Shown here: positions 1-55,561 of the stretch, piece after piece
Layout of the letters: every line of letters starts with the position of its first letter
Numbering within the stretch: the stretch's first letter is position 1
IMG/VR virus record: IMGVR_UViG_3300030333_004442
Location: 1-55,561 of that record
Source of the DNA: a virus
Lineage: Duplodnaviria > Caudoviricetes
Length of the DNA: 55,561 bases
Direction: 5' to 3' (one strand)
Made by a program: the position numbers and the translations under genes
Notes under the pieces: model-generated
The model's database searches: none
The model's input: only the letters and a program-made list of their open reading frames with translations
Told to the model about the DNA's origin: nothing

Positions 1-1849
1 CTCTTCTTACAATCGTGCCATCAGCATCGAGATAATAGAAGCTGTCAGCAGCTACGTTTACCGCAGTGTCAGTAACTCCACTCAAAGTCATCGTTCCCGA
101 AACTGTGGTGTTCGCCGCTTCAAGCTGACCCACGGTGAGTTTGGCAGCAGTACCCGCATTGGACAATACGCCATCAGTTTCTGCAACACCCGTAGCAAGA
201 CGGAAACCCGATGCTGAGTGGTCCCAACCCATGAAGTTGAGAGATGCAGATGAACCATCGTGCTGGTGAATCAACATTCCAATGTCCTTGGTCACTGCGC
301 CGGTTGGAGCAGCCTTGCCGACAGTGCCCATTTCAATGAGAGTGTCATCAAGTTGGATGGTTGTCCCATCTACTTGAAACTGAGCGCCGTTAACAACCAA
401 GTTGCCAGTAACAGTAAGATTGCCTGAAACAGAACCATTACCAGTAATATCTACTCCCGATGTGGTCATATCAATAATCTTAGTCGCACCCGCGTAGAAA
501 TCAATATTATCGTCTGCGGTAGCAAAGTCAATATAAGTATCGCCAGCGGCTCTACCCATCTTGAGATTAGTATTGTAGACTGTTTGAATAGTTGTTTGAG
601 CAGCAGCCACACTAAGTGTAGAACCGCCACCGCCAGCAATACCAGTGCCTTGTGTTGAAAGTCGAAGATTCTCAGAACCATCGTCTTCAAGACCAGTACC
701 AGCAAAGTCCGAAACATCAACTGACAAGACGCCAGCAGTGTCATCAAGACCGTCACCAGACAATTTAGCCGCCATATGGTCGAACGTGATTTTCTTGGTT
801 GGGTCGCCAGACTCAGCTTCCTGAACAATAGCGAAGGTGTCACCAGATGCAATTGCAGTTACTGCGGTCAACTCTTTGAGGTCAACTGCCATGACAGCAG
901 AAGATGCAGACAGACCGACGCCAGCAAAAAGAGTTGCAAGGTCATCAACGGTGTCTTTCTTCGATGAGTTGTCGGTTGAATCGACAAGAGCGAGGAAGTC
1001 ACCAGAAGCAACATCAACAGCACTCAGTTCATGCAAGTCAAGGCTGAGAGCAGAGCCCCCACCACCAGCAAGACCAGTGCCTGCGGCTGCGGCAGCAATA
1101 CGAAGGTTTTCAGAACCATCGTCTTCAAGACCAGTACCGGCAAAATCAGAAACGTCAACTGCCATAACAGCACTTGAAGCCTGAAGTCCGTCACCGGCAA
1201 AAAGAGTTGCAATATCGTCAATGCTCTCTTTCTTGGTTGAGTTGTCAGTTGAATCGACAATAGCAACAAAGTCGCCAGAGGCAATCTGGACTGCGGACAA
1301 CTCATGCAAGTCAAGAGAAATGACCGCTGAAGAAGCAGCAAGCCCGGTTCCTGCGAAAAGAGTCGCAATGTCATCAATGCTCTCTTTCTTGGTTGAGTTG
1401 TCAGTTGAATCGACAATAGCAACAAAGTCACCAGAGGCAATTTGAACTGCGGTCAACTCATGCAAGTCAAGTGCCATGACAGCAGAAGATGCTGAAAGAC
1501 CGACACCAGCAAAAAGAGTTGCAAGGTCGTCAATAGTATCTTTATGAGTGCCGTTGTCGGTGCTATCGACAAAAGCCAAGAAATCGCCGCTGGCGATTTG
1601 CTCATGTACAAGCTCATTGAGGTCCACAGAAAGGACACCAGAAGCCGAAGCAAGCCCGACGCCAGCTACGTCAGACTTGAGCATAGCAGCTTCGATAACG
1701 CCGTCGCTGCTCATGTAGTGAAGTTGTGCCGTGTCGCCTTTACGCATTACAAGGTCATAATCCCCTCCACTTGGAACATCGGCAGAAGCCGAAGATGAAG
1801 AGAGAGTCGGTTTTGCTAAATCCGCTCCCAATATTTTTTGATTAGCCAT
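1..1849 (-). CDS. Repeat-rich tail/capsid fibre protein (partial, >616 aa, runs off the left edge)
   Basis: Not in the ORF track because it has no stop in the window. Manual translation from ATG 1849 (SD GGAGG at ~1860-1864) gives MANQKILGADLAKPT... with no stop down to base 2. It contains ~52-aa repeats (LDLHELSAVQIASGDFVAIVDSTDNSTKKESIDDIATLFAGxGL), AGTGL-type beta-spiral motifs and a GNLTVTGNLVVNG fibre motif. Confidence 0.85.
   Translation of the reverse strand, partial: MANQKILGADLAKPTLSSSSASADVPSGGDYDLVMRKGDTAQLHYMSSDGVIEAAMLKSDVAGVGLASASGVLSVDLNELVHEQIASGDFLAFVDSTDNGTHKDTIDDLATLFAGVGLSASSAVMALDLHELTAVQIASGDFVAIVDSTDNSTKKESIDDIATLFAGTGLAASSAVISLDLHELSAVQIASGDFVAIVDSTDNSTKKESIDDIATLFAGDGLQASSAVMAVDVSDFAGTGLEDDGSENLRIAAAAAGTGLAGGGGSALSLDLHELSAVDVASGDFLALVDSTDNSSKKDTVDDLATLFAGVGLSASSAVMAVDLKELTAVTAIASGDTFAIVQEAESGDPTKKITFDHMAAKLSGDGLDDTAGVLSVDVSDFAGTGLEDDGSENLRLSTQGTGIAGGGGSTLSVAAAQTTIQTVYNTNLKMGRAAGDTYIDFATADDNIDFYAGATKIIDMTTSGVDITGNGSVSGNLTVTGNLVVNGAQFQVDGTTIQLDDTLIEMGTVGKAAPTGAVTKDIGMLIHQHDGSSASLNFMGWDHSASGFRLATGVAETDGVLSNAGTAAKLTVGQLEAANTTVSGTMTLSGVTDTAVNVAADSFYYLDADGTIVRR
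660..1680 (-). repeat. Intragenic tandem repeats of the fibre gene (156-nt unit A plus ~60-nt unit B)
   Basis: A 56-nt identical stretch occurs at 1218-1273 and 1374-1429 (period 156 nt = 52 aa). A 29-nt identical stretch occurs at 672-700 and 1110-1138 (within the VDVSDFAGTGLEDDGSENLR unit). Unit order in the protein is approximately A-A-A-B-A-A'-B. Confidence 0.95.
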
Positions 1850-1881
1850 AATTTTTTTTCCTCCCGAATGATATCAATTAT

Positions 1882-1916
1882 GAAAAGAACGCAGTCCGTT
1901 TCCGAATGTGCGTTCT
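1882..1916 (-). terminator. Stem-loop in the fibre-gene 5' region (terminator-like or 5'-stabilising hairpin)
   Basis: Minus strand reads AGAACGCA-CATTCG-GAAA-CGGAC-TGCGTTCT-TTTCAT: an 8-bp perfect outer stem, an inner stem capped by a GAAA tetraloop, and a short U-tract. Confidence 0.55.
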
Positions 1917-1919
1917 GGA

Positions 1920-1929
1920 GTAATTAGTT
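1920..1929 (-). promoter_or_regulatory. Putative late promoter motif ACTAATTA
   Basis: Matches the recurring CTA(T/A)TTA motif found in intergenic gaps upstream of structural genes. Confidence 0.5.
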
Positions 1930-1963
1930 TGAAATTATGCTAAAATCGGGGGGTATCGGTCAG

Positions 1964-2344
1964 CTAGTTGCCAATAACCACTGTATATGCCGTTGCAGAA
2001 TCTGTAGTGTCGAAAAAAAATTTAATTTTATTTGCATACCGTATTGAAGGGACTTGAATCACTTGGTCGTTAGAATCGAAGACCTGATAGATGATGCTTT
2101 TTGTCCCTAAATTGTGTGTCAACTCGTATTCACCGTTTCCTATTGGGACTTCGATTGAATGAGTCACAAACTCTTGAGCGCGGTCGCTGGCTGCACCGAG
2201 GTCTACTTCTTCACCACTGCGCTTTATTACGATTATGGAGCCATTGACAATTTTAATGTCTTGAAGAGCTTGACGGTCAATACCACCGCCACCCCCAGTA
2301 ACATTCTTTCCAGTCGAGCCGCCTGAATTTTTACCCGTTGACAT
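1964..2344 (-). CDS. Small structural protein with fibre-type C-terminal THNLG domain
   Basis: ATG 2344 lies 8 nt after AAGGAGG. The C-terminus YELTHNLGTKSIIYQVFD...YTVVIG resembles the small beta-sandwich modules common at phage fibre termini. Confidence 0.6.
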   Translation of the reverse strand: MSTGKNSGGSTGKNVTGGGGGIDRQALQDIKIVNGSIIVIKRSGEEVDLGAASDRAQEFVTHSIEVPIGNGEYELTHNLGTKSIIYQVFDSNDQVIQVPSIRYANKIKFFFDTTDSATAYTVVIGN

Positions 2345-2361
2345 AGCCAATACCTCCTTGG

Positions 2362-3135
2362 CTAACCAACACCATCCGAATTAGAAGTTGAGATTGGCCA
2401 AATCTTCGTCAAGTTGCTATCAACATTCGCAGCAGACTTCTTAGTTGACTGTACACCGTAAGGCTTATCAAAGCCTTCGTGGTCAAGCACTGCTGTAACC
2501 AGAATTGAAACAGCGTCCAAGGCATTCGCAGCAGCACCGACTTGAAGCCCAGCCGTCGTGTTTCCACCACTGCCGTCGCCTGCAACATCTGTAAAGATTG
2601 TCGAACCCGCAAAGTTTTGAATTAGGATAAAGACACCCTTGGTTCTTGCATTAATTGTTGCAGTGTCGCCGCGACCGATTTCAATAAAGTTACCATTAGT
2701 GATTGGCTGCATTGTATCTGTACTAGACGTGGGAACCCCATTGGCATCCAAAGCGGTCACAACCTGACCCGGTGCAGTGAGCATAACCTTCAAGCGGATA
2801 TTGTTGTTTGCAGTAGCAGCGGCTGTATTGTCCACAGCCCTTTCTGCTGCTTCCAACTGAACAGAAAGTGTTCTGGTGGTTGCTGGGAATTCAACAAAAA
2901 GAAGTTCGCCTTCGTCACCACCAGCGCCTGCGTTCCAAGCTTTTCTATCGCCATCGGTTTCAGAACCATCTGTGCGAAAGGACACGTTTCCGCTACTGTC
3001 AATGGCGCAAGTAAGCCCATCGGCGGGCGGCGAGCCTGTCGCTGTACCATCTATTCTCGTAATTCTTCTAATATAAGGCTTACCTGTTGCCAACCCTGTT
3101 GCGGAGACACCGCCTAATACAAAACTTCTTGCCAT
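2362..3135 (-). CDS. Hypothetical virion protein (Gly/Ala/Thr/Asp-rich, possible decoration protein)
   Basis: 257-aa ORF with SD GAGG, preceded by the ACTATTTA motif; beta-rich structural composition. Confidence 0.6.
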   Translation of the reverse strand: MARSFVLGGVSATGLATGKPYIRRITRIDGTATGSPPADGLTCAIDSSGNVSFRTDGSETDGDRKAWNAGAGGDEGELLFVEFPATTRTLSVQLEAAERAVDNTAAATANNNIRLKVMLTAPGQVVTALDANGVPTSSTDTMQPITNGNFIEIGRGDTATINARTKGVFILIQNFAGSTIFTDVAGDGSGGNTTAGLQVGAAANALDAVSILVTAVLDHEGFDKPYGVQSTKKSAANVDSNLTKIWPISTSNSDGVG

Positions 3136-3162
3136 TTTTAAATCCTCATGTTGAGCTTACCT

Positions 3163-3172
3163 TTAAATAGTC
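3163..3172 (-). promoter_or_regulatory. Putative late promoter motif ACTATTTA
   Basis: gACTATTTAa on the coding strand, ~28 nt upstream of ATG 3135. Confidence 0.55.
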
Positions 3173-3185
3173 AGATAAACCCAAA

Positions 3186-3449
3186 TTATCTTCTCATTTT
3201 TCTCATTCTTGCTTCGCGCTTCAGCTTGCGCTTCAATGCTCGATAAGCCTCGCTTCTTCTGCGGCGTGCTGCTTGGTCCTGCTTGTGCTTCTTTTTCAAA
3301 CTTTTCTTTGAAACTTGCCGACACTCTGGAGTCCCATGAACGGGGTCTTTAATCTCGTCCATCGCTTTTGAATTACGCTGCTTTCTCAAGAAGCGTCGGA
3401 TGACTTGCTCGCTTGATTCGCCTCGCCTTGCTCTTACATACAATCCCAT
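3186..3449 (-). CDS. rpsU: Phage-encoded 30S ribosomal protein bS21 homolog (divergent)
   Basis: VRARRGESSEQVIRRFLRK...MDEIK...KKSLKKKHKQDQAARRRR follows the bS21 pattern (V.V...ES.E..LRRFK.....EI.....KPS..RK.K...A.RR). It is very basic and sits in the head module, as is typical of phage bS21. Confidence 0.8.
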   Translation of the reverse strand: MGLYVRARRGESSEQVIRRFLRKQRNSKAMDEIKDPVHGTPECRQVSKKSLKKKHKQDQAARRRRSEAYRALKRKLKREARMRKMRR

Positions 3450-3451
3450 AA

Positions 3452-3925
3452 TTATTTCTTACCACCTTCTGCCAATTTCTTCCAGACGCCACCAAGCTGT
3501 TCTGTAAGGGAATCAATATTTACACCGGGGTCAGACGGGTCAACCCCACTAAATGGACCTTGACTTGAGGGACCACCTGAAGGGGTGCCACCAGATTTGA
3601 GAGGGGTTGTCCCTTCAAACAAATCAACGCCATTGTAAGCTCCTTGACCAATCGAATCCAAAAGATTCTTTTTTGTCTTCCGAAGCTCTGCTCTTTTCTG
3701 TTCTGCTGCCCGCTGAGAATTCTTATTTTCATTTGTTCTCACGCGAGCGGGGGCGGGCGCAGGCTCAGAAGCTCTCGCTTCTGTAATAACGGCTTGGTTC
3801 CCAGCTACAACACCTTGCACCACCTCTGCGATAATTGAACTAAGTAAGCCGCTCTCATATAGCGACTCTTTAATGCACTCTTTGACAATCGGCTTCAGCA
3901 TCTTTTTCAATTCGTCTTTTTTCAT
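3452..3925 (-). CDS. Hypothetical head-module protein
   Basis: 157-aa ORF between protease and bS21. The N-terminus MKKDELKKMLKPIVKECIKE is followed by several I/L-x-E sites. Confidence 0.75.
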   Translation of the reverse strand: MKKDELKKMLKPIVKECIKESLYESGLLSSIIAEVVQGVVAGNQAVITEARASEPAPAPARVRTNENKNSQRAAEQKRAELRKTKKNLLDSIGQGAYNGVDLFEGTTPLKSGGTPSGGPSSQGPFSGVDPSDPGVNIDSLTEQLGGVWKKLAEGGKK

Positions 3926-3926
3926 C

Positions 3927-4529
3927 TTAGTCCTCGACTATCTCGTTCAACAAACGATTAATCTTATCTGCCTTTGTAAAAATGTTTGGCTGCTTGTTCT
4001 CCTTCATCATATACGCACCTTGCGTAGAAGGCTCCGATACGAAATCAAAACAAATAAGCTGGAAATCGTCCTCAACCACGGTCGAGCCAGCGTCCTCATG
4101 GACGGAGCCAAGACCACGGGATGAAATCCCCAGCTTCACACCAGAATCAACAAGAGAGCGGAGAATCTGACCCGATGGAGTATCAAGCACCTTGACCTTG
4201 CCCATCACATCATTACCATTCCACCAAACCTTCGTCACCATGTGAGAAGCGTTCTTCAAATTAATAACAGAATCTTCTGGGTGGTCAAGCTCACCAAGGG
4301 CGCGGTTTTCTTGGACCAGTTTTGCATAGTTTCCCAACTCACGGTCAAGCACCCGCTTAGGGTACACTCTGCCGTTGCCATTTTCAGCGTCTGCTCGCTG
4401 CATGACACCTGTCAAATACATGGCTCCGTTCTGAATCTCGACCTTCTCCGACTCGGTTAAAAAGTCTTGGCAGACTCCACCTTCGCAAAGCTCATAATAT
4501 TCCCTTAGAAGTAATTTGTTATCGCTCAT
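3927..4529 (-). CDS. gp21: Prohead core protease (T4 gp21-like)
   Basis: Hallmark motifs NGNGRVYP, ALGELDHP, ASH, DTPSG, GISSRGLGS and DFVSEPS. Confidence 0.95.
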   Translation of the reverse strand: MSDNKLLLREYYELCEGGVCQDFLTESEKVEIQNGAMYLTGVMQRADAENGNGRVYPKRVLDRELGNYAKLVQENRALGELDHPEDSVINLKNASHMVTKVWWNGNDVMGKVKVLDTPSGQILRSLVDSGVKLGISSRGLGSVHEDAGSTVVEDDFQLICFDFVSEPSTQGAYMMKENKQPNIFTKADKINRLLNEIVED

Positions 4530-4824
4530 TCTTATTTGCCCTCTCTTTTAGACGCTCCCTAACGAGTGGAGCCTTTTGCATGTCTTTAAATAGGCTCTTT
4601 TCCACCCAAAGGACTTTTATGGGCGAACGATAAACATTAGCTTCTTCTTTTGAAACACCGATAGCGTGCCACGCATCCGAACCTTGCCAACCCATGTTGA
4701 CACAAGTGAACGAACCCTCCGAAACGAATTCTCGCTTCTCATGCGGATACCAAAAATTGTAATGACCAGCCTGAGATGGTCTAATTTTCGCACCGGCTGG
4801 AACTCTATATTTTTCTGAAGGCAT
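4519..4824 (-). CDS. Hypothetical protein (in frame with upstream Cys-Cys peptide ORF)
   Basis: 101-aa ORF with purine-rich SD AAGGAAGAGG; its end overlaps the protease start. Confidence 0.65.
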   Translation of the reverse strand: MPSEKYRVPAGAKIRPSQAGHYNFWYPHEKREFVSEGSFTCVNMGWQGSDAWHAIGVSKEEANVYRSPIKVLWVEKSLFKDMQKAPLVRERLKERANKNER

Positions 4825-4849
4825 TGCCTCTTCCTTTTTAAATTTAAAT

Positions 4850-4876
4850 TTAGCGGGCGCAACCCGCCCGAGCTAA
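4850..4876 (-). other. GC-rich RNA hairpin containing/following the UAG stop of the small ORF
   Basis: Minus strand TTAGC-TC-GGGCG-GGTTG-CGCCC-GCTAA, with an alternative stem GCGGG-TTGCG-CCCGC. There is no U-tract directly after it on either strand, so it is not a typical intrinsic terminator. Confidence 0.65.
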
Positions 4877-4968
4877 GAGCCCTTGCAGCATCGGCGTACT
4901 GGTTGAAGCATCCACTTGCCAGTCATAGCGTCAGCCAAATCATTCATCATCTGCACAATCAACGACAT
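4873..4968 (-). CDS. Unannotated 31-aa peptide MSLIVQMMNDLADAMTGKWMLQPVRRCCKGS
   Basis: A perfect AGGAGG (4977-4982) lies 8 nt before ATG 4968. The ORF overlaps the end of the upstream membrane gene and is below the ORF-track size cutoff. Confidence 0.7.
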   Translation of the reverse strand: MSLIVQMMNDLADAMTGKWMLQPVRRCCKGS

Positions 4969-5284
4969 TTTGGCAACCTCCTAAAAATTTGTGTTCTACT
5001 TTGAATCCACAGTCACCAAATACCATGCTCAACGCATATGACGTTCCTGAACTCAAGCAACCAAGCAAAAATCCAGTCACAGGACTGTAGTCATAAGTAA
5101 ATAGTTGTGTTTGATTATTTGCCCCCCACAAAATCACTCCAACCCAAAAGCCAAGGCACATGGGGCAGTGAAATAACTCTCCCAATTTGCCTTTGGTCGG
5201 GCGTATCCGGTCAAAAATACTTCCGTATACTAAAATCTGTGTTAACCCATAAGCAGCAGCAACGAAAGTTACCAATTCAATCAT
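4940..5284 (-). CDS. Small membrane protein with CxxC (DUF1360-like)
   Basis: Likely start MIELVTF at 5284 (SD GAGG). It has three hydrophobic segments and the motif LGELFHCPMCLGFWVG, typical of DUF1360-like proteins. Confidence 0.7.
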   Translation of the reverse strand: MIELVTFVAAAYGLTQILVYGSIFDRIRPTKGKLGELFHCPMCLGFWVGVILWGANNQTQLFTYDYSPVTGFLLGCLSSGTSYALSMVFGDCGFKVEHKFLGGCQNVVDCADDE

Positions 5285-5879
5285 TGTCGCCTCGCCGCTT
5301 GGACTCATACACTCTATAATAAGATTTCATCGCAGGGAACACATCGACACTACCCTTCTCGGCTGAGTGTGGAACATCGCCCAACTCAGTCTGGTCTGGC
5401 TCTTGTGGCTCCGTAAGTCTCCGCGTCAACTCAGCCTCAAGCGCAACATCATGTGCATAATAAGGCTCTTCTTCTTTTAAAAACTTTCCAATCGTGAATA
5501 GCACGATATCATCAGCATTACCTCCGACTTGCGTATCGGGATACTTACCCTGCATCGAGCCATAGACATTACCAGAGTGAACCGAGTCTTCAACAATCAC
5601 GCCCTTCTTTCTTAAAAAATTAAAAAGCCTGTCTTGTGCGCCATAGACCTCATCACACATCTCGTTCTTCGGCATCGCAAGAATCTTTCGGCTGGCAGGA
5701 ATGACCACAATATCCAAATCATAATGGTCATTAATTGCGTAATCACCACTCATGGTTTTCCGCATATCCAATTCTAATTTTGGTGCTGGTGGGGGTGGCG
5801 GTCCTTGGTCGCCAATCGGCTCTCCGCGCCTTACTTTTTCGGCGTCATCGCCAACTGCAATCTGAATACCTTCAGCCAT
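5277..5879 (-). CDS. Hypothetical protein
   Basis: Likely start MAEGIQ at 5879 with GGAGG; ~200 aa, acidic, with a proline tract. Confidence 0.7.
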   Translation of the reverse strand: MAEGIQIAVGDDAEKVRRGEPIGDQGPPPPPAPKLELDMRKTMSGDYAINDHYDLDIVVIPASRKILAMPKNEMCDEVYGAQDRLFNFLRKKGVIVEDSVHSGNVYGSMQGKYPDTQVGGNADDIVLFTIGKFLKEEEPYYAHDVALEAELTRRLTEPQEPDQTELGDVPHSAEKGSVDVFPAMKSYYRVYESKRRGDND

Positions 5880-6720
5880 TTTGTTCAACCTCCCTTACCA
5901 ACTCTTGAATCTTCAGAATTTTCTTAATTTCCGTCTCAGTCAGCGGAGTCTTGTGTAGAGAATCTAAATATTCTACAACCCGCTTGGCATTGGTCAGCAT
6001 CCGCGTATCCTTGCGGATTTCATCAAGCTCATATGACTGCTTCACGGCTTCGCGGAGGCGGTCCACTTCTTCATTCAAGTAAGATTTAAGGCTAACACCA
6101 TTGTCCGAAATTGAATAGACGAATCTGGTTAGCACCTCTCTTTGTTCGTCCTGCAAGTGCTGCGAATATTGCTCATTAAACTTGGTTGCGAAAGTCTTAT
6201 AAACAAGATTGTCGATGGGCTCCATCGGCTTATCTTCTGGCTTCGCAACTGTCTTAACAATCATCGTTTCCATCAGCGTATCTTCCAAAAGAACCGTTTT
6301 CTTAACTGTGGTTGCATCAGAAAATAACTGAGCAATACTGGCAAGGTTTTTATAGTTTGGCACGAAATTTGCATACACATCGCTACCCAAATTATGATTA
6401 ATCTTGCGAATCAAGTCAGACTGCTCGTTGAACACTCTCTTAGAATTCAACTTCGATGCCTGATGCCGAGCCTCAATTATAATTCTTCTAGCCACATCCT
6501 CAGTAACTTCTTTTGTTTCACTAATTGCTTTATAAAGCTGTAGCTCTTGATAAAGGGCTGTGTCTTTGGCGAAGTGCTGTTTGATAATCTGAGCTACGGT
6601 TGCTTGCCGCCTTGTGTCCTTGCTCAAAACACACTTTGCCATCTCTTTAATCAACGCTTCAAATAAAAAAGCGGTGTTTCTCTTCTTATTGTGTCGATAT
6701 CGACCTGTCTTTGTTGCCAT
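5872..6720 (-). CDS. Hypothetical alpha-helical head-module protein downstream of portal
   Basis: 282-aa ORF with HNKKRNTAFLFEAL N-terminus, immediately after portal. Confidence 0.75.
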   Translation of the reverse strand: MATKTGRYRHNKKRNTAFLFEALIKEMAKCVLSKDTRRQATVAQIIKQHFAKDTALYQELQLYKAISETKEVTEDVARRIIIEARHQASKLNSKRVFNEQSDLIRKINHNLGSDVYANFVPNYKNLASIAQLFSDATTVKKTVLLEDTLMETMIVKTVAKPEDKPMEPIDNLVYKTFATKFNEQYSQHLQDEQREVLTRFVYSISDNGVSLKSYLNEEVDRLREAVKQSYELDEIRKDTRMLTNAKRVVEYLDSLHKTPLTETEIKKILKIQELVREVEQNG

Positions 6721-6726
6721 CTTCTT

Positions 6727-8661
6727 TTATTCCTCTAGCTTGCTGTTTAAGCCATCAATCAGATTTTGAACTTCCTGTGACGAAAGCTCCCGATTAACTT
6801 CAAAAAGAAGTTTTTCATCGTCCTCACCGTAAATAGTTTCTGAAATCCCTTTTGATAAAGAAACTAAATCACCCAAACCCTTGAAAGTGTTCTGGGTTGT
6901 GTTTTGTGTGCTGTCATACGCCCACTTTGAACGGATAGAGCGTTTGCGTGCGCCCATATCTCTTGTGTCGTCTGTGACCTTGGTGTACATCTTCCCATTT
7001 GCGCCGGGGGTCGTATATGTCTCTCGCTTCGCGGGTGCCGCCAGAAGGTCGCCTGTCTCTGGCTCTTCTTCACCACCTTCTTCATCGCCGCCTCCAAGGT
7101 CACCGCCAAGACCACCGCCTTCGTCGCCGCCTCCAAGCTCATCACCGCCGCCCATGTCGCCGCCTTCAGCGCCACCAGCTTCTTCTTCGACCGGCTCATC
7201 TTCTTCGGCTGCTTTCTCAAGCTGTGCCTCAAATTTCTTATCATAGAACATTTCACGCTGTACTCGCAGCACCTCTTCTTCAGAGAGAGCAAAGATGTTC
7301 CGATAGACCCACTGCTTGGAGAAGTAGCCTTCTGTTGCCGCCCCTGCAACGTCAAACTTGGTGCGGAGATGTTCAAGCTCCTGCATCGCAGCAATCTGAG
7401 ATGGATTATTTAATTTCAGTTGAAAGGCAACGAGGTCGTCGCCTCGATAACCAAGAGTGTAAAGATGAATAATCCCAATCTTCTCAAGCTCGGCTACCAC
7501 TGAGCGTTGGAGCCTTTGAATTGTGCGAGCGAATCGAATATCTTTCTGAGCAAGAGTTGTCTTGTCCTCATCCGCTCCTTCACCACGGGATAGATACGAT
7601 TGCGGCACTTTGAGGGCTGCGAACAGCTTATCTCGCAGATATTTAACATCGTCAATATCTCCAGTGTAGCTTCCACCGGGCAGAGATTCAATTCTGGATG
7701 ACTCTCCACCACGAACGGGAATAAAGTAATCCTCGTCAATGCTCATTGGGTTGTATCGAAGGTCTACTCGCCCGGTTGAGCTATCCACAACCTGTGAACG
7801 CTTCATCTGAGTCATAACCTTCTGCATGTACTGCTCAACATCTTGTGGTGCGATGTTTCCGATATCAATATAGAACGCACGGCGCTCTGGAGAGCGTGTA
7901 ATACGATAGCTCATCATCGCATCTTCAAGGAGGTGCAACTGACGCCAGATGCGACGGGCTGGCTCCAAAATAGATGTACCATAGGGTGCGTACCGGTCGT
8001 TCCCCAAAATACGGAAATGGGCAACCTGCCAATTTTCAAAAGTCAGACCAGCAGAGTTCCACTGAAACTGGACATAGTTTGGATTGGTCGGGTCTTCGCC
8101 CTCAAGCCGCTCAACCTCTGCAACTGGCATGGGTACGAATGATTTGACGCCTGTAGTTTCATCAATATCGACATACAGAAAATAATCACCATACTTGCAC
8201 ATTGTACGACACCAGCCATACAAGTTGAAGTCGATGTTCAAAACATTTTTATAAAGCGTGAGAAGCGTACCCTTAATTTCTTCATTAACACACTCAATAT
8301 TAATGATGGGCTTCAACTCATTATGATACGTCATCTCATCGGCGTAAATATCCAATGCTGATGCAATAATGGGCTCGTATTCCATCTGGTCAAAGTCAAC
8401 ATACCGCTCATTCCTGAGCCGGTTGTTCATCGCCTCGGAAGTAATCTGCTCAAACGGATTATAGTGCGTTTTCTGGAATTGTTTACCAGAAGCAGACACA
8501 AATCGGGTCGCGTAATTGTCGAGCGCCTTTCTTCTAAATTTTCTTCGGTTCTGTTGTCTACGATTTACAATAGGACCAGAGAACAACCTTGTAAGCCTCT
8601 TGAAAAGTGCCGATTGTTCATTCTTGATGTTCTGATTATTGTTGATGTTGTCGTCAGCCAT
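6727..8661 (-). CDS. gp20: Portal vertex protein (T4 gp20-like)
   Basis: Motifs ALDIYADE, PYGTSILEPARRIWRQLHLLEDAMMSYRITRSPERRAFYIDIGN, EDYFIPVRG, IESLPGG, DDVKYLRDKLFAALKVP and DIRFARTIQRLQ; acidic Gly-rich C-terminal tail. Confidence 0.95.
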   Translation of the reverse strand: MADDNINNNQNIKNEQSALFKRLTRLFSGPIVNRRQQNRRKFRRKALDNYATRFVSASGKQFQKTHYNPFEQITSEAMNNRLRNERYVDFDQMEYEPIIASALDIYADEMTYHNELKPIINIECVNEEIKGTLLTLYKNVLNIDFNLYGWCRTMCKYGDYFLYVDIDETTGVKSFVPMPVAEVERLEGEDPTNPNYVQFQWNSAGLTFENWQVAHFRILGNDRYAPYGTSILEPARRIWRQLHLLEDAMMSYRITRSPERRAFYIDIGNIAPQDVEQYMQKVMTQMKRSQVVDSSTGRVDLRYNPMSIDEDYFIPVRGGESSRIESLPGGSYTGDIDDVKYLRDKLFAALKVPQSYLSRGEGADEDKTTLAQKDIRFARTIQRLQRSVVAELEKIGIIHLYTLGYRGDDLVAFQLKLNNPSQIAAMQELEHLRTKFDVAGAATEGYFSKQWVYRNIFALSEEEVLRVQREMFYDKKFEAQLEKAAEEDEPVEEEAGGAEGGDMGGGDELGGGDEGGGLGGDLGGGDEEGGEEEPETGDLLAAPAKRETYTTPGANGKMYTKVTDDTRDMGARKRSIRSKWAYDSTQNTTQNTFKGLGDLVSLSKGISETIYGEDDEKLLFEVNRELSSQEVQNLIDGLNSKLEE

Positions 8662-8668
8662 TTATTAT

Positions 8669-10255
8669 CTACCCCTTAAATAAGCTCGGAAATTCTTTCA
8701 TTAATTCTTCAGTCTGCTTTGCTTCCGCTTCATACTTCGTGCCACTATATCCTATCATACCTGATATCTTTGTGTTAAGTGTTGAATTCGTCTTTGTCAT
8801 AGCGTTCATAAAAGCCTTTCTGTACTCTGTATCCCTCTGATTGGAAACCAACGCCGTATCTCTCACCCAACATCCGATTGCCATCGACATAACAAGGTCA
8901 TCGTTATATCCCTTCATCGCTTCGGGCTTCCCGTTGTTCCACACAAAGGTTTTTAATTCATTATATAGTCTTGAGGACTTGACAGTAATTAGGTCGTTCC
9001 GCACAAACTCTTCCAGCTTTGCGATAATAAGCGGTCTGGTCTTCATCGAGGTGGTGAAACCCGGCACGGCATTTGACTGACTTCTGGCAGCATATGACTC
9101 CACATACTCATGGCTTCCCTTGGTGGAATAATATAAATTCGTATACTGCATATCCTCCAGCTTGGTCAACACGGCATATCCAACATTGTTGTTCTCAACC
9201 ACTATCATAGCGTTCCCAAACTGCTTGCCCGTATCGGAAAGAAACATGGCATACATATCCAACTCGACCTTGCCCTGATATTCGGCAACCTGTGTCATAT
9301 CTGTAATATCAATAACGTGAAATGCAGAATAATCACGACCATCACCTCTCGCTACGTCAGCCACCAATAAATATGAATGTTCTGGGTCGTATTCATCCCA
9401 CAGCCACAGGTTCCTATCAAAGCCCGCACGATGGCGCGGTGTTTGAACGATGCCCTCCATCTTCACAATATCATCTGGATGAATGACCGTCTCACCAGAC
9501 ATGTTGAAGTTACATTCTAACTCTTGAGCAACCTGCCTGCGGGACATATTCTTGGTTTCATTTTCAAACCATGCCAAGTCTCTATCAGGATGCACATCCC
9601 AAGGGAGCTTTGTCGGATAGAAATCATTTGACTGTTCCTCTGCGCCGACATAGGCTTGGTGGAACCAGTTACCAACACCATTAGGGGTGGAAAGGGCGAT
9701 ACACCGACCACCAGTTGACAGCGTTGGGTACAGACCTGTCCACAGTTCTTCAAGCCCATCGACGTGTGCTGCCTCGTCAATTACAAGAAGCGACAACGCC
9801 TCTGAACGACCAGCATCGGCACTAGTAGAAGATGCCTTAATCTGTGAGCCGTTGGTCAACTCAAACGATGTGCGGTTATCAACATTAATGCTTGCAATTC
9901 TAATCCAGTCTGGCAAATGCCGCATAATGTTTTTAACTTTCTTAACGAGGTTGGCTGCTGTACCGAACTTCGTCGCCATGACCAACACGTTCTTATCTCG
10001 GTGGAACAGCATCATCCAAACAACATAGCCCGCAGTGATGGTAGAGATACCAAGCTGGCGAGCCTTTAAGATTACATTGAAGCGATGGTCATTGAAGTCA
10101 CTAAGCAGTTGTTGCTGAAAGTCATAAGTCCGAAATGGAATCAGCCCGTGCATCGGGTGTGAAATTTTAGCGTAATTGTTTAAAAAATAGGTCGGGTCTT
10201 TGCCGCACTGGACAATCTCTTTCAGCATCTGTTGTTTCGTTAGTGGGTAAGACAT
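8669..10255 (-). CDS. terL: Terminase large subunit (T4 gp17-like)
   Basis: ATPase motifs LKARQLGIST, LLVIDEAAH and ALSTPNG; QELECNF; RNase H-like nuclease motifs LVADVARGDGRDYSAF, VENNNVG and NDDLVMS. Confidence 0.95.
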   Translation of the reverse strand: MSYPLTKQQMLKEIVQCGKDPTYFLNNYAKISHPMHGLIPFRTYDFQQQLLSDFNDHRFNVILKARQLGISTITAGYVVWMMLFHRDKNVLVMATKFGTAANLVKKVKNIMRHLPDWIRIASINVDNRTSFELTNGSQIKASSTSADAGRSEALSLLVIDEAAHVDGLEELWTGLYPTLSTGGRCIALSTPNGVGNWFHQAYVGAEEQSNDFYPTKLPWDVHPDRDLAWFENETKNMSRRQVAQELECNFNMSGETVIHPDDIVKMEGIVQTPRHRAGFDRNLWLWDEYDPEHSYLLVADVARGDGRDYSAFHVIDITDMTQVAEYQGKVELDMYAMFLSDTGKQFGNAMIVVENNNVGYAVLTKLEDMQYTNLYYSTKGSHEYVESYAARSQSNAVPGFTTSMKTRPLIIAKLEEFVRNDLITVKSSRLYNELKTFVWNNGKPEAMKGYNDDLVMSMAIGCWVRDTALVSNQRDTEYRKAFMNAMTKTNSTLNTKISGMIGYSGTKYEAEAKQTEELMKEFPSLFKG

Positions 10256-10263
10256 TCATTTCT

Positions 10264-10557
10264 CTACTTCTTCTTTTTTTCATATAGGTCATCATCGTCA
10301 AAGTCGCCGCTGTACATCATATCAGCATCCATCTGTGCTTCTTCATAAGCTTTGTACAACGCTTCCGCAGCTTCGGGGAATCTACTCTTGAGAGCATCCC
10401 GCACAGCCGCTGCCGTTGGGGGTTGTCCAGCCAGCGTATACCCAAGCTGCTTTGCAGCTTCTATTTGCTTCTTCCCTTGACCAGCGGTGATGTTTTCTTT
10501 CACAGCCTTATATTCTTCTCTGATAATCTGTTCGATTTGTTCTTTAGTGATTTTCAT
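10264..10557 (-). CDS. Hypothetical protein with MKITKEQIEQIIREE leader (putative internal head protein)
   Basis: The true start is likely ATG 10557 (SD AGGAG); 97 aa. Confidence 0.7.
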   Translation of the reverse strand: MKITKEQIEQIIREEYKAVKENITAGQGKKQIEAAKQLGYTLAGQPPTAAAVRDALKSRFPEAAEALYKAYEEAQMDADMMYSGDFDDDDLYEKKKK

Positions 10558-10567
10558 TTGTAAACTC

Positions 10568-11035
10568 CTACGATTGCTTCGACGCAACAAAATATTCTAC
10601 ATCAACTGATGCAGTGTTAGCTTGAGCAGCGATATTGTCCAGCGATGCAAATGCTGCAAAAGCTGAACCGTCTGTCTTTACCTCAAGCTTGTTATCATAA
10701 AACACCATCGTCTGCCCAGCAGCCAATTTAAAATATGCAGTATCCGCGCTGGCATCAATAAGCTGAAGTGTCACATAGTTGGTATCATCAAGGTTTGTGA
10801 TGCGAATATATTTAACATCTCCAGCAACATATGTTCCGGCAGAACCTGTGGAGCCGCTGTTATCAAAAGAAATTAAATTGGTTTGGGCTGAAGTTGGGAC
10901 ACGAATAATTCTCTGAGCGGTTGTGTTGATGCCAGCCACCGAGTACACATTATTATAAACATGTTCAACCCCGTTGACCTTCACAGCCTCAGTTACACTA
11001 ACTTGCAGCTTTCCAACTTTAACCTTCGTTGCCAT
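10568..11035 (-). CDS. Hypothetical beta-rich structural protein
   Basis: 155-aa ORF with SD AGGAG; VKYIRITNLDDTNYVTL...VDVEYFVAS shows a beta-sandwich-like pattern. Confidence 0.7.
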   Translation of the reverse strand: MATKVKVGKLQVSVTEAVKVNGVEHVYNNVYSVAGINTTAQRIIRVPTSAQTNLISFDNSGSTGSAGTYVAGDVKYIRITNLDDTNYVTLQLIDASADTAYFKLAAGQTMVFYDNKLEVKTDGSAFAAFASLDNIAAQANTASVDVEYFVASKQS

Positions 11036-11046
11036 CTCTTATACTC

Positions 11047-11556
11047 CTACTGTGGCACCGACTTTGCGCCGTCCGCTGCCATATGGGGAAGCGGTGCAGG
11101 CTCAACACCCTGCATCTGTGCGACCAAATCAGTAATCATTTCGTCAAGATACTCAAGCCGGTCAAGGATTGCTGGGTCTTCCGTCAGCCCAGCCATCTGA
11201 ACAATTTCATCACCAATCTTTTCAATCTGAGTGATTGTTCTGGAGTGGTCATCTCCTTCAGCGAGGTCATCGCCACCTTGGTTGTGCTTCTCAAGCGCAA
11301 CCATTGCGTCAACAATAATGTTTGCCTGCTTGATGACATAAGATGCATACTCGGAAGCAGAATCAGTCGAGCCTGCTCCTGCCATATCCTCTCCAGCCTT
11401 CAACAATCCCATTGCCGCGCCCTTAGCATCGTTCTGGTACTGCATGATAAGTCGGTCTGGTGCTTCAGACAAAGAGGTGCCACCATTGGGGTTGCGCCTA
11501 AGATTGTCCATTTCTTCTGCAATAATCTGCTTTAATCTTGTTTTAGTTACTTTCAT
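11047..11556 (-). CDS. Hypothetical protein with MKVTKTRLKQIIAEE leader (putative internal head protein)
   Basis: ATG 11556 lies 7 nt after AAGGAGG and overlaps the upstream TGA; acidic and helical. Confidence 0.7.
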   Translation of the reverse strand: MKVTKTRLKQIIAEEMDNLRRNPNGGTSLSEAPDRLIMQYQNDAKGAAMGLLKAGEDMAGAGSTDSASEYASYVIKQANIIVDAMVALEKHNQGGDDLAEGDDHSRTITQIEKIGDEIVQMAGLTEDPAILDRLEYLDEMITDLVAQMQGVEPAPLPHMAADGAKSVPQ

Positions 11557-12110
11557 CACTTGTCCTCCTTCTCGGCAGGGCGCTTGTCGTTCTTCGCCTT
11601 ACCCTTTCTACCTTGGTCGAGCCAGCTTCTGATAGACTTATCGAGCCTATCTTCGCTGCTGCCCTGAAGGGCTGGTTCAACATCTTCGCCCAAGGTGCCA
11701 ATCTCATAAATACAAGTGGCTTGGACCCAGTTGCGGTGGGCACCAACCGACTGAACATATGCATCCATGTCTCCAGACTTTTTCAAGTTGAGAGATGACT
11801 TGGTTACTTTGCGATATTCTTTCTTGATAAACGATGTGATGTTCTCAAGGCGACCGTAAAGGTCTGACTCAAAGTTTTTATCGTGGGCTTCTTCCATTGT
11901 CACTTCGCCATGATATTTGACTTGCAATTGATTGCCGACCATAGAAACACGAAAGCCATCCATGACACGGGGGTCGCGGATGCCTACTTCTTCTTCTCTG
12001 CGGAGCCCAATCTTGACTGGGTTTCCTTCTTCATCGAGGGCACCATCATGCGTGTTCGCAACTGCTTGTGAAATGCCTCTAACAATATCTAATACGCTCA
12101 TTTCAGCCAT
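11556..12110 (-). CDS. Hypothetical protein
   Basis: 184-aa ORF with overlapping start/stop on both sides. Confidence 0.75.
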   Translation of the reverse strand: MAEMSVLDIVRGISQAVANTHDGALDEEGNPVKIGLRREEEVGIRDPRVMDGFRVSMVGNQLQVKYHGEVTMEEAHDKNFESDLYGRLENITSFIKKEYRKVTKSSLNLKKSGDMDAYVQSVGAHRNWVQATCIYEIGTLGEDVEPALQGSSEDRLDKSIRSWLDQGRKGKAKNDKRPAEKEDK

Positions 12111-12780
12111 TTTTTCTTCTCTCCCTGAGTGCTTTTAATTTCCTGCGCCCGCGCTGTCTTCTAATCTCAGCAAGAGCAATCTTCTCAATATAATCCATTG
12201 CCTTCTTCAAGCTACCATCCTTAGTCTGACCTTGAATCTGGTCCCATTCATCAGCGACGGAATCAAGCAAGTCCAAAAGAGCAGGAGTATCGTCTGTCGG
12301 CTCTCCACCGCCTTCGCCTTCCGGTCCACCGCCGCCTTCGCCACCAGCCTTCTCCATTGCATCGCCCTGCTGACGAACCTGTGCAATCAGAGCATCAACC
12401 TTCTTGGCAGCTTCAGGGTCATCGGCTGCTTTATCCTTGAGTGCGTCAAGGTTAGCTTCCATGTCATCCATAGCCTCGCCAGCAGCTTCACCGCCATCGG
12501 AAGCCACGTCCTGAGCAAGCTCTTCAGGCTCTGGTACTTCATCGCCCAGAACCCCTTCTTTATCGGGTCCAAGCAAGTCTTCGATTACCTCTGCATAAGC
12601 CTTAAAGACATTCACATATGATTTGACGATTTTCTTTCCACCGCCTTTTAGTTTGTCCCAGAATCCTTCTTCCAGAACGCTGTCTCCATATTCCTCTTGG
12701 AGCATCGAAACAAATTCTTCTTTTACCACCCGCTCATATTGCTCTTGGGTGATGTTATATTTAGGGTCGCCAGCCGTCAT
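12103..12780 (-). CDS. Acidic hypothetical protein with ITQEQYERVVKEE leader-like motif
   Basis: Likely start MTAGD at 12780 (the track gives 12807). Contains LEEGFWDKLKG, an acidic body and a basic C-terminus. Confidence 0.7.
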   Translation of the reverse strand: MTAGDPKYNITQEQYERVVKEEFVSMLQEEYGDSVLEEGFWDKLKGGGKKIVKSYVNVFKAYAEVIEDLLGPDKEGVLGDEVPEPEELAQDVASDGGEAAGEAMDDMEANLDALKDKAADDPEAAKKVDALIAQVRQQGDAMEKAGGEGGGGPEGEGGGEPTDDTPALLDLLDSVADEWDQIQGQTKDGSLKKAMDYIEKIALAEIRRQRGRRKLKALRERRKNG

Positions 12781-13147
12781 TCCATCTTTCCTCTCTGTCT
12801 TGAACATAGTCTATGTAGCAAGACCAGCAACACTGAAATTTGGTCATGTACAAGTCGTCTTTCGGATTGAAAGAATAGTTTTTGCACACTGGGCAAACTT
12901 TAGTAGCGCGGTCTTCAGTGTTAAGTAGTTTCTTGGAAACAAAAACGCCATCATCGACCTCGACCTTTTCCGTCTTGGAGCGCCACAACCTCTCTTTCTC
13001 AGCCATCCCCTTTAGTTGGTCAAGATATTCAGCCTCCGATTCATCTGTCCAATCAGCTTTAGGGTTCTTGATGGCTTCTTCGCCATACTGCTCCTTTACA
13101 GCTTTTTCTATCTTTGCGATGCGGTCCCAATTCTTTTTTTCGCTCAT
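12761..13147 (-). CDS. Hypothetical protein with C-terminal Zn-finger-like CxxC...CCxxC
   Basis: Start MSEKKN at 13147 (ATGA overlap with the upstream stop); CPVC...CCWSC. Confidence 0.75.
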   Translation of the reverse strand: MSEKKNWDRIAKIEKAVKEQYGEEAIKNPKADWTDESEAEYLDQLKGMAEKERLWRSKTEKVEVDDGVFVSKKLLNTEDRATKVCPVCKNYSFNPKDDLYMTKFQCCWSCYIDYVQDREERWNDGWRP

Positions 13148-13620
13148 TGGTTCACCGCATATGTAATCCCAACTGTGACGCCCGCGCCCACAACAAATGA
13201 AGTTAAAATCGCAACCGGTAGAACCCAATCGGGTCGTTTATTAATTGCAATTTCTTCCAGTGACTCAATCCTTCTCAATTGAGACTCAAAGATTTCTTCA
13301 TGCATTGTTCGCTCTGATAAACGCAGTGCCTGTTCTGCGTCCAACTGCAACTGAACCCGCTGCAAAGAAAAATTAAAATTACTTTCAGCAATCGACAAAC
13401 TCAATGCATGGTCATACTGAATCTTGGTCATCGCATCGCCAGTCAACAAGATACCAGCGAAGGGTGCCGGTGCGCCCTCAGCTAAATCTGTCACCCTCAA
13501 ATCCAAATTCAAGCTCAACCCGGCTGGTGCTTCGGGTAAAGTCACTTCAGGGTCGTCTGCTACGGCAACTGTTGAAAACAAAAGAGACGCTGCTGTCATC
13601 ATAGCAATAATTTTCTTCAT
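13144..13620 (-). CDS. Secreted/membrane-anchored protein, possible spanin-like lysis component
   Basis: Type I signal peptide (MKKIIAMMTAASLLFSTVAVA|DD), a central coiled-coil and a C-terminal hydrophobic segment; no lipobox Cys. Confidence 0.55.
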   Translation of the reverse strand: MKKIIAMMTAASLLFSTVAVADDPEVTLPEAPAGLSLNLDLRVTDLAEGAPAPFAGILLTGDAMTKIQYDHALSLSIAESNFNFSLQRVQLQLDAEQALRLSERTMHEEIFESQLRRIESLEEIAINKRPDWVLPVAILTSFVVGAGVTVGITYAVNQ

Positions 13621-13628
13621 ATATACTC

Positions 13629-14051
13629 CTAATCTACTTTGGTCAAGCCATACTTCGCAGCCAACTCACCGACCACATGGTCAAGAGGCTTGTCGCGGTT
13701 CTCAAGTATTTCTCTTTCAAAGTCTTCACCGTGTTCTCTGATAATCTCGCCAACCGCTGCTTTCTGTTCTTCACTAAGACTATCCATTTTCTCGTTGAGA
13801 ATTCTCATAACTTCCTCGGTGCGCTCTTGGGCGCTCTGTCGAGAAGTGCGCTCTTCTTCTTCTGCCTGACGGCGAATATCCAAAACCTCTTTGGCTTTGT
13901 TACCGCGTGAGCCTGCAATAAAGCCGAAAACGCCGATGACCGCAGCTAAGAAAAATAGCCACTGGTCAACGACGAATTTCCAAGCCTTCTTACAGAATTC
14001 TTTTACTGCCAGCCAAGTTAACAAAACTATCCCCTTGGTCCGTGTTTCCAC
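13629..14051 (-). CDS. Membrane-anchored coiled-coil protein, i-spanin (Rz)-like
   Basis: A single N-terminal TM segment (WLFFLAAVIGVFGFIAG) followed by a charged helical region; overlaps the holin gene. Confidence 0.5.
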   Translation of the reverse strand: METRTKGIVLLTWLAVKEFCKKAWKFVVDQWLFFLAAVIGVFGFIAGSRGNKAKEVLDIRRQAEEEERTSRQSAQERTEEVMRILNEKMDSLSEEQKAAVGEIIREHGEDFEREILENRDKPLDHVVGELAAKYGLTKVD

Positions 14052-14230
14052 GCAGTAGCCATATCAACTAATGCTTGTGTGCCAATGTATGCCAATGTCA
14101 CAGCAACCCAATCGCTGCTACTAACCAGCCCATAACCACAGAGCCCAGTGGCTGTAAGCCATGCTAAAAACTTTCTTGAAATGAACCTCTCTACATGTTT
14201 ATCGGCTAATGCCTTAACTCTATCCATCAT
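14027..14230 (-). CDS. Putative holin (2 TM)
   Basis: 67 aa; SRKFLAWLTATGL and WVAVTLAYIGTQALVD hydrophobic helices match a common small-holin pattern; strong SD AGGGAGG. Confidence 0.65.
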   Translation of the reverse strand: MMDRVKALADKHVERFISRKFLAWLTATGLCGYGLVSSSDWVAVTLAYIGTQALVDMATAWKHGPRG

Positions 14231-14236
14231 TCAACA

Positions 14237-14267
14237 CCTCCCTGATGTGTTACTATAAATAGGGAGG
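14237..14267 (-). promoter_or_regulatory. Anti-SD hairpin sequestering the holin RBS, overlapping putative late promoter CTATTTATA
   Basis: Minus strand CCTCCCT-atttatagtaacacatc-AGGGAGG-tgttga-ATG: a perfect 7-bp inverted repeat whose 3' arm is the SD. Confidence 0.75.
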
Positions 14268-14278
14268 AAATGGTAAAG

Positions 14279-17200
14279 TTACTGATTCACATATGCCATT
14301 TTCGATTTCTTGTCAATCGAAATCTGCGTATCTACACTGTCCTTCAAGCTGTCCAAATGTGAAATAAGTAGCACGGTTTTATAATACGTCCTCACAACGT
14401 CGAGGATGCGAACGAACCCCTCCATGTTCTCTTCGTCCAATGCCGTGCCCGGTTCATCCAGAATGAACACGTCACCCTTCGGCATCGAAGAAACATTGAG
14501 CAAAGCAAGGCGAATCGCCATCGCAGCTATCGTTTTTTCCGCACCCGAACCCATTTCCAACGGGCGCGGGTCAAACTTAGGATGTTTAATCAAAATGTCA
14601 AGTCTTTTTTCATCATTTTCCATAAAAACTTCAAAGTCCACAACATTTGCAAGCACTTTGGCAATTTCTTCATTGATTCTGGGAAGCTCGCGCTTGATAA
14701 CGTCCAGAGAAATACCATTACTGTGCATACAACTCATAAAAAGGTCGCTTGCAGAGTATTGTTCTCGCAAATCAGACAATTCTTGCTGCTGTGCTGTTAG
14801 ATTCTCCAGCTTCTGTTGTAAAAAGCCGTGGGAGCGATACATTTCGTGAACCTTAGACTGACATTCCTCAATTTCTCCCTTTTTAGCTCCAATATTCACT
14901 TCCATTTCAGCTTTCTGGGCAATTAATGTCTCCAAGCTCTCTATTGCCTCTCTATTTTCCTCATACAAGGCAATATCCTTCTCCAATGTTGCCGCTTCAG
15001 CCTTCAGCTTGACAATTTTCGTCTTATTCTTAGCATTTTCAACCTCAAATTTGGCATTTTCGGAAATCAATGCAGACCTTCGTTCCAAAACTTGTTGATA
15101 TTTCTCTAAGTGACTCTCGACAACCTCTGGCTCCAGCCCACTCAACTCCTTTGCAGCTTCGTTCTTCTTGCCAGATAGGTTTGTTATCTCTTCTTTGGTG
15201 ATGCCAAGACTCTCAAGTGCAGCGTAGGCATCGCGAATAAACTTGCAGTGGCTAAATTCTTCCCCGCATGGCACCTGATTGAGCAATTCAACCTTTTTTT
15301 CTTCAACCTTCTTCTTCGTTTCTGCTCTTGTAATGAGGCGACTCAAGTCATCCAAATCGCCTTGACATTCTTCTATTTTCTTCAGCTTATCTTGATACGA
15401 ACCAACGTCAAATTGCTTCTCAAAGTTATCAATCTTAGAAAGAGTTTCGATGTTCGTCTTGAGGTTCTTTCCCAAGACATAATTCCGCTCCACGTTCTCA
15501 TCAACCTCCTTGTTTACCTCGGACAAGCGAGCAGTGATTTCTTCAATATTGATAATCCTTGTCGGGGTCGCTTCGATTGTAGATACAAGTGTTCGATGTT
15601 GCTCTGTGATGGTTTCGACCTCAGCCTTTAAGACCTCACAACGCTGCTGCTGCGTGGCAGTCTCGGCAAGGGTCACCTCCAGTTTGCCGCTAAGGTCAGC
15701 GACTTCTTCTTCAAAGTCAATTTCTTCAAGACGCTTGATAGCCCCCTTCATATCCGCTGCTGAATCTTTGCACAACTTATACTTCTGTTCAAAGAATTCC
15801 AAATCCAAAAACTTAGCAAGAATTTCTTTTCGCTTTGTCGAACCTTCACCGATGAACGCAAGCGCATCAAGCTGTGACGACATGGAGGTCAACAAGAAAT
15901 CTTCCAGCGTCCCAAAATACTTTCTAATATTCTTGTCCGTGTTGTTTCGCGTCTCCCCATTCAGGGACAGCTTCTCGCCGGTCACCATATCCTCAACCCA
16001 AAAATCAAGCGTGGTCTTGGCTTCTACCGATTCTTCTCCGCGCAACTTTTTAATATACTTCTCGGCTCGCCGTTCAACAATAAACTGCTTACCCGCAATT
16101 TCGATAACAGCACGTCCGCGACCATATTCCCGGTTTTGATTGATGATATCGAGGCTCTTTCGATTTCGCTTGGAAGTAGAGTTGAAAAGCGTCCACAACA
16201 GGCTGTCGATAATGCTCGACTTCCCAGAGAAATTCTTTCCAAAAATACCAACGATGCCATCCAAATGTTCAAACTCGACCTTGTTGCCTTCCCCGTAGTT
16301 GAAAAGGTTATCAAACTCCAGAGTCTTCAAGGTCCAGTTTACATTTCTCTGGACTTCTTCTTGCGCCTCGACAATAGAGTTGTACCTACGGTTGATTTTA
16401 TAAACCTGCTCAAGAACCGAATCCTCGATTTCATAATCACTCAAATATTCTTTAATCAGCCCCTCTTGAACTGCAACGTCTCGCAAGTTTTCCTTTTGGA
16501 AGTCTCCGTCTACATCAACGCTTCCACGGTCGCCTGCTGCCCTGTTAAGGAACGTAATGGACTCAGGCTTGAATCGCTTCTTCGCAACGTCTACAGCCCG
16601 CTTCAGGCGGTCGAGAGGGATACCATAGTTTGCAACCAAGCGCAAGCGTGCCCCCGGCTGAATGTCAGTGCCTCTCGGGATTCGCCCCTTGGGTGTAAGA
16701 TTGATGGTCACAAAGGGCTTGGGATTTTCCAGCACATAATGTTCAACGGAAAAGTCATCCTTGCTCTGAATATCCCAAATCAGAAAGCCCTTGTCGTTTG
16801 ACTCACCGTGATTCTGCTGGACTGTGGAACCACAATATCGGACGCGCCCCTCTGTATCCAAAATCTGATTGGTCTTATGAATGTCACCAAGGAAGGCAAA
16901 GTCATGACCATCAAAAACCTCGATGGGGTGTTCACCATGCTCCATAACCCAGCCAGAGTCAGTAACAACACCGGACACAGAACCATGATACAAGGCAATA
17001 TTAATCTTGCTATCATCGCTGGGGCTAACCCAGTTGTCCTCGTCAAAAACACTCAAGACGTTCAGGCAATGCTTGTCGTCAATGTTGGTTTCGCCAGCGC
17101 CCTTTAACAAGTGCAAATTTGGCAAGCTCAACGCATCAATGATTGGCGTTAGCGCGTCTTGGCGACTGCTGTTTTTCAGATTGCCGTCGTGGTTACCAAG

Positions 17201-17428
17201 AATAATATACGTCGGCGCAATCGCTGCCAAGTTGGTAAAGAAATCTGCCGCCATTTGTACAAACTCGGGCGAAATCTGTGTCTTGGTGTGTGCAATGTCA
17301 CCACAATGAACAATGTAATCTACTTCCTGTTCCTTGAGAATTTCATACAACCTCTCAAAGACCTTTCGGTACTCATAGTGAAACTTCAAATTTCGGATAT
17401 GAGTATCCGCGATGTGTGCGAACTTCAT
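14279..17428 (-). CDS. Fused SbcD/Mre11 nuclease - SbcC/Rad50 ATPase (T4 gp47-gp46 equivalent)
   Basis: N-terminal metallophosphoesterase motifs HIADTH, HCGD, GNHD and LGDIH. These are followed by Walker A GKNFSGKS, a long coiled coil, signature GSGAE, Walker B ILDEP and LISH. Confidence 0.92.
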   Translation of the reverse strand: MKFAHIADTHIRNLKFHYEYRKVFERLYEILKEQEVDYIVHCGDIAHTKTQISPEFVQMAADFFTNLAAIAPTYIILGNHDGNLKNSSRQDALTPIIDALSLPNLHLLKGAGETNIDDKHCLNVLSVFDEDNWVSPSDDSKINIALYHGSVSGVVTDSGWVMEHGEHPIEVFDGHDFAFLGDIHKTNQILDTEGRVRYCGSTVQQNHGESNDKGFLIWDIQSKDDFSVEHYVLENPKPFVTINLTPKGRIPRGTDIQPGARLRLVANYGIPLDRLKRAVDVAKKRFKPESITFLNRAAGDRGSVDVDGDFQKENLRDVAVQEGLIKEYLSDYEIEDSVLEQVYKINRRYNSIVEAQEEVQRNVNWTLKTLEFDNLFNYGEGNKVEFEHLDGIVGIFGKNFSGKSSIIDSLLWTLFNSTSKRNRKSLDIINQNREYGRGRAVIEIAGKQFIVERRAEKYIKKLRGEESVEAKTTLDFWVEDMVTGEKLSLNGETRNNTDKNIRKYFGTLEDFLLTSMSSQLDALAFIGEGSTKRKEILAKFLDLEFFEQKYKLCKDSAADMKGAIKRLEEIDFEEEVADLSGKLEVTLAETATQQQRCEVLKAEVETITEQHRTLVSTIEATPTRIINIEEITARLSEVNKEVDENVERNYVLGKNLKTNIETLSKIDNFEKQFDVGSYQDKLKKIEECQGDLDDLSRLITRAETKKKVEEKKVELLNQVPCGEEFSHCKFIRDAYAALESLGITKEEITNLSGKKNEAAKELSGLEPEVVESHLEKYQQVLERRSALISENAKFEVENAKNKTKIVKLKAEAATLEKDIALYEENREAIESLETLIAQKAEMEVNIGAKKGEIEECQSKVHEMYRSHGFLQQKLENLTAQQQELSDLREQYSASDLFMSCMHSNGISLDVIKRELPRINEEIAKVLANVVDFEVFMENDEKRLDILIKHPKFDPRPLEMGSGAEKTIAAMAIRLALLNVSSMPKGDVFILDEPGTALDEENMEGFVRILDVVRTYYKTVLLISHLDSLKDSVDTQISIDKKSKMAYVNQ

Positions 17429-17437
17429 GTGTCTCCC

Positions 17438-18370
17438 TTATATAGATGCGATTGCTTTGACGAGGAACGAATCATTCGTCATCAAAGCAGCGGAATCCTT
17501 TCGCTTCTGGTATTCCTCTTTCGACATTTCTCCAACGTCCGTGTATGGATTAATATCTACTTTATACAATTCGATATCAAATGTCAACAACTTTTTTATC
17601 AATTTTAGTGCCTTCTTCTCGGCATCAGGGTCTAGCGCGATGTAGACCGGCGTATCATTTTCCACTACATTTTTAATAAGCCTTGAATCCTCTCTGAGTG
17701 ACGAACCCAAAATGGGCACAGCATTACCAGCAACGATGGCATCGAAGACGCCCTCAACAATCGAAAGGTCACTCTGCCAATCGACGTACAACTCATTAAA
17801 AACAATATTCCTCTTGACAGAGGGGTTCATATACTTCTTCCAGTTGCCATCATATGTGCGCCCAACAAAATAGCTCACCTTCCCATCACAGTTGAAAGAA
17901 GGGATGACGATGCGCCCTGCATATTCGCCTGACGGACAGTAGCCAATCTTCCAACGCAATATATCTTCTCGGGTGATGCCGCGCTCCATCAAATACCTGC
18001 GTGCAGGTTTCGCAGCAAGGGATGTTGCGACTGTTGCGAGCGATTTAAACTCAGATGGCAATGAAAGGGTAATCACTTCTTCTTCGTCTTCCCCGCCGAA
18101 GAACACTTCTTCAAATCGGCTGATTTCAATATCCGGTTCAAAATGTGCCCACTTCTTCTGGTGGGAATAGTTGCCGTATCGACGAACAAGCCGACGCACT
18201 GACGAGCCATGATAATCACAGACCCAGCATTTGAATTTATCCTTGTCGATGTTCACCGACATTTTCTTCTTGTGATGATTGCACTTGGGGCAGAAAAACA
18301 ACTGCTCGCCACCGGAACGGTAGCTCTCCCCAAGAATGTCTTTCAAGATGGTGAGTTTTTCTTTATACAC
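17438..18370 (-). CDS. DnaG-type DNA primase (Zn finger + TOPRIM)
   Basis: CPKC...CWVC zinc finger; YLMERGI, RIVIPS, FVGR and KYMNP; TOPRIM motifs VEGVFDA and ALDPDA. Confidence 0.85.
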   Translation of the reverse strand: MYKEKLTILKDILGESYRSGGEQLFFCPKCNHHKKKMSVNIDKDKFKCWVCDYHGSSVRRLVRRYGNYSHQKKWAHFEPDIEISRFEEVFFGGEDEEEVITLSLPSEFKSLATVATSLAAKPARRYLMERGITREDILRWKIGYCPSGEYAGRIVIPSFNCDGKVSYFVGRTYDGNWKKYMNPSVKRNIVFNELYVDWQSDLSIVEGVFDAIVAGNAVPILGSSLREDSRLIKNVVENDTPVYIALDPDAEKKALKLIKKLLTFDIELYKVDINPYTDVGEMSKEEYQKRKDSAALMTNDSFLVKAIASI

Positions 18371-18879
18371 CTATGCCCTGCCCGTGCGATTACAATACTG
18401 TCTGCCCGGTCATACGATTCGGGCTTTGGGTTTCCATACTTTGTATACATTATAACAAAATCTGGCTCGTTGTCAAGTAAAAATTGTAAAACTTTTTCTT
18501 TGGCGTTATCGCCACGCTTTATCGGGACACCAACTGTCTTTCTGGCTGAAGATGCCGAAATCATCTGTGGCTCGACCCCAAATATATTCCAGCACTGCCA
18601 TGAAACCACTCCGTTGAATCTCGACAAGGTTGAGAGCGTCTTCGCGGATGAAAATCCGCTCCTGAAGCTCTGCAAAGATTGTTCAATATAAATATAACCT
18701 ATGTCGAACCGCTTGTCAAGCTCTTTTAATTTATTTTTTACAAAATCTGCCTTGTGATACAAGGTGGGGAAATGATTCTTATTTCTGGTATCCCACGATT
18801 CACAAAAGACAATGTTATCTTCCTCATCCAACACCGTAGCACCTGTGATGGATGTGGATATATCTAACCCAAGCAGCAT
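18343..18879 (-). CDS. RuvC-like Holliday junction resolvase
   Basis: LLGLDISTSITG, YIEQ, AKEKV and DRADSIVIA give the RuvC acidic residue layout. Confidence 0.8.
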   Translation of the reverse strand: MLLGLDISTSITGATVLDEEDNIVFCESWDTRNKNHFPTLYHKADFVKNKLKELDKRFDIGYIYIEQSLQSFRSGFSSAKTLSTLSRFNGVVSWQCWNIFGVEPQMISASSARKTVGVPIKRGDNAKEKVLQFLLDNEPDFVIMYTKYGNPKPESYDRADSIVIARAGHRCIKKNSPS

Positions 18880-20240
18880 TAAAAATCCATTTTAATTTTA
18901 AACGTGTATTCCCGGTCAATAGTCTTCTTCACCGGGGTTGCAACCTTTGCAATTGCAATCAAATTCCTATCCTCGTCATAGATACCCACCTTGGAAATGT
19001 AGGTGGTCTTCTCAAAACTTTCACTATAGTTAGTATACACTGATTTTACAATATTGGTAAGTGCTTTTTCATCTTTTTCAACAAATTGTTTTCCGTCCAA
19101 CAGCGGCTGCTCATCTTGCCCCTTCTGGATGAAGGTCGGATTGTTAGAGTGATTAAGGTCGCCACGGGGAGCATGTGCGAGCATCGTAAGCACCGAAACA
19201 TAGTTAGTGCCATTGAACTCAATCCCCCATGATGCGGACGGACACAACGTAACACTGTACGGTCCTGAGTCCTTGTCAATTGGAAAATGGGAGCCTCCCG
19301 AATCCAACAACTCGTTGCAGGTATCATCGTCTGGATTCCCTTGTGTACCCCACAGGGTCCAAGTCGGAGCAACGGGGTCTGGGAGCGAGTCACCATCGGA
19401 GCCGTCAGGATGTGCTGTCTTACAGTCGGGGCAGGACAAAAAATAATCTTTATAGGATGAGTGTAAGTCCCAGCTACCAGTCAAAGCCATAATGCCCTCG
19501 TTATACAGCACAACGCCTGCAACCTTGCCCTTGTTTGCATCAGCAGGAAGGACTTGTACCAACTCACCATTCCTATATGAATCTTCAAGCTGTCCAACCA
19601 GAGAACCGGTAACATAGAATTTTAATTTAACTGTTCCCTTCTTAATTGAAGAACCATAAAAGATTGACGGTACGCTCACCAATGACATTTCTTGTGTGTT
19701 CTTTGACCAAGTGCCAAGCGCAGGACTTGATGCTTCCCATGCATAGTGTGGAGACATATAAGAATAATGTTCAAAGGTGTTCCTGAGAGAGTTTACATGC
19801 CGCCTCAACTGCGTACAGCCTGTTGGTACAGCGCCCACCGCCCGGTGGTGTTCCACGGCTACAGAAGCCGACAGCGGGTAGCTGCTGGACATGATATCGC
19901 CATATGAGAAAGACTGGAACGAGGATGCTGAGACGGTCTTGAACGCCGTCAGGGAGCCAGCCTTCGTGATGAACGGGTAAGCCATAGCAGTGACGCCGGA
20001 TTCCGTTGATGCATCGTAAGTGTGAGCCGACTCAAACTTATCTACATTAATCTCATAAAGGCTGAGATATCCAGATGGCGTATGCTTCAGCTTACGCGCC
20101 TTGGTAGTATCAATACGACCCGTCGCTGGTATCTCACTGTTATAAACAATGGTGCCGTTGTTGATAACGAATGACGTTCTCGGATGCGTCTTTACTCTGT
20201 TTCTAAATACGTCATTCGTGCTGAACTTGTATAAGGGCAT
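18879..20240 (-). CDS. Baseplate/tail-associated structural protein with tail-collar-like C-terminus
   Basis: SIKKGT, GVVLYNEG, NHSNNPTF and YISKVGIYDEDRNLIAIAKVATPVKK; paralogous to the adjacent gene. Confidence 0.7.
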   Translation of the reverse strand: MPLYKFSTNDVFRNRVKTHPRTSFVINNGTIVYNSEIPATGRIDTTKARKLKHTPSGYLSLYEINVDKFESAHTYDASTESGVTAMAYPFITKAGSLTAFKTVSASSFQSFSYGDIMSSSYPLSASVAVEHHRAVGAVPTGCTQLRRHVNSLRNTFEHYSYMSPHYAWEASSPALGTWSKNTQEMSLVSVPSIFYGSSIKKGTVKLKFYVTGSLVGQLEDSYRNGELVQVLPADANKGKVAGVVLYNEGIMALTGSWDLHSSYKDYFLSCPDCKTAHPDGSDGDSLPDPVAPTWTLWGTQGNPDDDTCNELLDSGGSHFPIDKDSGPYSVTLCPSASWGIEFNGTNYVSVLTMLAHAPRGDLNHSNNPTFIQKGQDEQPLLDGKQFVEKDEKALTNIVKSVYTNYSESFEKTTYISKVGIYDEDRNLIAIAKVATPVKKTIDREYTFKIKMDF

Positions 20241-20255
20241 GAATGTATCCCCCTT

Positions 20256-21500
20256 TTAATAGTCCAGCCTCACTCGCAGCGTAACATCGTTGGTTGGGTC
20301 TTTGCGTAAGGGTTCTGAAAGTTTTGCAACTGCAAGCATCTCATTGTCAGACGAATATAACCCAACTGTCGTAATGTAAGAAACCGGAGCATCTGATTGC
20401 GTGTTCTTAACCCGAATCTGGCTTGAACTGAGATATGTCGGATTAGAACTGTAATTGAAATCGTTGTGGTTGATTCGGCAGAAATAAATTGTCGAGTTCA
20501 ACTCTGTTGTGTTGTTGAAACAGATTTTTGCAATTCTCTTTCTAATGTTTGTCAACAACTGGTCGTTGGTCAGCTTATCAGCATTATTCTCGTTGATTGC
20601 TCTGTCGATTGTGAAACTCTTTCCTGCGGAGGGTCGCCAGATTTCTACGGAAGTGTTTCCATCAGCACCTTTAATCTTTCCTGTTGTTTTAACATGGGTG
20701 CCGGGTTGGTCATCATCCCACACAGTTGATGATGCGTACTTCACAAAAACATCAGTGGTCAAGACAACAATACCGGCTTGGTAAAAAATAAGCCCGCATT
20801 TGGGGTCGGCAACTGTGGATGAGTCGGTAGAAGTGGTGTCTGTCGTGACTTTAAGAATACCATACTCGCCAGCGGGAGAGTTAACACGATAATCTGTTGC
20901 AGCGCCTTCGTCCTTGATTGTTAGATACTCAGCGTGCATAGCTGCTGCTTGTGCAAGAGTTGTGCCTGCACCGTGGGTGCTGGTCTGAGCTTCATAGTCT
21001 TTGTGAACACCAAGAACAATCTCAAACGAACCCTTCTTAATTTCATCCTTGTTCAAAAGGCGAGCAAAGTTGAGGAAAATGCAGGATGTATACTTGTCAC
21101 CACCAGCAATAATATCGCCGTCAGCATCAAACTTCTGGATGTTTCCTGAAGTGTCGTGTCCAACAAGAATTTGAGCCATCTGATTATAAATGTTCTTTCT
21201 CTTGGAGTAGTAGTCATGTTGCGTCTCCCCGACGCCATCAGACCGAGTTGCATTACCATCGTCCGCGTGGTATCCATAAGCAATATCAAAAATATGGTTT
21301 GCCGATGAACTCAAATAAGGATAATCGTAGACTGATTGGAACATTCCATGTGCGAAAGTCTTTACATGCTTTTCATTTGCTACAGGACCATCACCATAAG
21401 TCCCGTATACAATCGAACCCGTGATTGGAATAGCCTCATGAAGAAGCGTGCGCGTTGTTACAACGTCATCATTCAAAAATGTTTTATATGTACTTGCCAT
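20256..21500 (-). CDS. Baseplate/tail-associated structural protein with tail-collar-like C-terminus
   Basis: EIKKGS, GLIFYQAG, NYSSNPTY and YITTVGLYSSDNEMLAVAKLSEPLRKD. Confidence 0.7.
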   Translation of the reverse strand: MASTYKTFLNDDVVTTRTLLHEAIPITGSIVYGTYGDGPVANEKHVKTFAHGMFQSVYDYPYLSSSANHIFDIAYGYHADDGNATRSDGVGETQHDYYSKRKNIYNQMAQILVGHDTSGNIQKFDADGDIIAGGDKYTSCIFLNFARLLNKDEIKKGSFEIVLGVHKDYEAQTSTHGAGTTLAQAAAMHAEYLTIKDEGAATDYRVNSPAGEYGILKVTTDTTSTDSSTVADPKCGLIFYQAGIVVLTTDVFVKYASSTVWDDDQPGTHVKTTGKIKGADGNTSVEIWRPSAGKSFTIDRAINENNADKLTNDQLLTNIRKRIAKICFNNTTELNSTIYFCRINHNDFNYSSNPTYLSSSQIRVKNTQSDAPVSYITTVGLYSSDNEMLAVAKLSEPLRKDPTNDVTLRVRLDY

Positions 21501-21520
21501 TGTTTATTTAATCCCCTTAT

Positions 21521-22480
21521 TTAGCTGGAACAATTCTCTTTGCACTTCATGAAGCGAACCGGAATATCTACTGACCGACCGGTGGTTGCACCAGTTACTC
21601 TGATGTGTGTATCAATGTAATAATAGATTGGGTCAGGGTCAAGCGAAGTCGCGGGCTGAACGGTAGTGCCGCCGCCCAAAGTCGTGAACAAGTGCGTGCT
21701 GGTGTTCAACTCCAGCGATGACTGAACCTTGAATTCTAAGAAGGTTCCTCTTGGACCATCAATAACCTGCGCGGTACTGACCTCTGTCTCATCATTGTTC
21801 GACACATATTCCGTTTCGGAGCCATAAGAAAAGTAGTAACTCGCAATATTATCGTCGTCAATGTACGATACGTTTGCGGGTGTCTGTGATGTTGCTGAAA
21901 CGATGCGCCCGAAGCGATTGTCAATCTGGACAATGTAACTCGTCTCAATCAAGTCAGGGTCAATCTGCATGGACGGTGGAATCTGCGTGGTGTCCAACCC
22001 TTGGTCAACGCGGATGCGTGCCCCAGAAGTAGGATTCTCACCCTTCAAGATTCCTTTTCCATCTGCCAACTCTGTCGATGAGATGAGTGTGTCCTCCGTC
22101 TTCTTATCCACAGCACATGCAAATGTGCCATTCAATTCAGATACTCCCGTTACCATGCTCACATTAGCATCAAAAACTGTATTCAATTGAATCTCTGGGA
22201 GGAACAGCAAGTTGGTTCTCGGTAGTGAGATAAGCTTGTGCTTCATTGAAGAAGTGTTGTTTGTAAACGCCTCCAAAAGTGGAGTTTGCATAATCTCTAA
22301 GTCGTAATATGCAGAGCCGCTTGCGTGCGATTTGTTGTAGAGACTGTAATCAATCTCGTCGTCACCAAGAGCAAACTTGGTAATTTTAAAAGTCCCGTCA
22401 CCCTTGGCGAGCCGCGCCCTGCCGGTGTCAGTCAGAACGGCATCCAAAATAATGTCGCCTGAGTTATCTAAGAAAGCCAT
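21521..22480 (-). CDS. Baseplate/tail-associated structural protein
   Basis: The N-terminus DAVLTDTGRARLAKGDGTFKITKFALGDDEIDY resembles the start of tail-collar/fibre-attachment domains. Confidence 0.7.
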   Translation of the reverse strand: MAFLDNSGDIILDAVLTDTGRARLAKGDGTFKITKFALGDDEIDYSLYNKSHASGSAYYDLEIMQTPLLEAFTNNTSSMKHKLISLPRTNLLFLPEIQLNTVFDANVSMVTGVSELNGTFACAVDKKTEDTLISSTELADGKGILKGENPTSGARIRVDQGLDTTQIPPSMQIDPDLIETSYIVQIDNRFGRIVSATSQTPANVSYIDDDNIASYYFSYGSETEYVSNNDETEVSTAQVIDGPRGTFLEFKVQSSLELNTSTHLFTTLGGGTTVQPATSLDPDPIYYYIDTHIRVTGATTGRSVDIPVRFMKCKENCSS

Positions 22481-22498
22481 CTATTGTTTCCCTCCGCA

Positions 22499-22526
22499 AA
22501 TAAATAGTCATTTTGTATAAATAGTT
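22499..22526 (-). promoter_or_regulatory. Tandem putative late promoter motifs (AACTATTTATA, GACTATTTAT)
   Basis: Two copies of ACTATTTAT 17 nt apart in the 64-nt gap upstream of ATG 22480. Confidence 0.65.
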
Positions 22527-22544
22527 CCTCTAAGGCAAAAAACT

Positions 22545-25184
22545 TTAATCTCTGTTCTTCAGTTTCAAATGTTGGTGTTCAAATGAAACATTGAAGTCCA
22601 TCTTGCGACCAGTTGATTTTGAAGTCAATCTGATTTTAAACTTCTTGCCCCATACGGTTTCCTCTGAAATACTAAGGTTGAGTTTGTCAAGATTCGCAAC
22701 CGTTCCAACTTCTATCAAACCAGAATTTTCTTCATTGACAAGAAGCTGTGGCATCGTCGGTTGAATATGAATATATCTCCTGCCACCTATCGCTGGTTGG
22801 CTCTCAAATTCTGGTGCGAATTCACATATCCTGACAATAGGATAAATCGAACCAGCATCATCGACCATCTCTACTTCATAAATAGGCGATGGGTATGAAA
22901 TGTGCCCGTGATTATCTATAGCGCGAATACAATAGTAATATTTTGTATTCGGCTTAATCTTATCCACGATGCCCATGCCCGAGGAAATCATCTCTGTATT
23001 TTTGAGAGTGGTGCTGGCGAGCTTGATTTTCTTCCCGGCGAAGTCGCCAAAAGATTTGGGCTTCTTCAACATTCTACGAACCTCAAAGAACGCTGGGTAA
23101 TCATCAGTCTCGTACATTAGGGTGTTGTCAGTGTGCAGCTTGTTCTGCGCTCTCTTGTGCTTATTGACTTGCTCCATCTCTTCCGACTCGATGATTTCAA
23201 AAGGAATATCATATCTGCCGACGCCGCTGTTCACCAAAATTTTAATTTTATTGTTGATACCCTTGTAGGGAACAAATTCTACCTCTGGGTGGATTGGGGG
23301 GTTGTCGAGAACCCGATTTGTGTGAACGTAAATGGGAACCTCGACCAATCTCAGTGATGGCTCATTGATGACTTGCACTGCCGCCCACTTACCATACTGC
23401 ACCTTTGACACCAGTTCCTGATATTGATATTTGTTTCCAACTACAAGCTCATAAGCAGTAATGGAGTAGGTATACTGGGTGTCATACTTGACTTGTGTAT
23501 CTATGTAGGTAAACACATCCAAGTCATTTGAGTTGGGAATATAAAAACTTTGAATAGGCTCACCATTCGTATTTGGTCCAGCATATTTTGAAACCTTGTA
23601 GAGTACCGTTTCGTGATATGCCGACTTGCCCTCAAAAACTTCTTGCACGGTTCGCATATGTTTTTTCAATAATTTCTTCACCTTGCCCTTCAAGATGATT
23701 GCCAGAAGGCTTTTATAAAATCTGTACTTGGGGTGGTTAGAAACCACATCGGAAAATTTATATGTTCCCAAGAATGTGGAAAAGAGAGTGTCCAGTCCGA
23801 CACTGGTGGAGTCGGTAAGACTATCACTATCAATAGTGTCCATCCATGTTGTTAGGTCAAAAATTCTACGGTTATTGTTTGCGTAAACCTGCTTCATCAT
23901 CGGGCTGGCTTCCGGCGAAGCTATACTCTGAGCAGTGACCCCATTCATGGGAACCGTTCTGGCTTCAAACGTCTTCGCGATGGGCAGAGCGTTGGTCTTT
24001 ATGGCATCCAGCAACTTTGCTTGCAGCAGACCCATTAGCTGTGAGTCCTTCAATGTTTCTGCAAACTCAGTCATCTTGTCTGTTGTAAATTCAATATGCA
24101 TCCACATGGGAAATAATTCTTTGTGCGCCTCATATTGTGCCAAGGTCGCCATGTCATCTGCTGAAAATAAAATGTTCTGATAGCTACGATTCAAATTGAA
24201 CACTGTGCCGTTAGAAATCGCATTGGCATACGTTCGTGTCCATGCGGCAAAGTATTTCTCGGATGGGGTTGCCCTAACCTGAGCGTTTGAACTCTGAAGG
24301 TGGAACATATCATCGTGATTTGTCAAATCTATTTGATTGTTCAAGGACAGAAGCTGCTTAAAGGCTGGATTCGGGTCTTCCGAATCCTGATAGGCGAAAA
24401 ACACATACATGTTGGGAAGCGTATTGGGCTTAACCGCAATATTGTGAATGGTGCTCTCGTACCTTCTGTCAAGGTAGTTATAGTCTCCATGCACATCAGC
24501 ATAAGAATATGTCGCGGAGCCGTACTGTTCATCAATTTCTGACTTAGAGGTAAGCTGTGTAATTGAAGTGGTGTAATCGGTCTGCGTTCCATCTTGCCTT
24601 GTGGCATCATATGACGACACCAAATAAGCATTGAAAAGAGTTGCATCAAAAGTGTTCACCTCGGAGGCGGGTAGGTCATTTTGACTCGCAGGGTCGATAA
24701 TGGGTGCATACCCAGAATTACCCTCAAGCAGAATCCACTCTATTGTGCGACCAAGCTCGTCTTCTTCTGGTGCAGCCAAAGTATTGAAATGCATCTTCAG
24801 GGGAATGGAAGTCTCTGTCACTGTGGCATCGACCGACCTCATATAACACAATTGATTTTTGGTTTGTGCGTCCGTTCCTAATTGGGATATCTTGTCAGTC
24901 CAGTACAGTCCTGCTCCACCGCGCAAGCGGTCAGAAATATTTGGATGAGCAGCGAACCGCCCCGCTTTGGCTTCGTAATATTTTTTATATCCAAACGCTT
25001 GGTCAACAACTTTAGGCGAAGCCATAAACACAGAAGTTTTACCAAGCTGCGGGGTTCTATAGACCGGGGCAACCGCCTGATTGGTTATCGCTTCTACAGC
25101 TTTTTGAAGACTGTCAATGTAGCCCGCAGCATTAAAATTTTGAAAATTGCTAAGATGTACTGCGATTTCTTCTTTGGTTGCCAT
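22545..25184 (-). CDS. Large virion protein with C-terminal FN3-like segments
   Basis: 879 aa; YIDTQVKYDTQYTYSITAY and DKIKPNTKYYYCIRAIDNHGHISYPS are FN3-like patterns. Confidence 0.65.
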   Translation of the reverse strand: MATKEEIAVHLSNFQNFNAAGYIDSLQKAVEAITNQAVAPVYRTPQLGKTSVFMASPKVVDQAFGYKKYYEAKAGRFAAHPNISDRLRGGAGLYWTDKISQLGTDAQTKNQLCYMRSVDATVTETSIPLKMHFNTLAAPEEDELGRTIEWILLEGNSGYAPIIDPASQNDLPASEVNTFDATLFNAYLVSSYDATRQDGTQTDYTTSITQLTSKSEIDEQYGSATYSYADVHGDYNYLDRRYESTIHNIAVKPNTLPNMYVFFAYQDSEDPNPAFKQLLSLNNQIDLTNHDDMFHLQSSNAQVRATPSEKYFAAWTRTYANAISNGTVFNLNRSYQNILFSADDMATLAQYEAHKELFPMWMHIEFTTDKMTEFAETLKDSQLMGLLQAKLLDAIKTNALPIAKTFEARTVPMNGVTAQSIASPEASPMMKQVYANNNRRIFDLTTWMDTIDSDSLTDSTSVGLDTLFSTFLGTYKFSDVVSNHPKYRFYKSLLAIILKGKVKKLLKKHMRTVQEVFEGKSAYHETVLYKVSKYAGPNTNGEPIQSFYIPNSNDLDVFTYIDTQVKYDTQYTYSITAYELVVGNKYQYQELVSKVQYGKWAAVQVINEPSLRLVEVPIYVHTNRVLDNPPIHPEVEFVPYKGINNKIKILVNSGVGRYDIPFEIIESEEMEQVNKHKRAQNKLHTDNTLMYETDDYPAFFEVRRMLKKPKSFGDFAGKKIKLASTTLKNTEMISSGMGIVDKIKPNTKYYYCIRAIDNHGHISYPSPIYEVEMVDDAGSIYPIVRICEFAPEFESQPAIGGRRYIHIQPTMPQLLVNEENSGLIEVGTVANLDKLNLSISEETVWGKKFKIRLTSKSTGRKMDFNVSFEHQHLKLKNRD

Positions 25185-25206
25185 TACTTTTTCGCGCTCC
25201 AGTGCA

Positions 25207-25215
25207 TATAATTAG
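25207..25215 (-). promoter_or_regulatory. Putative late promoter motif CTAATTATA
   Basis: Overlaps the upstream TAA stop; 23 nt before ATG 25184. Confidence 0.45.
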
Positions 25216-28200
25216 AAGGGAATCGGATTCGTGGACCCATATTGTCTCGCTCCGACATTAGACTTTTGATGCCTTGCTTCTAAATCAGTGGCAATTATAA
25301 TCCAAGTATCATTTACTGGATTTGCTGGCGACCTCGTAAATGGAGTTAAAATAAAGTATGCATCGTACATCGGCGCATCAATTCCCTCGGGTCTTTTAAT
25401 CCCAAGTTGGTCACAAGTATATTCACTGAGCCTGCACAAAATTTCCTCACCCTGTGCATTTGTAAAAAATTCCTCATCCATAGTAACCCACCGAGGTCTT
25501 TTAATTGATGGAAGCGCACCAACCGTAACTTTATAATCTTGTGTCATCGGAATGACATTCTCAAAGCCATCGAAGCGTTCCACCATCGCCAGAAACTGAT
25601 AGTTGATATTAAACTTTGGCTCTTCTACCCAGCTATCTTGGCTCGGCACCGTCACCACCTTGTCAGGGCTGACGCTCCCAATAACAATCCCCTTAATCTG
25701 ATTCGGCATTGAAGAATATGCCACCTCCAGTGTGCTACCCTCAGTTCCGTTTGAGGTGCAAATGGAAGAAGCGACTGCTTGGTCTGTCAACATTGTGTCA
25801 AAGATGTTATCTTTCTTAGTGATGGTAAGCGCATCGCTTGGAGAAATGGCATCACCAACCTGACCCATCGAGCCGGGTGCAGTATCCGCAACAACAATGG
25901 AATCAGATATTTTAGCAAAAAAATCTGAAAAATCCGAATTCGCAGAGCCGATAGGCTCTTCTGTCACATGGTTACCAATGGGAACAATGTTTCCACTTTC
26001 GTCCATGTTCCATGCCGGATACGGGTCCACTGCTTGAAGCTGCTGGCTTTCACAGGCTGTTAACTCTGGTGGAGGGGTTGCCGCTTGGTGGAACGGAATT
26101 GGCAATTTCTGCGTCGATGGCATGATAGTTAAATTGTAGTCCGACCAAACCTGCCCCATGCTGGACTGGTATGCCTTCTGCTCATCTGACTGATTTGTGC
26201 CCGACGAAATATTAGGAATCGTGGGGAACATATTTTTAGAAGAAGACAATAGTGCTGCCTCAAGATTTATGTAATAGTCTGGGTCCGAATCCGTCTGAGT
26301 CGAGTATGCGTGGTCGCCTGCGACGACAACCGAAGGGGAGAGGAATCCGTGTGCCCCGCTTGCCAAAGTGTCTCCGCGACTAATAGTAAGATTTCCATAC
26401 ACCAAATCCGTGCCAGCGGTAGGGTCTTCAAAATATTTCTCTGTTTCTGCTTGTACCCTTTGGGTCCAATAGCCGCCATCCACCAATTTCAAACCACGCT
26501 GCTGATTGTTGCCGAACACCACATCTGCATATTCTGCTGTACCCATTATTTGGGTCGCCAAGCCGAGTCCGTCGGATGGGGCGCTCATATTCGTCAGATA
26601 ATCAAAGCCGGTTGTCTTACCTACATTGGAATCGAAAACATCATTGAAGAACCAGTTTTCACATTTTAAAATAACTCCCGGTATATTCTCGCCACTCGTA
26701 ACACTTGAACCTGAAGGGTTCGATGGGTGTGGAGTCATACTGGCTCGTCCGCGATTGCGATAATCGTCGCCAGTCAACATCTGATATTTTGAGATGAGAA
26801 TTTCAAACAAATTCATAACAGCCATGATGCCTTGTGGGGTGCCAGAAGTAGGAGCCATAAGTTTTGAAATTTTCGTTCCGATGTTATTCTCACCGGTCAA
26901 CAATGCGCTTTCCGCTTCCTGAGAAATCAAAGCAAGTGCTTCTGTGTATTTTGCGGGCGCATAGACCCAAGGATACTTCTGATAGAATGGGGCTGTGGGA
27001 GTCTGATGCTGCTCTTCCATGAATTCTGAGAACCTGTTCGTAAATCTATTTTTGATGGGGTCATAATGCCCGCCTGTTTCCAGATATGATGCCAGACGCT
27101 CATTGTCGTGTTTGATGTGTGGGTCAGCAACCTCTTGCAAATACTTCGTCATACCAAGGCGCATAGAGTAATCAAGATATAATTTTAAATCTTCATTAAT
27201 GTGAAGCAATTCGGCGGTCTTCTTCCGAAGGTGCTCTTGAATCCCGTCCTCCATGTCAATCCGCACTCCATACTGGTAAAGACCATCTGTCATGAGCTTC
27301 ATGGTTTTATCTTGCCCAGTGTAATATTGAATTCCAACATCGTCGTTGCCTGAAGAAATTAATAAATTGGATTCCCTGATGGACGCAGCACCACCGTTGC
27401 GTTCGTTCAGAAAATTGCCATCGCCATTGGCTGTCATAACAAGACTAACATATGGTTCATCTTTGTCAAATAATATTTCTCCAGTATACGGAGAGCCCAG
27501 CTTGTTAAGCGATTTAACGTCCTTGACCCTTCTTCTTAAAATGGTCATGTTCCTGACACTTGCTGCATTGAGGATTACATTTCTTGTTGATTCACTAAGG
27601 CGCTCAAGCATCCAACCATAAACTGAGTTGCGCTGCAAAAATGATTTCTTGTCAAAAGCAAACATGAAACGCGCTGTTCCATCCGTATCTCTCGACAACC
27701 AAAGGTCAGAGAAATACAAATACTTGTGGTCAACAAATGGTCTATCTTTGCCACAATATTTATTCTTTCGTACCGCGCTCAGTGCATCTTCGATATCGGC
27801 ATCCAAAGAATATTTCATAATCTCGGCTACATCACGAAAATCTTGCACCACATCATTCGGGATGGTGCGTTTGGTCAGCTTAGTCGAAGATGCCGTCGAT
27901 GTGCTGCCTGTTGCCCACGAAGCGGCACCGGTCTGGTGAATGGGACCAGTCCAATACTCTCCAGAAGGAGTCAGCCAGACGTTCGATGTTGAAGTAACGC
28001 TACCCCTCTTGATGACTATCTCTGAAACAACTTTTCCATTCTGATTGTCAAGCGTTCCCTCGTTGTACTCTAAATCATAGTCTTCCTTCAACGCACCCAA
28101 GTCAAGATAAGACACTGCAAAAATGCCAAGGTCTTGGGGGTCCACATTGTTCACTTCAAAAACAGCCCGATAAGTAAAATCATGAATGGATACTCCATTT

Positions 28201-28757
28201 TCATTGACCGAGCTTGAAACTTGAATTGGGTCGGAGTTGTCGCCAATCACATCTGCCGACACAGACATTATTGCGCCTTGTATGTGACCAGTGTTGTGAA
28301 GCGTTTCCCACTCACTGTCGCTCACATAGCTCCGACGAATTTCAAGCTCTTCTTGGCTCCATGTACTCTCGCCGTTATTGTTTGCCGCACTTCCTGCGGC
28401 GTTGATGCCCTCCGAAGCAAAATTAATCATATTTTGACTGTGAGAGAAAAGTTGAATTGCGCCCTTGTGCGTACTCATGGTAACCCACAGCTTCAAGTAT
28501 TTATGAAACTCCTGCTCTCTAAACCAAGAACCGATTAAGGTATTGTCAAGCTGCTCTTTTAAGCAAAGGTCAACGCTAATACGCAATGTCCTGTTCTCCG
28601 CAGCCTCAGTGTACGCAACGACTGATGCGGCTTCCCTATCGTGCAAGATGTGGGGGTTATCTTCAATAGCGGGTGTGCCAGAGGACTCCAATGTAACTCC
28701 GTCGATATAAACATCTGGAATCAACATCCCGAGCAAGCTTTCTTGTGAAATAGCCAT
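25212..28757 (-). CDS. Large hypothetical virion/baseplate protein
   Basis: ~1181 aa; start MAISQ at 28757 via a TGATG overlap; located in the baseplate block. Confidence 0.7.
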   Translation of the reverse strand: MAISQESLLGMLIPDVYIDGVTLESSGTPAIEDNPHILHDREAASVVAYTEAAENRTLRISVDLCLKEQLDNTLIGSWFREQEFHKYLKLWVTMSTHKGAIQLFSHSQNMINFASEGINAAGSAANNNGESTWSQEELEIRRSYVSDSEWETLHNTGHIQGAIMSVSADVIGDNSDPIQVSSSVNENGVSIHDFTYRAVFEVNNVDPQDLGIFAVSYLDLGALKEDYDLEYNEGTLDNQNGKVVSEIVIKRGSVTSTSNVWLTPSGEYWTGPIHQTGAASWATGSTSTASSTKLTKRTIPNDVVQDFRDVAEIMKYSLDADIEDALSAVRKNKYCGKDRPFVDHKYLYFSDLWLSRDTDGTARFMFAFDKKSFLQRNSVYGWMLERLSESTRNVILNAASVRNMTILRRRVKDVKSLNKLGSPYTGEILFDKDEPYVSLVMTANGDGNFLNERNGGAASIRESNLLISSGNDDVGIQYYTGQDKTMKLMTDGLYQYGVRIDMEDGIQEHLRKKTAELLHINEDLKLYLDYSMRLGMTKYLQEVADPHIKHDNERLASYLETGGHYDPIKNRFTNRFSEFMEEQHQTPTAPFYQKYPWVYAPAKYTEALALISQEAESALLTGENNIGTKISKLMAPTSGTPQGIMAVMNLFEILISKYQMLTGDDYRNRGRASMTPHPSNPSGSSVTSGENIPGVILKCENWFFNDVFDSNVGKTTGFDYLTNMSAPSDGLGLATQIMGTAEYADVVFGNNQQRGLKLVDGGYWTQRVQAETEKYFEDPTAGTDLVYGNLTISRGDTLASGAHGFLSPSVVVAGDHAYSTQTDSDPDYYINLEAALLSSSKNMFPTIPNISSGTNQSDEQKAYQSSMGQVWSDYNLTIMPSTQKLPIPFHQAATPPPELTACESQQLQAVDPYPAWNMDESGNIVPIGNHVTEEPIGSANSDFSDFFAKISDSIVVADTAPGSMGQVGDAISPSDALTITKKDNIFDTMLTDQAVASSICTSNGTEGSTLEVAYSSMPNQIKGIVIGSVSPDKVVTVPSQDSWVEEPKFNINYQFLAMVERFDGFENVIPMTQDYKVTVGALPSIKRPRWVTMDEEFFTNAQGEEILCRLSEYTCDQLGIKRPEGIDAPMYDAYFILTPFTRSPANPVNDTWIIIATDLEARHQKSNVGARQYGSTNPIPF

Positions 28758-29857
28758 CAGCAATCATCTCCATATGGACCGTTTGAAGTGTCACCAGAAC
28801 GTGTTGAGCTTGAATACAAGCCGCTGGTGCCTGTGCGCTCTTCACAGTCTAAGAAGCCATTGTCAAGACCACCACACTTGTTGGGGTCGGCAGCTACACC
28901 GGAATCACACAAGACTTGAGGATTGATTTCTCTATCTACACGGATATCTAAATAGTGTTCAACAAAAGTTGGGTCATAATTGTATATCTGCGGTGGAGCA
29001 GGGTCATCAACCAACACCCCGTTGACAATGTTGCTCCATCGCCTTCCAAATTTTAGTGGAATAAGTTTTTCAATTTTGCTCTGCTCAGAAGCAGCCAGAC
29101 CGGGGGTGGAAACCTTACCGGTCATGTCCACTTCTTCGATGAGAAAGACTTCAATATCAAAATTTTCTTTCAAGCAATCAGTGTTCTGTTCGTCAATCTC
29201 CAACAAGAGATGGTCGGAGGTCACTTGAATATACGAACCGTCCTCATATTGTTGAGTTGCCATCTGTAGCTCACCAGAAGTACCAGTGGAGCCAAAGCTG
29301 CCTGCCTGATGTATACCGGGCGTTTCATTACCTTCTGGGTCTGGAGGTGCCTCTGTTTTTATTTCTGTCCAACACTTCACGTTTGCAACATTTAATTGTG
29401 GAATCATTAAAGTGGGCTGTGCGCCCTGCTGGTAACGAAAGGCACCTGAGAAGCTTCCGCGCAAAGTCGTAGCCGACCACGATGGGGCATAAGTTGTTCT
29501 CGCAGTAGATTTGCCTAACGGCGCAGAGAGTGCATAGTGCTTCTCTGGTGTCTGCTGTGCCTTCTTGTCGCGGAGCCCAGTACGGTTGTTGCGAATAAGC
29601 TCGTTTATTTCAGTGACATTCGATTCTCTCCCAGAGAAAACATATTGTGGTTTAGGCGAAGGAGTCTCAGTCAAAATCCTATCTTGAGCATAGTTTTGTT
29701 CCTCTGCGGAGTCGCCAGTGTATTGCCAATCATAAGTAATGTCATCATCAAAGAAAGAATAATACACGGGTGCAAATTCGCCCTTAGAAAGCAAATGTTT
29801 CCCATACTGGGTCAACTCGATGTGCATTACTTCTTCTTTCTTATCAAAAAATGACAT
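28757..29857 (-). CDS. Baseplate-associated protein
   Basis: The N-terminus IELTQYGKHLLSKGEFAPVYYSFFDDDITYD parallels the N-terminus of 21521..22480. Confidence 0.7.
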   Translation of the reverse strand: MSFFDKKEEVMHIELTQYGKHLLSKGEFAPVYYSFFDDDITYDWQYTGDSAEEQNYAQDRILTETPSPKPQYVFSGRESNVTEINELIRNNRTGLRDKKAQQTPEKHYALSAPLGKSTARTTYAPSWSATTLRGSFSGAFRYQQGAQPTLMIPQLNVANVKCWTEIKTEAPPDPEGNETPGIHQAGSFGSTGTSGELQMATQQYEDGSYIQVTSDHLLLEIDEQNTDCLKENFDIEVFLIEEVDMTGKVSTPGLAASEQSKIEKLIPLKFGRRWSNIVNGVLVDDPAPPQIYNYDPTFVEHYLDIRVDREINPQVLCDSGVAADPNKCGGLDNGFLDCEERTGTSGLYSSSTRSGDTSNGPYGDDC

Positions 29858-32800
29858 TATCTATCCTCTTCTGTACCGAACGTGAATGTTGCCGGGGCTC
29901 GGCTCATGTCCTGTACGCTACTCTCCTTCACTGCACCAATCTGTCTCCGAACCTCTGAGCTAGAAATCTCATCTTGTGATGAGGTTACCTGTGGGACTTG
30001 AAGCAATTGATTTTCAAAAATATCAAGCCCAGCCTCGACCTGAATCAACTCCAGCATGGTGAAGTAATCATATGGCCAATTGTAACTATATTTGGGTGGC
30101 GTTTTACCCATTTCAAAATCAAAGGAAAATCTTCCATCGTCTGTACCGCGAGCGGTCGCCTCAAAATAATCCTCTTTCGCACGCTTCTTGACCTTGAATG
30201 TCATCCATCGCACATGCCTTGGCAAATTATTTTCTTCAAAAAAGTCAACGGGGCTCAAGTCATGGATGAGCGTCGATGAGTCATGTTCTGCGGTCACTGC
30301 AATCTTCGGTGGCAAGCCTTGCCAAATGTCTGCCAAGTCTTGCTTATCGAACCGATGATTGAATTCAAAGATGTACATGACGAACGGGTCTTCTGATGCC
30401 TCCATTGGGTATCGAACGAAATCGAATTTGGGTGGAAGGTTATATTTCTTCATGAGCTTAATCATCTTACTGATAGAAGTCTCTTGAATTTCCTGATTTG
30501 AGGTGACTCCAAACCACTGCATCGGTTTTACTGCCGGGTCGCCTGCTTCAATATTGTTCTTCTGCATGTTAAAAAGGTCTTTATTAATTTTAAAGAAATG
30601 TCTGCCGTCCACAACAATGGTTTCTGCTGTAGTGTCTGATTCTTTGTCAACAAACGGAATCATCACCACCGCTTCGGAGATTTCTTTTGATGGGGCGATT
30701 TCACCAACCTTCTGTTTTTGGGGCTGGAAGCCGCACACATCAATAAGCGAACCGTGGGCGAGAGAGTGAGACTTTGTTGCAGATGAGATTGTCGATTCTT
30801 CAATTGTCACAAACACACCTTGTGCTTCTGCCGGTATCACACCGTATGAAGACCAGATTCCCATGCCGCTGTTCTCACCTTCTGTAGTGGTATCTTTAAT
30901 CACATACCCATTCTCTGACTGGGCTATCTGCAAATCCGAATCTGACCATGCGGGTGTGAGGGCAAGCTGGGCTCGACCACTGGGTAACCCGAAGGCTCCC
31001 GCTTCAAAGTCCGACAATGCTGGCACAGCCATCGTAGAGAGTGCCGGTGCAGTGTAAAAATTCAAAATCGGGCACTCCCATTTCGTTCCGATGGTCCACA
31101 CATCGCCACTGCTGCCCTGTGAATCGGTGGCTGTCAGTGGCACAAACTTTTGTAATGACTCGTCAAGGTCATCTCGCAAGTTAGCAAGTTGAGCACGGTA
31201 TTCAATTTGTTTGATACTCGTCTTTCCGAAGAGATTCATGGATGCCGAGATTGTTGTCCGTGCCTTCCATGCCGGGGAACTCGAAATTTCGCGACTGTTA
31301 TACCAGATATCGCCATTGTCCTCTTGGGCACACTTGACAAATCGCTGCCATGCTTCAGGGGAGATGTTCGTGACTTTAGCACCAGCGAAGATTTCCTCCA
31401 ACGTAAACTTCTTTGTTATAGATGGTGTAAAAGAAATTCTTGCCGTTTGTTTACCATAAAGATAGGGAGGAACATACGGTGCTTGGGCTGGGTCGCGAAG
31501 CATCTGAGCCTCTATACTGTTCAAGCCTGCTTCGTCGTTAATCCTATAGTCGTCCAAACCTTTCCACTGGAAGGCTGGACCATAATATCTGCCCTCCATA
31601 GTGAACACGCTCGTACCTGTCTCGCCAAACGCAATCTTGTTTGGTCGCCCGAGCGCGTAAGAATCTGAATATGGGCTGGCAAGTGTGGTAAAGTTTTCTG
31701 ACTGATTCATGGAAACATTCATGTAATAGGTCTTGCCAGCTTCCATCACCTTAAACTGCGATTCTGGTTTTGATGCGAATGAGACGAGCTTGCTATCCTT
31801 CAAGAAGAAATTTGGAACCTCTGCCAAGAAGTTGTGCATAGCCATTTCAAAACGAGGGTCGCCGTTGTTCCCTTGATATTCAAAATAGGGATAACAATAA
31901 TTTCGCCAGTTGGATGCATATGCCTTACCCGTGTCGCCGCCGCCTGATTCATTACCAGCACCAACATAATATTCTGGGACCATTAGATAAATTTGGTGAG
32001 GCTTTGGTGTCACACGGATTTGATTAATATCTTCTGCGGTGTATCCACCGTACAATGTGAATGGTCCTTGTTGTGGTTTTGCTGATTCTTCCATGACCGC
32101 TACGTTGCTTCCCGTTCTCTCTGAAAATGTGCTCTCAACGCCCAAAGTCTCATCTTGCGTAAAAAGGTAAGACGCATCATTTTGAAAGGATTGAAGCCCT
32201 CCATCCCACGCGAATCCACCGGATATCGACTGAATGCCGCCACTAACAGTATCGTATCTCCTTTGGTCATTGTAGTTACCCTTCATGGTTACACCGTCTG
32301 CACTGACTTGTCTAATTCCCAACTCTGTGTCAACGCTGTATTTAGCAGAGCCCTTCCAACCCCAACCATCAATCCACTCACACAGCGCCAAGGTTCCAAG
32401 ATGGCGTGTAATCGACACAGCGCAAACATCGCCAAGGATGGCACCATCGACCATATCGGAAGCCTTCTCTGCACCACCAGTAAAGAAGCACCAAGGCTCG
32501 ACACTTCCAGCACGCATCCAATAAGATGGTGCGTCCTGCCCAGCCCCGCCAGTGTAGGGATACTCATAATCGGATAGTGAATTGCCCGTGTCGTCCGTAT
32601 TTTGGAAAGGATTGACCAAATGAAGCACCTTCCAGTTGAGGGGGATGTGCTTGACGGCTTCGGAATGAAGGCTCTGATGAATCCAGTGCTGAGGGCAACC
32701 TGCTGGTCCCTCTTCAGAATAAATATCTTCCTCATTTTCAATAAGCATCGCTGAATTAATAAACCCGCCACCACCAGCTTTTGCCATACTGGTGTGATTT

Positions 32801-35800
32801 GTATTCCCAGTATCATAGGGGCTGTAATCGTCGGTGCTGAAGCTGTCCTCGCTACAAGATGATTCAGAGGCGACACCCTCCCAAGGCTTCATTCCCAATT
32901 CAGTGATGGAGTTCGCAGCAAACCCGAAGCTGTTGCTGTCCGATGCTACCTCAGTGTGACTTAATTCCACTTGAGCCAAATCCAACCTCATCTTTGGCGG
33001 TCCAACATAAACAAGGCGAATTCGCCACGTCCCACTGTGTTGCCTTCCAACTCTGGGTGGTGCCATTGTATCGGGCTTGAACAACTCGGGCTTGTTCCAC
33101 AGATTATTCACATAGCTTGCGCCGTGGTCCTTGTAGGGGTCAAGGGTGTCGTCGGTGGTTGTGGGCGCGAGGTCATCTTTGGAAATACCAAATATCTCTG
33201 GGTAAACCGCTGGGAAAATACGAGCAACGGCGTCACCATTCCATTTGCGGTCGTGGTCCGTGCGGTCGCTCCATTTATATGAAATAAGTTGACCGGGGAT
33301 GGCAACAAAATGAATATCGGGACGTTCATGATTGATGTGGTAACACAGCTTCACGGCTATCTCTTCATTCATCTCATCAAGAGTGATTGGGTCGGCATTG
33401 GAGTACGGGGGGATGGACCACTGAGCATCGCTCTCGCCTGCGAAAGTCGATGAACCATCTTGATTAAAGCTGGGCATCCCGAAACCCTTTGGTGGTCTTT
33501 GGAAATCCACATTAACGTCCCAGTCCGAGCCGCCTATTTCCCTGTCTCTATCTCCGATGGTGACTGAATGTGAACGAATAGTGTAGTTGCCTGCCCACTC
33601 ATCATTGCCGTCTGGGTATTCGCTATCGTCGTTTTGCGCGGCAAACAACGCCTCTGGTTGCTTAAAAGTAATTTCGACACCTTCACAGTCCCATCCAGAA
33701 ATCTCAAGGTCAACATATTTAAAATCACCCTCGTCAATAGTGGAGCCCAGCGACTCCAAATTATCGCTCGACTTTGGCAGAACAGAGTCCAAAGACACCA
33801 AGCCCTCAAACGGAATTCTAATATCTGGCTCTGCACGAATAATGTATCCGTTGGCAGCATCAGCACAAGCCCCGCCTTCGCCCTGTTCGACACCTTCGGA
33901 CAAACATGCAAAAAACTTCGGCTGGGCTTTGTATAGCTTCTTTAGTTGATTTGCCTGCTGTTGGACAATATATTCCTCAGCTTCTGCGGCGTCGGCATCA
34001 CTTGTGAATTTTTCATACTCTGCAAGTAGACCTTCGTCGGGGCTGTATGGGTTGGCACGCGGACTGAACCAATTTGGAACAATAGACGAAAGCTGAACCT
34101 CTGGTCCTCTGTCGCCAAGGAGAGCATCCGTCAGCATCTTGGCGTGCCACGCCTCTGATGATAAACCGTGTATATCTTCGTTGTAAAATGGCAAAGTACA
34201 TTGTGAGTTGGGATAAACAGGCTCAAGCCCTGTGGCGTTTGTAAATGCTGGCCAATCTACTGCGATACCTGCTTTAATGGAATTGTAAAGAATACCCGGC
34301 GCGAAGAATGGTTGCATAGCTGCCTGCATTGCCTGTTCCTCAAGAAGAATGGTTGTATCAGCACCTGTGATGCTGGCTTTCATTTTCTGAGTAAACAATT
34401 CTGCAAGCTGAAGCGTTCTGTCCTGTGGGTAGAATCCACGGTACGGCATCAGCTTCTTGAGTGCGTTCACCTTGAAGCGAAGCCTGCGGCGAGCGGTGGG
34501 AGAAATCCCATCGTGGTCTTCCACAATCGCATCATAAAATTGAATTGTGTCTGTGTGGACATACGAATTGAAAAACTCATCATCCCAGTCCTCACACATC
34601 TCGCCAATGTTGATGGTCGGATGAACACCAAGACGGTGCCAGACAGCGAGTTTGCATGTCGAACACGATGCTTCAGTAGTCAACCCAATTTGCGTCTGCG
34701 AATAACTGATAGCTCCGGTGGCGGTTTTCACCGTTCCCTCTCTCATGTTTGAAACAGTAAGAACTCCCGTGGGGGCATTATTTCCCCACTCTTCTTGGGC
34801 AACACTGAGCTTGGTATAGCCACCAAGGACTTCACCATTCAAGTACCCTTCAAGCAGGTTTTTAGGTTGCGGGCGAATCCAATTAATATCAGCTTTGCTA
34901 AGAACACCAGCCCACATTGAAAATTCCATAAGCTCGCCATTAAAATACCAATACTCATCTTCCCTGCGCTTTGTTGCCAATATACGATTGTCTGTCACAT
35001 CAGCAAACACAGCCTTTCCAATCTTGTAATCGTAATTGTACATGAAGTTGTTATTGTCTGCGCTGAAATCGTTGCCACCCCAACCATATTCTTCACCCCA
35101 TGCAGCAGTCTTGCCTACGGGCACAACACTGTAAACCGTCTTTCTATAGGTGGTGTTTGTCAACGCAGAGCGGTGGATTCCATAAAGGACTTCCGAGTAA
35201 AGCTTGTTGGTCGTTTCGTCGCCATCTGGTCGGGTCTTGGAGTTTGTCAAAGTCATTTTAATTTTAGGTGGCTTGCTGCCAATCGCCGGAAGAATCTGTA
35301 AAACGACATTATTCCACTCACCCTCTGGTAAGGTCGCTGGAACCCACTTGTCGTTGTTATCGTCGCTATCACCTTGCGTATCCCGCCTGAAGAAGTGATA
35401 AATGTTCTTTTCATCCCAGTCAAAGCTTGGATGCTTGTCTATTGCATTTACGCCAAGCATGGTTTCGCGACGGTGGTCGTCGCCAGCTTGATTCATGAAG
35501 AATGTTAATCCCATGCCAAATGGATAATCGTCTCTAAGTTCTACTGGAGCAGGGAAGTTTGCGTACACGCCCCAAGCGCCCTCGGCAGAGTGAATATCTC
35601 TACGCCAGTTACCGGGTGACTTTTGGTTCTTCGGATTCACCTCAAAGTCAACCCTTTGACTTTCTTGGTTGAAGTGTGCGTTGATATATGAACCGAACAC
35701 ATAAAGCCCAACAGGAACATTGTCATAAACGGCTTGGTCAGTAGAACACCCCGTGACCTCTGGTTTAGCCCATACGGAAATTGTGATAGGCGTGCCCTTG

Positions 35801-38800
35801 GTATTGGTGGTGGCATCTGAAGCATACAACTCCAATCTGGCTTGGGAAGTCGCGCCGCTTTCAGAAGCTGCATCAGAAGGCACCCTGAGCGTATCATAGT
35901 GTCTTTTTTCCGTCATCTTCCCGAAAGGGCTAACTCCATATATGTTTGTATCATTCGCGCTCGTCGTTGTGTATTTATCCCATAAGGTTATTTGACCATG
36001 CATATACTCATCAGTTGCACCATTCATATTAAACTTCATGCACGCCAAAGCAGGGTCGGCTGTTGACTTGTCGTTGGAAAATGGTGTTATTGATTTCCAC
36101 TCGGAGAAGCTGTTTGCTTCTCTGTAGACAGGGGGCAAATCAGGGTTGCCAGTCCCGCTGGTGGTGGCGGTCAAATCGGGGTCATCATAACCAAAAATGC
36201 CGTCAGCGTCGGAGTCACCACCCTTATAGGAAGTGGTCGCGCCATCCTCGACCTCCGTCAACAACTCTTCTCCCGCAGCGAACCAACTGTGACGACCCGT
36301 TCCGTCGTCGGCTGTGCCTTGACCCCACGATACGCGACCGTCCCAAGGAGAGGACGGAAGAATCTGAGCATAGCCGCCTTCTCCCATTACTGGAATCAGC
36401 GTTGCATTGCAGTTTTCGATAGACATGTTACCACCAACATAAATCGGATTCTGGAACACATAATCAGTATATGCGCTTGGAGAATTAAAAGTCCCGCGAC
36501 CTTCGCTATTTGAAAACGCATTGTTCATTGTTTTAATTCTATTTTGTAGATATTCAAATCCGGTCGTGGGGTCATCAGAATCTACACTGAGGTCTTGCCA
36601 GCCAGAATACATCTCATCAGAGTGGGGGAACTCGCTAACTACATTCTCATATGTGCCATCAGGCGAATAAACCTTCTCACTGGGATATGTGACCTTGCCA
36701 CTCCACGCAGTTTCGTGCGTAGCATAGTGTGGCGCAACAGTGTTGTAACTGGCACCGTGTAGTGAAAGAAAGTTAAAATTCTTGGTGCGGAAATCGCCGC
36801 CATCAATCATTAAATACTTGTCCATATGTTCCGAGACACGGAACTCGGCAACGACACCATAGTTTTGTGCCATGCAGCGTGTCTCCAAGCTGAAATCAAT
36901 ATATTTGTCATACCAAGGATTCTTACCAGCCATCTCGTTGGTCTTGTAGCGCCAAGCGCCTTCTCGCTTTTCTTCTCCATGAGGATTGTAATACAGTTGC
37001 ACAACCACTTCCGGCGAAATGCATCTAGGGGATATTTCGGCGCGGGTTGCCGTTTCGATATTCACAGTGTGGTCGCTGACCACAATATCGTCGTACCCAC
37101 CACCTCCGTCGAGCGTAGCATCTGCGCCCATTTTAGGCTCGCCACCATAGAAGCCAACCTTCGTGCCGCCAACCACTTCAGACCTATAGCCATCAAAAGT
37201 CAAGCCAATTACTTCCGCATACTTTTGTGACGAATTGCTGTTCCTGTTATAATGTACCTCTGCTTTAGGACCGCCGCCACCGGTAGCCATCATATCGGGT
37301 ATCTGTAGATATTCTCTTATGCTGCCTGTAAAGCCCATGCCGATGCCACCATCAAAGTGGCTTTGTAGCGAGTAATCAAACTTCCCCAGCGCAGCTTGTA
37401 TTAGATTCGTACCGAGCTTGTCCTCAAGGTTTGAAACATCAAGATTGGCATAATTTACATAATCGGTTTGTGGCGTGAATTCACAGCTTCGATTTATAAT
37501 CCACGACATATAAGTTGGCCAACCAACATACTGAAGGTCACCTTTACATGTCCACTCCGCAGTCGCACCGGTCGCGTCCTCTCTGTCGTACACAAAGTTA
37601 TCCATTGCAAAAATACTGCGGGATTGGTTCCAGCTATCCAAAGAGGTTCCATCCTCTTCAAGCAAATAACTTGGCTTGTAAGCTGAAGTGTAGCCAATGG
37701 CGTTAACGGTTGTTGATATCGGTCCTTTAATTCTTTCAAAAACATTGTTCTTCCAGAAAATTCTCAATTGACCTGTCGGTATAGAAGAAATATCTTCTGC
37801 CGCAACATCATCCCATGAGGCGCGTGCCCTAGTTTTAAGGAGTCCAACATTTCTATTCTTCGGAAAAATATATTCTTTGTAGAAGAGCCCCACGAAATCC
37901 AGTTCAGGCTGGGTGGCGTTGAATGGTGAATATTTATCAAACAAAACATCGTAATTTTGAGATGTATCTTTTATATCGAACCCCGTCTTGTAGGACAGCT
38001 TGGGGTTCGCAAATGTCTTTAAGTTATTGCTATAGCTATGAACGGCAGTGACACCAATGTTATCAGTCTTCTCTGAAAGCATGTGCTGCATTGGCATGTT
38101 CCAAGTTGCTGCCGGTTCAATATATTTGGTATGATTGTCTGAGCGTCTGTCGTTATATCTCCAAGAACGCACCTTCTCATCGGCACCACCTTGGAAATAA
38201 ACGGTGATTTTTTTATTACCGCTATCATCCGCTATCACCAAGCCGGTCGAGGAAGCCTCAATCGGGAGTGAATGGTCGTTCGCCGTCGTCTTGATGGACG
38301 CGGCTTCTGTGAAGTAAAGGGCAGAAGAATCTGTCAGATTCCCGCTACTGGTCGCAACATCGGCAGCGGGCAAAGTTACTACAATTGAATTAAGGTTGAC
38401 AAGAGCGCCGGTTTCAACTGTTTCGATGACAACAATGTTCGACCCCTCGGTGGAGGACGCTGAAATCTTCGATGTGCCATCAATTTTGCCCAGAACATTA
38501 TAGACTTCATCAAGCTCATTAATCTTGCCTGCAATATAGTTGGCTATCGCTTGCACCGCACCATCTCCCGAGAACTGAGCAACGGGCACGGTCACCGTCC
38601 ATTCCGCAGCAGTGTCTGTCTCTTCAATCAAGGGGTCCGCTGTAATTGTGAAATCTGCTGATGGGACCGAGTTAACATAAATCTTTATCGCACCGTTAAT
38701 AGCTTCCTTCTTGTTTTCATACAGCTTGTTGCTGTCGGGGGTGTTTTGGATAGTGATGACATTTCGCTGCCTTTGTTGTCTGACAATCGGACTGTATCCA

Positions 38801-41800
38801 TTTTGAAGCATCTTCCAGCTTGCACCCTGATATGGACCATTGCGATTCAACAGCAGGGCGTTTAGTGTAGCATTGCCCGCCGCTGGCTTCTGTGTGCCCG
38901 TTCCATATTCAGCGAGTGGTCGATTTAATTCACAAGATGGGCATGAGGCTCCAATAAGATTGTTGGTCCAATCCACTGGGTCCACAACAATATAATTTCC
39001 ATAAACAAAGTCAACATCAACATTGACTGTGGTTGAGGTGCCGCCGCTGTTATATGTGATGCCGAGGGAGCCAGAAGTGAGTAGCCCCGGTGACGAAACT
39101 TCCTGACCAGCACCGGCACCGGTCAAAATCCAGTCAAGGCTTCCGCTAACTCCAATGGTCGCATTAGGATAGTCTGTAATATATCCAGACAACCTTGGGT
39201 GAAAAATTAATTTATCTGTCGAATCGCCGTCGCCGTCATTATTCCAAGGAAAAACTGTGGGAGTATAAGCAGCGCGTTCTTCATCGTCGTACTCCTGTAG
39301 CGCAGGTTGACCAGAAATATTAAAATGTACAGCAGACGAAGTAATCCAATGGTATTGCCAATCACTCTGTGGAATCTGGTGGCTAATATAAAAGTTGTCA
39401 TAGCGCCGTCTGGTTTCAACCTGCGTCGGGGAATGGAGATACATTCTTGTCAAAGGATTGCGATTGTTCTTGTGCCATGCGCCGACATTGGCAGTATTGC
39501 CGCCGAAGTCATTAGAGACGCCACCGATTGCATCTGACTCAGTTCCATGAATATAATCTTCTCTATATCCAAACTGCGCTGTGTGTTCCTTGTGCCAGAA
39601 ATTAAGATGATTTCTAACGCGAAGGTTTCTGTAATTCAACGAGTTGTATGCAGAGAATTCCTCAGCTTGAATATCAAGCGCACCTCTTGAAAGAGTTGCC
39701 GGTTCGCCGGGAGCGGAAAATCTTTCCACAAAAACATGCTCGGTTCTTCCGAAAGATTCATCTGCACTGTTCTTCGTCCTATCTGGTAGAGAGAAGTCAT
39801 ACAATCCAGTAATATAAGTTGACACAATGCTGTCTGGTGTGTATTCGGGATTCCTGACGTGCCATCGGTTATTCTGAGAGCGACCAGAGGTCTGAACCAC
39901 TTCGTAATCTCTCGTATAGTTTCCAAGCTTGGGTGTGCCGGTGTAAGTCGTATAGTTGTCTTCATTGACAGCAGTATTGATGTTTGCAATATTGAATGCT
40001 CGTTTCGCTGTGCCGTCGCGTGTCCAGCGTGCTGCTGGATGGTCGGTGTTAACATCGTGTGGGTGCTTGATTGTGTTACCGCCCGTGACCTTATAAAGTT
40101 CCGCACGGGTTGCCTCGGCATTGAGTGCGCCATCAAGGAATTTATTTAAATCAATATGCCTATGCTGGTTTCCACCTACCCACTCGGATGCGAACACACC
40201 CTGCATGGGAACTTCGTGGTCCTGACCATAAGAATCATGGTGGACGTTTCGCCAAGTAGGGCTTGCATCATTTGGGTATGCTCCGTATCGAGGGTGTGTA
40301 ATCAAAGAGCCCTTGAGCGGAGTAGTGGTACTTAAAACGGTATCAGCAAGAGTCACGATATGTGCCCGCCGCTTCTCACCTATGGGACCGTCTTGAATAG
40401 TGTATTCGTCTTGACAAATCGGGGCATCATCTTGCAGAGAAGTGATTTGAATATTGTGACCCATGCGCGTCGATGAGCGCATCATGTCATTCGGACTGGC
40501 TGGTGTTGCGTTAGCAAAGTTAGGTCCACCAGCGATTATCGGTGACTGGTCCAAGTTAAGTTTGTAGGGTCTTGACAAGCGGCGAGTCGCATAGGTGCTG
40601 CCCTCGTAATGCTTGGCAGTCTTGATATCATAAAGGGTCGGCTCGCCTTGTTCGACAAACCCGCCCGTACTAACCTCGACCATCTTGTTTTGACCAAGAA
40701 CATCACGGACTTTTGATTTGCGAATCGTTTCTCTTTCGATATCAACTGCTGTTGCTGGTAAGAAACCAAGGTCAGTGCGAATTGCACGCTCGTTCCACCA
40801 CAAACAATGGTCGGGGGAGTCGGAGCCTATACCGCCTGTAAAGTCAGTTGCCGTGACAGTCGTAACACCAGACATGTCAATGGCAGTGTTACCAGAAGCA
40901 CTAAGACCATGTTGTGTAAGGGTCATAGCACCGCCACTAGTTTCGGTGGCAGTCATGGCAAGGTCAGATGCATTGATGGCTGCTCTAATTCTATCTCCCA
41001 CGGATGCGGCGTGACCAGACGCACCACTAACCCCAATGATAACATTGTCGCCATCCTTGGTGCCATCTACAGTGGTGACGCCAGTTTTAAAAACAAAAGT
41101 GACAGCCAGCCCAGCGGCATCTGTAAGGGTAAAAGTTTCATTGTTGCTCGGATTGCCCGTGGTCGTAATTGTTCCAGTAGCTTTTGTCATACTGGTGATG
41201 GGGGCGTGTCCATGCTCCCAATCATATGTCATCTCCCGAATACCACGCAAGGTTGCTGCTGGCGGGTCTTGTTTCATTTCAAGAGTAGGAAACTTCGTCC
41301 AATACTTGCTGCGCTCAAGAAGGTGATTCTCGACCATATTACGCATTGATTCAGAGAAGTTTCCAGATGCAGGAATCAATTGTTGCATCATCAGCCCGAC
41401 AGACGAATCAAGCCACTTATAGAAAGCTACGAATTTCTCAAACGAGGGAACATTCTCCACTCGCTCATAGAACAGGCTTCTAAATTTTTGTAACGTCTTG
41501 TATTCCATGCGATAACGATGGACAGGCTGACCTATCAAATCATTAAACTCAAGAACACTTGCAAAGAGAGTAAGCATCTCTTGCGAGATGACCTGATACA
41601 TACTCTTCTCAATCGCCCAGAAATGATTAATTGGCTTGGCGTTCTTGCCAAACGTATCATCATCTTGAGTGCGAATCTCAACCATATCGTCACCGCTCAA
41701 CACCTCTGGCAAACGATGGATTGCTGAATATGTATACTCTCTGTTAATGACATTTGTGTCGTTAGCACAGGATGCAGCGTCAAACGATGCAACGCCAGTG

Positions 41801-44800
41801 TGACGATAGCCAATAAGATTAGTGAACCATCCATAACGCGCTTCGGTAATGTATGAAGCGCCGCCGCCAGAAACATCATCAATAGTAAACAAACCAGAAG
41901 CGTCGGACTGGGTATTGTTAGAGAAGTCCCAATGAAGCGCCAAAGTATCCTTCCTTGGTACGCGAATATCAGAGACTGTCCCGTCGCTCAACTCTGAAAA
42001 GAAAGCGTATGCATCGTCATTAGGATACAGCCGTCCAGTATTGGTAACATCGGTTGAGTGAATTTTAATTTCCTGAGACTCTAACTTGTCGAACCAATAC
42101 ATCAAGTCTGTAACCTTAACGTCTGAGTATAGGGTGCCCGCATTTACAGCAAAATTATCACGGTAATGACCAATGTAGAATATCTTCGGTGTTGCAATCA
42201 TTGCGCGAGCTTTCGCAACCGCAGTAGCTCCATTATAAAATGCGTTCAGCTTGAACTCATTTAGCACTTCACCAAGCTGCAACTGGACGCCATAGAAATC
42301 TATACTATATTTTGATGCAGTAGCGCCCGTAACATAATCACCGAGTGCGGCGTCAGTCGGAACAATTCTGACCGCGAAATTCCAAGTTGAGTTGTCCCAC
42401 ACATCTTTGTACTCGTCAGAAATTATTTCATGGTCACCGTCCGCGTCGGTATAAATTAATTTGAACCTTGCCGAAGTAACATCTCGCGTCGAAGAACTAT
42501 ATTCGTTCGCGCCCATAATCGCTTGAATCTGCATCCGACCAATTTGATTTGTGCCTGTTTGGTCATAAAGCTCATACGCACCTGTAAAGTTAGTTGCCGT
42601 GACAGTTGTGACGCCAGACATATCAACAGCGGTGTGTCCGGCAGTACCGAAGCCATCTTGCGTAAGCCTCACCACCCCACCAGACACTTCAGTTGCGGTC
42701 ATCGCAACGTCAGATGCGTTGATGGCAGCGATTATCCTCTCTCCCACAGCCGCAGCGGAGCCTGCTGCGCCACTGGTTCCAATGATTACGTTATCCCCGT
42801 CCTTGGTGCCGTCTGCGGTGGCGACACCAGTTTTGAAAACAAACGTGACAGCTAACCCAGCAGCATCTGTAAGGACAAATGTTTCATCATTTGAAGGGTT
42901 GCCTGTGGTGGTAATTGTTGCAGTAGCACAAACATGGTTTGCCTCCTTGCAACCAAAGAGAGAGATTGTATTAAACCCTTTATGATAAAATGATGGATGG
43001 TCTGTGTCAAGCTGGAGCGGAAAAATAACTTGGGCAGTCATAGTTGTTGATAACAATTTTGCTTGGTCGGTCGTAACGCCAGCCACATAGCCGCGCTCAT
43101 CTGAACTTGAAGCATATACATCTTTAGAAAATGCTACACCGTCCTTACGGTCAACATGATTAAAATCAATATAATTTTTCTTGACCGATGAGTTAGTGCG
43201 TCTGCCGTCCAGAGTATAGTCTACCCCGTCAGCATAAAGATTAAGCTTGACAAGCTCATCATCAACCCCGAAACAACGGATTAAATTTCGGAATGATTTC
43301 TCTGTTCCCTTTGTCTTATAAATGTATGAAATGTTGTTATAGATGTTTTGATAGATTACGTTTTTAATATCTTGAATCCGATTCTCAAACATATCTTGTT
43401 CGCCGCGTGACACAATTTCTTCAAGCGATGATGCCTCGCTAAAAATATCAACCACATCGAAGCCGACCGAACGGAGCAACTGTTTTGCAAAAAAGACAGG
43501 TTTTGTCTGTGAATCACCAAGGTCAAAATATTTTGAGTCACGAATCTCTCCAAGCATATCAATTTGACTATGGATGGTGTCAAGATAACTTGCCAAAGTC
43601 TGAACAAGAGTTTTGATGACCATGCTGTCATTGTCTTCTTCCAAAATCCACCCCGGCATCGTATGATAAAAGGATGCGTTATTTTGGTTATCCCACATCG
43701 AACCAGACAACATCAAATTTGTTTTAAGGGTTTCAATTTCAGTATGAGTCGCATACATGGTGGGGTCTTTAGGTTCAGTGACGCCCATCTCAATAACCTT
43801 TGTGGACTCATCCATTGCTGATGTTGTTACTCGGACGGCAGTAGAGTAGTTACTGATTGTTCCATTAGAAATCCGACCAGAATAATCTAAGCACTGTGCA
43901 TCTGTTGTAGTCGGCGTGGTGTCGTCGTAAACCCCCTCGTTAAACTTAAAATAAACCCCCAAGTCAACATTAATGCCAGCGTCTTTGTCGTACTTTGTAT
44001 TGTCAGTGTTTGTACCACCAAAGCAGGGAGTGAACCAATAGCGCCCAATCTCTTTTGCGTTCCGAGTCTTTTTCCAATATCTAAACTCGTCCAGATACAA
44101 GCCTTTTGCACCGCCATCGCCGTCAGTAAGAGCAGCAGGACTGCTATTCAAAGGCTTCGTTCTCAAAGCGTTGATGTTGGCTACGAACCCCTCTTGTGAA
44201 ATAGTTGAGGTAATCTTATTACCTGCTGTAACAGTTGTAGAATATGTACCATCAATAAAGAGGTCAATTTTAATTCCCGAATCTGTATTGGAAACGGCAA
44301 AGGCATAGTGATGCCAGTTCTGCATCCACGTTGCACCACTCGTTGCACCCATCGTATCCAAGGTTGCAGTTGGAATCGTTAGCCCAGCCTCTTCGACGCC
44401 CTCTGCGGCATTACCGTATTTGTATGTAACATGGAAGTGCGTGCCAGCAGACGACGGTGCGCCGGGTACTGAGATTGTAAATCGGGTGTAATTTGCGGCA
44501 GTGTGTGCTGCGCCGTTCCACAAGTCAAACAAACACACCGATTGATTAGTCGCAAGGAGCGCGTCTCTTTTAGCCCAAAACTCAATCGTGTTTCCGTAGG
44601 ATGGGTTGATGCCAAGATTTGATTCTCGGAACATTTCATCGTCCCAAATATTAGCTCGACCACCTTTAGGCGGGAACTGCTTGCTCAACTCATACTCATC
44701 ATCTTCCTGAACATCTGGGTCTTTGTGAGGACCACCTTTAATAGTGATGTGCTGGCCAGTATTGGCAGCATAACGATACCAAACCCCACTTCCCGTGTCT

Positions 44801-45171
44801 GAGTATGTTGTGGCGGCTGTCACCGATGAATTTAATTTAACATGCCCAACGGCACTGGGAAAATGATAATCAAGAATATATTCATCAAGCCCAGACGCTT
44901 CGTTGCGCCATTCCATCTTTTCAGTCTCAGAGCCGTCGTAGGGATAGGACTTTAAGATGTGGTTTATAGCATCTTCATAATATTTCTCAGCAGAACCATA
45001 GCGGGCAAAATTCTCAGGCGCAGAATAATCAATCCGTGGAATCAGCTTGTTGTTTTTATCTGTGTTCGCGGTGATGAGGTCGTAGGATTCCACCTCGTCG
45101 TCAAGCTTGTCTAATTCTGCCTTGCCGACGACTTTATTTGACGTTTTACCAAATAAATCTTTGATGCTCAT
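29857..45171 (-). CDS. Giant 5104-aa baseplate wedge/adhesin protein with LamG (ConA-like) domains
   Basis: Uninterrupted ORF. LamG patterns include TIEFWAK...WHHYAFAV...LFIDG...LDEFRYW and ISVWAKP...EWNNVVL...FNGELMEFSMW. IYKTKGTEKSFRNLIRCFG is a T4 gp7/P2 gpI-like wedge motif. It lies two genes after gp6. Confidence 0.8.
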   Translation of the reverse strand: MSIKDLFGKTSNKVVGKAELDKLDDEVESYDLITANTDKNNKLIPRIDYSAPENFARYGSAEKYYEDAINHILKSYPYDGSETEKMEWRNEASGLDEYILDYHFPSAVGHVKLNSSVTAATTYSDTGSGVWYRYAANTGQHITIKGGPHKDPDVQEDDEYELSKQFPPKGGRANIWDDEMFRESNLGINPSYGNTIEFWAKRDALLATNQSVCLFDLWNGAAHTAANYTRFTISVPGAPSSAGTHFHVTYKYGNAAEGVEEAGLTIPTATLDTMGATSGATWMQNWHHYAFAVSNTDSGIKIDLFIDGTYSTTVTAGNKITSTISQEGFVANINALRTKPLNSSPAALTDGDGGAKGLYLDEFRYWKKTRNAKEIGRYWFTPCFGGTNTDNTKYDKDAGINVDLGVYFKFNEGVYDDTTPTTTDAQCLDYSGRISNGTISNYSTAVRVTTSAMDESTKVIEMGVTEPKDPTMYATHTEIETLKTNLMLSGSMWDNQNNASFYHTMPGWILEEDNDSMVIKTLVQTLASYLDTIHSQIDMLGEIRDSKYFDLGDSQTKPVFFAKQLLRSVGFDVVDIFSEASSLEEIVSRGEQDMFENRIQDIKNVIYQNIYNNISYIYKTKGTEKSFRNLIRCFGVDDELVKLNLYADGVDYTLDGRRTNSSVKKNYIDFNHVDRKDGVAFSKDVYASSSDERGYVAGVTTDQAKLLSTTMTAQVIFPLQLDTDHPSFYHKGFNTISLFGCKEANHVCATATITTTGNPSNDETFVLTDAAGLAVTFVFKTGVATADGTKDGDNVIIGTSGAAGSAAAVGERIIAAINASDVAMTATEVSGGVVRLTQDGFGTAGHTAVDMSGVTTVTATNFTGAYELYDQTGTNQIGRMQIQAIMGANEYSSSTRDVTSARFKLIYTDADGDHEIISDEYKDVWDNSTWNFAVRIVPTDAALGDYVTGATASKYSIDFYGVQLQLGEVLNEFKLNAFYNGATAVAKARAMIATPKIFYIGHYRDNFAVNAGTLYSDVKVTDLMYWFDKLESQEIKIHSTDVTNTGRLYPNDDAYAFFSELSDGTVSDIRVPRKDTLALHWDFSNNTQSDASGLFTIDDVSGGGASYITEARYGWFTNLIGYRHTGVASFDAASCANDTNVINREYTYSAIHRLPEVLSGDDMVEIRTQDDDTFGKNAKPINHFWAIEKSMYQVISQEMLTLFASVLEFNDLIGQPVHRYRMEYKTLQKFRSLFYERVENVPSFEKFVAFYKWLDSSVGLMMQQLIPASGNFSESMRNMVENHLLERSKYWTKFPTLEMKQDPPAATLRGIREMTYDWEHGHAPITSMTKATGTITTTGNPSNNETFTLTDAAGLAVTFVFKTGVTTVDGTKDGDNVIIGVSGASGHAASVGDRIRAAINASDLAMTATETSGGAMTLTQHGLSASGNTAIDMSGVTTVTATDFTGGIGSDSPDHCLWWNERAIRTDLGFLPATAVDIERETIRKSKVRDVLGQNKMVEVSTGGFVEQGEPTLYDIKTAKHYEGSTYATRRLSRPYKLNLDQSPIIAGGPNFANATPASPNDMMRSSTRMGHNIQITSLQDDAPICQDEYTIQDGPIGEKRRAHIVTLADTVLSTTTPLKGSLITHPRYGAYPNDASPTWRNVHHDSYGQDHEVPMQGVFASEWVGGNQHRHIDLNKFLDGALNAEATRAELYKVTGGNTIKHPHDVNTDHPAARWTRDGTAKRAFNIANINTAVNEDNYTTYTGTPKLGNYTRDYEVVQTSGRSQNNRWHVRNPEYTPDSIVSTYITGLYDFSLPDRTKNSADESFGRTEHVFVERFSAPGEPATLSRGALDIQAEEFSAYNSLNYRNLRVRNHLNFWHKEHTAQFGYREDYIHGTESDAIGGVSNDFGGNTANVGAWHKNNRNPLTRMYLHSPTQVETRRRYDNFYISHQIPQSDWQYHWITSSAVHFNISGQPALQEYDDEERAAYTPTVFPWNNDGDGDSTDKLIFHPRLSGYITDYPNATIGVSGSLDWILTGAGAGQEVSSPGLLTSGSLGITYNSGGTSTTVNVDVDFVYGNYIVVDPVDWTNNLIGASCPSCELNRPLAEYGTGTQKPAAGNATLNALLLNRNGPYQGASWKMLQNGYSPIVRQQRQRNVITIQNTPDSNKLYENKKEAINGAIKIYVNSVPSADFTITADPLIEETDTAAEWTVTVPVAQFSGDGAVQAIANYIAGKINELDEVYNVLGKIDGTSKISASSTEGSNIVVIETVETGALVNLNSIVVTLPAADVATSSGNLTDSSALYFTEAASIKTTANDHSLPIEASSTGLVIADDSGNKKITVYFQGGADEKVRSWRYNDRRSDNHTKYIEPAATWNMPMQHMLSEKTDNIGVTAVHSYSNNLKTFANPKLSYKTGFDIKDTSQNYDVLFDKYSPFNATQPELDFVGLFYKEYIFPKNRNVGLLKTRARASWDDVAAEDISSIPTGQLRIFWKNNVFERIKGPISTTVNAIGYTSAYKPSYLLEEDGTSLDSWNQSRSIFAMDNFVYDREDATGATAEWTCKGDLQYVGWPTYMSWIINRSCEFTPQTDYVNYANLDVSNLEDKLGTNLIQAALGKFDYSLQSHFDGGIGMGFTGSIREYLQIPDMMATGGGGPKAEVHYNRNSNSSQKYAEVIGLTFDGYRSEVVGGTKVGFYGGEPKMGADATLDGGGGYDDIVVSDHTVNIETATRAEISPRCISPEVVVQLYYNPHGEEKREGAWRYKTNEMAGKNPWYDKYIDFSLETRCMAQNYGVVAEFRVSEHMDKYLMIDGGDFRTKNFNFLSLHGASYNTVAPHYATHETAWSGKVTYPSEKVYSPDGTYENVVSEFPHSDEMYSGWQDLSVDSDDPTTGFEYLQNRIKTMNNAFSNSEGRGTFNSPSAYTDYVFQNPIYVGGNMSIENCNATLIPVMGEGGYAQILPSSPWDGRVSWGQGTADDGTGRHSWFAAGEELLTEVEDGATTSYKGGDSDADGIFGYDDPDLTATTSGTGNPDLPPVYREANSFSEWKSITPFSNDKSTADPALACMKFNMNGATDEYMHGQITLWDKYTTTSANDTNIYGVSPFGKMTEKRHYDTLRVPSDAASESGATSQARLELYASDATTNTKGTPITISVWAKPEVTGCSTDQAVYDNVPVGLYVFGSYINAHFNQESQRVDFEVNPKNQKSPGNWRRDIHSAEGAWGVYANFPAPVELRDDYPFGMGLTFFMNQAGDDHRRETMLGVNAIDKHPSFDWDEKNIYHFFRRDTQGDSDDNNDKWVPATLPEGEWNNVVLQILPAIGSKPPKIKMTLTNSKTRPDGDETTNKLYSEVLYGIHRSALTNTTYRKTVYSVVPVGKTAAWGEEYGWGGNDFSADNNNFMYNYDYKIGKAVFADVTDNRILATKRREDEYWYFNGELMEFSMWAGVLSKADINWIRPQPKNLLEGYLNGEVLGGYTKLSVAQEEWGNNAPTGVLTVSNMREGTVKTATGAISYSQTQIGLTTEASCSTCKLAVWHRLGVHPTINIGEMCEDWDDEFFNSYVHTDTIQFYDAIVEDHDGISPTARRRLRFKVNALKKLMPYRGFYPQDRTLQLAELFTQKMKASITGADTTILLEEQAMQAAMQPFFAPGILYNSIKAGIAVDWPAFTNATGLEPVYPNSQCTLPFYNEDIHGLSSEAWHAKMLTDALLGDRGPEVQLSSIVPNWFSPRANPYSPDEGLLAEYEKFTSDADAAEAEEYIVQQQANQLKKLYKAQPKFFACLSEGVEQGEGGACADAANGYIIRAEPDIRIPFEGLVSLDSVLPKSSDNLESLGSTIDEGDFKYVDLEISGWDCEGVEITFKQPEALFAAQNDDSEYPDGNDEWAGNYTIRSHSVTIGDRDREIGGSDWDVNVDFQRPPKGFGMPSFNQDGSSTFAGESDAQWSIPPYSNADPITLDEMNEEIAVKLCYHINHERPDIHFVAIPGQLISYKWSDRTDHDRKWNGDAVARIFPAVYPEIFGISKDDLAPTTTDDTLDPYKDHGASYVNNLWNKPELFKPDTMAPPRVGRQHSGTWRIRLVYVGPPKMRLDLAQVELSHTEVASDSNSFGFAANSITELGMKPWEGVASESSCSEDSFSTDDYSPYDTGNTNHTSMAKAGGGGFINSAMLIENEEDIYSEEGPAGCPQHWIHQSLHSEAVKHIPLNWKVLHLVNPFQNTDDTGNSLSDYEYPYTGGAGQDAPSYWMRAGSVEPWCFFTGGAEKASDMVDGAILGDVCAVSITRHLGTLALCEWIDGWGWKGSAKYSVDTELGIRQVSADGVTMKGNYNDQRRYDTVSGGIQSISGGFAWDGGLQSFQNDASYLFTQDETLGVESTFSERTGSNVAVMEESAKPQQGPFTLYGGYTAEDINQIRVTPKPHQIYLMVPEYYVGAGNESGGGDTGKAYASNWRNYCYPYFEYQGNNGDPRFEMAMHNFLAEVPNFFLKDSKLVSFASKPESQFKVMEAGKTYYMNVSMNQSENFTTLASPYSDSYALGRPNKIAFGETGTSVFTMEGRYYGPAFQWKGLDDYRINDEAGLNSIEAQMLRDPAQAPYVPPYLYGKQTARISFTPSITKKFTLEEIFAGAKVTNISPEAWQRFVKCAQEDNGDIWYNSREISSSPAWKARTTISASMNLFGKTSIKQIEYRAQLANLRDDLDESLQKFVPLTATDSQGSSGDVWTIGTKWECPILNFYTAPALSTMAVPALSDFEAGAFGLPSGRAQLALTPAWSDSDLQIAQSENGYVIKDTTTEGENSGMGIWSSYGVIPAEAQGVFVTIEESTISSATKSHSLAHGSLIDVCGFQPQKQKVGEIAPSKEISEAVVMIPFVDKESDTTAETIVVDGRHFFKINKDLFNMQKNNIEAGDPAVKPMQWFGVTSNQEIQETSISKMIKLMKKYNLPPKFDFVRYPMEASEDPFVMYIFEFNHRFDKQDLADIWQGLPPKIAVTAEHDSSTLIHDLSPVDFFEENNLPRHVRWMTFKVKKRAKEDYFEATARGTDDGRFSFDFEMGKTPPKYSYNWPYDYFTMLELIQVEAGLDIFENQLLQVPQVTSSQDEISSSEVRRQIGAVKESSVQDMSRAPATFTFGTEEDR
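40834..41181 (-). repeat. 116-aa duplicated domain, copy 2
   Basis: ATGTITTTGNPSNNETFTLTDAAGLAVTFVFKTG...DMSGVTTVTATDFTG; 348 nt, colinear with 42580-42927. Confidence 0.95.
42580..42927 (-). repeat. 116-aa duplicated domain, copy 1
   Basis: ATATITTTGNPSNDETFVLTDAAGLAVTFVFKTG...DMSGVTTVTATNFTG; 348 nt. Confidence 0.95.
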
Positions 45172-45173
45172 TA

Positions 45174-47000
45174 TCAGTCTACCCTAAACTTAAAAACTTC
45201 TTCTTGTTCAGTGATGACTCCATCAATCGAAGTCAAGAACCGAATCCCATACATATAGCCAGCCTCCAGCAACGACATATCGAAATCAAAATAGCTTCCT
45301 TCGCCATCATAAGAGAGTTTGGTGTGGTCATTGCTTGTAGTGGCGGTCCCTCTGCCATAATCAAACAAGACTTCATCGTCTACAACTCTAAAGATTTTGA
45401 AGTAAACATTGTCAACGATTTTGTTCTGCAAAGACCTCCTAGCTACTGTATAAATAGTTGGCGACCAATCTTTTAATCGTGTGTAAACCCGAAAACGTGG
45501 CGACTCACTTCTTGTATAAGAGTTTTTAAGGTTAGTGATGTTGAAAATATATCTATCTTTCTTTTCTGATGTGGTAAGGCTTCTCTGATTGACGGAGATT
45601 GACCCAGTGTGAAGCACTTCCCATGTCGATTCATCTGCACCACCAGTTGCTGCCGAATACCACTTGTCATACACAATCGAGCCCGTCGTATCGACAACAC
45701 AAGAAACTTTGTATACACCAGTGGAGGGGTTCGTCGCAGCGAGTGCAGTCGCAGAATTGAAGCTATCGTTAGGGTCTTTCACTGACGCCAACTGAGTGTA
45801 ATCTGGGTCTGTATAAAATCTAACATACAATTCCTCACCAGATGGGAATGTATAATTGCTCCTGCTGCCCCCAACAGAATTATAAAGAAAGAGGTTGTTC
45901 GTGTTCTGGGCATTTGTAAACATCTTACTTTCTGCATGAAAATTAGACCTCTGGTCTTGTTCCGAGGCATCCCAACGAGCTTCGATGCATGGTCGTTTAA
46001 AGAAATACTGAGAAGTGCGGGCAAAGAATTTCTTAGTATAGAATGATTTGCCAACATTCTCGTTTGTAATTTTAATAATGAACCCTTTGTGTGAAGCCTG
46101 CATATCGCTTAATGAGCGAAGCGAGCCGCTACTCCAAATAACACTTTCCATATGCGATGTAATGTCGAGCAGGATATCTTCCTCGCCTGTAGTAAAATCC
46201 TGCGATACAACTGCACTGCCGCCATAATCACCCGTGTTGATGCCCATTGCTGTGCCCCATTCCGTATAATCAAGACCACTAGTCATGTAATAACTCGCTG
46301 TCTGAAAGGTGCCAGAATCTGCACTGATAGAATAGGGGTAGTTTCCGACTGCGCCCGCTGATGCCGCAGTCAATGTGACAACACCAGAAGAATTCGTAGC
46401 AGACACTTTGTCCGTAGCTGCCTCGATTGCGTCTTTAATAGCCTCGCCCACATTCGTTTTAGTTGGCGAACCGGGGGCGGTAGCGGTGATGCTGGTATCT
46501 CCTATCTTTATGGAAATTTCTTCTGCCGCATTTGGAACAGTTTGAACCGTAATCTTACCAGTCCCTGTGCCGCCTGCTGTATCATTACGATATTTCCATG
46601 ATGCCGCACCCTCATCTGTATACTCGCCCATGTCGAGTCCACTTCCCTCGGTCCATGTGCTGGAGAGCGTATGAACGCTTAGATTAAAATTACGAGGCAG
46701 AGTTTCCGCATGAACAGCGTTGAAAAGCCGCAAAATATATTTTGGCTTATTGGACGCATCCGGTGTTGGTAAATCACCAGCGACAAGCGATGCTCGGAGC
46801 GTTTCCATATCAAACCTAATCAAGATGCGGGCTATCTCTTTAGAGTCGTTCCCAGTTGAGGTGACCTGACCATGAAGGACAAACACCTCAAGAATGTCAG
46901 CAACACCCATGTTGGCTTTTACGCCGCGCTCTGTCAAGCCTTCTTTATACGCATTTGTAATTGTTGTATCGGCTTCCGCTGCCAACCTGTAGATGCTCAT
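45174..47000 (-). CDS. Virion protein with DNRLRE-like N-terminal domain
   Basis: ADTTIT...ANMG..DILEV...ARILIRFD...LRLFN...WTEGSG...ASW follows a DNRLRE-like pattern; Ig-like C-terminus. Confidence 0.6.
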   Translation of the reverse strand: MSIYRLAAEADTTITNAYKEGLTERGVKANMGVADILEVFVLHGQVTSTGNDSKEIARILIRFDMETLRASLVAGDLPTPDASNKPKYILRLFNAVHAETLPRNFNLSVHTLSSTWTEGSGLDMGEYTDEGAASWKYRNDTAGGTGTGKITVQTVPNAAEEISIKIGDTSITATAPGSPTKTNVGEAIKDAIEAATDKVSATNSSGVVTLTAASAGAVGNYPYSISADSGTFQTASYYMTSGLDYTEWGTAMGINTGDYGGSAVVSQDFTTGEEDILLDITSHMESVIWSSGSLRSLSDMQASHKGFIIKITNENVGKSFYTKKFFARTSQYFFKRPCIEARWDASEQDQRSNFHAESKMFTNAQNTNNLFLYNSVGGSRSNYTFPSGEELYVRFYTDPDYTQLASVKDPNDSFNSATALAATNPSTGVYKVSCVVDTTGSIVYDKWYSAATGGADESTWEVLHTGSISVNQRSLTTSEKKDRYIFNITNLKNSYTRSESPRFRVYTRLKDWSPTIYTVARRSLQNKIVDNVYFKIFRVVDDEVLFDYGRGTATTSNDHTKLSYDGEGSYFDFDMSLLEAGYMYGIRFLTSIDGVITEQEEVFKFRVD

Positions 47001-48844
47001 TAGATAATCACTCCTGAAATATCATTTGCTGGATACTTAATTTCATATATTACATTCAGTGGCATTTCAATATAACGACCGTCTGCTGAGGTCGAAGCTT
47101 CAAGGTCGAAACGAATGTCTGAATAGGAACGAGTACCAGAGTTACCGAGCCTCTGTGTGATGCGTACATCGGTAACATCTACCAGACCATCGACCTTTTT
47201 TAGTTCTTTGTACACATCGGTAATAAAGAATGGTTCGCCAATGTCGGGATACCTCATATAATAATTTATTAACCGCTCGCGGGCAGCTTTTAACACATCG
47301 TGCTTGGGAACCTCGACAGACGCAATAGCAGTAAAATCAATGCCGATGTTTATGACCTTTGCATCCATGATATCAATCGTATCATTAATCATCTTGTTCT
47401 TTGTCAGCCACGTTTTAAGATTCTTTTTCACCACATCGTTTGCTTGAGTCAAGGTGCCGCCCCTATTCTCACACAAAACATAAAGATTCAAATTTCTCTT
47501 TAGAGAGTCGTGGTCACGAAGTATTTTGCATCTTTTAATTCCACCAAATTTTTCTGGCATCTTGTAGACATATGATTCATAATCTTGCTGTGTCACGGCT
47601 CTGTTTTGAGTCGCATAATTATCATAGATGCGATGCTTTAGCTCTGTGGCATCAGGCAACCTAACATATCCCACAATCGGGTCTTCGTTATCAATCTCCA
47701 ATGAGCCTCTGACGGCTTTAACATTGTTCGTGTCCAAGACTGTTAAGTCTTCAAACTCTAATCTTGCAGTCGCGACCTTGTTCAGTTGCCCGACTCGACA
47801 ATTGACATTTGAAGATGTATTCATTCGGTATGTCACGGATAAGACAGTGTTTGATGGACCAATACCAAACTTGTCACTTTCAATTAGTCGGGTCGGGTCA
47901 AACGCCTCGTCTGTAATATAATTCTTTCCATGAACCTTCATAACAACAGCCGATGGTTCTGCTATCATATCTTTGGGAAGCGCCACATCAGAACTCGCAC
48001 CAAACTGAACTATCGTCTTTCTTCTGTTACGCTCTGTGGTGAAACGGCGAGGAACCATAAACGGCTTCAAGATTTCTGCGGCTTGGTCACCAACGCTATA
48101 TGAATAGGTTGTGCTGCCACAGGTTTTATCACGGTTTGTGACACCTCGATAAATTACATTTTGTGAAAGGAAGTCGGTTTCATAATACTCGTTGCCCTCT
48201 TCATCTGTAATCTTCATAACCTCAGCAATGTCCAAAGCATTTAATTCAAGCCTTCTAAATTTCTTAAACGAGCCAATGGTGTGCCGTTCAATATAATACC
48301 TGCCAGACACGACTTGACCAAACGCCTTTACAGCAAACGCAGTTGGCGTTCCAGTATCCTCGTTCTGTCGAGCAACGCGAACTTCATTGTTAGGGTTTCC
48401 AAAATGAACATCTTCGTTCAAAATAAATCCCGCGCCGGTTGAAGCTTTGAATGTACTGCCTCTGCGGAGAACTGGCATGTATCTCTTATCTGGACCAAGC
48501 CCCGATGAAGTTGCAGGAATCAAAACATAAAAGGTTGCAATGCCATATGATGACGGTGCAGTCTTAAACTTCCAGCCCAGTTGACGACCCAGCTTAATGA
48601 TGTTATTGTATTCGACCGATGTATGGAGGAATGTTTCGTTTGCCTGATAGTCAAGGTAGAATGACAACATGTCACCAATATAGGCAACTGTATCAATCAT
48701 CAGAGAACCAAAACTTGCTTCATTAAAATCTCGATAGGTGTCGGGATAATACCTTCTTACATAATCCGTCAAATCCTTCTTGATAGTGTCGAACTCTCGA
48801 CTAGTATATTTGATTGCTATAGCTCTGACCTTTTTATCGCTCAT
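47000..48844 (-). CDS. gp6: Baseplate wedge subunit (T4 gp6 / baseplate J-like)
   Basis: YTSREFDTIKKDL, DFNEASFGSLMIDTVAYIGDMLSFYLD, NETFL and QNRAVTQQDYE motifs; adjacent to gp25. Confidence 0.88.
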   Translation of the reverse strand: MSDKKVRAIAIKYTSREFDTIKKDLTDYVRRYYPDTYRDFNEASFGSLMIDTVAYIGDMLSFYLDYQANETFLHTSVEYNNIIKLGRQLGWKFKTAPSSYGIATFYVLIPATSSGLGPDKRYMPVLRRGSTFKASTGAGFILNEDVHFGNPNNEVRVARQNEDTGTPTAFAVKAFGQVVSGRYYIERHTIGSFKKFRRLELNALDIAEVMKITDEEGNEYYETDFLSQNVIYRGVTNRDKTCGSTTYSYSVGDQAAEILKPFMVPRRFTTERNRRKTIVQFGASSDVALPKDMIAEPSAVVMKVHGKNYITDEAFDPTRLIESDKFGIGPSNTVLSVTYRMNTSSNVNCRVGQLNKVATARLEFEDLTVLDTNNVKAVRGSLEIDNEDPIVGYVRLPDATELKHRIYDNYATQNRAVTQQDYESYVYKMPEKFGGIKRCKILRDHDSLKRNLNLYVLCENRGGTLTQANDVVKKNLKTWLTKNKMINDTIDIMDAKVINIGIDFTAIASVEVPKHDVLKAARERLINYYMRYPDIGEPFFITDVYKELKKVDGLVDVTDVRITQRLGNSGTRSYSDIRFDLEASTSADGRYIEMPLNVIYEIKYPANDISGVII

Positions 48845-48864
48845 TCAAATCTTCCTCGCGTGTT

Positions 48865-48873
48865 GTAATTAGG
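48865..48873 (-). promoter_or_regulatory. Putative late promoter motif CTAATTA
   Basis: Overlaps the gp25 stop; ~22 nt before ATG 48844. Confidence 0.4.
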
Positions 48874-49291
48874 CACTATTCTGAGATACTGTCGCAGTAT
48901 CCTCACCAGTAACATAGAGGTCCAACCCATCTACACTGTCCAGTGGTAAAATTCGGTATGTCAACTTAATTGACAGCGTATTCGCTCCATATATAGGATT
49001 GTCATCTTGTGTTCCGAAATCGACGCTAATGACCTTTACAAATGGCATATATTTTTTAGTCTGCTTCTTAATTCTGGCTTCAATCGTTCCCCAAGTCTTA
49101 GCATGGTTTTGTTCAAACAAAAAGTTACGCAACCCGACACCGAACATTGGGTCCATCATCCGTTCGCCGGGAGCAGTCAAAATCAACATTTTCATGTTCT
49201 GCTTGACCATCTCTTTATATGTTTTTGTTAGCTTATATCCGTCGCTTGGATGCAAGGACATTGGCAACTTTGGTGACAAACCTTCTGGCAT
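48869..49291 (-). CDS. gp25: Baseplate wedge / sheath initiator (T4 gp25, GPW-like)
   Basis: VKQNMKMLILTAPGERMMDPMFGVGLRNFLFE...YMPFV. Confidence 0.92.
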   Translation of the reverse strand: MPEGLSPKLPMSLHPSDGYKLTKTYKEMVKQNMKMLILTAPGERMMDPMFGVGLRNFLFEQNHAKTWGTIEARIKKQTKKYMPFVKVISVDFGTQDDNPIYGANTLSIKLTYRILPLDSVDGLDLYVTGEDTATVSQNSA

Positions 49292-49306
49292 AGTGTATTT
49301 CTCCTT

Positions 49307-49317
49307 CTATAAATATC
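49307..49317 (-). promoter_or_regulatory. Putative late promoter motif GATATTTATA
   Basis: In the intergenic gap immediately upstream of the gp25 SD (AAGGAG). Confidence 0.45.
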
Positions 49318-49345
49318 TTGCTGGATAGAAAGTGGGATTATTTAT

Positions 49346-52300
49346 TTAATCCTCGTCCTTTAACACCACAGTAATGGGCTTGAACTCTGGGATGGTGTCG
49401 GAGTCCTTGAGTTTGAGTGTGATGGTTGCTCCCGACAAATCAATGCCTTCGCTACCATCTGGCGCTGACCAGTCAACAGCACCTCCGTCAATAAAGCTGT
49501 CGGGGAGCGAGAAATTAGACACATTTTGCTGAACCCATGCATTGCTCAAGTCGTATGAAAGGGTTCCTTGTTGGGCATCCCATTCACTTGAGCCATCCGT
49601 AGAGTCTTCTTCGCATGTGTCGGGTGGAGTAAGGGACACAGGTTGACCCACCCCAAGCGCACTCAATTGGCTATTGGTTTCATCTGCTTGGTCACCATCT
49701 CCGTCTTTTGTTCGCTTAAACAAGCCAAGCCCAAGGGCGTGATAGATAATAGAAACGGGACCAAGTATCGGACCAATTGGAGCGAAGGGGAAGATGTTTG
49801 CTGGGAGAATCATAAATGACCATGCCAGAGTATTGATGTTCACACCGCCCATCTTAGAAACCATCATCAGCTTATGTGCCAACGAAATATTCGGGTCATG
49901 CTTCTCAGCCCATCGCTTGAACATCTTCTGTAAAGCCTCTGCTGTTGCTTTCGCCAACAATTCTAATCCAAGTCCCTTGACCGGCTGACCCCATCCCACG
50001 GGCATGTTATAATTCCATGAGCTATCACCTACTGGCATATCCTTTAGACCAAACTCATTCTGCATCATCTTTTCTAATCCTGCAAGCCCGCCCACTGCTT
50101 CTAACGCTGGGTCTTTCTGCTTGTAATCTCCCTTAGAATTGATAGCAAAGAAAACTGTGCGGAGCCTATCTTTTGTATCTGTCATCGCGGTTGCAACTTC
50201 TTGTTTTGATGAAGTAGCTTGAAAACAATAGAGAGATAAGATGCTCTGCATTCTTGATATTGGAAAAATGTACTTAATAAAAGCTTTCCACTCATCCGAG
50301 GCTAACATTGATGCCTGCAAGTCTGTGACGGATACTGATGCGGGGGAGTCCTCAAAGGAAACATCTGGACCTATAAATCCAATAGGGCTCATCGAAAAAT
50401 TATAATCAAGGATGGGAACCGGATTTGTCTCTTTGATAAGGTATGCCTTAGCCACACCCGTTCCGCTCTGCCACCCGGTCCCTGCGGAATTCGCCGTTCC
50501 AAACTTCAAGGTGCTAGACGACCTCACCGTTTCTAAAACTTTAAATGCCTTTGTTTTTATCGCTGTTTCCTTTGTCAGCCCCAACCGTACTGTCTCCCCT
50601 GAGCCGTCAGGTGTTGCGCTGGCTCCGGTCACCATATTGAAATCACCGTTAGCGGCAGTGTTAAAAGCCTCGTCCATTGAATAGCTCATAGACGCTTCCC
50701 ACGCTGCATCAAATTTTTCAGCATCGGTCGGGTCAAAATCTGCAAAGGCTCCAGCACTAGCACCGACGGAGGCATCAGTCTGTGATAGAGTCACCGGAAT
50801 AAGATTAGTCTCTGTTGTGGGGGGCAGATACATAATCCTCATTCCACGCTTGACTGCTCGGACTGCGCTTTTGACCTCGCCACCGTCGATATCTATAGTC
50901 ATGCCCGACATGCCATTCATTGTAACATCTTCCGGCAAGTCATTGTCAAGTGCCGCATAATCTTCATCACTCACTACGCCGTAGTAGCGATAATAACTTG
51001 CATCGGAATCATCACTATAGGCGTGCCCCCTTCCGCTCCACTTTTCAGTCTCTCCCATTGAGTCATCCCACCAAGACGGCTTTGTGTCCCAGTCTTCAAG
51101 TAAATAATAATACTCCACATAAAGATTGCCATTGGACCAATCAATGTCTGATAATTGGCGACCGTCAACGCTTGTAGTTGTCTCCGACCCAGAAAGACGG
51201 TCTGCATAATCGGAGGTATCATCAGCGAAACCCTCCGTTCTTAATGAAAGTGATGACGCATTACTGGCGTAAGTTACAACCGTTTCATCACCCAGAGTCA
51301 CCGTGCTGCCGCCTTCAGCAGCGCCCTTATGTGACTTCGATAAGTCAGCGCCACCTTTCATAAAAAATTTGTTTCCCATCTTCCCATAATCAGCGATTGA
51401 AATCTCTGGCAAATAATCATTGAGAAACATTTCTTCAATATCTGTTGTGTCAGAAGCCGCAACAAGATTTTCCATTTGGGTCATGACTGTCGAATAGGCT
51501 TTTTCAATTTGTTGACCAACAGCCATTACTTCAGATACTTCACCACCGGGCACTTCGGGGTCTTGTATTTCCACATCGTCTGGCTTCTCATACATTCTCA
51601 CGCATTCTGCGATGAAGTCATCCATATATGTTCCATGTGGTCGCGCTGCCTTACGTTCACCAGTCGGCATCGTAACATAATTCGGCATATCATATGCCGC
51701 CATGTCAGCCAAAATAAACCCCGCAACGTGATTGATGTAAGCCTCGTCTGGTTCATCTGGCATTTTAAAAATAGAATTTGAAAAGAGCCCTCTAAGATAA
51801 TGGTCAGCCATGTAGGTCTGGACAATGGTTTCAACGGCGACCTTCATCAATTCCTTTTCAGTGTCAGATAAATCTGCTGCTGGCGAGCCATCTGTGGGTC
51901 TGCTAAAATCAACGCACTGATTGTTTTTAATATTTTCCTTCATGCACTTCTTTTTTTGTTGCAAGCCGAGAGGGTGCGGGCTAACCCCGTCAACCTGTTG
52001 TTGGGCTGTGGGCTCTGGGTCAAGCTCAAGGAATTCCACAACTGGTGTGGAAGAATTCGTTCCGCTTCTTCCAGAGGCAGATGAAGAAGTGATGTTCTGA
52101 AAATAAGGACCAGCAGCAATTCGATTAGCAATGTATGCAAATATATCGCGGCTCAATTCACTGTAGTACCCATCAGTGCTGGCACATGCGGCATACACAA
52201 GGTGAACGTGGGATATGGAGGCTCCCGCATCCATCCAACGATTGTAGACCAAGCTCGCAAACCGCTGTTGCGGTGCGGAAGCACTAGCGTCGGTTTCGTA

Positions 52301-55300
52301 CACTTGGTCATGCAGTTCAAACTCGTCGCTCTCAAGAACACCAAGGACAGCCTCGTCTGGTGAAGTCGTAGATACGGCTCTATACACAACCCGCTCAGAA
52401 GATACACCGTTTAGTGTTAGTGTCTCTGTAACAACCATTAAAAACGTATTAATGTTCGTACCATCTTGAACCTCGCTGATGAATAGCTTTGGTAAAATAT
52501 AAAAAAGTTTCCAAGTGGGCGTTGCACTTGACATTTGATTCATAAGGTTGTTGATTTTGGTTCTGGTGTCTGCATCTATATCTGCATCGCCTACTCCGCT
52601 CAAGGCAGAAGAAATTTCAGCAATATCGTTCTCGCCCATCCTTGGCAATACCAACTCGACACCATAGCCGCCGTTATCAAACGGGAAGTCATCAGCGATG
52701 CCTTCGACATTCACCGGCTCAAATAAAATACTATCCGCTGCAAAATCCTTAAACACCAGAGAGTCGTTTGTCTCCATTTGCTTTAAAGCTTGGTGGAGTG
52801 GGGGAAGTGCTTTTCTCACTTTCTTGTTTCGTGCAACGTAGGCGTCCTTGCTCGTATAATCCACATCTGCATTATCTGCCCACTTGAAGAACATATCTTT
52901 ATCACCAAATTCCGCTTTGAGTTCTGGATTTAATATCGCCTTCTCCCAGTCGAACTTCTTCTCGTCGCCATCTCCGGTTTCGTCGGTGTTCATCCAAATA
53001 TAAGTGTTATCCGGCTCTTCTTTGTTTGTATCGCTGACATAAGTCTTCGGATACATTTTCATTTCTCTGCTATAGGAAATCTCAACCGGGACAAATAAAT
53101 TCTCACTGGCAGTGTCAACTGCAAAATCAATTGATTCGTGTTCCAGATTTACAAGCCCACCTTGCGTATCCATACCCGGCACATTATTGGCTGCTGCATT
53201 GTTTGGTGTTGCTGCATTCTTCGGGGTCGCGTTCTTTTGACAAGTGACTGGTGGTGGTTCATAATTATCCGACAAGGGACCATTGTTTACAATGTCAATA
53301 AGAACCTTGGCAGCGTTTACTTTTCTTTGTTTGAGATTATCGAGAATGGCATCAATCTGGTCATCTGTAATATCATCACCCTTGTTGCGAAGCATCTCTT
53401 TTCTCAAGTCGCGCATATCGCCAGATGAACACATAACATCACCCAAGATTGGACCTTGGGAAGTCGTCAGCGGAGTCTCGATAATCCGACAAATAGACGG
53501 GTCAATCAAGCCACCAAATGCCTTGAAGAAATCAGAAGTTTTTGTTCTGGTGGACAGCCCCATATCGGGATATCTCTTGGCAATAAAGTTTCTCGCGAGT
53601 AGCACAACCTTGGAGGATGCCTTGCCATTAATCAGTGAACAAAGCTCCATTGGCGTGAACATTAAAGAAACATCGTCAAGCATCGCGGTCATCTCACGCC
53701 GTACCTCTGGCGTGACCGCTGCGCGGGCTGCTTCTGAATTTGGATTTCGTCGGGCTGCTGCTGCGCCTGCACCGGACAAGCCCGTGCCCAATGCCGCCAT
53801 CAAGCCTGCCAACGGGTCAGCAAGTCCAGTATTATTCGGGCTACTATCAAGCATATCATTGAGGTTTTCTTTACCAGCTTGCGTCGGGTTTTCGCCGCAG
53901 TTCTCAAGCATCTGTTCTAAGACTGCCTTGACCATCGCAACAAATAATTCTTGAAGAAACATTGTCAATGCGTCTTCAATCATCTCAGACATAGAGCCCA
54001 TAATATCTTCAGTGGGCAAATTGTCTGCTAATGTGATAGCAAGGTCTGCAATAAGTTTTGGTGCGCCTTGTTCAAACGGATTTTCCCCAACACTCAAGCT
54101 GCCTGCCATATCTTCAAGCTTACCCATCGCAGCGTCAAACTCTTGAGTGAATTCTGTGGACAAGCCTTCGATACTCTCCATATCAACACCCAAGCTGTCA
54201 ATACCCAAGTTTTCAAGCTCACCGACAACCCCATCAAGCCCCAACTCTTCAAACTTGCCTTTTAGCCCAGCCAAGTCCGCACCACTCAAACCGAGAGCGT
54301 CCATATCCAAGTTCGCCAACCCTAAGTCGCTCATGTTGATTCCATCAAGCCCAAGCTCACCAATGTTGAACGAATCCAAGCCGAGGGAGCCTAAGCTGAA
54401 GTCATCTAATCCAAGAGAGCCGATGGTGGTGTCGCAGCCACAACCAACCACAGGCAGGGCATCCAAATTCAAATCAAGCTCGCCCACATTGTAACCAGAT
54501 AAGTTTATTTTAGCCATGCCAACATCATCAAGCTCAAAGCCTTCCTCACCGATGATGGCATTCTCTTTTCCCAATTCCGCGAACGTGAGATGAGACGAAT
54601 CAAGGGTTGACAAATCATGCCCCATGCTTTCAACATCGAGATTGTTCAAGCCCAAGTCTTCTATATCCAACCCAACATTGGAAATCCTAACGTCCGACCA
54701 TCCAATATCAGCAATCGAAAGAGAGCTAAGGTCTAAATCCAAATCACCGACTGTCAGCACCCCGAAGTCAAGGTCAGCAAAGCTCTTATCAAATATTCCA
54801 ATTGAATCAAGGTTTACTCCAAGCTCGCCAATTGTTTTATTAGCAATGCCCGCCATGTCACAGACACCGATATCTCCAATGCCAAGAGAACCAAGAGTAA
54901 AGTCGCTGATACCCAAGTCTGCTATGCTCATGCTGCCCAGACCCAAATCTCCGAAGCTAACATCGCCAAGCCCGAGACTATCAACACTCATTGAACCCAT
55001 GTTTGCAAGCTCCATGTTTGTATTCATTCCCGGTATTGATGGGTTCGACCAATCATAGTCAACACCTACGTCGGGAATGTCTCCAACCCCGATGCCCGAA
55101 CCTAAATCGACACCATCCAAGCCTCCAGAAATATCTGAAGAAATATCTGAAATAGAAGATAGCTCAGGGGCGATAGCCGATAAGCATTGTTGAATAAGGT
55201 CAGCAATACTAATCTTATCCAAGACCTCACCAAAGGCATCATCAACTGTACTAATCTTATCCAAGGTCTTTTGTAAGCCTTCACAAGATGCCACGGCTGC

Positions 55301-55561
55301 CCCTACAAATTCATGAGCGTCTTTTCTAGCCTCATACAACTTTGATTTAAAATCTGGGTCGCCCAGCTTCCGGTCTTCCAGCAGTTTCTCTGGGTATGTC
55401 TTAATTGGCAATTCATCAGACTTCTTCGCTTCTGCTGAAGCCGGGTCTTCCACATCTGTTATGTCACCGGGAGAATCTTCGCCGGGTGCGCCGGGAATAA
55501 TTGTTGGAGCATCTGGTAATGTAAATGCTTTAACAAATTCTACCCAAGGTCTGTCCGCGTA
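49346..55561 (-). CDS. Very large acidic protein (partial, >2070 aa; starts beyond the right edge)
   Basis: The frame stays open from 55453 to 55561 (YADRPWVEFVKAFTLPDAP...), so the track's GTG start is not the true start. It lies upstream of gp25 and is probably virion-associated. Confidence 0.8.
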   Translation of the reverse strand, partial: YADRPWVEFVKAFTLPDAPTIIPGAPGEDSPGDITDVEDPASAEAKKSDELPIKTYPEKLLEDRKLGDPDFKSKLYEARKDAHEFVGAAVASCEGLQKTLDKISTVDDAFGEVLDKISIADLIQQCLSAIAPELSSISDISSDISGGLDGVDLGSGIGVGDIPDVGVDYDWSNPSIPGMNTNMELANMGSMSVDSLGLGDVSFGDLGLGSMSIADLGISDFTLGSLGIGDIGVCDMAGIANKTIGELGVNLDSIGIFDKSFADLDFGVLTVGDLDLDLSSLSIADIGWSDVRISNVGLDIEDLGLNNLDVESMGHDLSTLDSSHLTFAELGKENAIIGEEGFELDDVGMAKINLSGYNVGELDLNLDALPVVGCGCDTTIGSLGLDDFSLGSLGLDSFNIGELGLDGINMSDLGLANLDMDALGLSGADLAGLKGKFEELGLDGVVGELENLGIDSLGVDMESIEGLSTEFTQEFDAAMGKLEDMAGSLSVGENPFEQGAPKLIADLAITLADNLPTEDIMGSMSEMIEDALTMFLQELFVAMVKAVLEQMLENCGENPTQAGKENLNDMLDSSPNNTGLADPLAGLMAALGTGLSGAGAAAARRNPNSEAARAAVTPEVRREMTAMLDDVSLMFTPMELCSLINGKASSKVVLLARNFIAKRYPDMGLSTRTKTSDFFKAFGGLIDPSICRIIETPLTTSQGPILGDVMCSSGDMRDLRKEMLRNKGDDITDDQIDAILDNLKQRKVNAAKVLIDIVNNGPLSDNYEPPPVTCQKNATPKNAATPNNAAANNVPGMDTQGGLVNLEHESIDFAVDTASENLFVPVEISYSREMKMYPKTYVSDTNKEEPDNTYIWMNTDETGDGDEKKFDWEKAILNPELKAEFGDKDMFFKWADNADVDYTSKDAYVARNKKVRKALPPLHQALKQMETNDSLVFKDFAADSILFEPVNVEGIADDFPFDNGGYGVELVLPRMGENDIAEISSALSGVGDADIDADTRTKINNLMNQMSSATPTWKLFYILPKLFISEVQDGTNINTFLMVVTETLTLNGVSSERVVYRAVSTTSPDEAVLGVLESDEFELHDQVYETDASASAPQQRFASLVYNRWMDAGASISHVHLVYAACASTDGYYSELSRDIFAYIANRIAAGPYFQNITSSSASGRSGTNSSTPVVEFLELDPEPTAQQQVDGVSPHPLGLQQKKKCMKENIKNNQCVDFSRPTDGSPAADLSDTEKELMKVAVETIVQTYMADHYLRGLFSNSIFKMPDEPDEAYINHVAGFILADMAAYDMPNYVTMPTGERKAARPHGTYMDDFIAECVRMYEKPDDVEIQDPEVPGGEVSEVMAVGQQIEKAYSTVMTQMENLVAASDTTDIEEMFLNDYLPEISIADYGKMGNKFFMKGGADLSKSHKGAAEGGSTVTLGDETVVTYASNASSLSLRTEGFADDTSDYADRLSGSETTTSVDGRQLSDIDWSNGNLYVEYYYLLEDWDTKPSWWDDSMGETEKWSGRGHAYSDDSDASYYRYYGVVSDEDYAALDNDLPEDVTMNGMSGMTIDIDGGEVKSAVRAVKRGMRIMYLPPTTETNLIPVTLSQTDASVGASAGAFADFDPTDAEKFDAAWEASMSYSMDEAFNTAANGDFNMVTGASATPDGSGETVRLGLTKETAIKTKAFKVLETVRSSSTLKFGTANSAGTGWQSGTGVAKAYLIKETNPVPILDYNFSMSPIGFIGPDVSFEDSPASVSVTDLQASMLASDEWKAFIKYIFPISRMQSILSLYCFQATSSKQEVATAMTDTKDRLRTVFFAINSKGDYKQKDPALEAVGGLAGLEKMMQNEFGLKDMPVGDSSWNYNMPVGWGQPVKGLGLELLAKATAEALQKMFKRWAEKHDPNISLAHKLMMVSKMGGVNINTLAWSFMILPANIFPFAPIGPILGPVSIIYHALGLGLFKRTKDGDGDQADETNSQLSALGVGQPVSLTPPDTCEEDSTDGSSEWDAQQGTLSYDLSNAWVQQNVSNFSLPDSFIDGGAVDWSAPDGSEGIDLSGATITLKLKDSDTIPEFKPITVVLKDED
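54260..55000 (-). repeat. Degenerate Leu/Gly/Asp decapeptide protein repeat
   Basis: SMSVDSLGLG DVSFGDLGLG SMSIADLGIS DFTLGSLGIG ... DTTIGSLGLD DFSLGSLGLD SFNIGELGLD GINMSDLGLA. Confidence 0.85.

What the first reader, a model, noticed from the sequence alone, without database searches (positions are those of the whole stretch)
4519..4982. Hidden Cys-Cys peptide ORF whose UAG sits in a hairpin and is in frame with the next gene: candidate programmed stop-codon recoding
Seen in sequence: an unannotated ORF (AGGAGG, ATG 4968) encodes MSLIVQMMNDLADAMTGKWMLQPVRRCCKGS and ends in TAG (4875-4873). The same frame continues without a stop (LGRVAPAKFKFKKEEA) straight into MPSEKYRV... (4824). The TAG forms the base of a GC-rich stem-loop (TTAGC-TC-GGGCG-GGTTG-CGCCC-GCTAA) that lacks a terminator U-tract, followed by the palindrome TAAATTTAAATTTA. 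Established: bacterial SECIS elements and several read-through signals are stem-loops immediately 3' of the recoded stop. TAG ends many other genes here (e.g. 1964, 2362, 8669, 10264), so genome-wide recoding is excluded. Inference: this could be site-specific read-through or Sec/Pyl-like recoding after a CCxxS redox-like motif, or a leader-peptide/structured-RNA element gating translation towards the prohead protease. Caveat: frame coincidence is about 1 in 3, and the downstream ORF has its own SD.
Basis: partly seen in the sequence, partly recalled or inferred. Interest (0 to 1): 0.8.

Follow-up and report, generated by a model that had tools for sequence, protein, structure and literature searches.

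The report
Conserved phage micro-gene with terminal hairpin
The hidden reading frame is a real, strongly conserved tiny phage gene that ends at an ordinary stop codon in front of a conserved RNA hairpin, and comparison with relatives gives no support for programmed reading of that stop into the next gene.

Summary

Comparison of 164 distinct related loci rejects recoding.
- The same codon is TAA in 33, TAG in 56, TGA in 40 and a sense codon in 35.
- The frame to the next gene is at chance: 20 of 63 in frame, 8 of them open.
- Nothing is conserved beyond the hairpin.
- Close strain variants carry frame-breaking indels between hairpin and ATG.

Two things are real.
1. A micro-protein gene of 16-47 codons. 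Its 14-residue core, KWMLQPVR.CCKGS, is under clear protein-level selection. It almost always follows a DUF1360-like membrane-protein gene and usually precedes the prohead protease. Sporadic stand-alone bacterial homologues exist.
2. A single-copy RNA hairpin (5 bp plus U·G) set 5 nt after codon 15, with compensatory changes at 4 of 5 pairs. It is constrained as nucleotides, not as codons.

The hairpin most likely marks the 3' end of the micro-gene as a leaky terminator or stabiliser.

One oddity remains. The base after the stop is C in 113 of 129 loci, against 72 of 1079 for other genes. A termination-pause device is therefore not excluded.

The parts
4940..5308 (-). Upstream gene: a three-helix membrane protein with an HCPMC motif (weak DUF1360 match). 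Its 3' end overlaps the start of the micro-gene.
   Evidence: Pfam DUF1360, E 1.8e-4. PHROG 781, unknown function. 117 relatives in IMG/VR. Alignment A3 shows invariant C48/C51. This gene lies upstream of the micro-gene in 160 of 164 loci.
4977..4982 (-). Shine-Dalgarno sequence AGGAGG of the micro-gene, 8 nt before the ATG.
   Evidence: Read directly. Kept in the closest relatives.
4873..4968 (-). Micro-protein gene: 31 codons plus TAG.
   Evidence: Homologues in 164 distinct loci. 73 clusters in the protein library.
4876..4917 (-). Conserved 14-codon core, KWMLQPVRRCCKGS.
   Evidence: W, P, C10 and G13 are invariant in 164 of 164 loci. All six Leu, Ser and Arg codons are used. Entropy is 0.46 / 0.43 / 1.37 bits at codon positions 1 / 2 / 3.
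4873..4875 (-). TAG stop codon ('codon 15').
   Evidence: At this position relatives have TAA 33, TAG 56, TGA 40 and sense 35. On a tree there are at least 33 changes of stop identity and at least 17 stop/sense changes.
4868..4872 (-). 5-nt spacer CTCGG of fixed length. The C at 4870 is invariant. The C at 4872 is the base that follows the stop.
   Evidence: No gaps and C18 invariant in 96 of 96 rows. The base after the stop is C in 113 of 129 loci, against 72 of 1079 background stops.
4853..4867 (-). Conserved RNA hairpin: GCGGG / loop TTGCG / CCCGC (5 bp plus a U·G closing pair).
   Evidence: Compensatory changes at 4 of 5 pairs, in 28 cells. RNAalifold predicts the same helix and no other. 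Single copy in the window and in a complete 184-kb relative.
4825..4852 (-). Variable spacer holding the AT palindrome (4852-4839) and the SD AAGGAAGAGG (4836-4827) of the next gene.
   Evidence: Not alignable among relatives; its length varies from 12 to 39 nt in the same gene arrangement. Indels at 4835, 4839, 4845 and 4851 in strain variants.
4519..4824 (-). 101-aa gene of unknown function, with its own SD and a conserved N-terminus. It is not part of the micro-gene.
   Evidence: Relatives start at the same Met. No Pfam or PHROG match. It follows the micro-gene in 10 of 164 loci.
3927..4529 (-). Prohead protease (T4 gp21 type, S77). In most relatives this is the gene directly after the micro-gene.
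   Evidence: Peptidase_S77, 1.4e-32. PHROG 207. First recognised downstream gene in 124 of 164 loci.

Best explanation
The 31-codon ORF is a genuine micro-protein gene of an uncultured marine T4-like phage. It is translated from its own strong ribosome-binding site and ends at TAG by ordinary termination. The GC hairpin 5 nt further on is a conserved RNA structure that belongs to the 3' end of this tiny gene. It most likely acts as a leaky intrinsic terminator or 3'-end stabiliser, descended from the terminator that ends the same gene in cellular homologues. The translating or terminating ribosome must melt it. The open frame into the 101-aa gene is a coincidence of this one genome.

Shown: the ORF is coding, the hairpin is an RNA structure, the stop codon varies, and frame and tail are not conserved. 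Inferred: what the hairpin does, and what the peptide does. The peptide is probably a linear motif that binds a partner; the partner is unknown.
For: **The ORF is coding.**
- Strong three-base periodicity in the core (0.46 / 0.43 / 1.37 bits).
- All synonymous codons are used, including both Ser codon boxes.
- A canonical SD is present.
- 164 distinct loci and 73 protein-library clusters carry the family.

**The stop is ordinary.**
- Codon 15 is TAA 33, TAG 56, TGA 40 and sense 35.
- The near-identical loci L090 and L156 differ by TAA versus CAA.
- There are at least 17 stop/sense changes on the tree.
- All three stops end other genes of the window, and it has no tRNA gene.

**There is no conserved fusion.**
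- 20 of 63 stop-plus-hairpin loci are in frame with the next gene, and 8 of these are open.
- Of the 7 stop-type loci followed by the 101-aa gene, only the window is open in frame.
- Strain variants carry net -1 indels in the spacer.

**The hairpin is constrained as RNA, not as codons.**
- 4 of 5 pairs show double changes.
- In the 33 loci where the ORF runs through the hairpin, Arg18 is CGG in 31, whereas Arg8 is CGG in 1 of 33. Pro21 is CCC in 26, whereas Pro6 is CCC in 2.
- The third positions of codons 16, 18 and 20 never vary, and everything after codon 22 is random.

**Link to transcription termination.**
- 33 of 96 hairpins are followed by at least 5 T in 8 nt, against 5.6% of control windows.
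- Bacterial homologues L233, L234, L241 and L242 carry long canonical terminators after the same ORF. In L233 and L242 the next gene is convergent, so the ORF there is a stand-alone gene.
Against: - The window's own hairpin lacks a proper T tract and is not called by the terminator scan. Two thirds of the hairpins lack one.
- The next gene starts 12-29 nt after the stem in 79 of 92 loci. An efficient terminator there would cut off essential head genes.
- L168, L180 and L189 carry a second, canonical terminator right after the hairpin, which suggests the hairpin alone does not terminate well.
- The stem sequence is conserved well beyond what pairing needs: GCGGG/CCCGC in 61 of 96, an invariant C three bases before the stem, and a U...G loop frame. 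The spacer never changes length. A plain terminator does not explain these.
- The base after the stop is the poorest one for termination far more often than in other genes.
- No RNA data were available.
Confidence: 0.72

Rival explanations
1. Programmed recoding of the TAG (read-through, or Sec/Pyl-like insertion) joins the micro-protein to the 101-aa protein, stimulated by the hairpin.
For: In the window the frame is open from the TAG to ATG 4824. A hairpin follows the stop at a distance typical of recoding stimulators (the distance rule is recalled knowledge). In 9 of 164 loci codon 15 is TGT, i.e. Cys. The protein library holds a few fused forms with Q at codon 15 that run into the downstream gene: P0012, P0016, P0023, P0030 and P0040.
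Against: The stops are TAA 33, TAG 56 and TGA 40, so no single suppressor, Sec or Pyl system fits. The frame to the next gene is at chance, and only 1 of 7 loci with the same downstream gene is open. Strain variants shift the frame. The downstream gene has its own SD and a conserved N-terminal Met. The window has no tRNA gene. The fused library forms are expected from rare stop-to-Gln changes in loci that happen to be in frame. Their DNA could not be read.
Confidence: 0.02
2. The micro-ORF is a cis-acting regulatory leader. The conserved nascent peptide, a deliberately poor stop context and the hairpin at the mRNA entrance pause the ribosome at codon 14/15. Ribosome occupancy then decides whether the hairpin forms, gating transcription or translation of the head genes behind it.
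For: Conservation sits in the last 14 codons next to the stop, while the N-terminus varies from 2 to more than 20 residues. The spacer length is fixed, and the stop is followed by C in 113 of 129 loci against 72 of 1079 background stops. TAA is under-used: 33 of 129 against 648 of 1079. Among the 61 loci with no hairpin of any kind, only L099 also lacks a stop at codon 15. In 36 of 50 hairpin-less loci the protease ATG lies 2 nt after the stop. The core is modelled as coil.
Against: Bacterial homologues L242 and L233 are followed by a terminator and a convergent gene, so nothing downstream can be gated there. RNAalifold finds no alternative (antiterminator) pairing. In 35 loci the ORF runs on for 7-17 codons, so a stall at the stop is not universal. 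The link between stop and the C that follows it is not shown to be independent of descent: 6 supported pairs, median p 0.25. The second Cys moves between positions while at least two Cys are kept, which looks like a property of a finished peptide.
Confidence: 0.16
3. The stop is leaky by design and yields a second isoform with a short C-terminal extension (7-33 residues through the hairpin), equivalent to the 35 relatives in which the codon is sense.
For: A poor stop context is conserved. The sense-type relatives show that the extended peptide is tolerated. The hairpin keeps one fixed frame relative to the ORF in all 96 loci.
Against: The extension is not conserved as protein: Arg18 becomes Gln, Pro or Gly through compensatory stem changes, and the sequence after codon 22 is random. 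The distance to the next stop varies from 7 to 33 codons with no preferred end. The 61 loci without any hairpin have no comparable tail.
Confidence: 0.06
4. The hairpin is a sequence-specific binding site, an operator for a phage RNA-binding protein or for the basic micro-protein itself, rather than a generic terminator.
For: The stem sequence, the C three bases before it and the U...G of the loop are conserved beyond what pairing needs. The motif occurs once per genome in a complete 184-kb relative and in an 85%-complete 155-kb relative. It sits 12-29 nt upstream of the next start in 79 of 92 loci.
Against: No candidate binder was identified. Loop positions 2-3 vary freely. Seven stem variants are tolerated. 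Bacterial homologues have unrelated hairpin sequences. 61 loci do without any hairpin.
Confidence: 0.12

Closest known systems
Intrinsic (Rho-independent) terminator or 3'-stabilising hairpin at the end of a small gene
   Same: A GC-rich short stem directly after, or overlapping, the end of the ORF. One third of the copies have a T-rich tail. Cellular homologues of the ORF end in canonical terminators.
   Different: The window's copy and two thirds of the others lack a U tract. The next gene follows within 12-29 nt. Stem sequence, spacer length and one flanking C are conserved far beyond what a terminator needs.
Leader-peptide attenuators (trp or pyrBI type; recalled knowledge)
   Same: A very short ORF whose end lies at or inside a hairpin, so that ribosome position decides whether the hairpin folds. 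Essential genes lie behind it.
   Different: No alternative antiterminator pairing was found. The peptide is conserved as a whole sequence rather than carrying a run of one regulatory codon. In two bacterial homologues no co-directional gene follows.
Phage T4 gene 60 translational bypass element (recalled knowledge)
   Same: T4-like phage; a conserved nascent peptide, then a stop codon, then a small stable hairpin at that site.
   Different: There is no matched take-off and landing codon: codon 14 uses six Ser codons, as well as Cys and Ala. The downstream genes have their own start and SD. The coding gap is not conserved.
Bacterial SECIS-directed selenocysteine insertion, and pyrrolysine UAG decoding
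   Same: A stop codon followed closely by a hairpin. Some homologues have Cys at the aligned position (9 of 164).
   Different: The stop is not tied to UGA or UAG: TAA 33, TAG 56, TGA 40. The sequence after the hairpin is not coding. No tRNA gene lies in the window.
PeSL promoter/stem-loop motifs of T4-like phages (PMC4122927, abstract read)
   Same: A conserved stem-loop in T4-like genomes at a point where the neighbouring gene content differs between relatives. Homology between related contigs breaks at the hairpin's 3' end, and three different gene families follow it.
   Different: PeSLs are described as composite terminator/promoter sequences in the hyperplastic regions. This motif is single-copy per genome and sits in the conserved head-gene block, attached to a coding micro-gene.

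Membership tests
Protein-coding small ORF | Three-base periodicity of variation and free use of synonymous codons | tested here: met
   Entropy is 0.46 / 0.43 / 1.37 bits at codon positions 1 / 2 / 3 of codons 2-14. Six Leu, six Ser and six Arg codons are used.
Protein-coding small ORF | Start codon with a ribosome-binding site | tested here: met
   AGGAGG lies 8 nt before ATG 4968. Bacterial homologues have AAGGAGG-type sites.
Selenocysteine recoding (bacterial SECIS) | The recoded codon is UGA in the gene and its orthologues | tested here: not met
   The window has TAG. Relatives have TAA 33, TAG 56, TGA 40 and sense 35.
Selenocysteine recoding (bacterial SECIS) | The reading frame continues as a conserved protein after the codon | tested here: not met
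   No coding signature in codons 16-22 and random sequence after codon 22.
Selenocysteine recoding (bacterial SECIS) | tRNA-Sec and SelB available | not testable with these tools
   No tRNA gene in the window. The record is a 31%-complete fragment and the host is unknown.
Pyrrolysine decoding | The UAG is specifically conserved | tested here: not met
   TAG in only 56 of 164 loci. TAG ends TerL and other genes of the window.
Programmed stop-codon read-through | The extension downstream of the stop is conserved in frame and in sequence | tested here: not met
   20 of 63 loci in frame, 8 of them open. The next stop lies 7-33 codons away. Indels occur in strain variants.
Programmed stop-codon read-through | A conserved leaky stop context | tested here: inconclusive
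   C follows the stop in 113 of 129 loci against 72 of 1079 background stops. Only 6 phylogenetically independent pairs are available, p about 0.25.
T4 gene 60-type bypass | Matched take-off and landing codons, and a resumed ORF without its own start | tested here: not met
   Codon 14 is variable. The downstream genes have their own SD and ATG with conserved N-termini.
Intrinsic terminator | GC-rich stem-loop | tested here: met
   5 bp plus U·G, with covariation.
Intrinsic terminator | A U tract directly after the stem | tested here: not met
   The window's copy is not listed by the scan. In the family, 33 of 96 have at least 5 T in 8 nt.
Leader-peptide attenuator | Alternative antiterminator/terminator pairings | tested here: not met
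   RNAalifold on 96 sequences of 68 nt finds only the single hairpin. The sequence further upstream was not folded.
Leader-peptide attenuator | The regulated gene lies downstream on the same strand | tested here: inconclusive
   Met in the phage loci. Not met in the bacterial homologues L242 and L233, where the next gene is convergent.
PeSL motif of T4-like phages | Several copies per genome in variable regions | tested here: not met
   One copy in the window, one in a 100%-complete 184-kb relative and one in an 85%-complete relative.
Known RNA family (Rfam) | Match to a covariance model | tested here: not met
   No match near the gathering score in 3500-6500.
Known protein family (Pfam, NCBIfam, PHROGs, PDB) | A significant profile match of the micro-protein | tested here: not met
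   No hit. In one search the best E among 121 members is 0.031. In one search the best E is 0.065, a short chance-level word match.

The most novel reading that the evidence does not exclude
The micro-ORF, its unusually poor stop context and the fixed-distance hairpin form one ribosome-directed module. In this reading a 14-residue nascent peptide, conserved from marine T4-like phages to sporadic Patescibacteria and Bacteriovoracaceae genomes, slows termination at codon 15 (or elongation, where that codon is sense). The paused ribosome then controls folding of the hairpin, and with it the output of the head-morphogenesis genes. That would be a new arrest-peptide family acting at a stop codon.
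Probability: 0.12. Interest if true: 0.8.

Novelty: new member of a known kind. Interest (0 to 1): 0.42.

Why it matters
Programmed recoding would have been striking, but the comparison shows the stop is ordinary, so the finding as first framed is not remarkable.

What remains is still useful. The locus holds a micro-protein family of 16-47 residues, too short for most gene callers. It is absent from Pfam, NCBIfam, PHROGs and the PDB. Its core is nearly invariant across more than 160 distinct marine T4-like phage contigs, and it sits beside the portal-protease head module.

It comes with a single-copy, sequence-conserved RNA hairpin and an atypical stop context. Both can be tested directly with reporters, toeprinting and 3'-end mapping.

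The locus also shows how a hairpin placed in frame after a stop can look like a conserved peptide extension.

Tried and rejected
**Searches that found nothing**
- Cultured-phage collection: no DNA or protein match for the region, the 101-aa protein, the membrane protein or the peptide.
- The nearest cultured phages by protease are under 60% identical. They have no homologous micro-ORF beside the protease.
- Rfam: nothing.
- ESM Atlas: no usable neighbour.
- Literature: three full-text searches found no description of this micro-ORF or hairpin. Only listings and abstracts were seen, plus the outline and abstract of PMC4122927.

**Tests without a usable answer**
- Complex prediction of the micro-protein with the upstream membrane protein returned 'no answer'. 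It counts neither for nor against binding.
- Sequencing runs: no RNA holder was listed, so no transcript ends could be examined.
- AlphaFold model of the 31-aa peptide: an N-terminal helix (residues 2-18), with the conserved core as coil at pLDDT 56-71. Not informative about function, and no fold search was made.

**Ideas considered and dropped**
- A frameshift joining the membrane protein to the peptide. The peptide frame has a stop just upstream and its own SD.
- Gene 60-type bypass and RF2-type frameshift. There is no matching or slippery codon.
- A T-arm or tRNA-like origin of the hairpin. The loop is 5 nt, not 7.
- Likeness to ribosomal proteins S21 or L36. This was recalled only, and no Pfam match appeared among 121 members.
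- A weak word match to Shiga toxin B-subunit chains in the PDB profile search (E 0.065-0.3). It is not significant and was not followed.
It is not kept in relatives.
Full report
**1. The observation**

On the minus strand, ATG 4968 opens a 31-codon ORF. It encodes MSLIVQMMNDLADAMTGKWMLQPVRRCCKGS and ends at TAG 4875-4873. AGGAGG lies at 4982-4977, 8 nt before the ATG.

The same frame reads on without a stop (LGRVAPAKFKFKKEEA) into ATG 4824 of a 101-aa ORF.

Directly after the TAG lies CTCGGGCGGGTTGCGCCCGC (4872-4853). It is unique in the window. The AT palindrome follows at 4852-4839.

Contigs of three runs cover the TAG and the hairpin, and no difference is listed there among the rows shown. 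So the stop is in the DNA.

The window is a 55.5-kb virus record, 31% complete by CheckV. It has no tRNA gene. All three stop codons end its long ORFs: TAA 18, TGA 12 and TAG 7 of 37 on the coding strand.

The neighbourhood is a T4-type head module:
- large terminase, 8669-10255
- gp20-type portal, 6727-8661
- two unknown genes
- a DUF1360-like membrane protein, 4940-5308, which overlaps the start of the micro-ORF
- the micro-ORF
- the 101-aa gene
- the S77 prohead protease, 3927-4529

**2. Relatives**

The cultured-phage collection holds no relative of this region. The protease is under 60% identical to any cultured phage.

IMG/VR holds many relatives.
- A search with the 101-aa protein found 4 loci.
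- A search with the membrane protein found 117, of which 80 were kept.

After collapsing identical 90-nt segments and dropping 7 spurious motif hits, 164 distinct loci carry the family. Five further loci were cut off by a contig end.

**3. The ORF is a gene**

Across the 164 loci W2, P6, C10 and G13 never change. M3, L4, Q5 and R8 are kept in more than 90%.

Variation sits at third codon positions: entropy is 0.46 / 0.43 / 1.37 bits at codon positions 1 / 2 / 3. All six Leu, Arg and Ser codons are used, and Ser14 switches between the TCN and AGY boxes. That pattern means selection on the protein, not on an RNA.

The N-terminal part varies from 2 to more than 20 residues. The shortest forms have 16 residues in all.

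The second Cys moves (CC.GS, CK.GC, CK.GCC), but at least two Cys are kept.

A profile of 138 peptides finds 73 clusters at E up to 0.001 among 1.84 billion representative proteins. Most are 30-58 aa, and a few are plainly unrelated repeat proteins.

No Pfam, NCBIfam, PHROG or PDB family matches.

The AlphaFold model gives an N-terminal helix, with the conserved core as coil.

**4. Synteny**

The DUF1360-like membrane-protein gene lies upstream in 160 of 164 loci. That count includes loci found only through the peptide pattern.

The first recognised downstream gene is:
- the protease in 124 loci
- a family beginning 'MKITK..LKQIIKEE' in 25
- the 101-aa family in 10
- something else in 5

**5. 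The stop codon**

The codon aligned with the window's TAG is TAA in 33 loci, TAG in 56, TGA in 40 and a sense codon in 35. The sense codons are ATA 11, TGT 9, ATG 4, AAA 2, AGT 2, TAT 2, CAA 2, AGA 2 and AGG 1.

L090 and L156 are identical over the stretch shown except for TAA versus CAA.

A FastTree of the membrane protein was built from 146 of the 164 loci; the other 18 lacked enough upstream sequence. On it, parsimony needs at least 17 stop/sense changes and at least 33 changes among the three stops. The tree rests on about 100 residues, so these counts are rough.

No single suppressor, Sec or Pyl mechanism can serve three different stops in close relatives.

**6. The frame to the next gene**

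Among the 63 loci with both a stop and the hairpin, the next recognised gene is in frame in 20, which is the one-in-three expected by chance. The frame is open in 8.

Among the 7 stop-type loci followed by the 101-aa family, 2 are in frame and only the window itself is open.

In those relatives the spacer between stem and ATG measures 12 to 39 nt. The 101-aa protein begins at the same Met with its own SD.

Two close strain variants in the runs carry indels at 4835, 4839, 4845 and 4851. The net change is -1 in each.

The window's open frame is therefore a coincidence.

**7. The hairpin**

Ninety-six of the 164 loci have, exactly 5 nt after codon 15, a 5-bp stem, a 5-nt loop (U-N-N-Y-G) and the return arm.

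Seven fully Watson-Crick stem versions occur: GCGGG/CCCGC (61), GCAGG/CCTGC (10), ACGGG/CCCGT (7), GCGGT/ACCGC (3), GCCGG/CCGGC (3), GGGGG/CCCCC (2) and GCGGC/GCCGC (1). The remaining nine hairpins have a G·U pair in the stem.

Counting on the gap-free alignment A1 gives double-sided changes at 4 of 5 pairs, in 28 cells. No shuffle out of 500 reaches the covariation score, and slid registers pair in 39-53% of cells. The rows were chosen for full pairing, so the 100% paired figure is by construction. The double changes are not.

RNAalifold, run independently on 68 nt, predicts this helix plus a U·G closing pair (94 of 96) and nothing else.

By eye, seven more loci have a different hairpin at the same place: L026, L108, L177, L188, L192, L083 and L148.

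Most of the other loci have no intergenic space at all. The next start lies 2 nt after the stop in 36 of the 50 hairpin-less loci where a start could be assigned.

**8. Is the hairpin coding?**

Read in frame, the hairpin spells L-G-R-V-A-P-A. In the 33 sense-type loci it really is translated. That is why it looks like a conserved peptide extension.

The constraint, however, is on nucleotides.
- In those 33 loci Arg18 is CGG in 31, whereas Arg8 in the same loci is CGG in 1.
- Pro21 is CCC in 26, whereas Pro6 is CCC in 2.
- The third positions of codons 16, 18 and 20 are invariant, the reverse of a coding pattern.
- From codon 23 on, all three positions are random at 1.5-1.8 bits.
- Compensatory stem changes turn the 'Arg' into Gln, Pro or Gly.

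So the tail is a passenger of the RNA structure.

**9. What the hairpin does**

*For a role in termination*
- At least 5 T occur in an 8-nt window directly after the stem in 33 of 96 loci, against 5.6% of 480 control windows taken inside neighbouring genes. By type this is 26 of 63 stop-type and 7 of 33 sense-type loci.
- Cellular homologues point the same way. A pattern scan of the species-genome collection gave 25 stretches.
  - Eight are phage-like contigs in marine MAGs.
  - Three are real small ORFs in cellular contexts: L217 and L223 in contigs titled Saccharibacteria MAGs, and L231 in one titled Bacteriovoracaceae.
  - The other 14 lack the family's features, which is about what chance predicts for this pattern by my own estimate.
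- A profile search found the ORF in 3 of 301 genomes sampled from the phylum of one of these.
- Each of these ORFs has a strong SD. Each is followed by, or overlapped by, a long hairpin. In L233, L234, L241 and L242 this is a canonical terminator with a T run.
- In L242 and L233 the next gene is convergent. There the ORF is a stand-alone tiny gene with its own terminator, not a leader.

*Against an efficient terminator in the phages*
- The window's copy has no T tract and is not called by the scan.
- The next gene starts 12-29 nt after the stem in 79 of 92 loci.
- L168, L180 and L189 carry a second, canonical terminator right behind it.

*Unexplained by either view*
- The stem sequence is strongly conserved.
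- The spacer has a fixed 5-nt length.
- A C three bases before the stem is invariant in 96 of 96 loci.
- The motif occurs only once, both in a complete 184-kb genome and in an 85%-complete 155-kb genome.

*My reading.* It is a transcript-level punctuation mark inherited from the gene's terminator. It now acts as a leaky terminator, a processing point or a stabiliser, and may have an added sequence-specific role.

**10. An oddity worth keeping**

The base after the micro-ORF's stop is C in 113 of 129 stop-type loci. After the stops of 1079 distinct ORFs of at least 150 aa in the same loci it is C in 72.

TAA makes up 33 of 129 stops here, against 648 of 1079 in that background.

By recalled knowledge from E. 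coli, C in this place gives the weakest termination.

The family is related by descent. Only 6 well-supported independent stop/sense contrasts exist, with median p 0.25, so selection is not shown.

Three facts together keep a minority reading alive, in which peptide, weak stop and hairpin form a ribosome-pausing module:
- conservation is confined to the 14 codons before the stop
- the hairpin sits at a fixed distance
- among the 61 loci with no hairpin of any kind, only L099 also lacks a stop at codon 15

The stand-alone bacterial homologues and the 35 sense-type loci speak against it.

**11. Comparison with known systems**

- It is not SECIS or Pyl recoding, because the stops are mixed.
- It is not read-through of the known viral kind, because no extension is conserved.
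- It is not gene 60-type bypass, because there are no matched codons and the downstream genes have their own starts.
- It is not a PeSL as described in the abstract of PMC4122927, because it is single-copy and sits in the core head block.
- It is not in Rfam.

It works most like a small gene with a terminal hairpin.

Three literature searches found no description of it.

**12. Limits**

- No RNA data were available.
- The complex prediction with the membrane protein gave no answer.
- The contig look-up for library proteins was closed. So the DNA of the fused forms with Gln at codon 15 (P0012, P0016, P0023, P0030, P0040) could not be read.
- Supplements of papers were not consulted.
- Organism names of MAG contigs are those of the record titles, and binning errors are possible.

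**Verdict**

The sequence observation is correct and the recoding interpretation is not supported. The locus is a new, strongly conserved micro-protein gene with a conserved terminal RNA hairpin. Interest is moderate.

Noticed in passing
window 4940-5308 (-), and alignment A3: The membrane protein upstream of the micro-gene has an invariant GELFHCPMC.GFW motif at the predicted cytoplasmic end of its second helix. It partners the Cys-Cys micro-gene in 160 of 164 loci. Both are of unknown function, and a shared metal or thiol site is conceivable.
   Followed up: partly
L195 (IMG/VR locus), second motif hit: This locus holds a second copy of the peptide core with an internal stop (KWMLQPVRRC*KGS*) besides the intact one. 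It may be a decayed duplicate.
   Followed up: no
library proteins P0017 and P0062: GC-rich, apparently bacterial predicted proteins contain two tandem units of the peptide core, about 18 residues each. In P0070 and P0071 the core is followed by sequence that reads like a translated tRNA gene. Their DNA could not be inspected.
   Followed up: no
L234 (contig titled a Saccharibacteria MAG), oriented positions about 1300-3300: The bacterial homologue of the micro-ORF, with its terminator, sits directly upstream of a DnaG-type primase gene that is followed by a 431-aa ORF. By recalled knowledge, many bacteria place rpsU in that position.
   Followed up: partly
window 4617-4922 (-): A 101-codon stop-free frame overlaps the 101-aa gene in another frame and starts inside the micro-ORF. 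It has no support in relatives and is probably a by-product of codon usage.
   Followed up: no
window 4853-4914, runs X1, X2 and X4: Summed contig depth rises about fourfold over the peptide core and hairpin, and many contigs of other phages align only there. Their homology ends at 4852/4853. This 60-nt block is the most widely shared sequence of the region in those samples.
   Followed up: partly
PP395634.1 (L207) 3565-3792: One of the nearest cultured relatives by protease, a Microcystis phage, carries an annotated ribosomal protein S21 gene two genes after its prohead protease.
   Followed up: no
window 5872-6720 (-): A 282-aa ORF between the portal and the head genes gives a sub-threshold match to Glyco_transf_61 (E 0.0019, below the Pfam cut-off).
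   Followed up: no
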